This document shows, in pieces, positions 1 through 64,000 of a stretch of DNA of 64,000 bases. A program made the translations under genes and the position numbers. Each line of letters starts with the position of its first letter. The stretch's first letter is position 1. Source of the DNA: Desulfomonilia bacterium. Lineage in GTDB: Bacteria > Desulfobacterota > Desulfomonilia > UBA1062. The notes below the pieces were generated by a model that made no database searches, was not told the origin of the DNA, and was given only the letters and a program-made list of their open reading frames with translations. The stretch covers positions 640,001-704,000 of the forward strand of contig CAXXDQ010000007.1 of NCBI GenBank assembly GCA_963664325.2, given 5' to 3'.

Positions 1-1159
1 TATCCCAGTCCCCGCCTTTAACAAGGACATCGGGCATGAGCGATTTTATCAGATTATACGGCGTTTCTTCTTCGAAAATACACACAAAATCAACAGCATA
101 TAAAGCGGCTAATACCTCGGCCCTGGCGCGCTGGTTATTTACTGGGCGCGTTATCCCTTTCAGCCTTTTTACCGAGTCGTCTGAATTCAGTCCGACAACA
201 AGACAATCTCCCAGGTTTCGAGCCTGTTCAAGGTACTGGACATGGCCGGCATGAATGATGTCAAAACATCCGTTTGTGAATACAACTTTCAGACCGCGTT
301 CCTTCATGCGATCAGTCTTTACAGCAAGTTCAGTCCGACTAATGATCTTGGCTTGGTTTCCAACATGAGCCCTCCATGGCCGGCCTGCTATACGCGACGT
401 ATATCTCCCGAGTGCAAGGTATAAGCCGATAATATCAGGATATTTCTCGGAAAGAGCCTTTATGTGACCCTCGACGGTAGCCCAGTCTCCCCTTCTTATA
501 GGTCCTGTCAGTGCAGCCCTGCCATGGCCTTCAATGTTGGCAAGAGTACCTTTTATCAGGGGAAGCATGTGTCCCCTCTTAAGGCCGATATCACTCATAA
601 GGTCTTCAGCCAGGGTAACAAGGCTTGTAATGTAATTAGATGCAACGACTGCAGCTGCATGATAGATTACCTTATCTTCCTTGGCTATTCTTAGGATTTC
701 GCCTCCAAGCTTATCAGCAATCCTTCCCGCGGCCATAATGGCTTTAGGAGCACCTTCCACAGTAAAGACACTTCCTTTAATGGCTTTTCTTGCACTGTCA
801 GGATGCATGATCGACTGCAAAGGATGAAAGCTGGCGGTTTCTGCACCATATTTTATTAACGGCTCAAGGATGTCCGATGTATGAAGACCGCTCATGTGAA
901 AGACCACCCTGCCCTTCAGTTTGTCCTTCCATGCAGAAGCCATAGCCGAAGCTACATCCGATATCGAGTCGTCCGGTACAGTAATGAAAATAATATCAGC
1001 GCCATGAGGATCTTCAGGCAGCGTTTTATAAACAGGGATAAGGGAATTGGAATTTTCGACCTCGACGACCCATACAGGGGTGTACCCGGAATCCTCCAGC
1101 AGTGCCAGAACTGCACCGCCGACCCTTCCATGCCCGATAACCGCAAAGTTATGTTTCAT
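1..1159 (-). CDS. Rossmann-like/DUF2520 oxidoreductase fused in frame to RfaE domain II (heptose-1-phosphate adenylyltransferase); runs off the window start
   Basis: Manual translation from ATG 1159: [14 protein letters not shown]...HMSG...FHPLQS...[11 protein letters not shown]...LTGPIRRGD, continuing without a stop into [19 protein letters not shown]...[15 protein letters not shown]...DVLVKGGDW. Missing from the ORF track because there is no stop inside the window. Confidence 0.85.
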
Positions 1160-2042
1160 CGCATAAACCCTGTTGCCTAAGTTTATCAAACTTTTCCCAG
1201 TCTATCGCATACCTGGAGTTTTTGAAGCTGTCTTCGACCAACTCTCTGTATTCTTCAGAATCTACGTACTCCTGCAGCTGTTTGGATGTTGGATATATCT
1301 GCTCGCTCGGCCTCCAGAATCCGGTCTCATTTGTATTGACATCTATCAGGCATCCGTTTGATATGGCAAGAGACACGTCGGCAAGAGGTCTGTCAACAAG
1401 GTCCCTAGACATTGCTTCAAGCTGCCCGGCATCGACCGGGGAAAAAAACGAATAGAGCCTCTTATAGATAGATGAATAGAGCCTGGAATATATGACTGCC
1501 GCATGATAATGCTGGGGGACATCTACAACAGCGTCTTTACCGCCATTTTCCCCAAAGAAGTAAAGCATCGCCTGAAGATTCCTGAGTCCGCCAAGCCCAG
1601 GATACGCCTGACCGGGAAGCCTTGGCCTCTCCGGTGAGAAAGATCCGGCCGGATCCTGAAGCGCAAGCCATTCGACAAGTATCATGGGCATGCCTGCGCT
1701 GAAATCGTAACGTTGAATAAAGACCTTTTTGGGTCTGAAAATGCCTTCCCTTAATATCAGTTCAACAATCCTTGTTTCTTTATCAAATCTCTCATAATTG
1801 ACATAAAGCCTTGAAGTAAAATCTTCTCTTAAGATTGTGATGATAATATCTTTATATCCCTTCTTCCTTATTACATTCATAAGACCTGTTTTTTCCATTA
1901 TGCCCGTCAGGTCGTCTTTGCTGTATCTGCCGAGAAAAAGCTCCGAATGAGAAAAGTCTATTTTGCCCTTTTGCCAAGGCATTACCTCTTCATTGAATGT
2001 AATCTCCTCTAGATACTTTGGGCTCTTTTTCATTTCTACCAT
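1149..2042 (-). CDS. Conserved hypothetical protein (WLALQDP...[13 protein letters not shown] motif)
   Basis: 297-aa ORF overlapping both neighbours, so likely translationally coupled; function not recognised. Confidence 0.75.
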
Positions 2043-2722
2043 GGCATCGTTCTCCCGACTCCAGCTATAAAGACTTTATCAGCACCCGCTTTTTTAAGAG
2101 CAAAGGCAGCAGCTCCCGCTGTCTCTGCTGTTGTGATAACATCATCAACAACCAAAACGTTGAGTCCTTTCACCCCCTTTGCCAGAAAAGACCCTTTAAT
2201 GTTTTTGCGTCTTGCTTTCCTATCCAGGCCGGCCTGGGGTCTTGTACCCCTAGTCTTCACCAGGGTATGAAAATCAGCTTTTATTCCGGTACGCTTTGCC
2301 AGTTCTTTTGCTATTAATGCAGACTGGTTATAACCTCTAACGAACAGCCTTGTCCAGTGCATTGGGATAAACGTGATGACATCAGGTTTGATATCCGCTT
2401 TAATGACAGATTCGTGAATGATTTTTCCAAAATACCTTTTAAGTCCAGTTTTGCCCCTGTATTTATATGCATGTATCGCCTCCTTTGTTTTTCCGTCGAA
2501 TATAAATGCAGCAACGATTTTATCAAAGAACGGCGTGTTGCTGAGGCACGACAGACAAATCCCTGAAGTGCCGGTTGGCCGGCCGCAAACATCACAGACA
2601 GGCTCGGGCACATTTTTCATCTGAATTCTACAATTATTACAAACCCCCTCTTCAATCTCTTCTTCCGCTGCGCATATAAGGCATCCGGGAGGAAAAAGAC
2701 TGTCAATTAACCGGTTCAGCAT
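2036..2722 (-). CDS. comF: ComF family protein (zinc ribbon + phosphoribosyltransferase-like)
   Basis: Four CxxC pairs, RGYNQS, VLVVDDVITT PRPP-loop motif. Confidence 0.9.
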   Translation of the reverse strand: MLNRLIDSLFPPGCLICAAEEEIEEGVCNNCRIQMKNVPEPVCDVCGRPTGTSGICLSCLSNTPFFDKIVAAFIFDGKTKEAIHAYKYRGKTGLKRYFGKIIHESVIKADIKPDVITFIPMHWTRLFVRGYNQSALIAKELAKRTGIKADFHTLVKTRGTRPQAGLDRKARRKNIKGSFLAKGVKGLNVLVVDDVITTAETAGAAAFALKKAGADKVFIAGVGRTMPW

Positions 2723-2803
2723 GCCATCTCCATAAGGTATATAACCGTTTAATCGGCAGGAACAAGGCCGATATAAAATACAAATTGTATCTTTCGGTCT
2801 ATA

Positions 2804-3598
2804 TCAATAGTACTTGTGATAATTATATTTTCTGTATTTATACATCGTTGCCGGCATTGCATCTACGGCATTCAATATTGTCCCCACTATCTTATCCTTT
2901 GGAAAGACCGTTACTGATGCTTTATAATCCATCTGTCTGGCATACCGGTATTTTACTACAAATATAATTCCGTCAACATATTTGGATATAACTTTAGGAT
3001 CAACTGTTGCCTGTACCGGAGGAGTATCAATGATGATATATCTCTCTGGAAATCTCCTTCTTATTTCTTCAAACAAAAGGGCCATGTTTTTTGATTCCAG
3101 AAGTTCGGATGGATTTGACGGGGGTTCTTTTGTTGCATGCAGCAATTCGAGCCTCTCAACAGGTGTTTTAATAAGACATTCATCAAGGGTCTTCTTACCC
3201 TGAAGTATCTCAGCCACTCCTGGAGAAGGTTGATACCTGAACAGTTTGTATAAAGACGGTCGTCTCAAATCACATTCAAGGAGTATGACTTTCTTGTCCT
3301 CTCCCCTGGCTATTGAAACTGCAAGGTTTGCCGATATAAGCGATTTGCCTTCCGAGGGAACCGAGCTGGTCACCATAAATATCTTTTTTTGAGACCATGC
3401 AGGTGTGTGGAAAATGAATGTTCTTACCTTGCGGATTTGCTCAGCAATATAGGTATAGGGCATGTGATACATGTACAGATGATCATCCAATGACTCTTCA
3501 ATCTTCAATTCAATCTTCTGATCAAGTCTCAATTCCTGCACTTCCGGAGGAGATGATTTATCTCCTGCTTTTTCAAATGCTTTTGATATATCTACCAT
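2804..3598 (-). CDS. CpsD/CapB family polysaccharide tyrosine autokinase (Wzc C-terminal type)
   Basis: Walker A SSVPSEGKS, CDLRRP, IIIDTPP, Tyr-rich C-terminus YKYRKYNYHKYY. Confidence 0.9.
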   Translation of the reverse strand: MVDISKAFEKAGDKSSPPEVQELRLDQKIELKIEESLDDHLYMYHMPYTYIAEQIRKVRTFIFHTPAWSQKKIFMVTSSVPSEGKSLISANLAVSIARGEDKKVILLECDLRRPSLYKLFRYQPSPGVAEILQGKKTLDECLIKTPVERLELLHATKEPPSNPSELLESKNMALLFEEIRRRFPERYIIIDTPPVQATVDPKVISKYVDGIIFVVKYRYARQMDYKASVTVFPKDKIVGTILNAVDAMPATMYKYRKYNYHKYY

Positions 3599-5065
3599 TT
3601 ATCCCTCCAAGGTTATCTTTACAGGCTTTGCATAAAAGTAGCCCTGTCCGACAAGATCAGAGGCCTTCATTTCAGCTTCTGCATTTGTCAGGAAGATACC
3701 AGTGTTGACAAGAAACCACTTGTTTCCCTTATTATCGAAATACTGGAACACCCCGGATGCCATGCCATTGGCAGACATTGAATCAGAAACCAGCCTTGCT
3801 TCAACCCCAGTATGATACGAGGCAATGCATACTGTATAATAATTGCTTTTTATGGTTTCCAACGGGGGAAGAGCAACAATCACTTTATTATCAACTCCAT
3901 CGATCTCATTAAGCTTCGGATTTGCCATCTTGATTGCGTTAATAACCTCGGGTGTTGATCTTCCATAATAATCAGATGCTATTTCAGACAGATATGTCCC
4001 AGGTTTTACTTTAATGACTCTTTTATACGGCTTCCCGGCCTCATAAGCAGATGTCGGAATACCTGAAGCCGGAGGAAGTCCGTTTTCTCCAAGATCGATT
4101 GTTTTCTTTTGGGAACTGTTCATTATCATCTGGTAGTTAATTTTGTGAGGAGAGGATTTCGAAAATTCAAATTTATAAAAAATAGAAGCGCTTACCAGAA
4201 TTATCAATGCAATCCCGATTGATGCAAAGGCAAACTTCTTTTTATTAAGGGACATTCTTTCCTTTCCATAGCTTGCCTTTATCTCACGTGATATTTTTTT
4301 TATCATTGAAGGTGACACTTCCTTTTTGTCTTCAATAAATCCCGTTAGAAGGGCGTTATCACACAGCGTATTAATCAGGCGTGGAAATCCCTTAGTCTGG
4401 GAATATATCTCCTTTACGGTCTTTTGCGGAAATATCGGCCTCTCCCTGGGTTCATATCCGGCGACTCTCAGCCTGTGGTTAATATAATCTTTGGTTTCAT
4501 CAAGGTTGAGGGGTTCAAGATGAAATTTTACACTTATCCTCTGCTTCATTTGCCTGAGCAAAGGGCTTTTAAGTATGGTATTGAGTTCCTGCTGCCCGAG
4601 CAGAAGAATATGTACAAGTTTCTGGTCAGGGGTTTCAAGATTTGACAGAAGCCTTATCTCTTCAAGAATACCGACTGAAAGCCCCTGGGCTTCATCTACT
4701 ATTAAGGCGACACCGCCGATTTCTTTAAGCCTTCTCTCATATTCCTTGATATGGTTTCTGTTCTTCAAGGCCTCAGGCAACCCGATGGCTTCACCAATAA
4801 GATAGTAAATGTTATCCGAGGTTACATTGGGGTTTTTAATAACAACCTTGGGAATGCCTGTGGGCAACCTTACAAGAAGGGCATTTATAAGGGTCGTCTT
4901 GCCTGTACCGGCTTCTCCAGTAATAATGACAAAACCGCTTTTTTCATTAATCCCATACACCAAATGCGCAAGGGCTTCTTTATGTGTGGGACTCATGTAG
5001 AGGAATTTTGGATCAGGGGCAATACTGAACGGCTTCAGCTTGAGTCCGAAAAAATCAGTATACAC
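3599..5065 (-). CDS. ExeA-like AAA ATPase with TM helix, LysM and SPOR domains
   Basis: MYxxFFGLxxKPF start, GEAGTGKTT, IVDEAQ, GQQEL, GFPRLIN; LysM-like VKPGTYLSEIA..YYG; C-terminal SPOR-like segment. Confidence 0.88.
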   Translation of the reverse strand: MYTDFFGLKLKPFSIAPDPKFLYMSPTHKEALAHLVYGINEKSGFVIITGEAGTGKTTLINALLVRLPTGIPKVVIKNPNVTSDNIYYLIGEAIGLPEALKNRNHIKEYERRLKEIGGVALIVDEAQGLSVGILEEIRLLSNLETPDQKLVHILLLGQQELNTILKSPLLRQMKQRISVKFHLEPLNLDETKDYINHRLRVAGYEPRERPIFPQKTVKEIYSQTKGFPRLINTLCDNALLTGFIEDKKEVSPSMIKKISREIKASYGKERMSLNKKKFAFASIGIALIILVSASIFYKFEFSKSSPHKINYQMIMNSSQKKTIDLGENGLPPASGIPTSAYEAGKPYKRVIKVKPGTYLSEIASDYYGRSTPEVINAIKMANPKLNEIDGVDNKVIVALPPLETIKSNYYTVCIASYHTGVEARLVSDSMSANGMASGVFQYFDNKGNKWFLVNTGIFLTNAEAEMKASDLVGQGYFYAKPVKITLEG

Positions 5066-5080
5066 CCTTTTACCCCGTAT

Positions 5081-6613
5081 CTACATTCCCATTGGCTTGT
5101 TGATTATGATACCCGTCGCCCATGAAGCCAGTACGGCTACCACTCCAAGTATAACCAGGCCGATGTTTATGCCGATGAAAAGAATTGTTTTGCTTTTATT
5201 CATTTTCAGATCTTCCCCTGTCAGTGAAAGAGGGATAGCTGAAATACACTTAATTCCGCTTTCCAGGGCTTCGAGCTGGCTTATGCTTTTAATTGTAGAA
5301 TCCTGTATTTCAATCAACAGGATTACTCCTGCACCTGCCCCCAGGCCGACAGCAATGCAGATCAGCATAATTTTCAAAAAGTCAGGTTGTACTGGCCTCT
5401 GCGAGGGTTTGGCAAAATCTAGTATTCTGAATTGTTCCCCCTGCTGACGCTTTTCCATATTCTCCGCCCGTTTTGCCTCCAGAAGCCGGTCAAGAAGTTT
5501 CTGGTAATTATCTTTTGTAATTTGATAATCCCTCATCAAAGTTGACAGCTCCTGCTCCATTTTCGGTGCGTTTTCTACCCTTCCCTGATACTGATTTATC
5601 CTGGCGTTAACCCTTGCAGCCTCCCTCTCAAGTCCTGATATCTCGCTGTTTATGGCCTTGAGTTGAATTCGCAGCTCGGCAGCCCTTGGATTTGAATAAC
5701 CGCCTGAAGCGTTTTCATTTTTTGACTCTAGCTCTTTGATTTGTTCTGTAAGTTTAATTATCTCCGGATGCTCAGGGGTGTAATTGCTTTTCATGTCTTC
5801 AAGCCTTGCCTTCAGATCGGCAAGCTTCTGGTCCCTCTGTGAAGATGTCGATCCCGGTCTTGATGCCTCCAGTTGAGACAGCTGGCCTTCGATGTTGATT
5901 TTCCTGTTTCTTGCATCGGCAAGTGTTCTTTGGGTGGTGTCAAGGCTGCTCTGGAGATTTATAAGAGTTGCGGTATTTGACTGGACCTGTTCCGGCAGTT
6001 CACCCATATGTGAGCTTTTAAATGCCTGCAATTTTTTCTCATAGTCTTCTAGCGATACTTTCAGGTCGTCAAGCTGCTTTTCAAGAAAAACCGTGGTCTC
6101 CGTCGCCTGTGAAGATCTCATTTTTGTATTGCTTTCAATTATAAGTGAAGCAAGCCTGTTAGTAACATCAGCCGCTGTTACGGAATCAGACCACCTGAAT
6201 GTTATTATAAACGAGGATACCCTGTTTCCTTCACTGCCGGCAACATTGACGTTTATCTTTTTGCGCAAGGCATTAACTAGAATTTCCATAGGTACGCCTC
6301 TTGCCCTTTCTCTCGGGTAGAGCTTCATTTCAGTGATTATCTGTTCAAGATTGGATCTGGAAACAACCTCCAATGAAAGCGTCTTGACCCTTTCTTCGAC
6401 TGCAGAAGTCACTGTTGCTACAACATAATTTGAAGGTATTTCCTGTGGTTCTATAAAGATAAGCGTCGAGCTCTCATACTCCTTCGGCAACACCACGTAC
6501 AGCCATAACCCCAGGAACGCAAAGAAAATGAAGGGAATAGTCACCCAATGCCATTTCTTTTGAAGGGCATCCAGCATATCTTCAAGATTGATCTTTTTTT
6601 CCTGCTCGTTCAA
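5081..6613 (-). CDS. Polysaccharide chain-length determinant (GumC/Wzz, Wzc N-terminal type)
   Basis: N- and C-terminal TM helices, long coiled coil, YTPEHPE motif, FRILDFAKP..PVQP. Confidence 0.9.
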   Translation of the reverse strand: MNEQEKKINLEDMLDALQKKWHWVTIPFIFFAFLGLWLYVVLPKEYESSTLIFIEPQEIPSNYVVATVTSAVEERVKTLSLEVVSRSNLEQIITEMKLYPRERARGVPMEILVNALRKKINVNVAGSEGNRVSSFIITFRWSDSVTAADVTNRLASLIIESNTKMRSSQATETTVFLEKQLDDLKVSLEDYEKKLQAFKSSHMGELPEQVQSNTATLINLQSSLDTTQRTLADARNRKINIEGQLSQLEASRPGSTSSQRDQKLADLKARLEDMKSNYTPEHPEIIKLTEQIKELESKNENASGGYSNPRAAELRIQLKAINSEISGLEREAARVNARINQYQGRVENAPKMEQELSTLMRDYQITKDNYQKLLDRLLEAKRAENMEKRQQGEQFRILDFAKPSQRPVQPDFLKIMLICIAVGLGAGAGVILLIEIQDSTIKSISQLEALESGIKCISAIPLSLTGEDLKMNKSKTILFIGINIGLVILGVVAVLASWATGIIINKPMGM

Positions 6614-7878
6614 TATCTTGCCTCTATATCAATCATATATCGGTTTTCTCTTCTAGTATCTGTATTTTCATTTTCAATATTGATTTCCGTGTATTCGGTT
6701 AAAAGGTAATTATAGGTTCCATTTATTGTCAGCCAACGTACTGGTGTATATCTTAGAGTTAGGCCAGCAGACTTGTCAGTAGTGCCGTTCTGTAAATCAC
6801 TTTCAGGTTTTCTCCTGGTTATCTCACCATTCGCTATTAAGCTTATTTTCCTTATGAACGTATGCTCCCAGGAGAAATTTCCCGATGTGATCAGATACAT
6901 GCCGTATGTGCTTCCTGTGGTATAGTCGTATGAATAATCCCTCGATCCTGACAGGGTGAAATGGTCGGAATCCGTAAGTCTTTCTATCCTCAGTTCACCT
7001 GCACTCACTCCTTTGGTCCCCTCGGTTTCTTGTTTGAGCCAGCTGTACCCTGCCTTTGCAAACAGTGTGATATATTGAGTCAACCTATACTCGGCGTTAA
7101 AGAAACCCTCATATATATCGCTGTTGGGATTCCTTGACGGATTATTTGAGGTATTAGCCGCTTCAAGGCCGCATTTCAGGTTTTGTAAAAGATCATACAT
7201 CCAGGTCGCATCTGAAACAATTGTCAGAATATTATCACGAAGGTAGCTCTTATATTTAAAATCTTCCACCTTAGCCGACAGATTCAGCGCGTTTTTCTGT
7301 GTCGGCATCAGTTCAAGAAGCACCTCTCGCGGTGTTCGAATTCAGGTCGTTGGAAACAGAAGTAACAGGATCAATCAGGTGCAAATTCCTGTTCAATCCT
7401 GTACCTGAGATTTATAGAATCCGAATCGGAAAAACTTTTTCTGTATTCAACAAGGCCCGTATGATAAGTATATTCACCCCATGACTGGTCAAGGGTCTGT
7501 CTTTCTGTCGTTCTCCTGTATGAATAATTAAGATTCATCATTTGTGTCTTATCAGTCAGGTTTAACCCTGTCTGTAAGAATTCTTCATCTGAATCATCAT
7601 ACGTATTTCGCTTATGGTAATCTTTTGTTATATAACCGGAAAAATTGAAGGCAATGCTTTCAGTTGCTATCTTGAAATCCAGGCTTGGTCCGATATTGTA
7701 TGTAGTATCACTCTGGGGATTTTGAGAATAAGGGACTCCGAAATATATTATCCGAATACACACATGATGTAATTAAACCTGGATGAACCTCCCAGCTGAA
7801 TGCAAAGGCCATTGACGCTGATATAATTGAGTGAATCAGCAGCAGAAAACTGCAGAACAGATATCTTTTACGGCACAA
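6610..7878 (-). pseudogene. EPS-associated outer-membrane beta-barrel protein, interrupted by about three single-base frameshifts (pseudogene or assembly error)
   Basis: TTG 7878 gives a signal peptide (KRYLFCSFLLLIHSIISASMAFA) then YSDNI; the reading continues in other frames (ORFs 7371-7763 and 6610-7323); alternating beta-strand pattern and C-terminal aromatic residue (IEARY). Confidence 0.7.
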
Positions 7879-8409
7879 CTATTGTATCTCCCGGCATCAG
7901 TTTTATATCCGGTATTTTACCTTTTATGATCTTGTTATAGTCCGCCTTGATCGGGGTGCGCTTGCCATCTTCCGTTCTCAATATTGTTATTGAGCCCTTG
8001 TCCGCCCATTCAGTGAAACCGCCTGCAAGAGAAATCACCTGCGACAGGTATATATCCTTATCAAGAACAAACTGCCCTGGATTTACAACCTTGCCGTCAA
8101 CATATATCTGTTTACTCTTCGGCTCCAAAACGATTACGACACATTTCGGATCTTTTACATACTTTGAAAGGGCCTGCTCTATCATACCCTGAAGTTCAAC
8201 GGGCGTTTTCCCGTAAGCCTTAACTTCACCGATCAGTGGAAGAGATATAAGACCGTCCGGTCTTACGGTAACCTGCCTGGAAAGCGTAGGTTCGCCCCAT
8301 ATCGACACCTCCAGGTTGTCCGACTCTCCAATAATATAGTTTGCATTTGCCGCCAGCATAATAAAAGGTAAGAAAGAAAACTTACAAGCAGTAGAGTTTT
8401 TTTCATCAT
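7868..8409 (-). CDS. Polysaccharide export protein (Wza/Poly_export + SLBB); signal peptide out of frame by one base
   Basis: YIIGESDNLEVSIW, VRPDGLISLPLIGEV, GKVVNPG, LAGGFT, PGDTIVVP. RBS AGGAGAGAGG and ATG 8409 (MMKKTLLLVSF) are in a different frame from the 8359 ORF. Confidence 0.85.
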
Positions 8410-8418
8410 ACCTCTCTC

Positions 8419-9852
8419 CTATTTCTCAATTCCACATTCCTTAATTTTGTACAACAGCGCTTTATAGCTTATCTGAAGAAGGTCAGCTGCCTTTTTCTTG
8501 TTCCAGTTTGTTCCATGAAGCGCCCTTAAAATCATTTCTCTTTCTGCCTTTACAGCCGCTTCCTTGGCGACATCTTTCAGTGGGATAATAGTGGACAGGT
8601 CGACATCATGTGATTCCTTCTGAATCTGTCCCTTTAATGACGCATCCTTTACCTCCTGTCTGAATTCCGTCTGCACGGAAGAAACCTGGGACAGATACCG
8701 CTCCAGATCTTCCACATTTCCGAGAATTACAACCCGTTTGACCAGGTTTTTAAGTTCACGGATATTCCCTGGCCAGGGATATGAAGTTAACAATGGATAA
8801 ACCCGGTCCTTATCGACATTTATATGTTTTGCATACTTCTCGTTATATGTTTCAAGAAAATATTCAAAAAGATATTGAATATCCTCCGGACGTTCCGAAA
8901 GAGGCGGAAGATTAATGTTAACAACGTTGAGCCTGTAATAAATGTCTTCCCTGAATTTTCCTTCTTCAACTGCTTTTTTAAGGTCCCTGTTGGTTGCGGC
9001 TATCACCCTGACATTCACCCGCACATCCTGCTTGCCGCCCAGCCTTGAAAAAGAACCTTCCTGCAGCACCTGAAGAAGCTTTGACTGTATTGCCAGATCA
9101 ATCTCACCGATTTCATCCAGGAAGATGGTTCCGTTGTTGGCCAGTTCGAACTTGCCTGCCTTCGATTTGTATGCACCCGTAAAAGCACCCCGGTCATATC
9201 CGAACAGTTCGCTCTCCAGAAGTTCGTGCGGAAGCGCCGCACAATTGACTTTTACAAACGGTTTGTCTCTGAGGTTTGAACGGTAATGCAGCGAACGGGC
9301 GATAAGTTCTTTTCCAGTACCGCTTTCTCCTTCAATAAGAACGCTCACATCCGTGTCGGCTACCTGCTCAATCAGATCCTTGATTTTTTGCATTTTAGGA
9401 GAAACAAAAATGAAATCCCCTTTAAGTTCATCAATTCTGAGTTTCTTTTTCAGACTTGTAATTTCGGCAATTAGTTTTCTTTTTTCAATTGATTTGCTTA
9501 TTGCCAGTTCAAGTTCCTCTTCCTCAAATGGTTTTACAAGGTAATCACTAGCTCCGGCCTTCATGGCCTTGACAATGATACCCGTCTGTCCAAGAGCGCT
9601 CAGCATGATTACAGGGAGTTCCTTGGATGTCTTTTTAATCTCATTTAATGTTTCAAGACCGTCCATGTCAGGCATAAGAATATCAAGAAGGACTACAGCA
9701 ATATCGGGATTCACTCTGAGGTGACTAAGGGCGTCTTTGCCACTCGAAGCGGTTATTACTTCAAATCCGCTCATGTTGAGCAGTCTGGATATGTACCCTC
9801 TTATACTATCATCATCGTCAACGATAAGGATCTTGAATTTATCTCCAATCAT
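8419..9852 (-). CDS. Sigma54-dependent response regulator (NtrC family: REC-AAA+-HTH)
   Basis: REC domain (IVDDD, LDILMP), GESGTGKE, ESELFG..GAFTGA, WPGNIRELKN, Fis-type HTH. Confidence 0.95.
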   Translation of the reverse strand: MIGDKFKILIVDDDDSIRGYISRLLNMSGFEVITASSGKDALSHLRVNPDIAVVLLDILMPDMDGLETLNEIKKTSKELPVIMLSALGQTGIIVKAMKAGASDYLVKPFEEEELELAISKSIEKRKLIAEITSLKKKLRIDELKGDFIFVSPKMQKIKDLIEQVADTDVSVLIEGESGTGKELIARSLHYRSNLRDKPFVKVNCAALPHELLESELFGYDRGAFTGAYKSKAGKFELANNGTIFLDEIGEIDLAIQSKLLQVLQEGSFSRLGGKQDVRVNVRVIAATNRDLKKAVEEGKFREDIYYRLNVVNINLPPLSERPEDIQYLFEYFLETYNEKYAKHINVDKDRVYPLLTSYPWPGNIRELKNLVKRVVILGNVEDLERYLSQVSSVQTEFRQEVKDASLKGQIQKESHDVDLSTIIPLKDVAKEAAVKAEREMILRALHGTNWNKKKAADLLQISYKALLYKIKECGIEK

Positions 9853-9890
9853 TTACACCGCTCAATGAAATTTATTAATTCATAAATACA

Positions 9891-11879
9891 TTAATCATTA
9901 TCGGTGTTCAAGGGGATTGTTACTACAAAGATACCGCCTACATCAGACGGTTTTACTTCAATCATCCCACCATGTGCATGGATTATCTCTTTAGTTATTG
10001 CCAGCCCCAGACCTATCCCGCGCCTCGAATTACCGCTTATACCGACAAAAAATTCATTGAAAAGGTCTTTTGCCTCTTCTTCCTTTACACCGGGACCCGA
10101 GTCAATAACCGATATTTCTGCAGTTTCCTGTTTCAAAATCTTATTTAAATCCTGACTCCCCTCTGTCTGTACCAGCTTCACCCTCACCAGACCATTTTCA
10201 CTGGAGTGCTTGATCGCGTTGTCAATAAGGTTTGTCAAAGCCTGCTCTATGCGAAGAAGATCAACATATGCGGAGCGAATAAACTCATCGGCTTCCAGCA
10301 CTATTGATATTCCTTTTTCATCCGCCTTGATCTGCATGTCCCGTACAACATGCCTCATGAGATCATACAAATCCACCTGTTGCCTGTTTAAAGTAAGTTT
10401 ACCTGAGTTTATTCTAGCAAAATCAAGAAGTGCGTTCGTAAAATTGACCAGTTTCTCACAGTGCTTTTCGATTTCTTCAATGCATTCCTGCTGGGATGAA
10501 CTGAGCCTGCCTGTTATATCTTTTGCAAGCATCCTCACATAACCCCTGAGCACTGTAAGGGGTACCCGTATTTCATGAGAAGCGACATGGAGAAATCTGG
10601 TTTTAAGGGCCAGCAGTTCCTTTTTGCTGGTAATATCTCTTACCATGCCGACGAAGCAGTTCCCCCCGTTTATATTCAGTTTGCCTACGCTTATTTCAAG
10701 GGTTACCTGTGTACCATCTTTCCGGTTTGTAACAACTTCGAGATTCGGGATAAAACCGTTTGGACTTACACCCCGTAATGTTATTGCAATCCCTTTTACC
10801 GCATCTCTTGATATAAAATGCCTGTAATGTCTGTTGAAAAGCTCATCCGTGCAATATCCGAGCATCTCCTGGAATTTTTTGTTGGTAATGATGAACCTTC
10901 CGTCTTTCAGCATGTACATCGCGTCTGTTGCACTTTCAATAAGCTCCCTATACTGATCTTCAATTTTTTTGAATTCCCTTTCCCTTAAACGATCAAGGGT
11001 GACGTCGCGAATGCTTGCAATGACCTGCAATCTCGGCTTTACAGGCAGCAGTGAAAATTCAAAATTCAGGACCCGTCCATTATGCTTTTTGTCAATTGAA
11101 AACGATTCCATATCGGGCCTTATGTTTTTTTGAATTTCTTTTCCTATAACCTCAGCAATATTCTCTCCCTGAGTGAGTCCTGTCATTTCAAAGGCCTTCC
11201 GGTTCAGCATGACTACATCCCCATTGGAATCACATGTGATGACACCTATTGAAATATAACCGAACATGCCTATAGCCTGTTTTCTGAACTCGGACACAGC
11301 ATGATCGGTCATTGATAGTTCATCCCTGAGCAGCGTATTGATGTCATCAACTTCACGCATGAGCCTTGCATTTCTGAGCGCAAGGGCTGCTGGGGCCAGG
11401 ATTATGTTCATAAGTGAGAGGTCTTGTTTTGTGAATACGGCTTTTCTGGAATGGCTTATATTCAAAACGCCGACAAGCTCCTTTTTTCCATATATCATCG
11501 GAAGACTCATCAATGATCGCACTTTGACCTTCATTTCACTGGCTTCAATCAACGGATTGGACATTATATCACCGAGAATTACCGGCTCTAATGTTTGAGC
11601 AACCTTTCCCGCAATACCCTCTCCTATTTGCAAATTAAGGCCCAGGGATTCTTCGGAGTATCTGCTGGTTTCATCCAGCTTTCCTTTTGCAGCCCTGATT
11701 TCAAGGAATTTTCCATTACGCGACGGCATCATGATTGATGCATTTTCGGCATTAGCCTCTTCAATGACTATATCGAGAATGGCACCGGCAACAGCTTCAA
11801 CATCCGGCGCATATGATATGGCCTGATTTACTTTCTTCAGTATGGTTAATTCTTTTGTGCGTAAATCGTTCATTGCCAT
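9891..11879 (-). CDS. Cytoplasmic sensor histidine kinase (GAF-PAS-PAS-HisKA-HATPase)
   Basis: GAF (GEGIAGKVA), PAS, H-box ASHEIRVPL, NLIDNAIKH, DSGPG, GIGLGLAI. Confidence 0.93.
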   Translation of the reverse strand: MAMNDLRTKELTILKKVNQAISYAPDVEAVAGAILDIVIEEANAENASIMMPSRNGKFLEIRAAKGKLDETSRYSEESLGLNLQIGEGIAGKVAQTLEPVILGDIMSNPLIEASEMKVKVRSLMSLPMIYGKKELVGVLNISHSRKAVFTKQDLSLMNIILAPAALALRNARLMREVDDINTLLRDELSMTDHAVSEFRKQAIGMFGYISIGVITCDSNGDVVMLNRKAFEMTGLTQGENIAEVIGKEIQKNIRPDMESFSIDKKHNGRVLNFEFSLLPVKPRLQVIASIRDVTLDRLREREFKKIEDQYRELIESATDAMYMLKDGRFIITNKKFQEMLGYCTDELFNRHYRHFISRDAVKGIAITLRGVSPNGFIPNLEVVTNRKDGTQVTLEISVGKLNINGGNCFVGMVRDITSKKELLALKTRFLHVASHEIRVPLTVLRGYVRMLAKDITGRLSSSQQECIEEIEKHCEKLVNFTNALLDFARINSGKLTLNRQQVDLYDLMRHVVRDMQIKADEKGISIVLEADEFIRSAYVDLLRIEQALTNLIDNAIKHSSENGLVRVKLVQTEGSQDLNKILKQETAEISVIDSGPGVKEEEAKDLFNEFFVGISGNSRRGIGLGLAITKEIIHAHGGMIEVKPSDVGGIFVVTIPLNTDND

Positions 11880-11894
11880 CCCGGGTTAAAATGC

Positions 11895-13376
11895 TTAACG
11901 GTTACGCCTTTTAGCTTTTTTAGCAAGCTTTCTTTTATCCTTTCTCTTCTGTTCGTCCGCTTTCAAGTCTACCATGACTCTTTTCGGAGCATGATCAGGC
12001 ATCTGATCCATAAACATGTTGGCCATGCCTCCAAGCCCCATTTTAGCAAGGCCTTTTTTGTTTCCCTGTCCCAGGTTGCGCATCATATTGCGCATCATTT
12101 TGAACCTGCCGACAAGCCCTGTTACCTGTTCTGACGGCTGGCCGCTTCCTTTCGCAATTCTATGTAGCCTGCTCTCGTTAAGGATATCTGGAAACTGTCT
12201 TTCCTGTTTCGTCATTGAGTTGATCATTGCTTCAACCCTTACAAGTTCCCTGTCATCCACCTTCAGCCCCTGCGGCACTCCAAGCTGACCAAGCGGAAGC
12301 TTATCTAATATATCGGCCAAAGACCCCATTTTCTTAATCATCCGGAGCTGCTTGACGAAGTCATCAAAGGTAAAATCTCCCTTTAACATCTTCATTGCAT
12401 CCTCTTCGGCCTTTTTCTCATCAACTACCTGTTCGAAATCCTTAACAAGCCCAACTACGTCACCGAAGCCAAGGATCCGGGATGCAAGTCCCTCGGGTCT
12501 GAACTCTTCAAGCCTGTCAAGCGATTCTCCCATTCCGAGGAATTTTATAGGTTTTCCGGTGACCTGCTTGATGGATATGGCCGCTCCTCCCCTGGCATCC
12601 CCGTCAAGTTTGGTCAGGATAAAACCTGATATGCCAAGCCTGCGGTCGAACTCGCCGGCGACATTGACCGAGTCCTGGCCAATCATCGCATCTACGACAA
12701 GAAGGATGTCATCGGGGTTGGTAAACGACTTTATCTCTTCAAGCTCCCTCATGAGAATATCGTCGACAATCGTGCGGCCCGCCGTATCGAAAAGAACGAC
12801 ATCGCAGCCCTTGAATCTGGCGGCTTCCATGGAATCCCTGCATATGTCGGGAGGATTTTTACCCGGCGCATGAAAGACCGGCATGTTAAGTCTTCCGCCA
12901 AGCACCTTAAGCTGTTCGATAGCCGCAGGACGGTAGATATCCGCCGCAACCAGCATGGGTTTTTTACCCTGTTTCTCCAGGTGCCGGGCTAATTTTGCCG
13001 TGGTCGTGGTTTTACCGCTTCCCTGGAGACCAACCATCATTATGGAAGAAACCGGCTTGGATTTAAGGCTGAGACTCGTATCAACAGGTCCCATAATGGC
13101 CGCAAGTTCGTCATAGCATATCTTTATAAAATGTTGATCCGGTGAGACCCTTATTTTCTTGCCGGCATGGCTAATTCTTGTCCTGACGATTTCTCCGACT
13201 GCCTTGTCCTTTACTGTTTCCAGAAAATTTTTCACTACATGGAATTCAACATCCGCCTCGAGCATGGATATGCGTATCTCTTTTATTGCATCCTCGATAT
13301 TGTTCTCCTGCAGAGTGGTTTTACCCTGCAATATCTCCTGAGCCTTTTTAAAGCCGCCGGATATAAGTTCAAGCAT
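11895..13376 (-). CDS. ffh: Signal recognition particle protein Ffh
   Basis: GLQGSGKTTT, DTAGR, TKLDGDARGG, Met-rich M domain with SRLHRIAKGSG. Confidence 0.97.
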   Translation of the reverse strand: MLELISGGFKKAQEILQGKTTLQENNIEDAIKEIRISMLEADVEFHVVKNFLETVKDKAVGEIVRTRISHAGKKIRVSPDQHFIKICYDELAAIMGPVDTSLSLKSKPVSSIMMVGLQGSGKTTTTAKLARHLEKQGKKPMLVAADIYRPAAIEQLKVLGGRLNMPVFHAPGKNPPDICRDSMEAARFKGCDVVLFDTAGRTIVDDILMRELEEIKSFTNPDDILLVVDAMIGQDSVNVAGEFDRRLGISGFILTKLDGDARGGAAISIKQVTGKPIKFLGMGESLDRLEEFRPEGLASRILGFGDVVGLVKDFEQVVDEKKAEEDAMKMLKGDFTFDDFVKQLRMIKKMGSLADILDKLPLGQLGVPQGLKVDDRELVRVEAMINSMTKQERQFPDILNESRLHRIAKGSGQPSEQVTGLVGRFKMMRNMMRNLGQGNKKGLAKMGLGGMANMFMDQMPDHAPKRVMVDLKADEQKRKDKRKLAKKAKRRNR

Positions 13377-13536
13377 AATCTTTCTCCTGGATTATTTAGA
13401 ATTATTACCGTATCCGATAAAGTCATTGTGTGTCAATCTTCAGGTCTCTGACCGGAAAATATTCTGTATTAAAGCTCAGGAATTTATGGCAGATACAGAA
13501 AGCCTATTAATTAAAATTTGTTAGAGGGAGAAGCAT

Positions 13537-14859
13537 ATGGCTTCAATGAAAATGACTTTAAGGGACAAGACAACCCTGGGTATTCTTGTGGCTATGTCAA
13601 TTTTCCTGCTTGCCGACCAGAGAATAATGTCAGCCATCCTGCCCGAGCTTTCAAGAGAATACGGCGTCAGCGACTGGCAGCTCGGACTGATCGGTTCGGC
13701 TTTCGTGCTAGTCGGTTCTATCGTAAGCATCCTTTTCGGCTATTATACCGACAAGTTCTCACGCAAATGGCTCCTGATCGCCACCGTCCTCGTCGGCGAA
13801 ATCCCATGCCTGTTTTCAGGCCTGCCGTTTTTCACAAAGACCCTCGGCGGTTTCGTGTTCTGGAGGGTCCTTTCCGGTATCGGCGTTGGAGGAATCTTTC
13901 CGATATCGCTGTCTCTTCTAGCCGACTACTTCAAGGAAGAGCACAGAGCCACGGCTTCGGCATGGCTGCAGACCGCATGGGCCGTGGGGTCGATCGTGGG
14001 GGTGGCAGTTGCAGGTTTCATGACCAACAAATACGGCTGGCGCATATCATTTGTCCTCATTGCGCTGCCTAACCTCCCGCTGGCCCTGATATTCGCCCTG
14101 TTCGCAAAAGACCCGCAAAGGGGACGGACGGAAGACGCGCTTGAAGACCTGATACAGAAAGGACTCGCATACAAACAGGTGATCCGCCTCAGGGATTTCA
14201 AGATCATATTCGGCAACAGGACTAATTTCTGGACCTTCATTCAGGCGATCCCGGGGACCGTACCGTGGGGCATACTCGGATACTGGATAATACACTTCTT
14301 CGAAAACGTGAGGCATGTTTCAAAGGAGAAGGCTACCACCATCTTCCTCGTCCTGGGCCTCGGCGCAACTCTGGGAATAATATTCTTCGGCTATATAGGT
14401 GAATGGCTGTACAGGAAAAACCCGAAATACAACCCACTCATGTGCGGCGCCATAGTCCTGCTGGGATGCATCCCTGCCTTCATGCTCATCAACATAAGCT
14501 TTGACGCTTCAGGCGCCGGCTTTTATACATATCTCTTCCTGGCATTCTGTATGGGATTCCTGGTGGTCGTCGCAGCCCCCAACTGCAAAGCAATCCTCAT
14601 GAACGTGAACCGGCCTGAGCACAGGGGCACCGTTTTCGCATGCTTCAACATCACCGAGAATATCAACCAGGGACTGGGACCAATGATCGGAGGGCTTCTG
14701 CTTCCGTTCGGTTATCTGTTCATGATGAACTTCTCCATATTCTGGTGGATTCCTTGCGGGCTTATGCTGCTGATAGTCGCAAGATTCATAACGATTGACA
14801 GGGACGCTCTCAGGAAACTGCTCGAGGAGCGCGCCGAAGAGATGAAAAAAGGATCATGA
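13537..14859 (+). CDS. MFS transporter, probable sugar/galactoside uptake
   Basis: About 12 hydrophobic segments, GYYTDKFSRK motif A, first gene upstream of the alpha-galactosidase. Confidence 0.88.
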   Translation: MASMKMTLRDKTTLGILVAMSIFLLADQRIMSAILPELSREYGVSDWQLGLIGSAFVLVGSIVSILFGYYTDKFSRKWLLIATVLVGEIPCLFSGLPFFTKTLGGFVFWRVLSGIGVGGIFPISLSLLADYFKEEHRATASAWLQTAWAVGSIVGVAVAGFMTNKYGWRISFVLIALPNLPLALIFALFAKDPQRGRTEDALEDLIQKGLAYKQVIRLRDFKIIFGNRTNFWTFIQAIPGTVPWGILGYWIIHFFENVRHVSKEKATTIFLVLGLGATLGIIFFGYIGEWLYRKNPKYNPLMCGAIVLLGCIPAFMLINISFDASGAGFYTYLFLAFCMGFLVVVAAPNCKAILMNVNRPEHRGTVFACFNITENINQGLGPMIGGLLLPFGYLFMMNFSIFWWIPCGLMLLIVARFITIDRDALRKLLEERAEEMKKGS

Positions 14860-14872
14860 CCCGGAGGTTTAT

Positions 14873-17053
14873 ATGGCTATTTCTTACGATAAAGATAAGG
14901 GTATTTTCAAACTCAGGGCAGGCACATCAGACTATATAATGAAAACAGCATGGGGTGATCTCGTACACCTCTACTGGGGAAAAACGGTAACTGACGCCGA
15001 TCTCTCGCCGTTCATACGTCAGGCGATAAGGGTCTACTCGCCGGACACGCATCCGGGAGAATTCGTATCGTACGACTTTCTGCCGCTCGAATACCCGTTC
15101 TACGGCACTGGCGATTTCAGGCAGCCCGCGTTTCAGGTGCAAACCGCGGACGGCTACAGGCTGACCGAGCCTAAATATCAGGCTCACAGAATCATAAAGG
15201 GCAAACCCGCTCTTGTTGGCCTGCCTTCAACCTATGTTGAAAACGATGATGAGGCCGAAACCCTTATAATCGACATGTACGACCCGCTTATCAGATTGAA
15301 GGTCGAACTGACTTATACAGCTTTTGAAAAGTACAACGCCATTGCACGCTCGGTAAAATTCATCAACGAGAGCGATGCAAAGGTCAAGCTTATGAGGGCG
15401 CTTTCCTTCAGCATCGATTTCATGAAATGCGACTACGATATGCTTCAGCTTTCCGGCTCGTGGGGCCGCGAGCGGCATATACACAAGAGGCCGCTCGTTC
15501 CGGGCACCCATTCCATAGAGAGCAGACGCGGCGTGAGCAGCCACCAGCAGAACCCGTTCATCGCCCTGCTCGACAAAGACGCAGGCGAGGACAACGGCAG
15601 CGTCTACGGCTTTTCTCTCGTATACAGCGGATCTTTCCTGGGCTCGGTCGAAGTTGAACAGTATGACTATGCCAGGGTCGCCATGGGCATAAACCCGTTT
15701 GATTTCGGCTGGACACTCGATCCGGGTGAAAGCTTCCAGGCGCCAGAGGCGATTCTTGTATATTCCGGCACCGGACTCACCGGCATGTCGCAGACATACC
15801 ACGGGCTTTATTCGAAAAGTCTCTGCAGAGGCGTTTACAGGGACAGGGAGCGGCCGGTATGCATAAACAACTGGGAGGCCACTTACTTCGCGTTCAACGA
15901 GGAGCATCTCGTTGCCATAGCTGCCGACTTCAAGGAACTGGGTGCCGAGATTTTCGTAGTTGACGACGGGTGGTTCGGAAAGAGGGACGACGACTCGTCC
16001 TCTCTTGGCGACTGGTTCGTCAATAAGGATAAGCTGCCCGGCGGACTCAAATCCCTCGGAGAAAAGGTCCTTGCCCTGGGCATGGAGTTCGGTGTCTGGG
16101 TCGAGCCGGAGATGATATCGAAGAACAGCGAACTCTACCGCGCACATCCGGACTGGTGCATACACGCGCCGGGCAGGAGGCAGACCGAATCCCGCAACCA
16201 GCTCGTCCTGGACCTGTCCCGTGCCGACGTATGCGAATACGTGACAAGCGTGCTCAGCGAGGTATTTTCAAGCGCGCCGATCACATATGTCAAGTGGGAC
16301 ATGAACAGGAGCCTTACGGAAATAGGTTCCGCCCTGGCGTCGCCCGAACGTCAGATCGAGACGGCGCACCGCTTTGTCCTTGGTCTTTACAGCATACTCG
16401 AAACACTTACGGCGAAATTCCCTGGCATTCTTTTCGAGAGCTGCGCCAGCGGCGGCGGCAGGACCGACCCCGGCATGTTGGCATACATGCCGCAGACGTG
16501 GATAAGCGACGACACCGATGCATTCGAGCGCATAAAGATACAGCACGGCACCAGCATCATATATCCGCCGATAAGCATCGAAGTGCATGTCTCGGCGTCG
16601 CCCAACCATCAGATACACCGGATGACCCCCATGATGACGCGCCTGCATGCAGGCATGGCCGCCAACTTCGGCTTCGAGATTGACGCATCCAAACTTACCG
16701 CTCAGGAAAGGGATCTGATAAAGGCGAACATCGCCCTTTACAAGGAGATCAGGCCGATAATCCAGTTCGGCGGCTTCTTCAGGCTCTTAAGCCCGTTCGA
16801 TGGAAACGAGACCGCCTGGATATACGTCACAGAAGACAGGGAAAAGGCCGTGCTCTTCTATTTCAAGAAAACGGCGGGCGCGCATGAGCCGTTCAAGACC
16901 TTAAGGCTGAAGGGGCTCGCGCCGGACAAGAGATACACCCTCGTAGGCCTTGGCCAGTCCTTCAGCGGAGACACTCTAATGAATGCAGGCATCAACACCC
17001 CCGGCGTGATAGGCGATTTCGGCAGTTCGATGATCCGGCTGTACAGCGAATGA
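14873..17053 (+). CDS. Alpha-galactosidase, GH36
   Basis: NNWEATYF, VVDDGWFG, FGVWVEPEM, YVKWDMNR, FESCASGGGR, WISDDTD. Confidence 0.96.
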   Translation: MAISYDKDKGIFKLRAGTSDYIMKTAWGDLVHLYWGKTVTDADLSPFIRQAIRVYSPDTHPGEFVSYDFLPLEYPFYGTGDFRQPAFQVQTADGYRLTEPKYQAHRIIKGKPALVGLPSTYVENDDEAETLIIDMYDPLIRLKVELTYTAFEKYNAIARSVKFINESDAKVKLMRALSFSIDFMKCDYDMLQLSGSWGRERHIHKRPLVPGTHSIESRRGVSSHQQNPFIALLDKDAGEDNGSVYGFSLVYSGSFLGSVEVEQYDYARVAMGINPFDFGWTLDPGESFQAPEAILVYSGTGLTGMSQTYHGLYSKSLCRGVYRDRERPVCINNWEATYFAFNEEHLVAIAADFKELGAEIFVVDDGWFGKRDDDSSSLGDWFVNKDKLPGGLKSLGEKVLALGMEFGVWVEPEMISKNSELYRAHPDWCIHAPGRRQTESRNQLVLDLSRADVCEYVTSVLSEVFSSAPITYVKWDMNRSLTEIGSALASPERQIETAHRFVLGLYSILETLTAKFPGILFESCASGGGRTDPGMLAYMPQTWISDDTDAFERIKIQHGTSIIYPPISIEVHVSASPNHQIHRMTPMMTRLHAGMAANFGFEIDASKLTAQERDLIKANIALYKEIRPIIQFGGFFRLLSPFDGNETAWIYVTEDREKAVLFYFKKTAGAHEPFKTLRLKGLAPDKRYTLVGLGQSFSGDTLMNAGINTPGVIGDFGSSMIRLYSE

Positions 17054-17064
17054 AAGGTGAAACG

Positions 17065-18036
17065 ATGAAACTTAAATTATCGGTGTTCCTCGGCAATGCA
17101 GGTTCGTGTTCTGACAGGTTCTGCTCGGCCTACGGCAGGCCGTATTCGACAGAGGAGCTTTTTGAAAGGGTCGCGTCTGTGGACGGCATTACCGGTGTGG
17201 ATCTCGTAGGCACTGATGACATCCTTGATAATCTTGATAAGGTGAAAGCCTGCCTCAAGCGCACCGGCCTTTCGGTCGTATCCATTGTGCCGGACCTGTT
17301 TTCTCCGGCCGTATTCAGGCAGGGCACATACTCTTCCATCGACAGGGCGGTCCGCAGCGAGGCGATCGCACATACCAAAAGGGTGATCGATGCAGCCTCG
17401 GAACTCGGCTGCAGCCTTGTCGCCCCATGGCCCGGCCAGGACGGTTATGACTATCTCTTTCAGTCCGACTACGAAACTGAGCGTACGCTTTTCGAAGAGG
17501 CCGTAAAGGAGCTGTGCGATTACAACAGGGATATCAGGATCGGCCTCGAATACAAACCCAAGGAACCGCGCAACCGCTGCTATGCAAGCACAGCGGCCGT
17601 AACGCTCCTGATGCTCATGCAAACCGGCGCCGCCAACTGCGGAGTGGTGCTCGACTACGGCCACGCCCTTTACGCCTATGAAAATCCGGCCGAGGTTGTG
17701 GCGCTCCTACACAAGTACGGCGACAGGCTTATGCACATCCATATCAACGACAACTACCGCTACTGGGACGACGATATGATAGCGGGCAGCGTACATACGC
17801 TCGAATACCTGGAATTCTTCTACTGGCTCAGGCGAACGGACTATTCCGGGTGGGTCACAATCGATCAGTTCCCTTACAGGGAGGACGGCCGGGACGCCAT
17901 TTCAGAGAGCGCCGCATGGCTTACAAAATTTCATGAGATAATTGAAAAGACGGACGCCCAAAAAATCGAAGCAGTATTCAAGAAAAAGGACGCCATCGCA
18001 TCTAGTCGCTTCATGCGCGAGCTGCTTTTCGGATAG
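17065..18036 (+). CDS. Xylose-isomerase-like TIM-barrel sugar isomerase/epimerase
   Basis: WPGQDGYDY, LEYKPKEPR, LDYGH, HIHIND, WDDD, DQFP metal-binding motifs; alternative start 17050. Confidence 0.85.
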   Translation: MKLKLSVFLGNAGSCSDRFCSAYGRPYSTEELFERVASVDGITGVDLVGTDDILDNLDKVKACLKRTGLSVVSIVPDLFSPAVFRQGTYSSIDRAVRSEAIAHTKRVIDAASELGCSLVAPWPGQDGYDYLFQSDYETERTLFEEAVKELCDYNRDIRIGLEYKPKEPRNRCYASTAAVTLLMLMQTGAANCGVVLDYGHALYAYENPAEVVALLHKYGDRLMHIHINDNYRYWDDDMIAGSVHTLEYLEFFYWLRRTDYSGWVTIDQFPYREDGRDAISESAAWLTKFHEIIEKTDAQKIEAVFKKKDAIASSRFMRELLFG

Positions 18037-18083
18037 ACTGCTAAAGTGCAACGGCATATTATAAGCTTTAATGGAGGTGGAAC

Positions 18084-18302
18084 ATGGCTCAGGCAAGCAT
18101 TGCTTTACGCATACCAGAAGAAGTCAATAAAACCCTTGAGCAATATGCCAAGCTAATTGATCGTCCAAAGGTCTGGCTCATAAAAAAAGGGATCGACGCC
18201 ATCATTCAGGAAATGGAGGACTTGTCGATAGCTAATGCTAGGCTGAATGACCCTCACTCCGAGTACAGGGATTTCGATGAAATCAGGAAAGAATTAAGCT
18301 GA
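18084..18302 (+). CDS. Ribbon-helix-helix antitoxin-like protein with no adjacent toxin
   Basis: RBS GGAGGTGG; SIALRIPEEVNKTLEQYAK RHH pattern; acidic tail EDLSIANARL...DFDEIRKEL. Confidence 0.75.
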   Translation: MAQASIALRIPEEVNKTLEQYAKLIDRPKVWLIKKGIDAIIQEMEDLSIANARLNDPHSEYRDFDEIRKELS

Positions 18303-18344
18303 ACAAATATTAAATAAAGAATTTAACATTGAAGGAAATACAAC

Positions 18345-19028
18345 ATGAGTTATTCTAAAACCATTGTGTGTTTGGCCAACTCATCAAAATCAAATGAAGC
18401 TTGTGTTGCTGGCAAAGTAATTGAATCAGGTAATATTAGAGAATGGCTTAGACCTGTAAGTTCAAGAACAACTCAGGAAATATCAAAAAGAGAAAGATCA
18501 TTTAAAAATGGTTCGGAGATTAGTCTTCTTGATATTGTAACAATAGGTTTTGAAAAGCCTATTCAAGTATCTCATCAGTCCGAAAATCACCTAATAGAAG
18601 CTGGAATTAAATGGGAAAAGATTGGTATTTATGAATGGGCAAATATCCCCAAGCTAGTTGATAATCCTGACACACTATGGAGCAATAGTGATAGTAGCAA
18701 GCATGGGTTGAACAATCGGCTAACTGTTGAAGAGGCAAAACTATTCAATTGTTCACTCTACTTGGTCTATGTTGATAAGGTAGAATTGAATATTTGTCCA
18801 AAAGCACCACAATTTGGTGATATGAAAAGAATTATTCTGGCTAGTTTTAAGTATAAGAATTGTTCATATCGAATTGATGTAAAAGACCCCTATTTTTATC
18901 AGCGAGATGATGGGAAATATATTACAGAATCAGCTTATCTATGTATAAGTCTTACTGAACCATATAAAAAAGATGGGTTATGTTACAAGATCATTGCCGC
19001 GATTTTTTATGAGGAGCGGTTCAAATGA
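18345..19028 (+). CDS. Dual OB-fold-like protein of the type found with DUF488 genes
   Basis: KTIVCLANSSK...CVAG, WLRPVS, HQSENH, CISLTEPY...CYKIIAAI; AT-rich. Confidence 0.7.
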   Translation: MSYSKTIVCLANSSKSNEACVAGKVIESGNIREWLRPVSSRTTQEISKRERSFKNGSEISLLDIVTIGFEKPIQVSHQSENHLIEAGIKWEKIGIYEWANIPKLVDNPDTLWSNSDSSKHGLNNRLTVEEAKLFNCSLYLVYVDKVELNICPKAPQFGDMKRIILASFKYKNCSYRIDVKDPYFYQRDDGKYITESAYLCISLTEPYKKDGLCYKIIAAIFYEERFK

Positions 19029-19624
19029 ATAATATCATTTATACAATCGGGCATTCGAATCATTCGACTGAACAATTCATCGGATTATTGAAGCGCCATG
19101 GAATAACCGCCGTTGCAGATGTCCGGTCGCATCCAGTAAGCCGCCATAATCCCCAGTTCAACCGTGAATCACTTGAAAAGGATTTGAAGCAAACAGGAAT
19201 AGCCTATGTATTTTTAGGCAAGGAACTCGGCGCAAGAAGTGAAAACAAAAATTGCTATGTTGATGGAAAGGTTCAATATGAGCTTCTTTCCCGTGAACCT
19301 CTTTTTAAAGAAGGGATTGAACGTATTCTCAAGGGAATAGAAAAATACCGTATTGCCCTGTTGTGTGCGGAAAAAGACCCTTTGAATTGCCACCGTACAT
19401 TTCTAGTCGGGAACAGCCTGCGTAGGCTTGGCGTTGAAATAACCCATATCCTTGCAAATGGTGAACTGGAAACTCAGCTTGAAGCTGAAAAAAGACTTTT
19501 AAAACAACTTAAAATGCACGAGGAAAATCTGATTGAAAGCCGGGATGATATTCTGATGAAGGCTTTTGCGATTCAGTCCGGAAGGATCGCCTATAAAGCT
19601 CATACACCAACCGCAGGAAGATAG
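19025..19624 (+). CDS. DUF488 family protein
   Basis: IYTIGHSNH, ADVRSHPVS, YVFLGKELGAR, LLCAEKDPLNCHR. Confidence 0.9.
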   Translation: MNNIIYTIGHSNHSTEQFIGLLKRHGITAVADVRSHPVSRHNPQFNRESLEKDLKQTGIAYVFLGKELGARSENKNCYVDGKVQYELLSREPLFKEGIERILKGIEKYRIALLCAEKDPLNCHRTFLVGNSLRRLGVEITHILANGELETQLEAEKRLLKQLKMHEENLIESRDDILMKAFAIQSGRIAYKAHTPTAGR

Positions 19625-19636
19625 AAGGTATATATA

Positions 19637-20071
19637 ATGAAACTATTTACAATCGGATTTACTAAAAAGAACGCGAAAGAATTTTTTACGCTGCTTAAAC
19701 GCTCTGGTGTCAAACGCCTGATTGATATCCGACTTAATAATGTTTCGCAGCTTGCCGGATTCACGAAAAAGGATGACCTTAAATATTTTCTGAAAGAGAT
19801 TTGCAACATTGATTATATCCACATGCCCGAACTGGCGCCGACGCAGGAGATTCTTGATGCATTTAAAAAGAACGGCGGCGACTGGAACGATTACGAGAAG
19901 TCGTTCAAAGAACTGATGTCTAAAAGACAAATCGAAAACCTCGTAACACCCGAACTCATAGACAATGCCTGCTTGCTTTGCAGCGAAGCCACACCCGAGC
20001 ACTGTCACCGCCGTCTTGTTGCAGAATATCTTGCTAAGAAGTGGGATAATATTGAAATATTAAATTTGTAA
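19637..20071 (+). CDS. DUF488 family protein (short subtype)
   Basis: LFTIGFTKK, IDIRLNNVSQLAGF, ELAPT, LLCSEATPEHCHRR. Confidence 0.9.
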   Translation: MKLFTIGFTKKNAKEFFTLLKRSGVKRLIDIRLNNVSQLAGFTKKDDLKYFLKEICNIDYIHMPELAPTQEILDAFKKNGGDWNDYEKSFKELMSKRQIENLVTPELIDNACLLCSEATPEHCHRRLVAEYLAKKWDNIEILNL

Positions 20072-20086
20072 TAAGGAAATAAACAA

Positions 20087-20659
20087 ATGGATGTAACTAA
20101 ATATCCTGATAGTATAGAAAAAATAAAATCTTTATATGATAAAATTAAAAGTTGTAATTTATCAGAAATTGATACTCAAGTCTTACTGATTGAACCTGTC
20201 TTGGTTCTTTGTGGTTGGGATATCTTTGATCCAAACTCTTTAAAACGTGCGAATAGGAGTGCCAAAAATCATCAATTTGATATTGAAATATATAATGATG
20301 AAAAAATGTTCATAGCTATTGAATGCAAATCCCTTTCAAGTAAAGAATTTAATATTGGAAAAATCAAATCAAGGAATGGGATTGGTAAACTAATAGAAAA
20401 ACCAAGGAAGTGGAAAAATAAAGATAAAGATGGAACTGGCCAACTAAGAGCTTACTGTTCCAATTATAGTCAATATGATGATTCTACTTTGGCCGTATTA
20501 ACAAATGGTTTCGATTGGGTTATATTCGATCATGATAAATTTACTCGAGAAGAAAACCTACTCAAGCCAATTGATAGTGATTGTATTGCTGCACATAATA
20601 ATTTGAATGATTCATGTTTCGAAACTCAAATAATTGCAAAGTTAAAGAAACCAAATTGA
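20087..20659 (+). CDS. Stand-alone PD-(D/E)xK nuclease resembling the type I HsdR N-terminal domain
   Basis: EIDTQ..LIEPVL..CGWD, FDIEI, IAIECKS, GQLRAY, AVLTNGFDW; AT-rich. Confidence 0.72.
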   Translation: MDVTKYPDSIEKIKSLYDKIKSCNLSEIDTQVLLIEPVLVLCGWDIFDPNSLKRANRSAKNHQFDIEIYNDEKMFIAIECKSLSSKEFNIGKIKSRNGIGKLIEKPRKWKNKDKDGTGQLRAYCSNYSQYDDSTLAVLTNGFDWVIFDHDKFTREENLLKPIDSDCIAAHNNLNDSCFETQIIAKLKKPN

Positions 20660-20663
20660 GTTT

Positions 20664-20696
20664 GTAGATTAGGCTGAGTCGAAGATAAAGCCCAAC
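20664..20696 (+). repeat. Degenerate GTAG-type REP-like palindrome at the cassette's right boundary
   Basis: GTAG followed by imperfect inverted repeat TTAGGCT...AGCCCAA; one copy in the window. Confidence 0.35.
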
Positions 20697-20729
20697 ATGG
20701 GATTTATATATTGATAGGAGATCTAACTT

Positions 20730-21326
20730 ATGCTCGAAGAATCAAAGAAACTGGTGCTTGAGATTGCTAAGCTGGTGTGGGAGAGAAGACTCTCCGATAC
20801 GGCGGGCGGAAACATAAGTATACGCGAAGGTGATTTGGTATGCTGCACGCCCAGGCTTATGGGCTACAGGCTCCGCTGGCAGATAAAGGATGCAGACCTG
20901 TCCGTTGTCGACCTCGACGGAAACGTGCTCGAAGGGCCAAAGCAGATAACCCGCGAAGGCAGGCTCCATCTGGCGCTTTATAAAGAGTTTCCCGAGGCGC
21001 ATGCCGTCATACATGCGCACCCGTACTGGACCAACGTGTTTGTCGCAAAGGCAAAGCCCATCGTCCCAAGACTCGAAACCACTGAAAAGTTCGGCACCAT
21101 CGGATGCGCTAAGGAGGCACATGGCTATTCGGAAGAGCTGGTCGAAAGCGTGTTAGGCCATTTCAGGGAAAAGAAGGCTCAATGGGAGAAAAGCCCTCTT
21201 ATGGCCATCATGCCGCGCCATGGCATTATTGCGGTAGGCAGGGATATGAATGCTTGCTTCGACATCGTCGACAGGATAGAAACCGAATGCCGCTGCCAGA
21301 TTCTGGGAAAGCTGCTTGATCTATGA
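20730..21326 (+). CDS. Class II aldolase/adducin family protein (FucA-like)
   Basis: GGNISIR, EGRLHLALY, HAHP and HG zinc ligands. Confidence 0.9.
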   Translation: MLEESKKLVLEIAKLVWERRLSDTAGGNISIREGDLVCCTPRLMGYRLRWQIKDADLSVVDLDGNVLEGPKQITREGRLHLALYKEFPEAHAVIHAHPYWTNVFVAKAKPIVPRLETTEKFGTIGCAKEAHGYSEELVESVLGHFREKKAQWEKSPLMAIMPRHGIIAVGRDMNACFDIVDRIETECRCQILGKLLDL

Positions 21327-22246
21327 TACTTGCCGTAACGCTGAATCCTGCAATCGATTTCACGGTCTTTGGGAGTAACTTCAAGACCGGAACCACAAAC
21401 CGCGGACAGGATGTCTTCCCCGATGCAGGAGGCAAGGGAAACAATGCAGCCAGGATTGCAAAGCTTCTCGGAACAGGTGTCATGGTTACGGGTTTTCTGG
21501 GCGGCTTTACGGGCGACTTTATCACCTCGGAATTGGAGCGTGAAGGAATCCGGACGGCATTTTATCGTATAAACGAACTGACCCGCATCACGCTTGCCTA
21601 TGTTGACAGCATTACCAGCAGCGAAACAAAGGTGGTGCCGTTCGGGCCAAAGATTTCAGCACAACAGGCCGATGCCTTCTGCAGGCACTTTGAAGAGCTT
21701 CTGATTGAAAATGATTTTTCAATAGTTGCATTATGCGGATCGCTCGCAAACGGCCTGGATGACGACTACTATTCAAGGCTGATTGTTATTGCAGGAAACC
21801 ATGACGTCCCTGTTGTGCTTGATACGAGCGGTCAGGCATTGAAAAAGGGAATTGATTCCTCGCCGTTCATGATAAAACCAAACATGGAAGAAGCATCCGA
21901 ACTCGCGGGATTAAGCTCAATAAGTGAAATCACAGCCTTCATGCAAGAGCTTGCATCTAAGGTAGGAACAGTGGCACTTACGTTGGGTAAAGAAGGTGCA
22001 GCCTTTATCACAACTGAGCATGTTACGAAAGTGAGCGTATCAGGGATTAAGTCCATCAATCCGGTGGGCGCGGGAGATGCATTTATCGGAGGCTTCCTGG
22101 CAGCATATGATAAATTCGGCGCGGATCGTGAAAAGCTTTATTCCTGGGCCGCATCTGCTTCGGCATGCACGGCACAGTCAGAGGGCCTTCTCTGGCCTCC
22201 GGAGATGTTTACCGAAACACTTGAAAAGGTCTGTATCAAAATTTGA
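21323..22246 (+). CDS. PfkB family kinase (1-phosphofructokinase/tagatose-kinase-like)
   Basis: VTLNPAID, AGGKGNN, DTSG, IKPNMEE, VGAGDAF. Confidence 0.92.
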   Translation: MILAVTLNPAIDFTVFGSNFKTGTTNRGQDVFPDAGGKGNNAARIAKLLGTGVMVTGFLGGFTGDFITSELEREGIRTAFYRINELTRITLAYVDSITSSETKVVPFGPKISAQQADAFCRHFEELLIENDFSIVALCGSLANGLDDDYYSRLIVIAGNHDVPVVLDTSGQALKKGIDSSPFMIKPNMEEASELAGLSSISEITAFMQELASKVGTVALTLGKEGAAFITTEHVTKVSVSGIKSINPVGAGDAFIGGFLAAYDKFGADREKLYSWAASASACTAQSEGLLWPPEMFTETLEKVCIKI

Positions 22247-22337
22247 ATGCATCATCTGCATTAGCATGCAGATCAAGCACCCTCACCGGGATAATAACCG
22301 ATTACATACCCATTACTGATCTGAAAGCTTAATGGAA

Positions 22338-23456
22338 TTACTTGAATCCGTCGCAGGTAACCAATGCCTTTTCAGCGACTTCGTCCATATTGTAATATCG
22401 GTACTCAGCAAGCCGGCCCAGGAAAACTACGTTGGACAGCGAATCGATCTCTTCCTTATACCTGTTTAAAATGGCAAGACTCTGCGGGTTATGAACTGCA
22501 TAACTCGGGACATTCCTGCCGGGCTCGTAGTCTTCCGGAAATTCCCTGAGAATGGTGGTCTTTTTATGCTCCTGGCCGGAAAAATGCTTGAATTCGGTTA
22601 TGCGCGTATAGGCATGATCATTCGGGTAGTTCACCACGGCAACCGACTGGAAACGTTTAATATCCAGGGTTTCGAAATCAAAGCGCAGGGAGCGGTAGGG
22701 GAGTTTGCCGTGCTTGTAATCAAAGTAATAATCAATGGGCCCGGTGTAAATAAGCCGATCGTATTTAAAACTCTTTATTATCTCCTTGTAATCGGTATTA
22801 AGGAGAACATGGATATTCCTGCGGTCCAGCATTCTCTCGAACATGCGGGTATATCCATGTTTGGGAATGCCCTGGAAAGGGTCCTGAAAATACCTGTCAT
22901 CCCTGCTGATCAGCACAGGGACCCGTGCCGTTACCGAAGGGTCGATCTCATCCGGCTTTATGCCCCACTGCTTGATAGTGTAATGCAGGAAGACTTTCTC
23001 ATAGACAAAGTCGGCAAGGAACTTTATGTCCCTGTCGTCCTGCTCTTTCATTTTCAGGATCGGTACGCGCGCCCCGTACCCGTAAGTAGCGATTATCTTA
23101 TCCACAAGACGGGAGGCCAGGGCCGACGGTAGCAGCGCCTCAATCGTGTTCAGATTGAAGGGGAGCGGAGCATCTATTCCATCGATGTGGGCCTGTACAT
23201 GGTGATCGTACTGGCGCCATGCCGTATACTTAGATAGATAGTCCCAGACCCGCGCGCTCTTTGTATGGAGAATATGCGGGCCATAGAGATGTATCAGGAT
23301 GTCGTGGTCGTCATAGCAGTCATAGGAATTTCCTCCTATATGGGGCCTTTGCTCGATCAGTAAAATATTTTCCCCTCGTTCCGATAGACGATTGGCGGCC
23401 ACGATTCCGGCAAAACCAGCACCGACAATAATAGTAGTAAATCTTTTCACATTCAT
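22338..23456 (-). CDS. glf: UDP-galactopyranose mutase
   Basis: IVGAGFAG, HIGGNSYD, HLYGPHILHT, YTIKQWG, LPYRSL, GRLAEYRYYNMD; start may be 23450-23468. Confidence 0.95.
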   Translation of the reverse strand: MNVKRFTTIIVGAGFAGIVAANRLSERGENILLIEQRPHIGGNSYDCYDDHDILIHLYGPHILHTKSARVWDYLSKYTAWRQYDHHVQAHIDGIDAPLPFNLNTIEALLPSALASRLVDKIIATYGYGARVPILKMKEQDDRDIKFLADFVYEKVFLHYTIKQWGIKPDEIDPSVTARVPVLISRDDRYFQDPFQGIPKHGYTRMFERMLDRRNIHVLLNTDYKEIIKSFKYDRLIYTGPIDYYFDYKHGKLPYRSLRFDFETLDIKRFQSVAVVNYPNDHAYTRITEFKHFSGQEHKKTTILREFPEDYEPGRNVPSYAVHNPQSLAILNRYKEEIDSLSNVVFLGRLAEYRYYNMDEVAEKALVTCDGFK

Positions 23457-23495
23457 CTCCTCTATCATCTTTAAGTATCAGATAGGTGAAGATTT

Positions 23496-23511
23496 AGCAA
23501 TACTTACGCCA
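23496..23511 (-). promoter_or_regulatory. Candidate sigma54 -24/-12 promoter for glf
   Basis: Minus strand TGGCGTAAGTATTGCT keeps the GG-N10-GC spacing; partial match to TGGCAC-N5-TTGC. Confidence 0.5.
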
Positions 23512-23719
23512 GTATGGAGAAAGACCCTCTCTTTAACCTCAGAACGCAATGTTAAAGATAGTGTATGAAAAAATGAATAATTTTTTTGTAAAAACCGTTT
23601 CCCTTAGAATCATTTCCCTGTGGTCATCAGGGCGGGGCTATGGTATGTAAAATCCTCGCATATCAGATGGTTGGAGATATTGGACGATATGCAAACCTAA
23701 AATGCATCGAGAGGTTGAT

Positions 23720-25075
23720 ATGGAGAAAAAGTACAGAATACTGTTTGCAACTCCTGGTTTCTACGGACATGTTGCGGTGGCCCTGCCTATCGCAAAGCAC
23801 CTTCTGGCGGATGGACACACGATCGGCTGGGCCAGCGGCAGCAATATCAAGGGGCTTCTGGCGAGAAACGGGGTCACCGAGTTCTTTCCCCGCGATGTCT
23901 ACAACGCCGGGATGGAGAAACTCATCGAGGCAAAAGGAATCCATGATTATATGCAAAAGGTTCCGAGGGTCTTCAATCCGCAAACTATCGAAACCTGTCT
24001 GAAGGAGCTCCTCGATGCTTTCGAAACCTTCAAGCCTGACGCAGTGTATATTGATTCAATGGACCTCCTGGCCATGATGGTCTCTGATAATCTCAAGGTG
24101 CCCTATGCACAGGGAAGCGGAACAGCCATCTTCTACTTCGAAAAGGATGTGCCGCCCATAGGAACCGGCTGGGACATCAACCATGTGTTTCGCAACCGGG
24201 CGAGGCTTGTCCCGTATCTCCTCAGGACCGTGCCTTATATGCTCTGGTCTTATTTAAATAACAAGAAGGCACTCAAGTCTTTCAATCCGTCCTGGAGCAT
24301 TGAAAACGTCATCCGGGGCGTCTCCCCCTATCTGTTCATGCTGTTTTCGACAGACAAAGTCGAGTATCCGCGCAAGATGTTCATACCCCAGGTCTTTTAC
24401 GTCGGACCTTCGATGCTTGTGCCCAATGAGAGTGATATGCCTGATTTCCCCTGGGAGCGCCTGGACCCTTCTAGGCCCCTCGTCTATTGTGCGACCGGGA
24501 CCCTGTTCTTCAACTGGTATAAGGAGTTTTACAAGAATGTTCTCAAGGCCCTTTCAGATGAGAATTTCCCGATTCCCGTACAGGTTGTAATGGCAATAGG
24601 TGCTGGACAGCCGATCGAGGAACTGGGGAAGATTCCATCAAATGCAATAGTGGTGCAGTACTCCCCGCAGATAAAACTTCTGGAGCGGACAAGTGTGCTC
24701 ATCACTCATGCTGGTATAAGTACCGTTAACGAGGCGCTCATGCAGGGCATTCCAATGCTTTCCGTGCCGCTCGGTCGTGACAGAATGGAGATGGCCCAGA
24801 AATCTGCATATAACGGTTTCGGTATCAGACTGGACCTTCACAAGGCAACGCCGCGAAGAATAAAGAAAGCAATGATCGAACTGTTGAAAAACCCAAAATA
24901 TCAAAGGGCGGCGGAGGGCGTTATGCATTCGTATCAGAGCTGCGACGCCCCGCGAACTGGTGCAGATCTCATTCTTCATATGGCAAAGACGGGAAAACCG
25001 ATCAGGCGCAAATCAGGAACTCCAATCACGCTGAGGTCCATAAAAGACCTGCCTGCCTACCTCGAAGATGAATAA
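23720..25075 (+). CDS. GT1 (UGT/MGT-type) glycosyltransferase
   Basis: FATPGFYGHV; UGT signature YSPQIKLLERTSVLITHAGISTVNEALMQGIPMLSVP; RBS GAGG before ATG 23720. Confidence 0.92.
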   Translation: MEKKYRILFATPGFYGHVAVALPIAKHLLADGHTIGWASGSNIKGLLARNGVTEFFPRDVYNAGMEKLIEAKGIHDYMQKVPRVFNPQTIETCLKELLDAFETFKPDAVYIDSMDLLAMMVSDNLKVPYAQGSGTAIFYFEKDVPPIGTGWDINHVFRNRARLVPYLLRTVPYMLWSYLNNKKALKSFNPSWSIENVIRGVSPYLFMLFSTDKVEYPRKMFIPQVFYVGPSMLVPNESDMPDFPWERLDPSRPLVYCATGTLFFNWYKEFYKNVLKALSDENFPIPVQVVMAIGAGQPIEELGKIPSNAIVVQYSPQIKLLERTSVLITHAGISTVNEALMQGIPMLSVPLGRDRMEMAQKSAYNGFGIRLDLHKATPRRIKKAMIELLKNPKYQRAAEGVMHSYQSCDAPRTGADLILHMAKTGKPIRRKSGTPITLRSIKDLPAYLEDE

Positions 25076-25078
25076 CAG

Positions 25079-25113
25079 AAAGGCGGCCCCGCTAGCGTGG
25101 GGCAGCCTTTTTT
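25079..25113 (+). terminator. Rho-independent terminator
   Basis: AGGCGGCCCC-loop-GGGGCAGCCT followed by a T-run. Confidence 0.75.
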
Positions 25114-25122
25114 ATGCTGAAC

Positions 25123-26481
25123 TTATCCTGATGGATTAGAATCCATTTCCTCGGACTTCATGACATCTTCCGCCCAATCGATCTTCTCCTGAAGTATATC
25201 AATGAAACTTTCGAATCCGGGACGGTTATCTGTGTCGGTCATGAGTGTGATTTCAACACCATGTTCGTGGGAGATCATAAGCGGGAAAAGAGGATATCCG
25301 ATTTGAATGATACCGAACGGCCATGCCCTCACTGCCTGATAGGTAGGTGCTGAGAAGTCAGCCAGGGTGTAACGCCCCACACTGGTAAAAGGGAAGAAGA
25401 ATGGAAATACTTTCTTCTTGAAGACAATTTTTCGTATGATATGAATTCCCAGCCTGAAAAGCCAGACCGGGATACGGTTTATATATGCCGGGTGTTTTCT
25501 GTAGGCCTGTCCTTTTACAATGCTTTCCCTGACGTCCTTCTGAATTGCCTGTATCCTTTCCGGAAGGGGAAGGTTCTCATATTGACTTGGTTCAATCATT
25601 ATCAGGCCTGTCAGATTTGCGGTCTTTCTTAGTTCGGGCATGAGAAGAGCGCGCAGGTCGACCGCCATGCTTGAAATAATTTTTTTACTTCGGAGGCCGG
25701 GGTTCAATTCATAAAAAGCTTCCAGTATGGCATAAAGAACCTTCCCGTTGAGGGATCTCTGGCTTATCCGGTCCCATGGAATCAGAAGGCGATGCCATTG
25801 TATACAGTCAAAATGAGAGGGTTGGCCTATAAGATGATTTCCAACATTGAGTCCAGGGAAAAGAATCGAGGTATCTTCCTTCCGGATGCGCTCAGCGGAA
25901 GGTTGAACGGATACCTCGGAGGAACGTTTTTCGAAATAGTCTTTAGGTAATTTCAAGTCATACAGATCCTCGCGCGATTCAGGACCATCAGTAGGTCCCA
26001 CCGGCATCTCTCCTCTCAGGATGCGGAAAAGCTCAAGTGCTATTAGAAACACGGACAGCCCGTCCATGGCGACATGGTGCATCTTTATGTACAGCCGGTT
26101 TGTTTTTCCGTCATTGAGAGAATACACTGCCATTGGGATTTCTCTGCGAAGATTCATCTTGCGTCGCAGGATTTTTTTCTCAATTTCCTGCGGCCAGTTC
26201 CCGAGAGGTTCTTTAATTTGATCCGGACCGATCCTGATAAAAGGTATTGAAGTATCGGTCTCTTCCCATCGCAGGGAGGAGAGATATCCCTTGAGCTTTG
26301 ACCGGCAGACAGGATACAGACTTGCGAGAATACTCAATGCATTGTTCATCTGGCCATCAGATATGTCTCCAATTCCATCAATGCCCAGGGCAACAGACAT
26401 AGTCATGCCTTCCTGTTCAAAAGCAAGCCACAGGCGTTCACCTGGCCCTATATTACGGATGTACCTTCCCGAACCCTTCAT
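25123..26481 (-). CDS. Stand-alone condensation-domain-type acyltransferase (Atf/PapA/WS-DGAT-like)
   Basis: HHVAMDG (HHxxxDG), AVDLR..L, ANL motif; about 450 aa with no A or T domain. Confidence 0.8.
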   Translation of the reverse strand: MKGSGRYIRNIGPGERLWLAFEQEGMTMSVALGIDGIGDISDGQMNNALSILASLYPVCRSKLKGYLSSLRWEETDTSIPFIRIGPDQIKEPLGNWPQEIEKKILRRKMNLRREIPMAVYSLNDGKTNRLYIKMHHVAMDGLSVFLIALELFRILRGEMPVGPTDGPESREDLYDLKLPKDYFEKRSSEVSVQPSAERIRKEDTSILFPGLNVGNHLIGQPSHFDCIQWHRLLIPWDRISQRSLNGKVLYAILEAFYELNPGLRSKKIISSMAVDLRALLMPELRKTANLTGLIMIEPSQYENLPLPERIQAIQKDVRESIVKGQAYRKHPAYINRIPVWLFRLGIHIIRKIVFKKKVFPFFFPFTSVGRYTLADFSAPTYQAVRAWPFGIIQIGYPLFPLMISHEHGVEITLMTDTDNRPGFESFIDILQEKIDWAEDVMKSEEMDSNPSG

Positions 26482-26547
26482 AGTGTTAAGTTCTCCATAA
26501 AGTGGCCGTTACCGTATCACTCAGCCTTCGTGTATATCTTTTCTCAG

Positions 26548-27936
26548 TCATTTCTCCCCCACATTTATTTTATCCAATATCCCGCCGAGACTTTCTTCGA
26601 ACCGGATCATGAGAGACTGTACCTCATCACGTGTGAATTCCGCTTCCTGGTAGGTGTATGAAACAAAGACCTTGTTCTCAAGGGTATTTATGGAAACAAA
26701 AAGCCCGTGTGACGGTCCAGAGCCCAGGAATTCACATATCTGGGCCTTGGTTCCATATGAATTCAGGCTGTCCACACTTCCGAGGTTGGCAAGGGCACCT
26801 GTCTTTGAAAGTATTCCGACCTGCTTCGCCATACGTATTACCCTGGCATAATTCTTTTTACCGATCAGGGTTGACATCTTTGCTGACAGGCCTGAAACCA
26901 TATTCTGCTTATTTTCTATTCTTCCGAGTTTATGTGTCATCTGAGATTGAACTTCATTTAACATTGCCAGAGGGTCTTCCCATATTGCACGCGGCAGTTT
27001 GATCATGAATCCCGTAATAAAATTACCTATGATGGGTTTTTTACCAGGAAAGAACGGCCTTAAATTTACAGAGACGATTATTCCGGCTATGTCTCCAGGA
27101 GCGTTCCTGTTACGAGTTAATGATATGGTTAATGCAGTGAGGATAACGGTTGTAATGCTGACACCAAGTTCTTTGGCCCTGGCTCTGATGAGAGAAAGGT
27201 CCTGTCTGAGCACATCAGCATGAATATCCACCGGTCCGAAGAAATTGACCGGTTTATCGGTAGCAGGGATAAACCGTCCCTTTGGAGCCAGTTTGCTGTC
27301 CTGCATCAGAATCTGAAACGACCTGTAAAATTGTGAAGGGACCTTGTACCAGGGATAATTCATAAGTGCAGGCACAAGACTCGGATTATCGACGGGTATT
27401 GGTTCGGGCTTTTTCCCGTTCAGATACGCCATAAGTGATCCTGTCATATGGACGCAGGCTGATCCGTCACCTACAACATGGTGAACAGAAAGCATTAACA
27501 CCGGAGTCGGATCATCAGGAAAATAACAGACTTTTAAAGGTATTGTCTGAAGCAGAGAGAATGGCTCATTATAGAAATTGCGGCGTGCAGAAAGGAACTC
27601 TTGTGAGTTATATCTCACCTGGGGGATAACGCGGAAGGCATTATTGAAGAAAAGATCAATCCTTTCGTCATGATCGTCAAGTATCCTTAACTGATATGAA
27701 AACAAGGTAGGTTCAAGCAGCGACCTGAGCCTTGGATAAAGCGTTATCAGATTACGCATGGCCTCACGGATATCCTCAACAGGATGCTTTTCCTTGAAGC
27801 GTAATATAAGAAGATTTCCCTGTGCGAGATTAACATCCTCCATGGTCATGTAGATAAAATCCGCATAATTAAGGCTGATTCTTCTCGGCTCTTCTTTTTT
27901 CCCCTGAGATGATTGAAAAGGATTGTATAATTTCAT
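26548..27936 (-). CDS. Stand-alone condensation-domain-type acyltransferase
   Basis: YPRLRS, HHVVGDG, VNLRPF...GNF, ANLG. Confidence 0.82.
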   Translation of the reverse strand: MKLYNPFQSSQGKKEEPRRISLNYADFIYMTMEDVNLAQGNLLILRFKEKHPVEDIREAMRNLITLYPRLRSLLEPTLFSYQLRILDDHDERIDLFFNNAFRVIPQVRYNSQEFLSARRNFYNEPFSLLQTIPLKVCYFPDDPTPVLMLSVHHVVGDGSACVHMTGSLMAYLNGKKPEPIPVDNPSLVPALMNYPWYKVPSQFYRSFQILMQDSKLAPKGRFIPATDKPVNFFGPVDIHADVLRQDLSLIRARAKELGVSITTVILTALTISLTRNRNAPGDIAGIIVSVNLRPFFPGKKPIIGNFITGFMIKLPRAIWEDPLAMLNEVQSQMTHKLGRIENKQNMVSGLSAKMSTLIGKKNYARVIRMAKQVGILSKTGALANLGSVDSLNSYGTKAQICEFLGSGPSHGLFVSINTLENKVFVSYTYQEAEFTRDEVQSLMIRFEESLGGILDKINVGEK

Positions 27937-29294
27937 ATTATCTGCCTTTCATTAGGGTGCAAATTCAACAGTTCATCTATTGCCAGTTCGAGATCACGTA
28001 CCAACGTCAGTATCTCCTGCCTGGAGAATTCCGCTTCTTGAAATGAGATCTTGATATTCATAATGTTTTCTATGCTGTTAATGACTATCAGTACTCCTTG
28101 TGATGGTGCGGAGGATATCGCATCTACTACTTGAGCCTTTGTACCATAGGAATTCAGATGATCGATGTTCCCTATATTTGAAACACCACAAGTTCTTTTA
28201 GTGATACCTTTACCTATTAAACTGCGTATGATCCTGGCATAATTTTTTTTCCCCAAAATGATAGGGATCTCAAGAAACAAATTCGGAATAATCATCTCTT
28301 TCTGCTTTATAAGGCCTATGAAGGTATTCATTTGAACATTGATTTCATCAAGTATTGCCCTGGGATTATCCCAATTCCGGCGTGAGATTCTTACCTCCAC
28401 CCCGGCGAGGTAGTTGCCAAAAATGGGAGGCTTGCCTGGAAAATATGGCCTTAAATCTATGGGAAGACCGATACCAATTGCGTTACCGCTGTTTCTTCCA
28501 GGACCGCGGCTCATGGTAAGAGCAATTGCTGTTAACATAAATGTATTGAGACTGCAGCCTAACTCCCTGGATTTGGATTTGATCTCGTTAAGCCTGTGTT
28601 TCAGGGATTGATGGTGCAAATCAAGCGGTCCAACGAAGTTCTTAGGGCGTGACGATGCAGGTATGACGGTTTCGCCCTTATGTTCCCTGCTCATACTTAA
28701 GGCGGATCTGTATGAATTCAGCAACTGCCGGGGAATCTGAGAGAGATGGTTTCCCATTACTGCGGGCATGAGGCTCGGTTTGTCTAACGGAATCTTTTGG
28801 GGCTTTATGCCATTCAGGTAAGACATCATTGATCCTATCATGTGAATCCAGCCGGAACCGTCCGTTATTATGTGATGTAAAGACATCAGTAAAAACGGAT
28901 TCGGATCGTCGGGGAAATAGTAAATTTTCACCGGGATGCCCTGCTCGATTGAAAAGGGTTCATTGTAGAGGTACTTCCGTATGGAGATAAATTCAGATGA
29001 ATCGTATTGTATCCCTTCTATGACCCGGAAGGCATTATTGAAAAGGATTTGAAGTCTTGGTCCGTCATCGGCAAGAATCATCAATCTGTAAGATGTAAAA
29101 GTCGGTTTGACGAGCGATCTCATTTTTGGGTAAATGGTCAGCATGTATCGTATAGCATCGCGAATCTCATCAGGGGAATGCCATTCCTTGAAACGGATTG
29201 TTAGAAGATTGCCATGAGAAAGATACACCTCATTTGTAGCAAGGTGCAAAAAATCAATTAAATTCAGCCGGATTGTTTCAATTTTATTTTTCAT
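27933..29294 (-). CDS. Stand-alone condensation-domain-type acyltransferase, paralog of 26548-27936
   Basis: HHIITDG, IDLRPY...GNY, SNIG; shares GKKNYAR, YGTKAQ and QEAEF with its neighbour; start uncertain (29294-29339). Confidence 0.82.
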   Translation of the reverse strand: MKNKIETIRLNLIDFLHLATNEVYLSHGNLLTIRFKEWHSPDEIRDAIRYMLTIYPKMRSLVKPTFTSYRLMILADDGPRLQILFNNAFRVIEGIQYDSSEFISIRKYLYNEPFSIEQGIPVKIYYFPDDPNPFLLMSLHHIITDGSGWIHMIGSMMSYLNGIKPQKIPLDKPSLMPAVMGNHLSQIPRQLLNSYRSALSMSREHKGETVIPASSRPKNFVGPLDLHHQSLKHRLNEIKSKSRELGCSLNTFMLTAIALTMSRGPGRNSGNAIGIGLPIDLRPYFPGKPPIFGNYLAGVEVRISRRNWDNPRAILDEINVQMNTFIGLIKQKEMIIPNLFLEIPIILGKKNYARIIRSLIGKGITKRTCGVSNIGNIDHLNSYGTKAQVVDAISSAPSQGVLIVINSIENIMNIKISFQEAEFSRQEILTLVRDLELAIDELLNLHPNERQII

Positions 29295-29602
29295 GTCTGC
29301 AGGGCAAAAACCATATCCGCTCAACATATGGCATTGCAATCATTGTATTCCGCCTCTGTCATTGCACAATCGGTCTTTTCCATATTCTTCATCCCCATAT
29401 TCATTATAATAAAATATATCAGTAATTATATAACGAAATTCATTTGAAGGGACAAGCTTATATACAGAACAATTTGTTTTCATGAATACCCTGATGCAGG
29501 ATACTGTAAAGGTCCTGCAAACGAGAAATCAAGTATTTTGCACTTGGTAGTCTGATTTTACAAGGCCTTGTTGTCGCTCTGATAATATAGTATGGAGTCA
29601 AT

Positions 29603-30982
29603 ATGTTGGCAGTCATTTTGTTCATATCGGTTATATTAATATGCAAGCTTCTAAACGACAGGCTGAAATACTCGCGTTCCCTCCCTGATATCAAACACTG
29701 GTCATTTCTGGATTATACCTATATGATCTTCAAGGCATTTCGCCCTGTCATCAGGGCAGAAAAAGGTAAAGGGATCGAACAGTTTTTCAAGCACCAGTCC
29801 CTGGACTTCAGACCCTCCGATGAAAGGCAGATTGCATCAAAAGCCACCATTTCCTTTGGAGGGGATATCATCGACTGGATTGACTTCGATGAGGAAAGCA
29901 GAAATCATCTCTGGGACGATCTTGGTGAACACCTTTTTTCCAGTGATATCATATCCGCTAATCTGGAGATGCCAATTGACATCACAAAGCCGCCCCGAAT
30001 TCCATTTGATTTGAAATCGCTCAAGTTTGACAAATCACTCTTCAAGGCCCCTAAATTCAACGGCTCACGGGAAATCTTTGAAGCCCTGCAACATGCAGGC
30101 CGAAGGCCTGATATAATCTCAACAGCCACCAACCATTGCCTCAATATGGAAGAAACAGGTGTATCTAATACTCTGGAACTGCTTGATGGAAATGGGATTC
30201 AGCATGTCGGCACAGCCAGGACTCCCATCGAGCAGGAGACCATCCCTGTGATAGAAAGGAACGGGATTAGGATAGCATTCCTGGCATATACTTTTTCTTT
30301 GAACCAGGACAATATCCCTGCAGGCAAGGATTTTCTGGTTAATGTCGTGCCCGTCAATGATGCGAACGCCGACATAACTCTGATTCGCAGGCATATCGCT
30401 CTTGCCAGGGCCAAGGGAGCGGACATGATCGTAGCCTCGCTGCATTGGGGGAGTGATCAGGAGGTATATCCAACTTCAAATATGATCGAGAATGCCCATG
30501 CGATCATACGGGCCGGAGCGGACATCATTATCGGACATCACCCGCATATTCTCCAGCCCATTGAAAAATATACTTATCGAGATCCTGCAAATGGATATGA
30601 AAAGTCAGGTTTGATTGCTTACTCTCTGGGCGAGTTTTTAAGCTACTCGCCAATGTCGTATATTCTTTCTCCTATTCCCGCTGTATGGCTCTCCGCAATT
30701 TTAAGGGTTGAAATTGTAAAAGGCAGCAGAAACAGCAAGGAGTCAGTTTATGTATCCCGGGTTAATTTATTGCCCTTCTACAAGCTTGGGAAAAAGGTTG
30801 AAGGTAGAAAATTCTCTGTTCGTTTCATTGACCTTAGAAAGAACTTGAATAATCTCATCCATGCCAAGCAGCGATATAACCTGAGCTTTCAGGAGATCAA
30901 CAATATGGTACGGGCTCATGCCTATCTTGAAGAATTCATTTATCCTGAAGATGCGGACAGTATCCTTGAGCCCTTGCAATGA
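29603..30982 (+). CDS. CapA family (PGA_cap) metallophosphoesterase with N-terminal TM
   Basis: GGDI, ANLE, ATNHC, SLHWG, GHHPH, YSLG. Confidence 0.88.
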   Translation: MLAVILFISVILICKLLNDRLKYSRSLPDIKHWSFLDYTYMIFKAFRPVIRAEKGKGIEQFFKHQSLDFRPSDERQIASKATISFGGDIIDWIDFDEESRNHLWDDLGEHLFSSDIISANLEMPIDITKPPRIPFDLKSLKFDKSLFKAPKFNGSREIFEALQHAGRRPDIISTATNHCLNMEETGVSNTLELLDGNGIQHVGTARTPIEQETIPVIERNGIRIAFLAYTFSLNQDNIPAGKDFLVNVVPVNDANADITLIRRHIALARAKGADMIVASLHWGSDQEVYPTSNMIENAHAIIRAGADIIIGHHPHILQPIEKYTYRDPANGYEKSGLIAYSLGEFLSYSPMSYILSPIPAVWLSAILRVEIVKGSRNSKESVYVSRVNLLPFYKLGKKVEGRKFSVRFIDLRKNLNNLIHAKQRYNLSFQEINNMVRAHAYLEEFIYPEDADSILEPLQ

Positions 30983-31149
30983 AGATTACCCCATTAGGCC
31001 TGCTTCTTTTATTCCGGTTTGCCGGAAACCTGCAAGTCCCTGCATCATTATGGCATACAAACAATGTTTCTTTTTGATGGGTTCTTCCCCATTTCTTCGC
31101 TAAAGTAATTCTCCTTTTCTTCCGTTCAATTGAAACAGGAGTATATTGC

Positions 31150-32310
31150 ATGAGAGTGTCTGCATTTGTTATATTGTTTATAGCCAGTATCGCAACTTCG
31201 CTGGGGATCAGTATTATTCTCCCGATCCTCCCAATATATGCCAAGGATATGGGCGCTCAGGGGTTCATGATAGGACTTGTCTTCTCCAGTTTCGCTGTCA
31301 CCAAAACCATAGTGAGCCCATTCTTCGGACGCTTGGCCGACCGGAAAGGGAAAAAGCCTTTCATTGTGTGGGGCCTGGCTCTCTTCACGCTTGTGGCATT
31401 AGCCTTTGCCTGGGCGCACAATGTGTATGACCTTGTAGCCATTCGCTGCGTTATGGGTGTATCCAATGCCATGGTTGTTCCCATCGTAGGAGCCTATATA
31501 GGCATGATGGCCAGAAAGGACAATGAAGCCCAGTATATGGCTCTGTTTGCCATCTCGGTCATGATCGGAATGGCATTGGGGCCCTTGCTGGGCGGTGCTG
31601 TATCCGATAAGTACGGCATATCAATGGCCTTTTACGTAATGGCAGCTGCTACCGCTTTTGCTTTTCTCATAACCCTCTTCGGCCTTCAGAAGAATGACGA
31701 TTCAGGGAGGCATAATAAAGCTTTATCCCAGAATCCATTACGGGACCTGCTGTCCATTCCCAAGATCCGCGGATTGATTGTCTTTCGCTTCATTGATGTG
31801 CTTAGTGTGGGGGGAATGCTAATTTTCCTGCCCCTGCTCATCAAAGAGCAGCATATCAGCACGACCCAGATTGGAATTCTTGTTTCAATTCTTATCTGTT
31901 ATGCAGGGATCATGCAGTTACCTTTCGGCCGTCTGAGCGACAGAATGGGAAAGCATGTTAACTTTGTCATCTGCGGGGGGGCAATAGCGGCTGTTGCCCT
32001 GGCATGTCTCCCTCTTACCAGGGGATTCTGGGGTTTTCTTATTGTCGGTCTCATCTCGGCTTCTGGCGGAGCAATAGCAGGACCTGCGGCCAACGCCCTG
32101 GTTATCAGAAGTACCAAAGAGATCGGACTTGGCTTTGCGGTGAGCTCTTTCGATTCTGTTCAGGCAGCAGCCTTTATAGCAGGGCCGCTGATTTCCGGTC
32201 TGGTTATGGACGTCTTCGGACTCAACACAGTCTTCTTTTTCACAGCCGGGATCTATCTTCTGGGACTTGGAATATTTTATTACTATTCAAAAAGTGCTAG
32301 AAAAATATAA
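31150..32310 (+). CDS. MFS efflux-type transporter
   Basis: GRLADRKGKK motif A, GPLLGG, about 12 TM segments. Confidence 0.9.
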   Translation: MRVSAFVILFIASIATSLGISIILPILPIYAKDMGAQGFMIGLVFSSFAVTKTIVSPFFGRLADRKGKKPFIVWGLALFTLVALAFAWAHNVYDLVAIRCVMGVSNAMVVPIVGAYIGMMARKDNEAQYMALFAISVMIGMALGPLLGGAVSDKYGISMAFYVMAAATAFAFLITLFGLQKNDDSGRHNKALSQNPLRDLLSIPKIRGLIVFRFIDVLSVGGMLIFLPLLIKEQHISTTQIGILVSILICYAGIMQLPFGRLSDRMGKHVNFVICGGAIAAVALACLPLTRGFWGFLIVGLISASGGAIAGPAANALVIRSTKEIGLGFAVSSFDSVQAAAFIAGPLISGLVMDVFGLNTVFFFTAGIYLLGLGIFYYYSKSARKI

Positions 32311-32538
32311 TATCCCAAAAGGTCGTCAAGATACGATCGTCCCGTTATTGGTTTTCATAGGGTACTCTGCAAATGACCTTTATAGGGGGTAATTATGAGA
32401 AAGATAGCATTGTATTGCACCGATTAAATTGGTATGTAATATAAATATAAGACTTTGCGGTAAGATATCTTCGAAAAGAAAGACATGCTTCGGAGACCAA
32501 GCCCGGGTTCACATCCAATAGCGAGGAGGAGTCGTGAA

Positions 32539-33459
32539 ATGCCTGACAAAGGGATAACTTTCTATCCGATTCTGATGAAGGAGCCCGTAAAACCGGAAGA
32601 CGCGGGTAAAGTAGATGTTGCAGACCTTGTTTTAAACCAGTTCGAACTTCAGGACCGCGATATCATCATCGTGACCTCGAAGGTCGTAAGCATCCTTGAA
32701 GGCCGGTGCATCAAACTTGATTCCGTAGTCCCTTCAAAGAAATCGCTGAAGATAGCCGAGGTCTATGGAAAGAACCCAGGGCTTATTGAACTCATAAACC
32801 AGGAAGGCAAGGTGTTTTGCGTAAGCCCGGGAGGACGGTTGCTGAAAAAGAAACGTTACAGGGATATACTGCTTTCCCTTGCAAAACCGGGGCTCACCGA
32901 AGAGGAAGCAAATAAAATCATGAATTTCTCATATTCCATGCGGTGGATGGTGAAGAAATTCGGATACTTTGCCGACAATGCCGGGATAGACTGCCAGAAT
33001 GTGCCGGAAGGCTATGCCGTACTGCTTCCCAAAGACCCGCGCAAATCTGCAGATACTATCAGGGAAAAGATATTTGAACGCACCGGAAAAAAGGTTGCGG
33101 TCATCATTACCGACAGTCTCGGCGGAGGCGTTGTTCTGGGCAACTGGGATGTGCCACTGGGATACAGCGGAATGGATCCGGTGGAAAGGAACTGGGGACA
33201 AGTAGATGTTTTCGGCAGGATTGGGACCGGAGGCGGCTCGAACTACATCATCCCCATTGCTTCCATGGGAGGCATAGTCATGGGTAACAGTGATGAGCGT
33301 ACCCCGATCACGGTGCTCAGAGGTTTTGCCTACAAGGACGAACGCCCCGAAGATATCGGCAAAAACATCCTTACTTTCCCTTCGAGCTACACATGGGAAG
33401 GGATGTTCTGGATAATCGTCGAAACAATACGCTATTTCTTTGTCCGGTGGAGGGCTTAA
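32539..33459 (+). CDS. Divergent CofE-like (F420-0:glutamate ligase fold) ligase
   Basis: DIIIVTSKVVSILEGR, NAGID.QN, LLPKDPRKSA, AVIITDS, DVFGR, VMGNSDERTPITVLRG; RBS GAGGAGG. Confidence 0.8.
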   Translation: MPDKGITFYPILMKEPVKPEDAGKVDVADLVLNQFELQDRDIIIVTSKVVSILEGRCIKLDSVVPSKKSLKIAEVYGKNPGLIELINQEGKVFCVSPGGRLLKKKRYRDILLSLAKPGLTEEEANKIMNFSYSMRWMVKKFGYFADNAGIDCQNVPEGYAVLLPKDPRKSADTIREKIFERTGKKVAVIITDSLGGGVVLGNWDVPLGYSGMDPVERNWGQVDVFGRIGTGGGSNYIIPIASMGGIVMGNSDERTPITVLRGFAYKDERPEDIGKNILTFPSSYTWEGMFWIIVETIRYFFVRWRA

Positions 33460-33462
33460 AAT

Positions 33463-34632
33463 TCATTTCCTGATTTTCGCAAAGTAATAAAACAGGACTG
33501 TGATAACGGCGTACAAGACAGCCATAAGACGGAATACGCTTGAGAGATTGAATTGATCCATAATAAGGCCTGAGACGATCGGACCCGCTATAAGCCCTGC
33601 CTCCTGGAAGGAAGAAATCATCCCGACAGAAGCGCCAAGGCCCGTCTCCCTGCATTTTTCGATGATAAGACCGGAAGCCGCAGGTGCCGACAGGGCCGTA
33701 CCAACCGCCACCATCATCCCGATGGCCAGAAAAGACCAGAAATTTTTGCATTCCGGCAGTAAAGCCAGACTTACCGCACCTATAATCCCTCCAACAAATA
33801 TGAATAAGACCTTGTCGTACCTGCCGGCAAGCTTTCCGAAAGGCAGCTGGAGAAAACCCGCAAGTATCATAACCACCGCAAGGAGAACGCCCACCTGAGT
33901 ATTCGAGAAATTGAGTGATTTGCACAGGAGCGGCATGAAGACGAAGAGGCCGCTGACGGCCATTGCGCTTACGGTGGTCGCAAGGGCAAGGCCCTTCATC
34001 AGGTTGGAGGAGAAAAGTTCTTTGAACGGCCGTTTGACAGGTTGAACTGTTATCCCATACTCAGTGTCTTTCGGCAGCAGGAACAGGGTGATCAAAAAGG
34101 CCACAAAAAGGAGAACAGCCTGGCCGATGAAAGCCATATCCTTATTGTACATATCTGCAAGGACGCCTCCTATAACCGGTCCGATGGCCATGCCAATACC
34201 CACAAAGAGGTTCAGGTTGGCCATGTAAAAGCTTTCTTCCCCTTTCGGAGACATACTCCCCATATAAGCAATCACGACTGGCATAACCATGGAGAAGGCA
34301 ATCCCGGCCGCCAGCCGTACGAAAAGGAGCTGATGCGGCGTGGAAACAAGGGTGTAGCTCAGCGCCACCCCTGTATAGGCAAAGAGGCCGGTTACGATAA
34401 ATACTTTACGCCCCCATTTGTCGGACAGTCTTCCGACCAAAGGGTTAAAGATAAGCTTCGAGATCGACAATCCCGAGAATATAAGCCCCAACATAAAGCC
34501 TGCCGCCTTCAAATCAGCGGCAAATATAGGCAGGATGGGCTGGATGATTCCGAAACCTAGATTGGTTACAAAGGTGGCGAACATGAGCGTTATGAGTTCA
34601 GAAGACCAGGCCATAAGCGTCCTCAATTTCAT
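33463..34632 (-). CDS. MFS efflux-type transporter, paralog of 31150-32310
   Basis: GRLSDKWGRK, GPVIGG, QLPFGKL, IAGPIVSGLIMD. Confidence 0.9.
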   Translation of the reverse strand: MKLRTLMAWSSELITLMFATFVTNLGFGIIQPILPIFAADLKAAGFMLGLIFSGLSISKLIFNPLVGRLSDKWGRKVFIVTGLFAYTGVALSYTLVSTPHQLLFVRLAAGIAFSMVMPVVIAYMGSMSPKGEESFYMANLNLFVGIGMAIGPVIGGVLADMYNKDMAFIGQAVLLFVAFLITLFLLPKDTEYGITVQPVKRPFKELFSSNLMKGLALATTVSAMAVSGLFVFMPLLCKSLNFSNTQVGVLLAVVMILAGFLQLPFGKLAGRYDKVLFIFVGGIIGAVSLALLPECKNFWSFLAIGMMVAVGTALSAPAASGLIIEKCRETGLGASVGMISSFQEAGLIAGPIVSGLIMDQFNLSSVFRLMAVLYAVITVLFYYFAKIRK

Positions 34633-34926
34633 TATTGTTTTTCGGGCTTCCGCCCGAAATGCTGTCCCTACAACATAACATGAATTCCAGGCAACACAAA
34701 AATAATTCGGGGCATACCCCGGCGGGTGTGCCTTAACATAATAGCAGAGGATCTACTGGTAAGAACACGCTTCCCCTTTTCTTCCCATTACCCTGCAACA
34801 GCCATCCGGAATCTCGTTGAAAATTATCTGTGCAGGAATACGGTCCTTCCCATAAGCGGCCAGGAGGACATTTTGCACTTGCAATTCACGGTTGCCGGCC
34901 ATAACAGATCAGGTAAAGGAGCGCTT

Positions 34927-35820
34927 ATGAAACCGACATGGGACATTCCGGACACTATGCTTGACAACGGCCGGGAATTCGACAGCGAATTCTACCGCCG
35001 CTTCACCCTGCGCAAGGCCCCCCGGCCTGTCGCACTGGCAGACAACATCACCAAGGACTACCTGTTCCCGACCTTCTACGGGGATGTGACCTGCGCCATG
35101 GCCATTTTTCTCTGTTCCTACGACAAGGCTGCGGCCCTTTTGCGTGAAAGACTGGGCAGGCCGGTCAGACCCGTCAGGATGACCAGGGGACGCTCCCTGA
35201 TTGCATTTTCATGCTATGAGTACAAACAGGTTATGGGGGTGCGGCCGTACAACGAAATAGCCATGGCCATCCCGGTCATGGTCAATGCTCGCTTCAACCC
35301 CCCTGTCCTGCCAATGATTATGGGCGGATTTAAACATTTTGGATATTACATCGCAGGCATGCCCGTGACATCCCACGAAAACACACTCCGGGGCAATAAG
35401 ATATGGGGCCTGCCCAAGGTGACCCAGGAGATAGACATTGAACGTGAAGGCGGCTGCTGTAAAGCCACTGCCAGGGATGAAAATGGAGTTGATTATCTGA
35501 CGCTGCGCATCCCCATGTCAGGGACGCCAACTGATTTCAACGTTTCGTCCTTCCTCTACACACGCCTAAATGGAAAATTTCTCAGGAGCGAGACCAACTT
35601 CAGGGCTAACTTCCTTGTAACAAAGAACATGAAACCCCTTCTTCACAAAGGAACCCAGCCGGACCGGACATACATGGAACTCGGTACAACATCTTTTGCC
35701 GGCATGCTGCAGGGTCTTGAGATCGAACCGAGTCCATTCCAGTTCAGGTATGCCGAGCACATGTCGGCCTGCTTTGACCTGCCGCAGGAAAAACTGCCGA
35801 CCTGGGCCGCCGCTGTCTGA
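34927..35820 (+). CDS. Acetoacetate-decarboxylase-like (ADC superfamily) protein
   Basis: PYNEIAMAIPV and GNKIWGLPK (Schiff-base Lys position); RBS AAAGGAG before ATG 34927. Confidence 0.82.
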   Translation: MKPTWDIPDTMLDNGREFDSEFYRRFTLRKAPRPVALADNITKDYLFPTFYGDVTCAMAIFLCSYDKAAALLRERLGRPVRPVRMTRGRSLIAFSCYEYKQVMGVRPYNEIAMAIPVMVNARFNPPVLPMIMGGFKHFGYYIAGMPVTSHENTLRGNKIWGLPKVTQEIDIEREGGCCKATARDENGVDYLTLRIPMSGTPTDFNVSSFLYTRLNGKFLRSETNFRANFLVTKNMKPLLHKGTQPDRTYMELGTTSFAGMLQGLEIEPSPFQFRYAEHMSACFDLPQEKLPTWAAAV

Positions 35821-35846
35821 GAAACAGCACAAAACGGAGTAATAAA

Positions 35847-36890
35847 ATGAAAACTACATCGGAAATGAAGATAGCGTTTTTCGGAACCGGGTCAATCGGA
35901 GCGTCCGTCGGGGGGTGGATAGTCCCCTCACACGAACAGGTCTGGTTCATCGACAGAGGAGAGGTTTCGCAGGCTCTGAAGGATGGGGGCATCACCCTCT
36001 ACCTCGGAGAGAGTAAAGAAGCCACCACGCAGACCGTCCCGGTCAAGGTGATGGATGACCTTGCCGGACTTGCCGATATGGATGTGATCGTTCTGGGCGT
36101 AAAAAACTACAGCCTGGACGGGGTCTCCCGCATCATCAGGGAAAAGGCCGGGGACAAGGCCCTGATAGTGTCCATGGCCAACGGAATTGAAAACCAGAAG
36201 ATACTGCCGCGATACTTCACAAAGGTAATCTATTGCGTCGTCAGCTACAATGCCTGGATGGACCGTCCCGTCGTGGTCGGGTATCAGAAAAAGGGCCCGC
36301 TTATCCTGGGCACCCCTGATAATTCTCTAAATGCCGAGATGGAATCCATCGCTGAGATATTCAACCGCGGGGTCGAGACCGTCATAACCGACCACCTGCA
36401 GGACGCGGTACACTCCAAGATCATCGTCAACCTTACCAACTCGCTGACGACCCTCATCGGACATGGCTTCCGCGAGATTTCCGATTTCGACGTGTTCCAG
36501 AGGCTTCTGACCAACACGCTCTACGAGGGAGTAAGGATCATAAAGGCTGCAGGTTACAGGGAATGCAAGCTGGGCGGCATGCCGTCCTGGGCCCTTATCA
36601 CAATCGGAGCAAGGCTTCCCCAGCTTTTCACTCGCGGTATGTTCAGGCGCAACGTCGCCAAAATGGTCATGTCGAGCATGAGCCAGGACATACTCCAGCG
36701 CGGGGGAACTGAGTCCGAGCTAGATTCACTTACCGGCTATATCCTCAGCCTGGCCGACAAGAGCGGGGTTAAGGCCCCTTTCAACCGTACCATATATGAA
36801 CTCAGCCATGAACGCTTCGGCAGGCCGGACTTCAAACCCCTTGACGTGCAGGAGGTCTGGGCCAAGGTCCAGGAAAAATTGCGGGGCTGA
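35847..36890 (+). CDS. Ketopantoate-reductase-like (PanE/ApbA family) oxidoreductase
   Basis: GTGSIG, VKNY, ANGI, KIIVN, SSMSQD, SELDSLTG. Confidence 0.85.
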   Translation: MKTTSEMKIAFFGTGSIGASVGGWIVPSHEQVWFIDRGEVSQALKDGGITLYLGESKEATTQTVPVKVMDDLAGLADMDVIVLGVKNYSLDGVSRIIREKAGDKALIVSMANGIENQKILPRYFTKVIYCVVSYNAWMDRPVVVGYQKKGPLILGTPDNSLNAEMESIAEIFNRGVETVITDHLQDAVHSKIIVNLTNSLTTLIGHGFREISDFDVFQRLLTNTLYEGVRIIKAAGYRECKLGGMPSWALITIGARLPQLFTRGMFRRNVAKMVMSSMSQDILQRGGTESELDSLTGYILSLADKSGVKAPFNRTIYELSHERFGRPDFKPLDVQEVWAKVQEKLRG

Positions 36891-37060
36891 AGGGATCAGA
36901 CAGTTACGGACCGATGGCTGGATATCGGCCCCGAATGATACAGTCTTAGGCCTGATATCTGAACCCGTAAGGCTTTCAAAGAATGCCCCGGAGGCTACAT
37001 CTCAGGCCCTTGCACAACTATTTTCTGTATGCTATTGCCCCGGAAACCATCGGAGGTAGA

Positions 37061-37516
37061 ATGGCCGGGAACAGTAATCTGAGGGATGTAAGCGCAGACA
37101 CCAGGATTCGCATTGATAAGGAAGGCCGGTGGTTTTATGAAGAAAGCGAGATAATACACCCGACGATTCTCAAGATATTCTGCGACGCACTTGAAACGGA
37201 TGGAGAAGGCAGATACCGAATCATTGTTGAAAATGAGCTCTGCTATATAGAAGTGGAGGATGCGCCTTTTATAGTGAGGACCATTAAGGGCGACTGTGAG
37301 TGCGGGCTTGAGCTCATCCTGAACAACCGGCGAACAGAGCCCCTCGACCCGGAAACAATATTTTTCGGCCGTGACAATATCATGTATGCAAGACTGGCTG
37401 ACGGCATCCCTGTCAAATTCAGCCGGGCAGCATATTATCAGATTGCCCTGATGATGGAGGAGAACAAAACCGGCGGCATATGCCTGAAGATAAAAGGAAA
37501 ATCCTATCCTTTTTAA
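37061..37516 (+). CDS. DUF1285 family protein
   Basis: IRIDKEGRWFY, IEVEDAPF, FSRAAYYQ; RBS GGAGG. Confidence 0.8.
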   Translation: MAGNSNLRDVSADTRIRIDKEGRWFYEESEIIHPTILKIFCDALETDGEGRYRIIVENELCYIEVEDAPFIVRTIKGDCECGLELILNNRRTEPLDPETIFFGRDNIMYARLADGIPVKFSRAAYYQIALMMEENKTGGICLKIKGKSYPF

Positions 37517-37658
37517 AGGCGGTTCATCTGCCCTGATGTCATTTGCCAACCATTCGATTTGCTTTCCCGGTTGCCAAACTTGCTTTATCATAAAAACATA
37601 ATTATATTATAAAATAGTTATTTTAAGAGATTTTATTATATTCGCGAGGGGGGCACCG

Positions 37659-39428
37659 ATGAAATTTAATTCAAGATTGATATACTATTTGGCCCTAAGT
37701 TTTATATTCAGTCTTTTACTCAGTTCATGCGCTTCTTCAGGAGACGTTCAGGAAGAAGGCATCGCCTCCTCTCTTGGAACACCGGATGAGCAGATCCTTA
37801 TAAGGGACACTGGATCGGGCCTTATAAAAGGCCAGACCGATAACGGCACACTTTCATGGCTCGGCATCCCATATGCGAAGCCGCCGGTTGGAGACCTCCG
37901 GTGGCGAGCACCGAGAGATCCTGACTCATGGGAAGGCATAAGAGATGCTACGAGTTTCGGCAGCGCCTGCACACAGTACGGGACAATTCTTTATATACTG
38001 GATGAAAAACTTTACGGCAAACCTACGGGCTGCGAGGACTGCCTTTATCTGAATATATGGCGGCCGGCAACCGGGGAAACCAACCTTCCGGTATTCTTCT
38101 ACATACACGGCGGGGCGAATGTGATCGGCGCCTCAAGCCTGCCTGTGTACAACGGCGCAAACCTGAGCAGAAAAACAAACATGGTCGTAGTTACCGCGAA
38201 TTACCGTCTTGGGCTTATGGGGTGGTTCACCCATCCCTCATTGAGAAACGGCAACTCTCTTGACAGCTCGGGCAATTATGGAACCCTTGACCTGATAAAG
38301 GCCCTTGAATGGGTTCATAAAAACGCCGCATCATTCGGGGGAGACCCCGGCAACGTAACAGTCTGCGGCCAGTCGGCCGGAGCCATGAACATCCATTCGC
38401 TCCTTGTCTCCCCTCTTGCCGAAAACCTGTTCCAAAAGGCGATCATGCACAGCGGCTTTCCGGTTTCGACCACGGTTGAAACCGGCGATAAACGGGCCGC
38501 CAAGGTCATTACCAGGCTCTTGATCCAGGACGGGCTTGCATCCGACGAGGAATCCGCAAGCACGCTGATTATGGAAAGAGGAGATGTCTGGCTTGCCGGG
38601 TATTTAAGGGGCGTCCCCGCATATGAGATATACAATCCCGATGTTTCGACGGCATCGGGCAGCACAAAAGAAAGCGGTACGACTTCACTCGGAATATATG
38701 AAGACGGAACAGTGATTCCCCAAAATGTATCCGATTCCCTTAAACAAGGCCTCTATGCAAAGGTTCCGATAATCCTGGGCTGCATGTCCGAAGAGCTGAA
38801 ACTCTTTCTCATGATGCTTGGTGTGGAAACACACAAACTTCACGGGCTCATCAAACAGCATAAACCGGACAGTCCCAACCTTGAATTCAGTGATTTCTTC
38901 CCTGCTGTACTGAAACCTCTTTACAATTCTGTTGCCGATATCGGTCAGGTTGTCTTCCAGGGTAACGGCGTGGACATTACCGGCAGCTATCTAGCTGAAT
39001 ATCAGAATAATGTCTATGCCTACAGGATTGAATTTAAAGACGGCGCTCAGCCTTTTGATCATCTGCTGGGCTCATCGCATGCCCTTGATGTACCTCTGCT
39101 TTTCGGAAACTTCCTTGCACCCGGAATAAGCCTCGTAGGCTGTGAATGGAACACCGCAAACAAGAATGAACGCGAGGCGATGTCGGATATTATTATGACC
39201 TACTGGTCAAGCTTCGCGCGGTACGGTAACCCCAGTATGGGAAATTCGCTCCCTCACTGGCAGGAATTCTCGAACGGCACAGGCGGGAAGAACCGAATGA
39301 TCCTTGATACCGGAAGGGCCTACATGTCCTCAAATTCCCCTGAACAGACACAATCCCTTTCCTCTGAAGAATTGCTTAAGGGCATGTTCAACACTCTTGA
39401 AACTTTTGCCGCCCAATCGCAAAAATGA
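37659..39428 (+). CDS. Type B carboxylesterase lipoprotein
   Basis: Lipobox LSSC, LGIPYAKPPVGDLRW, EDCLYLNIW, HGG, GQSAG, HALD. Confidence 0.93.
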   Translation: MKFNSRLIYYLALSFIFSLLLSSCASSGDVQEEGIASSLGTPDEQILIRDTGSGLIKGQTDNGTLSWLGIPYAKPPVGDLRWRAPRDPDSWEGIRDATSFGSACTQYGTILYILDEKLYGKPTGCEDCLYLNIWRPATGETNLPVFFYIHGGANVIGASSLPVYNGANLSRKTNMVVVTANYRLGLMGWFTHPSLRNGNSLDSSGNYGTLDLIKALEWVHKNAASFGGDPGNVTVCGQSAGAMNIHSLLVSPLAENLFQKAIMHSGFPVSTTVETGDKRAAKVITRLLIQDGLASDEESASTLIMERGDVWLAGYLRGVPAYEIYNPDVSTASGSTKESGTTSLGIYEDGTVIPQNVSDSLKQGLYAKVPIILGCMSEELKLFLMMLGVETHKLHGLIKQHKPDSPNLEFSDFFPAVLKPLYNSVADIGQVVFQGNGVDITGSYLAEYQNNVYAYRIEFKDGAQPFDHLLGSSHALDVPLLFGNFLAPGISLVGCEWNTANKNEREAMSDIIMTYWSSFARYGNPSMGNSLPHWQEFSNGTGGKNRMILDTGRAYMSSNSPEQTQSLSSEELLKGMFNTLETFAAQSQK

Positions 39429-39431
39429 CAA

Positions 39432-39947
39432 TTACTTTTTGCCGGCATTTCCAACCGTTCCGGCAAGCTTGAAGCAGCAGTCCGAGCATCTTTTCTTCTT
39501 GGGTGCGCTGTCCGAACACCGGCCTGTGAATTTTTCAATCAGTTCGCTGCCCGCTCTGGGACATGAATCCATAAATGCTATGAACCTGACAAACCTCTGC
39601 ATGGCCTTTTCATCAACCGCGTGTTCCATGCGGCACGCGGTCTGTTCGGCGCTTTCTTCATCAAATTGAAGGACCCTTGAAAGAAAATCCTTCAGTATCG
39701 CATGGCGGTTTGAAATCTCAACGGCAATAGCCCTTCCCTTATCAGTAAGCGTGATGAAGCTGTAGGGCTGGTAGTTGATGAGAGCCTTTTCCTCCAGAAT
39801 CTTTAAAGCCCCTGTAACCGAGCCTCTCTGCACCCCAAGCTTGTCGGCAATATCCTTTGCCCGCGCCACCTTGCTCGCTTCCTCGAGTTCAAGGATGACC
39901 TCCAGGTAATCCTCAAGAGATTCAGATAGGGTATAGTTTTCCGTCAT
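39432..39947 (-). CDS. DtxR/MntR family metal-dependent repressor
   Basis: SLEDYLEVI, wHTH, RHAILKDFL, ACRMEH; divergent from feoAB. Confidence 0.93.
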   Translation of the reverse strand: MTENYTLSESLEDYLEVILELEEASKVARAKDIADKLGVQRGSVTGALKILEEKALINYQPYSFITLTDKGRAIAVEISNRHAILKDFLSRVLQFDEESAEQTACRMEHAVDEKAMQRFVRFIAFMDSCPRAGSELIEKFTGRCSDSAPKKKRCSDCCFKLAGTVGNAGKK

Positions 39948-40037
39948 GAACTTCTCCGTTTTGAAAAGGTAACACCCGCACTTATGATAGTCAAATAAAT
40001 TTTCTCTTGATTAATTTATTAAGTGACATTAAATATT

Positions 40038-40053
40038 GTTTGTCTTAGCTAAC
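40038..40053. promoter_or_regulatory. Candidate DtxR-family operator upstream of feoA
   Basis: GTTTG-TCTTAG-CTAAC, one mismatch from a GTTAG-N6-CTAAC palindrome. Confidence 0.4.
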
Positions 40054-40076
40054 TTTTATAAGGAAAAGGTTCTATT

Positions 40077-40382
40077 ATGAGAAGAATACTACTGAGGCAG
40101 ATGAAGGACGATCAGTGCGGCACAATAGCCGCAATAAACGCGGGTGGAGAGCTTGGCAGAAGGATACGGGACATGGGCCTTGTACCGGGAAGTGAAATAA
40201 GGATACAGGGCCGTGCCCCTCTTTATGACCCGGTTGCAATAAGGCTTCAATGTCTTACTCTCACACTCAGAAACAGTGAGGCCGATTTCATTGAAGTTGA
40301 TGTCAACGACGACATAATGGACACTGAGCCCTCAGGAACGAGAAGGCAGGCCTGGCATCGCCATCGGGGGCGGCATGCATGA
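40077..40382 (+). CDS. feoA: Ferrous iron transport protein A
   Basis: RRIRDMGLVPG, RAPLYDPV, LTLRNSEA. Confidence 0.92.
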   Translation: MRRILLRQMKDDQCGTIAAINAGGELGRRIRDMGLVPGSEIRIQGRAPLYDPVAIRLQCLTLTLRNSEADFIEVDVNDDIMDTEPSGTRRQAWHRHRGRHA

Positions 40383-42466
40383 ATAAGCACCTTGTAATAG
40401 CCCTCGCAGGCAATCCCAATTCAGGAAAAACGACCATCTTCAACGAGCTGACAGGCTCGCGCCAGCATGTAGGAAACTATCCGGGCGTGACAGTGGAAAA
40501 GAAAGAAGGGGTCTGTTTTTACCATGGTGAAAAAGTCAACATTGTCGACCTTCCGGGAACCTATTCACTTTCCGCTTATTCCCTTGAAGAACAGGCTGCC
40601 CGAGATTTTATCGCCAAGGAAAAACCCGATGCGGTGGTGCAAATTGTCGATGCCTCCAACCTCGAACGCAATCTTTATCTCTGCGTCCAGCTCATGGAGA
40701 TGGGAATCAGCCTGGTAATAGCTCTCAATATGATGGATATGGCGAAAAACCGGGGCATGGAAATCGACGCGGAAAAGCTGTCCTCACTCCTTTCCGTCCC
40801 TGTTGTAGAAACCGTGGGCCGCAAAGGCAGCGGCCTGGACAAATTGATCGGAACCGCTGTCGGACTTGCAAAGTCACATGAAACGAAAGACCTTAAAATC
40901 AGCTATGGTGACGATACGGATCTGAGTCTTGACGTAATGGAGAAAATCATCTCGGGTTCGTCATTTTTAACCGGGATTTATCCCGCCAGGTGGATTGCGC
41001 TGAAATATCTTGAAAAAGACGAGGTGGTACGCACAGAGGGTGAAAAACACGATAAAAGCATATCCGCCAGGCTGGACGATATTACGGAAAAGCTGAACAG
41101 GCACCTTGAGGCTACGCTGAAAACATATCCAGAGGCGCTCATTTCAGACCACCGGTACGGCTACGTCAAATCAATTGTCAGACAGATCACAAAGTACAGG
41201 GACAACCTCGACAGACTTTACCTGACAGACAGGATAGACAGGGTTCTTACCCACAGGATGATCGGTCCATTAATAATGATAGCGGCAATATTTCTGCTCT
41301 ACAAGTTCACATTTACCGGCGGCAGCATCCCGGTTGGCTGGCTGGACAGCCTTTTCGGACGGTTTGCGGCTTTGACGGAAAAGCACCTGCCTGACAGCCT
41401 GATAAAATCACTTATAGTTTCAGGTATAATTGACGGTGTCGGCGGCGTGGTGAAATTCGTGCCGCTTATCATGCTCATGTTCATAGGTATTGCGGCCCTT
41501 GAAGACTCGGGCTACCTTGCCAGGATAGCCTTCATGCTTGACCGGGTTTTCAGGGTCTTCGGGCTTCACGGAAGTTCGGTAATGTCATATATAGTTTCAG
41601 GGGGTATAGCCGGGGGCTGTGCCGTACCCGGCATAATGGCAACGAGGACAATAAAAAGCCCCCATGAGAGACTGGCAACAATTCTCACGGCGCCTTTTAT
41701 GAACTGCGGTGCGAAACTGCCCGTATTCGCCGTCCTTGTCGGAGCTTTTTTTGCCCATGACAGGGCATTGGTAATGGTACTGATCACCCTCATCTCATGG
41801 ATAGGCGCCCTTACCGTGGCATGGTTCCTGCGCTCCACGGTCGTCCGGGGAGACTCGACCCCGTTTGTCATGGAACTGCCCCCTTATCGGCTGCCAACAA
41901 TCAAGGGGCTTATAATTCACTCGTGGGAAAGGACCTGGCAATACCTCAAGAAGGCGGGTACGATAATCCTGGCTATATCCATTGTCCTGTGGGCGTTAAT
42001 GACCTTTCCCGTTTTACACAAGGGTGAGGCCTTTCCAGACGAACCGACAAAGGCCGAGACGGCACTCAGGCACTCCATCGCTGGCAGGGTCGGAAGCTCC
42101 ATAGAGGGCATAAGCGGCCTGGCCGGTTTTGACTGGCGCATAAATATCGCCCTCATCGGAGGTTTTGCAGCCAAGGAAGTCATTGTCTCGACCCTGGGCA
42201 CGGCCTATTCCCTCGGCAAGACCGGACACGGAAAAGACCTGCCGCTGTCGAAGAGCCTGGCGTCATCGAAGGGTTTTTCGCCGCTCGCAGCATTGAGTCT
42301 TATAATCTTCATCATATTCTATTCACCGTGCTTTGCGACAATTGTCTGTATCGTGCGTGAATCGGGTTCATGGAAATGGGGGGTCTTTTCGATACTGTTC
42401 AACACCCTTCTGGCCTTCATGCTCGCTACAGCAGTCTATCAGACCGGCAGGCTTATAGGATATTGA
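40379..42466 (+). CDS. feoB: Ferrous iron transport protein B
   Basis: GNPNSGKTT, VGNYPGVTVE, DLPGTYS, LEDSGYLAR, FVMELPPY, AAKEVIV. Confidence 0.97.
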   Translation: MNKHLVIALAGNPNSGKTTIFNELTGSRQHVGNYPGVTVEKKEGVCFYHGEKVNIVDLPGTYSLSAYSLEEQAARDFIAKEKPDAVVQIVDASNLERNLYLCVQLMEMGISLVIALNMMDMAKNRGMEIDAEKLSSLLSVPVVETVGRKGSGLDKLIGTAVGLAKSHETKDLKISYGDDTDLSLDVMEKIISGSSFLTGIYPARWIALKYLEKDEVVRTEGEKHDKSISARLDDITEKLNRHLEATLKTYPEALISDHRYGYVKSIVRQITKYRDNLDRLYLTDRIDRVLTHRMIGPLIMIAAIFLLYKFTFTGGSIPVGWLDSLFGRFAALTEKHLPDSLIKSLIVSGIIDGVGGVVKFVPLIMLMFIGIAALEDSGYLARIAFMLDRVFRVFGLHGSSVMSYIVSGGIAGGCAVPGIMATRTIKSPHERLATILTAPFMNCGAKLPVFAVLVGAFFAHDRALVMVLITLISWIGALTVAWFLRSTVVRGDSTPFVMELPPYRLPTIKGLIIHSWERTWQYLKKAGTIILAISIVLWALMTFPVLHKGEAFPDEPTKAETALRHSIAGRVGSSIEGISGLAGFDWRINIALIGGFAAKEVIVSTLGTAYSLGKTGHGKDLPLSKSLASSKGFSPLAALSLIIFIIFYSPCFATIVCIVRESGSWKWGVFSILFNTLLAFMLATAVYQTGRLIGY

Positions 42467-42477
42467 AGGAGCCATAT

Positions 42478-42624
42478 ATGGAACTTATCATTGCTTTCCT
42501 GATTACAGGTATTTCAGCCGCATATCTCATCACAGCCATATACGGCCGGCTCAAAAAACCTTCCTGTTCATGCGGGTGCGGACAGTGCCCTCTGGATAAG
42601 CAGCACACATGTGACAAGAAATAG
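42478..42624 (+). CDS. FeoB-associated Cys-rich membrane protein
   Basis: RBS AAGGAG; TM helix followed by CSCGCGQC; directly after feoB. Confidence 0.85.
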   Translation: MELIIAFLITGISAAYLITAIYGRLKKPSCSCGCGQCPLDKQHTCDKK

Positions 42625-42665
42625 GATTTCCCCTTTCACTGTAACTTAATTAAGGCCGTCATAAC

Positions 42666-42740
42666 AAAACAGGGCAGGCATCTTTGCCTACCCTGGATTT
42701 TATTCCGTGTAAAGGCTGCGGATTAGCCTGCAGCCTTCTC
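42666..42740. terminator. Two tandem hairpins between the convergent feo and OmpA-like genes
   Basis: CAGGGCAGGCA-TCTT-TGCCTACCCTG and AAGGCTGCGG...CCTGCAGCCTT. Confidence 0.55.
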
Positions 42741-42753
42741 TAACATCTCATTG

Positions 42754-43449
42754 CTATTTTCTCTTGGGCATCAATATGATTTCCATGCGGCGGTTCTTTG
42801 CGCGGCCTTCAGGCGTTGCATTGTCGGCAACAGGCCTGTATTCACTGAATCCCGATGCGCACAGAAGGGCCGGGTCAACACCGTCGGCCTGCAATAACTT
42901 GACAACAGATATTGCGCGGGCCGCGGAGAGTTCCCAGTTGGTCGCGAACTTCTTTGCAAGCGATGCGCTCATCTGAACATTGTCGGTATAACCGGCTATG
43001 ACGACATCCTGATCCTTGACCTCTTTCAGGACGCCTGCGACCTTTTTAAGCGCTTCTTTCCCCTCCTTTTTCACATCCGCCCGGCCGGAATCGAACAGGA
43101 TAGCCTCAACCATTGTAAGCGTGAGCTTCCCTTCAAGCTCCTTCAGGGTGACTTCTTTGGAAGCGAGTTCCGCCTTCATGGCATCCTGCATCTGGGCAAA
43201 TGCCGCGCTCTGCTGTTTGACCTGGACTTCCTTTGTCTGGATCTCCTTTGCCTTTGCAGCCAAAGCCTTATCCTTGGCGGCTATATCATTCTTGGCGGCA
43301 TCCAATGCCTTGTTGCATGAATCCTTGTCCTGCTGCAACTGCGCCACTTCATTCGTTAGGTTGAGATTTGCCTTTTTCAATTTACCGCAGCATCCTGACA
43401 CCGAAAAAGCAACCAGGATAATAAACGTGGCGTAAAATAACCTCTTCAT
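42754..43449 (-). CDS. OmpA/MotB-domain lipoprotein with coiled coil
   Basis: Lipobox VSGC, coiled coil, ILFDSG, GYTDN, NWELSAARA, NRRMEI. Confidence 0.9.
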   Translation of the reverse strand: MKRLFYATFIILVAFSVSGCCGKLKKANLNLTNEVAQLQQDKDSCNKALDAAKNDIAAKDKALAAKAKEIQTKEVQVKQQSAAFAQMQDAMKAELASKEVTLKELEGKLTLTMVEAILFDSGRADVKKEGKEALKKVAGVLKEVKDQDVVIAGYTDNVQMSASLAKKFATNWELSAARAISVVKLLQADGVDPALLCASGFSEYRPVADNATPEGRAKNRRMEIILMPKRK

Positions 43450-43658
43450 ACTGTACCCCCTTTGGATTTTAGATTTTTTGATGATTATCAGTTTTATATC
43501 GGCACTTAAAAAAATAATAATTAAACTTTCGTATCAAATATTTTCAGCATGAGCGATAATGCCATAAACCTAGCGGAACCGAGAGCCATTGCAAAGCCTT
43601 TTTCATTGGTGTCTGTACACTTTAACCGGTCCGTACACGTGCGGAAAATTCGATAAGC

Positions 43659-44669
43659 TCAGGTTTTTTCTTCTCCCTCCGCGTCGCTCAAGCCGGGTTC
43701 AATGCAACCGGCTTCCCGCAAAACCTCATCAACCCTGTTGTGATATCTCGGTGAAATATGCATAGGCACAATTTTCTTCGCCCTTATACACCTGGAAATC
43801 TCGCAGGCCTGCCTTGCTGTAAGGTGCGCTCTGGTGTAGGCCTCGTCCTTCATCTCATCAAGGAAAAACGCCTCTATAAACAGGGTGTCGGCCTCTTCTG
43901 CTATAGCCCTGAACCTTTCAATATTTTCCCGGGAATACCTGACATCCGCGAGATATGCTATTTTCTGACCTTTCGTTATCATTGCAATATCTTCTGCAAT
44001 CTCATCGGAACCAATTGCAATCTTTCCGCCGGCTGTTTCAATCTCGATGCCGCCTGACACGCCGGAAAGGATCATCTCTTTGAGCAGGCCGACCCACGGC
44101 CCGGGAATGAACCCCCTTTGTGAAATCATGTCGGGTCTTATGTTTACATGAAACTTCTCTCTTACCGCAAAGGCCAGGCACGGGATGTTGTGGTCAAGGA
44201 TTATGGCATCCACGATAAACCTCGGGTCGGCATATATCTCAACTCCTGATCTTTTCCCTTCAAGGACGCCTGCTTCGGCAAATCCCGCAGATGCACTGAG
44301 CGTAATGCTTTTGACTGAATCCTCCAGTATCTCGCTGACATTGATCGTCAGAGGGTATTCCGCAGTAAGGTTCCAGGTGTATGAACCGAGTTTTGCCATG
44401 AGCTTTTCGATTATGCCCCGGGGGCCGAAAACCTTCAGGGGCTTTTCCCTGTGCAGGATCACCCTCAGCAGGGAGTCAAAACCAACAAAATGATCCATGT
44501 GCATATGAGTTACGAACACGGCATCGAGCAGCAGCAGTTCCCTGTTTGAGAGTTCCAGAAATCTGCCGCAGTCGAACATCACGGCCCGGTTCTCGTTGAT
44601 AAGCCGCAGATATACTATGGGATCAAACAGCGGGCCGTTGACAAGCCTGACAATGAATGAGGACCTCAT
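43659..44669 (-). CDS. RNase Z-like metallo-beta-lactamase-fold hydrolase
   Basis: THMHMDH, LDHNIPC, YLAD, IEAFF, HLTA, HISPRY; exosite-like insert. Confidence 0.85.
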   Translation of the reverse strand: MRSSFIVRLVNGPLFDPIVYLRLINENRAVMFDCGRFLELSNRELLLLDAVFVTHMHMDHFVGFDSLLRVILHREKPLKVFGPRGIIEKLMAKLGSYTWNLTAEYPLTINVSEILEDSVKSITLSASAGFAEAGVLEGKRSGVEIYADPRFIVDAIILDHNIPCLAFAVREKFHVNIRPDMISQRGFIPGPWVGLLKEMILSGVSGGIEIETAGGKIAIGSDEIAEDIAMITKGQKIAYLADVRYSRENIERFRAIAEEADTLFIEAFFLDEMKDEAYTRAHLTARQACEISRCIRAKKIVPMHISPRYHNRVDEVLREAGCIEPGLSDAEGEEKT

Positions 44670-46717
44670 GAAACGCTGTCTGGAATATGATCAAGATCGG
44701 CGAGCCATGGCGTATCCTCGCTGTCGCTCGGCGCCCTGTAATCGCCCCGGGGAGACAGCGATCCGCCGGATCCTATCTTGGGGCTGTTCGGAACGCAGGT
44801 GCGCTTGAACTGGCTTTGCTTGAAAAATCTTTTGATAAAGACTCCCATCCATTTTTTAATTTCGGATATGCCGTAGCTGTTTCTGCTGCCCTCGGGCACG
44901 TCAGGCCATGTTCCGCCGGCCTTGTCATGCCAGGCGTTCCACGCCATGAATGCGATCTTGGTCGGGAGGTAGCCGAACCTCGTGAAGTAATAGAGGTTGA
45001 AGTCCTGGAGTTCATAGGGCCCAACCGTGTCCTCAGTGCGCTGGGCCGGCTGGCCGTTCACGGTTCCCGGTATCAGTTCCGGGCTTATCTCGGTATCAAG
45101 AATATCGGTAAGGCATGAGGAGGCCTCTGCCCCGAAGATGCCTTTCATAGCAACCCATCTGAGTATGTACTGTATCAGGGTCTTCGGCACGCTGGCGTTC
45201 ACGTTGTAATGCGACATATGGTCTCCTACCCCGTATGTGCACCAGCCCAGAGCCAGTTCGCTGAGATCGCCCGTGCCGACGACCAGGGCGTTTTCAAAGT
45301 TCGCAATCCTGAACAGGAGCGACGTCCTCTGCCCGGCCTGGATGTTTTCAAAGGTGATGTCATATACATTGCCGCCCTTGGCGAACGGGTGCCCTATGTC
45401 CTTCATCATCTGAAGACAGCCCTCTCTGATATCGATTTCCCGCGAATCCACGCCAAGTGCGGACATCAGCCTGAGCGAATTTTTATAGGTCTTGTCCGTA
45501 GTTGCAAATCCGGGGAGCGTATAAGCTTTAATATTTGTCCTCGGAAGCCCCAGAACATCCATTGTCCTTGCGCATACGATGAGGGCATTGGTCGAATCAA
45601 GCCCGCCTGAAACGCCTATGACAAGGTTCTTTATTTCTGAGGATTTCATGCGTTTTGTCAGGCCCTGGACCTGGATATTGTAAATCTCATAACATCTTTT
45701 ATCCCTTAAAGCCTGGTCTGCAGGCACATACGGAAACCTCGATATATCCCTTTTCAGGCCGATCTTTCCCTTGGGCAGGTTGATATTGAACGGCACTTCC
45801 CTGAAATTTCCGTAATTTTCCACCAACCTTTTTGCGCCATACGAAAAAGACTGTGTCCTCATCCTGTCATGGACCAGCCGGTCAAGGTCTATGTCCGCAA
45901 AAAGCACTCGAGAATCCCATGAGAATCTTTCCGATTCAGCCAGGAGAGTCCCGTTCTCGTAAATAATCGCATGGCCGTCCCAGGCAAGGTCGGTAGTCGA
46001 TTCGCCAGGGCCTGCTGCAGTGTAAATATATGCTGCAAGACATCTTGCGGATTGGTTCGATACAAGCGAATGCCGGTATTCATCCTTGCCCATCAGGATA
46101 TTTGAAGCGGACAGGTTGGCAATGACGGTGGCCCCTGACAATGCTGCGAATCCTGACGGGGGTACAGGTGTCCAGACATCTTCACATATTTCAGTAAACA
46201 GCCTGAATCCGGGGATGTTTTCGGCATTGAAAATAAGGTCGGCGCCGATCGGCACCCTCTGTCCGAGGAGGTCTGTCATATCGCAGGCCAGCTCAAGGGC
46301 AGGCCTGAAATGGCGCACCTCGTAAAATTCCCTGTAATTGGGGAGATAACTTTTAACAGCTATGCCCAGGATCTTGCCGTCCTGCATTACAATAGCACAG
46401 TTATACAGCGAATCTCCGACAACAAGCGGTGCACCGACAATGGCGACAAGCGGCAGGTTCTCGGTGGCAGCAAGGACCCTTTTCAGTGCCTCGTGAACCC
46501 CTTCAAGAAGCGCCTTCTGGAAAAAAAGGTCTTCATTTGTATAACCGGAAATCCCCAGTTCGGGAAAGACGGCAAGCAGGGCATTCCCTTCTGCCGCCCT
46601 GCCGAGAAGCCCGATTGTCTTCTCTGCATTAAACAGCGGGTCGGATACCTTCACTTCGGGGATGCAGGCAGCAACCTTTATAAATCCATGCGAGAACAGA
46701 TTGAAGAAATCCTTCAC
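44666..46717 (-). CDS. nadE: Glutamine-dependent NAD+ synthetase
   Basis: Nitrilase domain (FPEL, KSYLPNYREFYE, ICEDVW) plus GVSGGLDST, ENIQAGQR, GTGDLSE. Confidence 0.97.
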   Translation of the reverse strand: MKDFFNLFSHGFIKVAACIPEVKVSDPLFNAEKTIGLLGRAAEGNALLAVFPELGISGYTNEDLFFQKALLEGVHEALKRVLAATENLPLVAIVGAPLVVGDSLYNCAIVMQDGKILGIAVKSYLPNYREFYEVRHFRPALELACDMTDLLGQRVPIGADLIFNAENIPGFRLFTEICEDVWTPVPPSGFAALSGATVIANLSASNILMGKDEYRHSLVSNQSARCLAAYIYTAAGPGESTTDLAWDGHAIIYENGTLLAESERFSWDSRVLFADIDLDRLVHDRMRTQSFSYGAKRLVENYGNFREVPFNINLPKGKIGLKRDISRFPYVPADQALRDKRCYEIYNIQVQGLTKRMKSSEIKNLVIGVSGGLDSTNALIVCARTMDVLGLPRTNIKAYTLPGFATTDKTYKNSLRLMSALGVDSREIDIREGCLQMMKDIGHPFAKGGNVYDITFENIQAGQRTSLLFRIANFENALVVGTGDLSELALGWCTYGVGDHMSHYNVNASVPKTLIQYILRWVAMKGIFGAEASSCLTDILDTEISPELIPGTVNGQPAQRTEDTVGPYELQDFNLYYFTRFGYLPTKIAFMAWNAWHDKAGGTWPDVPEGSRNSYGISEIKKWMGVFIKRFFKQSQFKRTCVPNSPKIGSGGSLSPRGDYRAPSDSEDTPWLADLDHIPDSVS

Positions 46718-46851
46718 ACGCCCTCCGGTACTATTTTATTTGCCGTATATACCATATCGGCAAAATATTTTCTTAAAGAAAACTTTTTATCGCTTTACAA
46801 AGAGGTATGATAAGAACATTATGCAGTCCGCATACAGGAGGTATTCATCAG

Positions 46852-47673
46852 ATGAAGCCCATTCATAAATTCCCTTCCACAACAACCAGCAAGCCGGCTG
46901 CTCAATCCATCAGACTGCTCAGCTATAACATTCAGGTAGGCATAAGCACAAAAAAAGGCATGGACTACTTCACCAGCAGTTGGAAGCATTTCATGCCGCA
47001 TACGAAAAGGATTGAAAACCTCAAGAGGCTCGCCATGCTCATAAGCGAATATGACATAGTAGGCCTTCAGGAGCTTGACAGCGGGAGCTTCCGTTCGGGG
47101 TTCGTGAACCAGAGCGAATACCTGGCAGCGGCCGGCGGTTTTGACTGCTGGTACGACAAGATAAACCGCAACATGGGCCCTGTAGCAAAACACAGCATGG
47201 GCATGCTCAGCAGATTTCAGCCTGACAACGTTGAGCGTCATGACCTGCCCGGGTTTCCGGGCCGCGGCTGTCTGGCCGTGACATACGGAAATGACAGGGA
47301 CCTCGGTATCATCATGACCCACCTGTCCCTTGGAAAAAGGGCCAGGCTGAAACAGGTGGATTTTCTGTGCGAGCTGATCGCGGATTTCTCGAATGTCGTA
47401 TTGATGGGGGACCTCAACTGTATTCCCAAGAGCGAAGAGATCGTGAAACTGAAGGAAAAAGCAGGCCTCAGGGATTATGGATCTTCAAATCCGAGCTATC
47501 CGAGCTGGGACCCGGTACAGAGGCTGGATCATATACTCGTTTCTTCGAACATGAACATCAGAAACACCAGAGTTCTGCCGTGGTCGCTCTCCGATCACCT
47601 GCCGATTTCAATGGAAATAGAACTCGGCGGAAATATCCTGCCCGCAGGGCTCAGGCTGAAAAAGGCTGCATAG
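46852..47673 (+). CDS. Endonuclease/exonuclease/phosphatase (EEP) family protein
   Basis: SYNIQ, GLQE, THLSL, GDLN, LDHI, SDHLP; RBS AGGAGG. Confidence 0.9.
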   Translation: MKPIHKFPSTTTSKPAAQSIRLLSYNIQVGISTKKGMDYFTSSWKHFMPHTKRIENLKRLAMLISEYDIVGLQELDSGSFRSGFVNQSEYLAAAGGFDCWYDKINRNMGPVAKHSMGMLSRFQPDNVERHDLPGFPGRGCLAVTYGNDRDLGIIMTHLSLGKRARLKQVDFLCELIADFSNVVLMGDLNCIPKSEEIVKLKEKAGLRDYGSSNPSYPSWDPVQRLDHILVSSNMNIRNTRVLPWSLSDHLPISMEIELGGNILPAGLRLKKAA

Positions 47674-47674
47674 G

Positions 47675-47706
47675 AAAAAATCCCGGCCTGGATAGGCCGG
47701 GGGTTT
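47675..47706. terminator. Terminator hairpin between convergent genes
   Basis: A-run, CCCGGCCT-GGAT-AGGCCGGG, then GGTTT. Confidence 0.7.
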
Positions 47707-47714
47707 GGCAAAGC

Positions 47715-47879
47715 TTACAATTCCTTGTTTAGGACTTTTTCTTTGAGAATATCCCACTGCTCTCTTGTAAGCGTGCATATATTCTTGTCTTCACCGATGA
47801 CTACCCTTTCCCTTTCCACCCTGACTTCCGGACAGCATGACCCTTCCTTGCAAAGCTTAACAGTGATTTCTTTTTCCAT
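47715..47879 (-). CDS. 54-aa Cys-containing small protein
   Basis: Manual translation MEKEITVKLCKEGSCCPEVRVERERVVIGEDKNICTLTREQWDILKEKVLNKEL*; RBS AAGGAG; terminator directly downstream. Confidence 0.75.
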   Translation of the reverse strand: MEKEITVKLCKEGSCCPEVRVERERVVIGEDKNICTLTREQWDILKEKVLNKEL

Positions 47880-48165
47880 TTAGCATCTCCTTCAGGTTTA
47901 AATATTTTATAGAATCCTTATTAGTGTCATAAAAGTTTAAAATCAATACCCGGCATGATTTTTTTTGCCTGGTAACTGTGAACTGCGGCTAAGAAATTTT
48001 TTTGTTGGCCGAGGTCGGGCTGAATTTGTTTAATGAGACTGAAATTTACGGTAGAGGTCTCTTGAATTATAGACATATTTTCTAGTTTTACCCATGTATT
48101 AAAATTTGTTCTAAATATTGTCTTTTAAACTGACGATAAATTTAAAAATAAGAAAGGGAGGTATT

Positions 48166-48393
48166 ATGTCACAAAAACCTAGCGATAAACTGGAAAAGCT
48201 TTTTTCATTATTTAAGCAAGCAATTACAGATGAGCAAGGGGCACAGAAGCTTTATATGGAGATGTTGAAAAATACTGATGACCCGGACTTGAAAATAATA
48301 CTTTTAGAATTTATTCAACAGGAACAAGGCCACGAGAAAACGCTAGTTAGAAGGTACAACGCCTTAAGAAAATCAGGAAAGTTTGAGGGATAA
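48166..48393 (+). CDS. Small ferritin/rubrerythrin-like protein (single helix pair)
   Basis: RBS GGGAGG; AITDEQGAQKLY...EQGH (E...ExxH). Confidence 0.75.
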   Translation: MSQKPSDKLEKLFSLFKQAITDEQGAQKLYMEMLKNTDDPDLKIILLEFIQQEQGHEKTLVRRYNALRKSGKFEG

Positions 48394-48622
48394 TAACTTC
48401 GCTTCATTTTAAAAGTTCTAATACTTCATCTATTGTCCACTCATGATCTGCAACCACTGCTTTCATTGCAGGTATAATCCTCAATGTCTGGTGAATCCTA
48501 CGGAAAATATAGGGATACAGTACAAGCCATATTGTACATCTTCTTGGAAAAACCATTTGTCAATTTTGTAAACTTTTTCAACCCGCTATTGAATTTCCCG
48601 TCGATTTGACTTTCAGACCCGC

Positions 48623-51067
48623 ATGCCTTACATATGCCCTATGAGTTTTTTCTTAAAACTATTCGGAATTAAAAAGGAAACGGCAAACGTCACGTCTCCG
48701 GCAAAACGCCTCAAGGTCCTGCCGGTTCTGCCTTTAAAGGATACCATCCTTGTTCCCGGTGCCCTTCTGCCTCTTCTGGTCTCAAATTCCGCATCGATAG
48801 AGCTTGTCAGGAGGTTTCACGAAAAGAATGAACCTTTCATAGCCGTCGGGATCAGGAATTCCAAATCCGCGAATACGGACATATGGGAGAGCATCTTCAG
48901 GACAGGCTGCCTGGCTTACATAGTAAAGCTCACCGAGAACGATAACGGGGAGGTCTCTATCATGGTCAGGGGAGACCACAAGGTCTTTCTTGAAAGCAAG
49001 GTCGAAACGTCACCTCTGCTCAAGGCCGGCGTGATATACTTTGATGATGACCTGGGCGTCACCCGTGATGTCCAGGCGCTGGTTCATTCAACCGTTCAGG
49101 CGCTCGATCAGCTTGCAAGGCTTTCCTACCATGGCATGGATTCGGCAATAGCAGGCATGGCTAAAATAAGAGACCCGCTTGTGCTGTTGAGCACGGTTAC
49201 AACAACCCTGCCTCTTCCTGTTGAAAAAAAACAGCAGGTGCTTGAGCTGAAGTCCCTTGCCGACAAGTTTTCCCTGCTCCATCAGGTGCTTAGGGATGAA
49301 CTGGACATACTCGAGACTTCCTCCCGCATAACGGAAAAGGCAAAAGGCGACATCAGCCATGCCCAGAGGGAGTATTATTTAAAACAGCAGATGAAGGCCA
49401 TCAAGAAAGAGCTGGGAGAATCGCCCGAGACTGAAAACGAGATCGAGGATCTGAAAAAGGAGATCGAGGCCAAAAACCTGCCCGAGGCTGTCAAAAAGGA
49501 CGTTGACAAGGATATAAAGCGCCTTGCCCGGATGCAGCCGGGTTCCGCCGAATATGTGACGGTCCGTACATACATGGATTGGATACTCGAACTTCCGTGG
49601 CACGAACAGAGCGAAGACGAACTTGACATAGCACGCGTCGAATCCATTTTGAACGAAGACCATTTCGATTTGAAGCGCCCCAAGAAACGCATCATGGAGT
49701 ATCTGTCCGTAAAGAAACTGAAGAACGACATGAAAGGCCCCATCCTCTGCTTCACGGGTCCGCCGGGGGTTGGCAAGACATCACTGGGCCGTTCGATAGC
49801 GCGGGCCATGGGCAGAAAATTCGTCCGCATTTCCCTTGGCGGCATACGCGACGAGGCTGAAATACGCGGACACAGGCGGACCTACATAGGGGCCCTGCCC
49901 GGACGGATCATCAACGGCATGAAGACCTCGGGCACGACAAATCCCGTTTTCATGCTTGACGAGATAGACAAGCTTACGAGGGACATGCACGGGGACCCTG
50001 CTTCCGCTTTGCTTGAGGCGCTCGACCCCGAACAGAACTCTCATTTCACCGACCACTATCTCAATGTGCCCTACGACCTTTCCAAGGTTTTGTTCATCAC
50101 GACTGCAAACGTGACCGATTCGATTCCCGAGGCCCTCAGGGATAGGATGGAAATCGTCGAAATAGAAGGCTATACGCAGGAAGACAAGCTCAGGATCGCG
50201 AACGGATACCTGCTTCCCAAGGAACTCGAGGCGAACGGCCTTTCGCAGTTCGGCATAAGTTTCGATGACGAGGCCATCACTCACATAATAAGACATTACA
50301 CTAGGGAATCGGGAGTGCGCAACCTGCAGCGTGAAATAGCATCGGTGCTCAGGGCCATCGCATCCCGGATCGCCAGGGGCGGCGAACCAGTAAAAAAAGT
50401 GGACATCCCATTTATTGAAGAGTCATTGGGAGCGATAAAATACCTGCCAGACGCAAGAAAGCGTACGCGGATACCCGGTATATCAACCGGCCTTGCCTGG
50501 ACGCCGTACGGCGGAGAAGTCCTTTATGTCGAATCCGCGCTGGTTGACGGAAAAGACGAGATGATCCTCACCGGACAGATCGGGGATGTCATGAAGGAGT
50601 CGGCCCGCATCGGCCTCAGCCTTATTAGAGGCATGGGGATTGTCCTGCCCAAGGAAAAAACCCTGCACATCCATGTGCCCGCCGGGGCCATACCCAAAGA
50701 CGGCCCTTCCGCAGGCGTCACCATCGTGTCTTCCCTCTACTCGCTGCTGACAGGCCATGTGGCTGCAAACAACCTGGCCATGACCGGCGAGGTCACACTG
50801 AGGGGAATCGTCCTGCCTGTAGGCGGTATCAAGGAAAAGGTGCTTGCGGCAAAAAGGGCCGGCATAAGCACGGTCATCCTGCCGAAGATGAACGAAAAGG
50901 ATATTCTTGAGATTGAGCCTGAAGTGCTGGGAGATATTCAGACTGTATATGTCGAATGCATAGAGGACGTGCTCAACATAGCCTTTGAAGGGAATTGCCA
51001 GCCCGGACGAGGTCACCTTCCCGGGCAAGATGACAAGACGGCAAACAGTACTGTCGGGGTTTCCTGA
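48623..51067 (+). CDS. lon: ATP-dependent Lon protease
   Basis: LON N-domain, GPPGVGKTS, HRRTYIGA, DEIDK, PKDGPSAG, GGIKEK. Confidence 0.97.
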   Translation: MPYICPMSFFLKLFGIKKETANVTSPAKRLKVLPVLPLKDTILVPGALLPLLVSNSASIELVRRFHEKNEPFIAVGIRNSKSANTDIWESIFRTGCLAYIVKLTENDNGEVSIMVRGDHKVFLESKVETSPLLKAGVIYFDDDLGVTRDVQALVHSTVQALDQLARLSYHGMDSAIAGMAKIRDPLVLLSTVTTTLPLPVEKKQQVLELKSLADKFSLLHQVLRDELDILETSSRITEKAKGDISHAQREYYLKQQMKAIKKELGESPETENEIEDLKKEIEAKNLPEAVKKDVDKDIKRLARMQPGSAEYVTVRTYMDWILELPWHEQSEDELDIARVESILNEDHFDLKRPKKRIMEYLSVKKLKNDMKGPILCFTGPPGVGKTSLGRSIARAMGRKFVRISLGGIRDEAEIRGHRRTYIGALPGRIINGMKTSGTTNPVFMLDEIDKLTRDMHGDPASALLEALDPEQNSHFTDHYLNVPYDLSKVLFITTANVTDSIPEALRDRMEIVEIEGYTQEDKLRIANGYLLPKELEANGLSQFGISFDDEAITHIIRHYTRESGVRNLQREIASVLRAIASRIARGGEPVKKVDIPFIEESLGAIKYLPDARKRTRIPGISTGLAWTPYGGEVLYVESALVDGKDEMILTGQIGDVMKESARIGLSLIRGMGIVLPKEKTLHIHVPAGAIPKDGPSAGVTIVSSLYSLLTGHVAANNLAMTGEVTLRGIVLPVGGIKEKVLAAKRAGISTVILPKMNEKDILEIEPEVLGDIQTVYVECIEDVLNIAFEGNCQPGRGHLPGQDDKTANSTVGVS

Positions 51068-51089
51068 TAACCAGATCCGTGTTCCAGGA

Positions 51090-51674
51090 CTACCACAATA
51101 TTCCGAATGAGGCAGCGGCCCCGACCTTATTGTCATAGCCTACCTGCATGGTGTAATTTTTGAGGAAATAGCCGATCCCGCCTCCGACAAAGACACCGGG
51201 CTCGTTCATCTGATTGTTTGCAGGACCCTCATCGCCGTTCAATTCTACACCGCCCGAGGCCAGAAGGAATATACCGGAGTCCTTTTCAGCTTCTATTCCG
51301 CTCTTTATGTAAAGACCGTTATTGGGGGTTTTAAAATTCTGAATACTCTCATTGCTGTCAAAACTCTTTATAAATGACAGCTTCCTGGGCAGGGAACACC
51401 CCATCGAATTGACGTATTTCATTATTGCACTGTCAGAATAACCGCTTATCTTTACCAGCAGGTGGCCGTCGTTAATCCGGGTTACACCGTTGTCACCGAT
51501 CTCCAGGCCTCCCAGAATTCCCGAACCGCCGGCAGTAACCAGCTTTTCAATCAACAAAGTATTCGGCTTGTCAGGGACGACGTTATCCGATTGAGCGGAC
51601 ATGTCCACACCCGATGCAAACAGCGTCACCGGGAAACAGATAAAAATCAGAAGAACCAGGTATATTCTGTTCAT
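51090..51674 (-). CDS. Exported protein, possibly outer-membrane beta-barrel
   Basis: Signal peptide, C-terminal amphipathic beta strands ending in Trp. Confidence 0.7.
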   Translation of the reverse strand: MNRIYLVLLIFICFPVTLFASGVDMSAQSDNVVPDKPNTLLIEKLVTAGGSGILGGLEIGDNGVTRINDGHLLVKISGYSDSAIMKYVNSMGCSLPRKLSFIKSFDSNESIQNFKTPNNGLYIKSGIEAEKDSGIFLLASGGVELNGDEGPANNQMNEPGVFVGGGIGYFLKNYTMQVGYDNKVGAAASFGILW

Positions 51675-51689
51675 ATGGTCTTATAATTG

Positions 51690-51705
51690 AGCAAATACAG
51701 TGCCA
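51690..51705 (-). promoter_or_regulatory. Sigma54 -24/-12 promoter
   Basis: Minus strand TGGCACTGTATTTGCT fits TGGCAC-N5-TTGCW exactly. Confidence 0.8.
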
Positions 51706-51768
51706 TAATATTAAGCCTGTCAATTCAATGCATTATGGATAATCCGGGGTTCTCGAAGCTGCCTGGTA

Positions 51769-51804
51769 TGTAATTCTTTTCACAGGAATGTAAAGATGGT
51801 TACA
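51769..51804. promoter_or_regulatory. Tandem enhancer-binding-protein sites (TGT-N10-ACA x2)
   Basis: TGTAATTCTTTTCACA (51769-51784) and TGTAAAGATGGTTACA (51789-51804), 20 bp apart, about 65-100 bp upstream of the -24 box. Confidence 0.6.
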
Positions 51805-51941
51805 ATAAATACGTGTTTGTTCTGCCTCTTGATTACAATAATGTCACCTGCCCGTTTTCCATGCGGCTGGGACCTTCAGGAGGCAGGCATGTGGAAGCAT
51901 GGAATATGATATTCCAAACAGCATTCACATCATCGGGCGAA

Positions 51942-52433
51942 TTATTCCCAAATCCCCTGCGTCATTTCACCGCATGAAACTGGTTCGAAAGAATCAAAAG
52001 AAATGTCCCTGACCGTTTGCATATCCTTCCACAGCAGGTCATGTCCTTTTGTCCCGCGGGCAAGCTTTACATGATCCTGCCACATTAAAATTTCGCTTTC
52101 TGTCGCCTTTCTCTTTTTCCCGGCTGAACCCATGAGCCTTACGGCGGGAGGCGCCGCAAATCTTCCTGCAAAAAGCGATTGCTGCCAGAATGCCAGATTG
52201 TTGTTTACCACGAGGATGCAGACCCTGGAGGTCCGCTTGATATTTTTTGACAGGCTGACAGGAAACTCGTCGAAGAAGAAACCCGTCTTATCATCACGGA
52301 GAAACAGGGCCCCGATAGGTGTTATATGGGGAGTGCCGTCTTCGTTAACGGTTGCGACAGCAAAATACAGAGAATTGCCCCTGCTCTCCCTGAACAAGGC
52401 CTGTATCGTTTCCCAGTTATTACCGATTTCCAT
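51942..52433 (-). CDS. Pyridoxamine 5'-phosphate oxidase-like FMN-binding protein
   Basis: VATVNEDGTPHITPIG split-barrel motif; RBS AGGAGGTG. Confidence 0.85.
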   Translation of the reverse strand: MEIGNNWETIQALFRESRGNSLYFAVATVNEDGTPHITPIGALFLRDDKTGFFFDEFPVSLSKNIKRTSRVCILVVNNNLAFWQQSLFAGRFAAPPAVRLMGSAGKKRKATESEILMWQDHVKLARGTKGHDLLWKDMQTVRDISFDSFEPVSCGEMTQGIWE

Positions 52434-52801
52434 AACTCACCTCCTGTTGATCTGTCACATTTAAAGACCTGCAACCAATCCCGGAATTACAGGTAAGGAA
52501 TCCAGGGCTCCAGCCGGTCAGGTTTATTTTTATCTCCGTTAAAACAAGTTATTATAACGGCTGTAAAGAGACAATAGCATATATGTCCCGCATAAACAAC
52601 GCAGCAGGGCATTTTCACAGACAGCCGGCCAGAGTCTGGCGTTTCTTATAATCGACTGGCTGCCTTGTAATAATCCTGTTCCGTCTCAAGGAAAAACTTC
52701 CGCAGGAAAGCCCCGTTTCCACTGGATTTAAACTTTTCTATCCAATATAATTCCAATCACCTAAATTTTTAACCGGATCGACAGCAGAAAGGAGGTTTCC
52801 A

Positions 52802-53788
52802 GTGACGTTACCTAAAAGTGAAGCCAGAACATTCGGGAAACAAGCGTGGGATACCGGAAAATTCACAGTGCAGATGTCATTCGCCGGAAACTCAGGCGCC
52901 ATGAAGATGATGGCTCTTCTGGCATTGATTGCGTTCATCATGTTTGCGGCCGGCTGCGGGGGCGGCAAATACTACAAGATCACCCAGACCGAAACGGGCA
53001 AAACCTATTATTCAAAAGAAGTGAAAATGAAGAAAGACGGCATGGTCATTTTCAATGTCGCAGGGACCGACAAGGAAATGAAACTGAACAAGGCCAATGT
53101 CGAGACCATTTCCAAAAAGGAATTCATTGAAGGTCTGTCCTTTGGAACTTCCGCCGGGGCGCCGGTGCCTGACATATGCAGTTCCGCAACAGGTGTAAAC
53201 TTTGTCGTAACCAACAACTGCGGGACCACCCGGACCGTACTTGTCAGCAGCAATGAACAGCAGTATTCACCCGCCTGCCTGCAGAATATCGGGCCTGGGA
53301 AAACAACAAAAATCATCATGCTTCCAACAGACAACAACTATGCATTCTGGGTTGGGGATTACGGCTCGGCGACATTATGCGAGCTGACTCTCCAATCCAA
53401 CTGGCAGAGCTACAATATTTCCTTTAACCAGGGTTTCAATATAGGCATGACGCTTGTTGCACCTGTTGGAATGGTAGTCCCTAGGATCGTCGCAAAAACA
53501 AGCAAGGCTTATGGCGCATACCCACTGGAGGCAACGCTCCCGAAATGCTATACAGCACCCTGCTATCAGCCGAATTACGGGGCACCGCCGATGGGTGGAA
53601 CCTACCATCTGTATCTTTGCAACAGGCCTGAAGACAAGGCCAGCACGCCAGGGCCTTACGGGTGCAAACTGAACGGGTGCCCGCCGGATGGAGATATGAG
53701 CAAATGTCCGGACTGGCAATCGCTGCCATGTCAGGGGACTCCGAAACTGACGGGCGGGGATTGCGCAGAGTCGTGCCCCGGAACTTAG
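52802..53788 (+). CDS. Lipoprotein: small beta N-domain + thaumatin-like domain + Cys-rich tail
   Basis: RBS AAAGGAGG before GTG 52802 (alternative ATG 52901); lipobox AAGC; FVVTNNC, ATLCELTL, YNISFNQGFNIGM, YHLYLC resemble thaumatin motifs. Confidence 0.7.
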   Translation: MTLPKSEARTFGKQAWDTGKFTVQMSFAGNSGAMKMMALLALIAFIMFAAGCGGGKYYKITQTETGKTYYSKEVKMKKDGMVIFNVAGTDKEMKLNKANVETISKKEFIEGLSFGTSAGAPVPDICSSATGVNFVVTNNCGTTRTVLVSSNEQQYSPACLQNIGPGKTTKIIMLPTDNNYAFWVGDYGSATLCELTLQSNWQSYNISFNQGFNIGMTLVAPVGMVVPRIVAKTSKAYGAYPLEATLPKCYTAPCYQPNYGAPPMGGTYHLYLCNRPEDKASTPGPYGCKLNGCPPDGDMSKCPDWQSLPCQGTPKLTGGDCAESCPGT

Positions 53789-53795
53789 GCCCGGG

Positions 53796-54593
53796 ATGAA
53801 TCCGGTGAACGGCGCCATGAGAACCAGAATTATTGCTCTTCCGGTATTGCTGGCGTTCCTGTGGGCTTTGGCGGGCTGCGGGGGCGGAAACTATTACAAG
53901 GTCACCCAGAACGATACCGGCAGAATCTATTATTCAAAAGATGTCAAAATGAGGGACGACGGCAGGGTGGTTTTCAATGAAGAAGGCAGCGGCAAAAAGG
54001 TAAAGCTGGAAAAAGCCAGTGTCCAGACCGTTTCCAGAGAGGAATTCAACTATGCCCTGTCCAGCAGCATTTATATCGACAATCAGATCGCCAAAAGCAG
54101 CGCCTCTCCCTGTATATACGCAAGATCAGATGGAGTCGTGTCGTTGTTTAACCCCAACCGTCTTGATTTGAGCCCGGGCAAGACCGGGCCTTATACAATT
54201 CCGGGCGGGCAGTTCGGTTTGCAGGTAAACTTCTGGTACTGGGCCCAGGACCGGTACATGAATCATGCCGTCGGCACATGGGACTGCTCGGATATCGGAA
54301 AGGGCACATGCAATAATCCCGACAACTCGGGAGGACAGTTCGTCATGGGAAAGAACTGCACAATTGCATCGATGAGCCCGCCCGTGTTCGGGGTCGGCAA
54401 GGAGACATACATCATAGCCGACATCTCGGCCGGGATGGACGGCGGCGGCCACTGCGTGGTCACCATCAAACCGAATCAGCATACCTCATGCGTTACCCCG
54501 GGATGCTGCGACTACGGCCTGTCGTCGCAGGGCAAGTGCAAAGAGGGTTCGCAGGGATCGTATGGTCCGGGATGCAAGTCGCCGCCACCCTGA
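53796..54593 (+). CDS. Lipoprotein paralog: same N-domain, different Cys-rich C-domain
   Basis: Lipobox LAGC; GCGGGNYYKVTQNDTGRIYYSKDVKM matches the upstream gene; 10 Cys in the C-terminal part. Confidence 0.75.
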   Translation: MNPVNGAMRTRIIALPVLLAFLWALAGCGGGNYYKVTQNDTGRIYYSKDVKMRDDGRVVFNEEGSGKKVKLEKASVQTVSREEFNYALSSSIYIDNQIAKSSASPCIYARSDGVVSLFNPNRLDLSPGKTGPYTIPGGQFGLQVNFWYWAQDRYMNHAVGTWDCSDIGKGTCNNPDNSGGQFVMGKNCTIASMSPPVFGVGKETYIIADISAGMDGGGHCVVTIKPNQHTSCVTPGCCDYGLSSQGKCKEGSQGSYGPGCKSPPP

Positions 54594-54617
54594 GGCATAA
54601 GCGGACATCAGTTAGTA

Positions 54618-55649
54618 TCAGCCCGGAATTCCCCATGAACAATAATATCTTTTAATCGCGGTCACTGCCTTTAGCGTGATCCATTTGCTGGGCTTTCCCT
54701 TCTCTTCGACATCGGCTTGAAAACGGCCGTTGAATGTGCTCTCAAGCAGCCATCTCCCATTCCCGTCCTGCTTTGAAATTGTAAGATCGACGGCCTCCTG
54801 CATTCTCTCATCGCGGCATCCGAGCTTTGTCAGAATTCCGAGAATCTCCAGGACGTCCGTCTGATACATCAGCGGGAAACCGAACTTTGTCCATCCGGGC
54901 CTGGATATTTTTGCAGGGTTGCTGCTCCTTTTATGGATGCGGTGCTTCAGCAGGTATTCTGCGCCCCTTTCGATTGCGGCTTTTGCTTCTGGAGTTCTCA
55001 TGCCGCCGGGTATTTCAGAAAGCGCCTTCATCGCCTTGACAACGCCCATGTGGCACGTGTGCCTTCCCCAGCACATCTCGTATTTGTCGTATGGCCAGCC
55101 CTGAGGTGGATTAGCAGTCCTGTCGTCGAACCTCTGATACCGCGTGATCCATTCGATTCCATGGCGAACTCTCGGGTCATTTAAATATCCCAATCTGATA
55201 AGGCTCCACACCATGTTTCCGGTCAGGCAGGGAATTACCTCGCTGTGTCTTCCCCCGCCAGTCTTTGCGGCGCGATGCATTGAAAACCCGCCGCTGCCCC
55301 TGTCCTGTGAGTTTTCGATGATGAACTCGCAAGCGCTTTTGATCCGCTCGTCTTCCGGATCGGCCATGAGCTCCGCAAGTATGATCAGCTGCCAGACGCT
55401 CCCCTTGTATTTGGCCGTGTAAAAACTGTCGGGCTTGTCCCAGTATCCGCCTTTCTCCTGCCTCGCCAATATCTTGGGGGCAATGCCGGTTTTCATGATA
55501 TCGGCCTTTGCTTTTTTTACTTCGGGGTCCGTGGCAGACATTCCGAGCAGATCCGTCACGGTCAGGAATCTTACTGAAGGATTATCTTCTTCCAAAAGCC
55601 AATCCGTGGGATCGGCCTTTAAATACTTTTCCCATTCGCTGCAACTCAT
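54618..55649 (-). CDS. Prenyltransferase/squalene-cyclase-repeat alpha/alpha-barrel hypothetical protein
   Basis: DWLLEEDNPSVR, QxxxGxW repeats, FPLMYQTD, GKPSKWITL. Confidence 0.75.
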   Translation of the reverse strand: MSCSEWEKYLKADPTDWLLEEDNPSVRFLTVTDLLGMSATDPEVKKAKADIMKTGIAPKILARQEKGGYWDKPDSFYTAKYKGSVWQLIILAELMADPEDERIKSACEFIIENSQDRGSGGFSMHRAAKTGGGRHSEVIPCLTGNMVWSLIRLGYLNDPRVRHGIEWITRYQRFDDRTANPPQGWPYDKYEMCWGRHTCHMGVVKAMKALSEIPGGMRTPEAKAAIERGAEYLLKHRIHKRSSNPAKISRPGWTKFGFPLMYQTDVLEILGILTKLGCRDERMQEAVDLTISKQDGNGRWLLESTFNGRFQADVEEKGKPSKWITLKAVTAIKRYYCSWGIPG

Positions 55650-56104
55650 TCAGCCGCTTTTTCCCCGGCAAGGATTCTTCTTTTCATTGCAAGAAGTTTC
55701 CTGATGTCTGCAAGGGTCGTTTCTTTATCGGCATGCAATTTAAGCCATTTCCCGTCGTGGTAGGTCTTTGCGTCGTCATATGATCTCATTGTCAAAGCGG
55801 ATATTTCTTTTCTGATCGTCTCCACCTTCAGCCTTTCATCGGCGCCGAAAACAATGAGAACCACAAGCCTGCCTTTTTCAGGAATGAGCGTGCAGAAGGA
55901 CTTGCTCTTTTTGTACCTCAGCGACCACCCGTGCTTTTTCCCGCCATATAGCCATTCCGGGTTGAAAATGCCAGGATAGCTCCGGCTTATCCAAACAGAC
56001 ATTTCAAGCCAGTATTTGTAAGCTTTCCTCCCCAGCCACGCCTCGATAACTTCGGGCGTCGGCGGTGTCCCCGGCCCGGTCAGGCGCACGGCATCGTCAC
56101 TCAT
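55646..56104 (-). CDS. DUF3788 family protein
   Basis: EWLYGGKKHGWSLRYKKSKSFCTLIP, YHDGKWL. Confidence 0.8.
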   Translation of the reverse strand: MSDDAVRLTGPGTPPTPEVIEAWLGRKAYKYWLEMSVWISRSYPGIFNPEWLYGGKKHGWSLRYKKSKSFCTLIPEKGRLVVLIVFGADERLKVETIRKEISALTMRSYDDAKTYHDGKWLKLHADKETTLADIRKLLAMKRRILAGEKAAE

Positions 56105-56116
56105 GTCATCCCCTTA

Positions 56117-56587
56117 TCAGCTTTTGAGATCGCAGGCCATAGGCACGAATATGATGCCGTTCTTCTTCTGTGCAGGTCCGGTTGGCATGAATCCCATCCT
56201 TGAATAAACGGGCTCGGCGAACGGCGACGAATTGACGGTAATCGTTTTTATGTCAGGACGTCTTTTCAAGCAAACCTTTACGGCCCTTTTAAACAGCCCC
56301 TTTGCAATCCCCTCGCCCTGATTGCCGACAAAAAGCATCGCTATATGGTTGGTGGAGCGCATCTCGATGACACCCACGATATCCGCCCCCTTTTCAGCCA
56401 CTATGGCGACCTGTTCGGGCCCCCTGCGTCCGGCCATGGCCGCCGGATTCGCGAACTTGAAGAATTCATCGACGCCTTCCTGCCCGTAATCCGGCGCAAC
56501 AAATTCGTTGAACACCTTCTCGATCAGGGCACATGCCCTTCCCTCTTCCCCCTTCTTCATGAACCTATATTTAATGTCCATGTCCAT
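56117..56587 (-). CDS. GNAT family N-acetyltransferase
   Basis: HIAMLFV..QGEGIAK, ITVNSSPFA..VY..MGF. Confidence 0.88.
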   Translation of the reverse strand: MDMDIKYRFMKKGEEGRACALIEKVFNEFVAPDYGQEGVDEFFKFANPAAMAGRRGPEQVAIVAEKGADIVGVIEMRSTNHIAMLFVGNQGEGIAKGLFKRAVKVCLKRRPDIKTITVNSSPFAEPVYSRMGFMPTGPAQKKNGIIFVPMACDLKS

Positions 56588-56641
56588 TCCTTAAATACAG
56601 CCAAGCTAATTATTTATGAGCGTCCCTTCCTGTTCTCTCTT

Positions 56642-57256
56642 TTAAAACTGTGCGTTTACTATCGGGAGAAACGGGATTTTTCCTTTCTCTATGACATTGA
56701 CCAGTCCGATTTGTATGCCCTTCAACTCAATGCAGTAGTTGACGAGACCGATCTGAAGACCCTGCATTGATTCAGCCTGATTATAAATTACGCATGCCTG
56801 CAATCCTTTAACGTTCTTTGCGACGTTGACGCCCAGCAACAGACCCGATACCTGTGCGCCTGTCACATCACCGGCATAGTTGATGCCGGCAACCATTCCC
56901 GAAACCTGGATCCCGACGGTTTTGCCGTCAGCAATATTGACCCCTCCGAAAAAGCCGGCCAGCTGCAATCCGGAAAGCTCTTTTGTGATATTTACCCCGC
57001 CGAACGGGTATGCGCCTATTTGCGCACCTTTGAACCTGTTCGTGACCTGGTTGGCTACCCCGATATCAAGGCCGCTGACATTCTCGTTTAATCCATAAAG
57101 GAGGTTGATCCTTAGTCCCCGGACATCCGTCTTTTCAGGAAACACCTGTACCGGATTGACAAGTGCCAGCTGGACGGGCGTCCAATCTGACCCGTAAGCC
57201 GACGAGAATGCAGCGAAAGTAAGCACCATAAATATAAAAACCAGTATTTTTTTCAT
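56642..57256 (-). CDS. Exported beta-solenoid repeat protein (LA_2272-like)
   Basis: Signal peptide; repeated GxQ(I/L)G..N units; C-terminal Phe. Confidence 0.8.
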   Translation of the reverse strand: MKKILVFIFMVLTFAAFSSAYGSDWTPVQLALVNPVQVFPEKTDVRGLRINLLYGLNENVSGLDIGVANQVTNRFKGAQIGAYPFGGVNITKELSGLQLAGFFGGVNIADGKTVGIQVSGMVAGINYAGDVTGAQVSGLLLGVNVAKNVKGLQACVIYNQAESMQGLQIGLVNYCIELKGIQIGLVNVIEKGKIPFLPIVNAQF

Positions 57257-57436
57257 ACGCGTCTCCCATTCATTATTTCATCCCTTGTCTTTCTATATCA
57301 GGATTTGCCGTAAGACAGTAGCTGTTTCAGTAGGTGTAAAGTTCGGGTCTGAACAATGGATGATCATAACTTTACCAATGCTGCGGCCTTACTTGTTAAT
57401 GCTCATTCGACTGTCTTCCGGCCGAGTTTTCCCGAT

Positions 57437-57838
57437 TCAATCTTTCCAGTCTTCGATCTTCAAGTTGCTGATTCTGGAGAATTCACTTGTATTATTGGTT
57501 ACAAGGGTGAGGTCTCTAGCCATTGCCTGTGCGGCGATCAGCATGTCATAAGGCCCGATAAGCTTCCCTTCCCTTTTCAATTGGGCCCGTATAACGCCGA
57601 AATATTCCGCATCGATACCATCGAAATCAATTAGCTCGAAAGGCGCCAGGAGCTCTGTCAGTGATATCCTGTTTTTCTCAATATTCCGGCTGTTGTAGAC
57701 ACCGAACTGCAATTCAGCAACCGTTATGCTGGAGATACATACGTTGTCCTCTATAACGCTCTCAAGCCTTTTAAGCACATTGAGAGGTTTCCTGTTTATT
57801 ATGTAAATGCAGATGTTTGTATCTAGCAGATACATCAC
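57437..57838 (-). CDS. vapC: VapC PIN-domain toxin
   Basis: YLLDTNICI, ISSITVAEL, GPYDMLIAAQA, LVTNNTSEF. Confidence 0.95.
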   Translation of the reverse strand: MMYLLDTNICIYIINRKPLNVLKRLESVIEDNVCISSITVAELQFGVYNSRNIEKNRISLTELLAPFELIDFDGIDAEYFGVIRAQLKREGKLIGPYDMLIAAQAMARDLTLVTNNTSEFSRISNLKIEDWKD

Positions 57839-58065
57839 AGACCTTTTCTTTTCTGCATTCCGGGCTGCTTTCTTCCATCCTCCATGAAATCGCCGGTAAA
57901 GCTGTCAAGCCCGTGAAGGAATGTTTCCCAAACCTTGTCTCTTGGAAATATGATTACCGCATCCCCTACTTTCTGAACCAGTACGTCATTTCCTTCGAAC
58001 TTGCATTCTTTAGGCAAACGCACCGCCTGGCTGCGCCCGTTCTGAAATAATTTCGCTGTCAGCAT
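57835..58065 (-). CDS. vapB: VapB antitoxin (AbrB/MazE type)
   Basis: AKLFQNGRSQAVRLPKE; RBS GGAGGTGG before ATG 58065; overlaps vapC. Confidence 0.93.
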   Translation of the reverse strand: MLTAKLFQNGRSQAVRLPKECKFEGNDVLVQKVGDAVIIFPRDKVWETFLHGLDSFTGDFMEDGRKQPGMQKRKGL

Positions 58066-58081
58066 ATCCACCTCCGGTTTG

Positions 58082-58110
58082 GATATATACCTCGGTATAT
58101 ATCTTGTCAA
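58082..58110 (-). promoter_or_regulatory. vapBC promoter with operator palindrome
   Basis: Perfect inverted repeat GATATATACC-TC-GGTATATATC (58082-58103) directly after minus-strand TTGACA. Confidence 0.75.
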
Positions 58111-58535
58111 TACAAACACCACGGCTTGCCTTACGAGTAAAGCAAGAATTGAATCTTGCTGGTTCAAAAACCTCAATGCGTCATAACAAGATATTTTTTT
58201 GCAGTTTTGCCAGAAAGGCTTTTAGTGCAAATTTGAGGAAGAGACCTAAAAATTTATTTGCAGGTTTAAGTTATGTAGTTAGGAACGTTCCTACATTGCT
58301 TCCCAAATAGAGTAGAGTATGGACCAAAATGTGTAAGGCCTTGAAATGCGCTCAATGTCTACATCCCGGGAGAAACTTACTTCTTCTTCAGGAACTGCCT
58401 TTTAGATGATTATCAGGCCTTGAAATGGGACAATTGGTTGATTTGTCAAGGTTAAAGGCCTGACACCTTTAGGTCTGTTGGGGAAAGGTCAAGTACCGTT
58501 CACGTCAAGGTCTGACCCGTTTGGTTCTTGAGTTA

Positions 58536-59558
58536 TCATGAATCTAACTTTATTTTAATTTGAGTATTCTTGCTATATATCTTTACCTGTAGCCAAGATT
58601 CTAAACTACTACATTTTTTTTCTAAATCATTAATGTTTAGCTTCGAACCAGATGCAACAGATAATTTTATTTCGTCTTTGGAACAGTCAAACAAAATATT
58701 CTTTAATATTTTTAAATTGGAGTATCCTTTAGCACCATATAGTTTTATTGGGTCAATTGTATCGACTAATCCAAGTAAAAATAAAAGAGGAGCCTCTTCT
58801 GAAGAAATAGGCATGTGATTAATTAAGCAATCAAGATTATATCCCTCATAAATTTTCTTCATATTACTACCAGCAAACCATATATTATGAGTTGCAATGG
58901 TAGCTCCTGCTAAGGCATATTCGTCGTCTAAATCATCTCCCCAGTAGAAAACATTATCATTTCCATTCCTTCGAAAAAGTCTATTTTTTACAAGCATGTC
59001 ATATAAGTACATCCCAGCGACTATTCCATGATCAATTTCTTTGCGTTCAGTTAGTTTATATAAAAAATAGTTGCTGATATTCTTATAAAGATCTTTTGGA
59101 ATGTTATTAGGATTTTTATCTAATAAATAATGTTCTACTTCAAAATATCTTCTAAGACTATCAATATCCTTTATTTTTGATGAATATTTTCTACTATTCT
59201 TTTCATAATCGTACCCAAAATCATGAAAAAGACAAGTTAGAAACCACAGAAATGGAAAATCAATTCTATTCAGGTTTCTTCCCCCACACATTTTTTGTTT
59301 AATTATTGAGTTATGATAAATAAGTATGCCAATAAAAAAAATGGAAACTGTATGTTTACTTCTATGCAAAAGGCTATTCTTGATAGTAAAATATTCTTTA
59401 AAAATACCCCCTTTCCCTCCTCTTTTAAAATAGTTTTTTATAAATTCTCCTTGATTACTGTTTTTTAAGATTGGGTTATCTAAACTAATAGAAGGGTTAT
59501 AATAGTAATTCCATTGGTTCGATGGAATTTCACTGATTCTATCAAAAAGACTTTTCAT
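58536..59558 (-). CDS. HD-domain metal-dependent phosphohydrolase-like protein, AT-rich
   Basis: HRSKH, LFHDFGY, DHG, THN, LVDTID motifs. Confidence 0.72.
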   Translation of the reverse strand: MKSLFDRISEIPSNQWNYYYNPSISLDNPILKNSNQGEFIKNYFKRGGKGGIFKEYFTIKNSLLHRSKHTVSIFFIGILIYHNSIIKQKMCGGRNLNRIDFPFLWFLTCLFHDFGYDYEKNSRKYSSKIKDIDSLRRYFEVEHYLLDKNPNNIPKDLYKNISNYFLYKLTERKEIDHGIVAGMYLYDMLVKNRLFRRNGNDNVFYWGDDLDDEYALAGATIATHNIWFAGSNMKKIYEGYNLDCLINHMPISSEEAPLLFLLGLVDTIDPIKLYGAKGYSNLKILKNILFDCSKDEIKLSVASGSKLNINDLEKKCSSLESWLQVKIYSKNTQIKIKLDS

Positions 59559-59702
59559 AATTTAATAGGATACCTTCAACTTCTTCCAATTAATTTAGTA
59601 AACTTTAAAACATAGAACCATAGGTGGCACTGATGCTTAAATTACTTATCTGCTAAAATTAATTAAGCTATATGTTTATCAATGCCCTTTCATTTCTCCC
59701 TG

Positions 59703-60605
59703 TTAGGACATTAGCGACGCTAAGGTCGGTAAATATGGAGCTACAATAGGACCAAATATCTGTATATGATCTGCCAAAAGCGAGATAAACTTTTGGTAGT
59801 GCTCCTTGAAACCTTCAGTACCCTGAGTTGACCTCATTTCTTCAACAGTCGCCGCAAATTTTGATATTATTGTTTTATCTTCACTAGATTCAGTCAGAGA
59901 GTTTAACAAGCCTGTAAACAATTTTTCATTTTCAGTTTTGCTTATTGCCTTCTGCTTTACGTTGGTGTTACCTGTGGCAACATTTTGCACATTCCCTGCA
60001 ATATAGGTATTAAATATTTGATGAACTTTTTCTTGTGGCACTGGATTTGAATTGACAGGAGCTTCACCAGCAGTGGGTGATTCTGTCTCGATTTCTAGTA
60101 CAAAATTTAAAACTCTATTTCTTACTGCATCAAGCGCTGCAACAATTGCAGATTTAGGAATAACTTTCCATGCCTGCATGCAGTTCATTCCTTCATATAT
60201 ATTTTGACCTACATACAAAACTAAATCTGGATTCCATTGTTCTTGAAGAGTACCAGTACCACTTTCGGAATCTCTTATAAGCGACTCCATAGAGGCTATA
60301 GGTTGAGTTAAATATGAATGGGATAGTTTCTTATGGAACTCTTTGGGAATGCAGGACAAAGGAATATCCGCATTACGTAACCCAGATTGAAATGGGCCAG
60401 AAAAATGTCCTTTGGAATTAACATTCAAAATACGATAATCCGGCAAGTTTTCAATATCGGCATATCCGCTTAATTCATTTTCCACCCATTGTTTAAACTC
60501 CGGGTTTCCTAAACGAGCTGCAAGGACTTTGCATTTCCTGAGCAATAACGCCAAATCTGTATTTGAATCAATCGCAGCATTCTGTATTTCTCGTAATAGA
60601 GACAT
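59703..60605 (-). CDS. AbiTii-like N-terminal domain protein
   Basis: LLREIQNAAID...LLLRKCKVLAARL...WVENELSGY....LPDYR. Confidence 0.78.
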   Translation of the reverse strand: MSLLREIQNAAIDSNTDLALLLRKCKVLAARLGNPEFKQWVENELSGYADIENLPDYRILNVNSKGHFSGPFQSGLRNADIPLSCIPKEFHKKLSHSYLTQPIASMESLIRDSESGTGTLQEQWNPDLVLYVGQNIYEGMNCMQAWKVIPKSAIVAALDAVRNRVLNFVLEIETESPTAGEAPVNSNPVPQEKVHQIFNTYIAGNVQNVATGNTNVKQKAISKTENEKLFTGLLNSLTESSEDKTIISKFAATVEEMRSTQGTEGFKEHYQKFISLLADHIQIFGPIVAPYLPTLASLMS

Positions 60606-60994
60606 ATTATCTTTCCTTTAAGCTATATTATTTCTATATTGATTATATGGAAACTTGAAAAGGAAACTCAAGTCAAGTTTCAAAACATATAGTAGTTCCA
60701 TAATTGTCTTTATAAACAGAAGAGGAATTTCTCTTATTTTGACTTGAGAAATTGAATATAAGAACATGATATTTGTTTTCTCCCATTAATTACATCGGTT
60801 TCTAATAAAATAAATGCAACTATCGGTTGTGAAGCCTCTTGCAGGGCGGCAGAACAAATTTTATCTACGCCTTCGGCTTTAGCAGCCAAACAAGATGTTT
60901 GTGATCCCATTTTCGCATCATAAAAATTTACGAATCGAAGATGCGCCTGTATCGAAACAATTCAAAGGCATTTAATAATCTCAAACAGTGAATT

Positions 60995-61119
60995 ATTCCG
61001 GCTTGCATTCGAGATGATGCCGCGAAGGCCAGGAGGAAGCGACGCAGGCATACTTTAACGTATGTTGAGGAGCATTTCGACGCAGCCGACAACGGCAGGG
61101 CTTGAATGCGAGCCGGAAT
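60995..61119. repeat. About 125-bp MITE/REP-like palindromic element
   Basis: Terminal inverted repeats ATTCCGGCTTGCATTCGAG / CTTGAATGCGAGCCGGAAT; internal hairpin GCATAC-TTTAAC-GTATGT. Confidence 0.6.
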
Positions 61120-63020
61120 CAGCAGAACTTGCTGAGGAGGATTTGAGTTGATATGATGCCTACAAACGCACTATTATCCCGCCACCCCAACCTTGACGAC
61201 TCCGCACATTTTTTTATGAGCGTCTCCACCATCTTCGGCTCGAACAGGCCTGAGCTTTCGATTGCCGAGGTATCGAGATAAGGCGCGATGTTTGCGCGCG
61301 GTAAGCCGCCTTCGAAGAAGCCCTCCTTGTTCGGCGCGCCGTAGGGCTGCTTTGTGCGGGAAAATATCTCACGCGGCAGTTCGTCCATAAAGGCCTTCTT
61401 GAGGATATACTTTTCTGTAAGGCCCTTGAGCTTCAGCTTAGGGTCAATCCTGTTGGCGAATTCCGCGACATTATGATCAAGGAAGGGATAGCGGCCTTCC
61501 ACGCTGTGCGCCATTGTCATGCGCTCGCCCTGGGAGCAGAGCAGGTATCCTGCCAGCAGGAGCTTTATCTCGATATACTGGGCCTGATTGAGCGGATGCC
61601 ACCTTTTGAAGTCATCAGGTATCAGGGTTTCCAGTTCAAGGACAGGGTCGTACCCGGCAAGCTCCTCCTTCAGCTTCGATGTAAAGTAGGCCTGGATGCC
61701 GGAGGTATTCCTCCACGTGGGCAGGTGCGAATACCCGAAATGCCCGGTTTGGGCGATGTCCTTCTTGTAAAACGATATGAGCATGGCGCCCGAGCGCTTC
61801 ATCTGCACAGGCGAATACGGGTAAAGCCTGAAAAGGAGCTGCGGCCTTAATTTTGAATCGGGATACTTCGACCAGAACCTGCGTATCCTGTTTTCCTTGA
61901 ATATGTCATAGCCGCCGAAGAGCTCGTCGGAACCCTCGCCCGTAAGCACCACCTTGATCCCGTGGCTTCTCGTGAGTCCGGAAAGACGGTGCATCGGCGC
62001 AGGGGCGGACCGCAGCACGGGCGTCTCGGCATGCCAGACAACATCCTCGAAGACATTCCCGATATCAGAGTAGTCAATCTTTTCCACATGGTGATTCGTG
62101 CCGAGCGCCTTGCCCATCATCTCCTGGAAGGGCGCCTCGTCATATGCAGCATCGGCAAAGCTTACTGAAAAAGTTTCCATGTGCTGGGCGTGTTTCCTGA
62201 CAAGCAGGCAGAGTATGCTGGAATCCAGGCCGCCGCTCAGATATGCGCCCACAGGCACGTCGGCCCTGAGCCTTATGAATGCAGAATAGTCGAGCCGCTC
62301 CCTTATGCCTTCGACGGCTGTCTTCTCGTTGGTAATGTCGTGGCCGTCCGCATCAGGGAATGTGATATCCCAGTAGATCTGCTTTCTCACCCCGGACCCG
62401 TCGGCCACCATGAATTCTCCGGGCCTCAATTGGCTTACGCCTTCGAAAACAGTCCTCGGCGCAACCGTGTTCCAGAACGTGAACACCTGCGACAGGCCCT
62501 TGCTGTCGAGGCTTAATCTTCCCAGAACCGGCAGCATGGCCTTTACTTCGGATGAAAATATCAGGCTGTCACCCTTGAAAGCATAGAATAAGGGCGAAAT
62601 CCCGAACCGGTCGCGGGCCAGCACCAGCCGCTTGTTCCTGGTGTCCCACAGCGCAAAGGCAAACTGGCCGTTCATGTGTTCGAACATGTTAAGCCCGTAT
62701 TCGTCGTAGAGGTGCGGGATCAGCTCGATGTCACAGTCGGTGCGGAAGACGTGGCCTTTTTTTTTGAGTTCCTCGCGAAGTTCGATGTAATTGAAGATCT
62801 CGCCGTTGGCCGAGACAACTATGCTGCCGTCATTGTTGGACATGGGCTGTCTGCCGGTGGATACGCCGATAATGGATAGCCTTTTGTGGCCGAGCAGCAG
62901 CCCGCCATCCGCCCATGTGCCGTACTCGTCGGGCCCCCTGTGGTTCATGGTGGAGAGCATCCTTTCGATGTCCTCCAGAGAGAATCCGGCCGGATTATAT
63001 ATTCCAGCTACACCGCACAC
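61119..63020 (-). CDS. asnB: Asparagine synthase (glutamine-hydrolysing) family amidotransferase
   Basis: GTG 63020 gives N-terminal Cys (CGVAG); HRGPD, RLSII, NGEIFN, LSGGLDSS, GEGSDE. Confidence 0.93.
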   Translation of the reverse strand: MCGVAGIYNPAGFSLEDIERMLSTMNHRGPDEYGTWADGGLLLGHKRLSIIGVSTGRQPMSNNDGSIVVSANGEIFNYIELREELKKKGHVFRTDCDIELIPHLYDEYGLNMFEHMNGQFAFALWDTRNKRLVLARDRFGISPLFYAFKGDSLIFSSEVKAMLPVLGRLSLDSKGLSQVFTFWNTVAPRTVFEGVSQLRPGEFMVADGSGVRKQIYWDITFPDADGHDITNEKTAVEGIRERLDYSAFIRLRADVPVGAYLSGGLDSSILCLLVRKHAQHMETFSVSFADAAYDEAPFQEMMGKALGTNHHVEKIDYSDIGNVFEDVVWHAETPVLRSAPAPMHRLSGLTRSHGIKVVLTGEGSDELFGGYDIFKENRIRRFWSKYPDSKLRPQLLFRLYPYSPVQMKRSGAMLISFYKKDIAQTGHFGYSHLPTWRNTSGIQAYFTSKLKEELAGYDPVLELETLIPDDFKRWHPLNQAQYIEIKLLLAGYLLCSQGERMTMAHSVEGRYPFLDHNVAEFANRIDPKLKLKGLTEKYILKKAFMDELPREIFSRTKQPYGAPNKEGFFEGGLPRANIAPYLDTSAIESSGLFEPKMVETLIKKCAESSRLGWRDNSAFVGIISTQILLSKFC

Positions 63021-63199
63021 ATACGACTCCTGAAAACTTTTATTAAATAATACATCGGCTGAAAAGAATGAAACCTGCAACTTAAAATCATACGCCGATG
63101 CATAATCGGAACATATTCTTTTTTTTAAAGTATTGCCCTGCCTCGGACTTTCTTCAAAAAACCAATGACATTTTTATCATATGCCTATAAATAACCGGT

Positions 63200-63862
63200 A
63201 TGAAAAAGACAGCCGGATTTATCGCAATACTGTTTGCGCTCCTGTTGCAAATGGGATGCTCCATGCCCCTGAGCATTCTGAACAGTGCCGACAGCGCGGA
63301 TATTTACAAGGCGTGGGGCGGAAGATACTGCACGGGTGACATGTATCTCGCGGGCAACTCTGAGATAATCCTGAGATTGGGAAATTACAAGCTTTATGGT
63401 GACAGCGTCCTTAGCAAGGCTCCCAAGCTGCCCTCATGCAGATATTATCTCATGCTGGTTTCCTCCGGGTATTCAAGGAGCGTCTTCCAGACGCCTTCAA
63501 CCCTGGTTGTCGTTATCGATGATGAGGCGGTAATCCCGCTCAGCATCTCGGGGGCCACCACAAGCGGGGCAAAAGGCAAATATCTGCTGTCCAATGCGCA
63601 GGACTCTCCGGCAACCCCCAATGCGGATGTGTACGAAATGCAGCCTTTCTACAAAAAAATTGTCTATTACGGCATTGACGCCAGGGTTATAAAGAGCATG
63701 GCCGAATCGAAAAAGCTTTACCTGAAAACGGAAAACAATATTTATGATCTCATGAAGCTAGACGACAAAAAGAAGTATGCCCCCCGGACGTTTATCGAAG
63801 GGTGCAGAAAGTTTTATTATGACGTGGTTTTAAGCCAGTGCGGCCCCATGAATGAAAAATAA
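63200..63862 (+). CDS. Hypothetical lipoprotein
   Basis: Signal peptide with lipobox QMGC; 220 aa. Confidence 0.7.
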   Translation: MKKTAGFIAILFALLLQMGCSMPLSILNSADSADIYKAWGGRYCTGDMYLAGNSEIILRLGNYKLYGDSVLSKAPKLPSCRYYLMLVSSGYSRSVFQTPSTLVVVIDDEAVIPLSISGATTSGAKGKYLLSNAQDSPATPNADVYEMQPFYKKIVYYGIDARVIKSMAESKKLYLKTENNIYDLMKLDDKKKYAPRTFIEGCRKFYYDVVLSQCGPMNEK

Positions 63863-63948
63863 GGGCCAAAATCCCGGGATTATTGAAACATTTTTCCGGG
63901 GACAGTGAAAATATCAATCAGGCGATATTTACCTGCGGCGCAGCTGAT

Positions 63949-63989
63949 AAAAAAGGCCTCGACAGTATTACCTGTTGAGGCCCCTTTTT
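63949..63989. terminator. Bidirectional rho-independent terminator
   Basis: A-run, GGCCTCGACAG-TATTAC-CTGTTGAGGCC, T-run. Confidence 0.75.
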
Positions 63990-64000
63990 CTTCCGGGAAG

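Follow-up and report, generated by a model that had tools for sequence, protein, structure and literature searches.

A catalogued candidate defence trio and an apparently independent nuclease in place of relE in a sugar operon of a Desulfomonilia bacterium

Principal finding

In the genome of a Desulfomonilia bacterium, the toxin gene relE of a toxin-antitoxin pair lying within a sugar operon has been replaced by four foreign genes, behind a retained relB antitoxin gene. The cargo is very probably made up of two parts that do not belong together: a trio encoding a DuOB protein and two DUF488 proteins (hereafter DUF488-B and DUF488-C), which matches the candidate defence system PDC-M45, and a nuclease gene with no conserved link to it. 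The initial annotation of this DNA had put the genes forward as a candidate for a new system. To judge by its matches to sequence profiles, the trio is instead an already catalogued, though uncharacterised, candidate. I lean towards a fuller reading, in which a defence trio that processes DNA ends and an independent nuclease occupy the place of relE.

The resident site and its replacement

The window, by which I mean the whole 64,000-nt stretch of DNA analysed, carries five co-oriented ORFs between a xylose-isomerase-like gene and a class II aldolase gene (Table 1). All five had been regarded as one AT-rich cassette inserted into the sugar operon. The insertion is confirmed, since DNA similarity to congeners stops at 18293 and returns at 20716-20730, and so are the co-orientation and the low GC of the four genes enclosed. 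The first gene (GC 0.44), however, is resident in all three congeners. The GC contents of the genes for DuOB, DUF488-B, DUF488-C and the nuclease are 0.34, 0.42, 0.41 and 0.29, as against 0.54 and 0.53 in the flanks, and the segment 18345-20659 as a whole (GC 0.360) has a value equally low in 1.3% of 8578 genome segments of the same size. At third codon positions, GC is 0.19 in the nuclease gene, 0.47 in the adjacent DUF488 gene and 0.25 in the DuOB gene. As initially described, the DuOB gene overlaps the first DUF488 gene, by 4 nt; 12 nt separate the two DUF488 genes, and gaps between the co-oriented genes are 12-15 nt, with a ribosome-binding site before each gene.

Table 1. Features of the replaced site and its flanks, in window coordinates.
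Feature	Position	Strand	Profile match
Left flank: xylose-isomerase-like TIM barrel, resident sugar operon	17050..18036	+	PF01261, E 9.6e-31
Resident RelB-type antitoxin, 72 aa, outside the insertion	18084..18302	+	NF048017, 34.3 bits
Relic of the overlapping start of relE: six codons and a stop; left replacement junction	18277..18297	+	
DuOB tandem OB-fold protein, 227 aa (PDC-M45A); predicted DNA binder	18345..19028	+	PF22557, E 8.5e-59
DUF488-B, TIGHS type, 199 aa (PDC-M45B); predicted cysteine phosphatase-like enzyme	19025..19624	+	PF04343, E 5.4e-27
DUF488-C, TIGFTK type, 144 aa (PDC-M45C)	19637..20071	+	PF04343, E 1.9e-27; PF22751, E 2.2e-12
Stand-alone HsdR-N-like PD-(D/E)xK nuclease (predicted), 190 aa	20087..20659	+	HSDR_N, E 1.2e-4, below cut-off
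Single degenerate GTAG-led palindrome near the right junction	20664..20697	+	
Right flank: class II aldolase, resident sugar operon	20730..21326	+	PF00596, E 8e-31

The site in relatives, where the initial annotation proposed to look for an empty site, holds an intact relBE pair. The order isomerase-relB-relE-short ORF-aldolase is found in all three congeners, with the isomerase-like gene at 89-90% and the aldolase gene at 92-94% identity, and the retained antitoxin gene shares 79-82% identity with the one that precedes relE in each of them. The antitoxin's score against NF048017 is below the cut-off of 50, while the congener RelE passes the cut-off of TIGR02385 (37.5 bits against 27.9). The six-codon remnant is in the same frame as the N-terminus of congener relE. 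A tblastn search gave no relE match at the window site, and DUF488 was not found in any of the three congeners. The 51-aa ORF that follows relE in one congener (G002) has no Pfam or plasmid match; its start looks Sir2-like.

The palindrome near the right junction, which I take to be REP-like, has no second copy in the genome even when up to 8 mismatches are allowed, and the 70-nt intergenic stretch containing it folds no better than its shuffles (z -1.2 and -1.9). Counts of promoters and terminators at the locus are at chance level (12 vs 9.2 and 3 vs 2.0, respectively). Single public contigs from two runs, possibly of the very sample that yielded the window and so not independent of it, span 17745-21800 with no differing letters. 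Within the window there are no other defence genes near the site, the nearest clear PADLOC match being an AbiTii-like gene 39 kb away.

Identity and distribution of the trio

The domain calls of the initial annotation (dual-OB, DUF488 and HsdR-N-like) are borne out by Pfam and PADLOC matches. A PADLOC search without hits would have spoken for novelty; hits were obtained for all three proteins of the trio. DuOB matches PDC-M45A with E 3.2e-74 over residues 1-225 of 227, and DUF488-B and DUF488-C match PDC-M45B (E 5e-85) and PDC-M45C (E 2.9e-75) over nearly their full lengths. The three matches occur in gene order, adjacent and on a single strand, an assignment made with the HMMs of PADLOC-DB v2.0.0 alone.

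The PDC set, whose members are predictions, comes from Payne et al. (2024, bioRxiv 10.1101/2024.01.29.577857), in the main text of which 'M45' does not occur. A literature search, with the supplements of that preprint outside its scope, found neither an experimental test of PDC-M45 nor a paper naming it; a study testing eight other candidates (PMC12881386) does not include it. Among the papers listed on DUF488 and on DuOB, DUF4326, RapZ-C or PF22557, none concerns the trio, to judge by titles or the starts of abstracts. In the DefensePredictor supplements, PDC-M45 appears 0 times and DUF488 13 times in one file, at least two of these in a neighbours sheet. The DUF488 fusion of the ParB-CTPase preprint was considered as a match for the trio and set aside, being a different DUF488 fusion.

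DuOB is present in 16 of 401 genomes of the phylum. The trio genes prove to be linked in most of these: of the 15 other DuOB genomes, 13 have both DUF488 types adjacent, one has a single type at a contig end and one has none. Their loci include two inside Hma loci, one with an Hma-like helicase/methylase on one side and an IrrE peptidase together with E2-E1-JAB genes on the other, and five DuOB-RecQ fusions. Thus only 3 of the 15 lie in defence systems, several others being among housekeeping genes, and these are raw counts of defence context. The 12 DuOB loci on viral contigs comprise six trios, five combinations of DuOB, DUF488 and mSLOG-DUF4326, and one fragment; two of the six trios sit between pglX and pglZ of BREX, and three (two of them near-duplicates) adjoin HTH+IrrE genes. 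Four plasmid loci, from 20 matches, include one beside CBASS with HTH+IrrE and one inside a CRISPR locus. The defence context first suggested for the whole cassette is supported for its three-gene core by these Hma, BREX, CRISPR and CBASS neighbours elsewhere.

The trio also varies in composition. mSLOG-DUF4326 stands in place of DUF488-B at six loci, the B and C types of DUF488 are fused in P0038, P0058 and P0089, and broken copies are frequent in relatives (L065, L066, L067, L069). L060, L078, L082/L083 and plasmid H1 have HTH+IrrE regulators or an IrrE peptidase as neighbours, and L085 has umuDC-like genes. No DuOB was found in 50,697 annotated phages, and a genome-contig search with a single DuOB protein returned one weak partial match.

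Predicted folds and conserved residues of the trio

DuOB appears to resemble tandem-OB DNA binders. Its model (pLDDT 93.6) matches CST and HIN domains in Foldseek (E 2e-4 to 1e-3), and residues 1-96 score Z 7-7.8 against PriB/RPA/SSB in VIA; by sequence, its profile finds no relative in PDB.

The C-x-E...CHR motif noted initially in both DUF488 proteins is invariant: C114, E116 and C122-H123-R124 of DUF488-B in an alignment of 116 sequences, and C115, E117 and C123-H124-R125 of DUF488-C in 13 of 13. In the model of DUF488-B (pLDDT 88.2), C114 ends the strand 110-114 and H123-R124 start the helix 123-134. The phosphatase-like fold suggested for DUF488 is tentatively supported by this model, which in VIA matches KAP phosphatase (Z 8.0, rmsd 3.9, 128 aligned) and laforin (Z 7.8), although the scores of the many PTP/DSP matches are middling (Foldseek best E 1.5e-3) and tied with methylases, such as CbiF (Z 8.9, rmsd 2.8, 109 aligned). 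Sequence searches found no PDB relative of DUF488-C and no solved DUF488 structure. DUF488 and DUF4326 are reportedly a branch within the rhodanese-phosphatase superfamily, according to Burroughs and Aravind in 2023. A further source places DUF4326 in that superfamily and proposes that it processes ribose-linked terminal phosphates (PMC9503650).

Positions 168-170 of DUF488-B read [DSN][LM]F in 94 of 115 homologues, a motif that I take to resemble the sliding-clamp motif and that is degenerate in the window copy (D168N, F170I). The window copy departs from conserved columns at 7 of 77 in DUF488-B and 5 of 45 in DuOB, differences matched in extent by 12% of homologues, and because of them a slow decay of the trio is possible.

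The solo nuclease

The nuclease is a predicted PD-(D/E)xK enzyme that looks intact. Its key residues are E27 (62/62), D65 (61/62), E79 (61/62), K81 (62/62), Q119 (62/62) and Y123 (54/62), and none of 25 conserved columns is changed. It had been described as stand-alone, which is correct: its neighbours are DUF488 and the aldolase, with no methylase or helicase beside it. In Atlas, the first match is at 0.95 and the cluster has HSDR_N on 16% of its members; the family takes in 49 clusters at E up to 1e-30, and 45 of the next 47 best representatives are shorter than 265 aa. By sequence, the profile finds no relative in PDB, and none was confirmed among 41 viral-contig candidates.

The view that the nuclease is the effector of the trio is not supported, for want of conserved linkage. 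The nuclease profile is found at none of 31 other DuOB loci, and the DuOB and DUF488 profiles at none of 11 other nuclease loci, these being ten from metagenomes and that of G270, the one other full-length nuclease among 400 genomes, which lacks a DuOB match. Six of the ten metagenome loci are on contigs shorter than 3.2 kb, and members of the nuclease family are uncommon, so that a small sub-lineage linking the trio and nuclease could be missed.

Three relatives of the nuclease look like integron cassettes. An attC-like hairpin follows the stop codon at three of nine nuclease loci (z -3.5 to -5.4), one of them beside an integron integrase; the sites were picked by eye after a stricter pattern gave none, making the count post hoc. 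The attC-like stretch of L090 was not above shuffles (z -0.7). No such hairpin was detected on either strand of 17900-20900 by a purpose-written scan, which likewise failed to pick up L048, and the 95.6% complete genome has no TIGR02249 match (integron integrase) over the cut-off. Integron cassettes are a known store of anti-phage genes, and the nuclease may on that account be considered a single-gene defence candidate.

Proposed function and alternatives

Embedding of the trio in Hma, BREX and CRISPR loci makes an anti-phage role, in my judgment, somewhat more likely than not. DuOB would bind exposed DNA, and the DUF488 pair, likely cysteine phosphatase-like, would act at DNA ends by removing or transferring phosphate-linked groups, a chemistry I put forward tentatively, at a little under an even chance. 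C114 and C115 would serve as nucleophiles and the arginine of CHR would hold the phosphate, while the natural fusions suggest a B-C heterodimer. The DuOB-RecQ fusions and the CapH/CapP-like regulators point to action at forks, gaps or breaks, CapH/CapP being described as responding to ssDNA and DNA damage (10.1101/2022.04.27.489752). Interchange with mSLOG-DUF4326 suggests phosphate or ADP-ribose-type chemistry. The solo nuclease would likely cut incoming DNA on its own, and two independent arrivals of defence cargo at the site are likely.

The same RecQ fusions (5 of 15 phylum loci), together with the HTH+IrrE, IrrE or umuDC-like neighbours and the clamp-like motif, would also suit a trio with an accessory part in DNA repair or fork protection instead of an anti-phage one, the nuclease being still a passenger. 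DuOB would then bind ssDNA, the DUF488 pair would clean blocked ends or adducts, and the trio would travel among defence genes, repairing the damage that they or stress inflict. I regard this as unlikely, though a serious contender. A patchy presence (16/401), many broken copies, a low GC and insertion between Hma and BREX core genes are what defence cargo typically shows; CapH/CapP have immune operons under their control as well, according to the same report, and the clamp-like motif is degenerate here.

That the four genes form one recently assembled PDC-M45 variant, with DuOB as sensor, the DUF488 pair for modification or signalling and the nuclease as effector, I consider improbable. The close spacing with ribosome-binding sites, the junctions enclosing all four genes, the intact nuclease and the varying extra partners of the trio elsewhere (RecQ, mSLOG-DUF4326) speak for it; against it are the nuclease's absence from DuOB loci and the trio's from nuclease loci, the integron-like single-gene cassettes, and the GC3 contrast between nuclease and neighbouring DUF488, though DuOB is low too. 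Equally a long shot is that PDC-M45 captured an integron-type solo nuclease as effector and took over the relBE promoter, with DuOB binding phage DNA, the DUF488 pair editing the ends of that DNA and the nuclease cutting what has been so marked; were it true, the trio would gain its first direct nuclease output, and a toxin slot would be seen put to new use for expressing defence cargo. Still less probable is that the cargo, lying at a recombination hot spot, is decaying and has neither function nor present benefit. The ORF lost or truncated at the same site in congeners, the loss of relE, the mild drift of DUF488-B and DuOB and the broken copies in relatives would fit, but none of the four frames is interrupted or shortened, and every invariant catalytic-type residue is kept.

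To return to the trio with an unlinked nuclease, the trio is a widespread candidate whose copy here is compact and intact, and because the nuclease is unlinked, the locus adds no new architecture. With its relatives the nuclease makes up a small family of HsdR-N-like proteins that stand alone and appear sometimes to move as integron cassettes, and the site shows relE swapped for defence-type cargo behind a kept antitoxin.

Comparison with known systems

As in PDC-M45 of PADLOC, all three components are full length, adjacent and co-oriented, and related copies lie inside Hma and BREX loci, such embedding being how PDCs were defined. The copy here differs in its place, downstream of an orphan relB within a sugar operon, and in being followed by a solo nuclease, which follows no other examined copy.

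The DUF488 proteins may resemble the rhodanese-phosphatase superfamily, in that the model of DUF488-B matches PTP/dual-specificity phosphatases and tetrapyrrole-type methylases (Z 7-8.9) and its conserved Cys would end a strand, succeeded by a loop and then an Arg-bearing helix. Unlike classical PTP and dual-specificity phosphatases, their loop is C-x-E-x5-C-H-R (C-x9-R, with two Cys and a His) rather than C-x5-R, for which reason I would say that DUF488 works like, not that it is, a classical PTP; alternatively, the His and both Cys may serve in metal binding or redox chemistry.

The nuclease shares with HsdR N-termini of type I restriction-modification (PF04313/PF13588) an invariant or nearly invariant E...D...E-x-K plus Q-x3-Y, with weak HSDR_N matches. 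It is unlike type I systems in being about 190 aa and stand-alone, with no helicase, HsdM or HsdS nearby, and in behaving as a mobile single gene. Finally, the site recalls RelBE/ParDE type II toxin-antitoxin systems in that congeners hold an intact pair there, whereas the window keeps the antitoxin and only six codons of the toxin's start.

The DuOB, DUF488-B and DUF488-C genes

The three genes that follow the antitoxin gene match Pfam DuOB and DUF488 and, over nearly their full length, PADLOC PDC-M45A, B and C. The initial annotation had put the trio forward as part of a new system and proposed the PADLOC check; judged by these matches, the trio is a further copy of the catalogued candidate system PDC-M45. 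The PDCs (phage-defence candidates) are 145 candidates predicted because they lie inside BREX, DISARM and type I R-M loci and proposed by their authors for future study (10.1101/2024.01.29.577857). The main text of that paper, as distinct from its supplements, does not mention M45 by name, and a literature search found no paper naming PDC-M45.

DuOB is present in 16 of 401 phylum genomes, the window's included, and both DUF488 types adjoin it at 13 of the other 15 loci; the exceptions have neither type in one case and, at a contig end, a single type in the other. By raw count, Hma loci enclose DuOB at two of the 15, at one it has an Hma-like helicase/methylase on one side and IrrE together with E2-E1-JAB genes on the other, and five have it fused to RecQ helicase, which may lie on either its N- or C-terminal side (L059, L061, L062, L063, L066). 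Around the remaining copies are toxin-antitoxin, transposase or housekeeping genes. Twelve viral-contig loci comprise six trios, five with an mSLOG-DUF4326 fusion for DUF488-B, and one fragment (raw counts); BREX pglX and pglZ flank the trio in two. Four of 20 plasmid matches were examined: one trio is next to CBASS, with HTH+IrrE, another close to a very large SNF2-type gene and a third within a CRISPR locus, while the fourth is the mSLOG-DUF4326 variant. In the variant module (L076, L077, L081, L085, L086, L088) the fusion gene lies 3' of DUF488-C; the L085 copy adjoins umuDC-like genes. One homologue (P0015, 308 aa) has the DUF488-B sequence tandemly duplicated (its two copies 63% and 49% identical to the gene of the window), which may be an artefact of assembly.

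The insertion site

As initially described, five ORFs separate the isomerase from the aldolase, DuOB overlaps the first DUF488 gene (by 4 nt), and both DUF488 proteins carry C-x-E...C-H-R motifs. The AT-richness is also borne out: the last four genes (18345-20659) have a GC content of 0.360, the genome mean being 0.479, and 1.3% of 8578 genome windows reach so low a value. They have no paralogues elsewhere in this genome.

The same sugar operon is present in three genomes of the genus, all with the order isomerase, antitoxin gene, overlapping RelE/ParE toxin gene, short ORF, aldolase. The window's antitoxin gene is 79-82% identical to theirs, and the toxin, examined in one congener (G002), matches PF05016 and TIGR02385 above cut-off. 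DNA similarity ends at 18293, with six codons of the toxin start retained, and restarts at 20716-20730; no DUF488 was detected in the three congeners (93-97% complete). Because of this gene order, these breakpoints and the absence of DUF488, the antitoxin gene is resident and the other four genes occupy the position of relE. The supposed five-gene inserted cassette is thereby reduced to four genes replacing relE, and in place of the empty site expected in relatives, all three have a relB-type antitoxin gene and relE. By parsimony, relE was probably lost in the window's lineage.

The short ORF 3' of relE is truncated in G002 and similar in the other two congeners; it has no database match. Its start looks Sir2-like. 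The truncation suggests that the site was previously occupied by other cargo. Upstream of relB the window has diverged from its congeners, also within a short palindrome that could be the operator.

Coordinates of features (window positions unless a locus is named)
Feature	Position	Strand	Remark
RelB-type antitoxin	18084-18302	+	
DuOB	18345-19028	+	
DUF488-B	19025-19624	+	
DUF488-C	19637-20071	+	
HsdR-N-like nuclease (predicted)	20087-20659	+	
Diverged relB upstream region	18034-18083		
Sigma-70-like site	18034-18062		9/12 match; such matches at chance level overall
AT-rich 10-bp inverted repeat, relB-duOB gap	18296-18344		z -3.1, only -3 kcal/mol
Second low-GC patch	57437-60605	-	
AbiTii-like gene	in 57437-60605	-	PADLOC E 1.9e-47
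340-aa ORF, GC 0.28	in 57437-60605	-	no PADLOC or NCBIfam match
VapC toxin and small upstream ORF	in 57437-60605	-	NF047863 above cut-off
Short ORF 3' of relE (G002)	L021:11487-11642		
Trio inside Hma (hmaB-hmaC)	L057:687-9296; L069		
Trio inside BREX (pglX-pglZ)	L079:2181-12353; L080		
attC-like hairpin/integron features of nuclease relatives	L046:977-1034, 1626-1686; L047:1742-1800; L048:571-1797, 2565-2635		

The nuclease

The last gene fits a predicted HsdR-N-like PD-(D/E)xK nuclease: of 62 sequences, 54-62 retain E27, D65, E79-x-K81 and Q119-x3-Y123. Its family is small: a word search gave 13 proteins and a full profile search 49 clusters (E up to 1e-30), nearly all of about 130-260 aa.

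The initial annotation made this nuclease the effector of the module. Its profile has no match in 31 DuOB loci other than the window's, of which 15 come from genomes, 12 from viral contigs and 4 from plasmids. Conversely, the DuOB and DUF488 profiles have no match in ten metagenome nuclease loci, a weaker test in that six are short contigs, nor at the locus in G270, the sole other full-length copy among 400 genomes. The linkage fails both ways. Neighbours of the nuclease relatives differ: a HipA pair, a TPR protein, ankyrins, WYL, a transposase. Very probably, then, this is a catalogued candidate system beside a chance neighbour; a single four-gene system, of which there is no second example, is improbable.

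An AAC...GTT hairpin directly follows the nuclease stop codon in three of nine loci examined downstream (z -5.4, -3.5 and -4.3). L046 has an additional upstream hairpin (z -4.0), the L048 nuclease is divergent to an integron integrase, and at L090 the boxes are present but z is -0.7. The first three loci resemble cassettes of integrons, and such cassettes reportedly store anti-phage genes (10.1101/2024.07.02.601686). No such hairpin was found at the window nuclease (17900-20900, both strands) by a home-made scan that also missed L048, and no integron integrase scored above cut-off in the window's genome (95.6% complete). These cassette-like relatives would make up a single-gene integron cassette family, apparently without a name so far, and a cheap anti-phage candidate.

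Possible activity and comparison with known proteins

The DuOB model (pLDDT 93.6) most closely resembles tandem-OB DNA binders (CST, HIN domains, RPA, PriB, SSB), and the protein would bind exposed DNA. DUF488-B and -C are fused in three of the best 120 homologues, which suggests a heterodimer; the pair would use their cysteines C114 and C115 to remove or transfer a phosphate-linked group on DNA ends. This activity would serve anti-phage defence, the nuclease working independently, and may be DNA-damage-induced in copies with CapH/CapP-like regulators (10.1101/2022.04.27.489752). The main rival is that the trio performs accessory DNA repair, as the RecQ fusions and the DNA-damage regulators near some copies would favor; I consider it rather unlikely.

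DUF4326, which can stand in for DUF488-B at the mSLOG-DUF4326 loci, is described as a clade of the rhodanese-phosphatases, with a proposed role in the processing of ribose-linked terminal phosphates (PMC9503650). Of 115 DUF488-B homologues, 94 have a clamp-like [DSN][LM]F motif, which is degenerate in the window copy. Burroughs and Aravind, in 2023, reportedly placed DUF488 in the clade of DUF4326 and predicted DNA-end processing in conflict systems.

The phosphatase likeness proposed initially gains some support from the model. In the DUF488-B model (pLDDT 88.2), which has PTP/dual-specificity phosphatases and tetrapyrrole methylases as its structural neighbours with a middling Z of 7-8.9, C114 ends a strand and H123-R124 opens the next helix, the same position as in the phosphatase P-loop. 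The DUF488 loop, however, is C-x9-R, unlike that of classical PTPs, which rules out their being classical PTPs.
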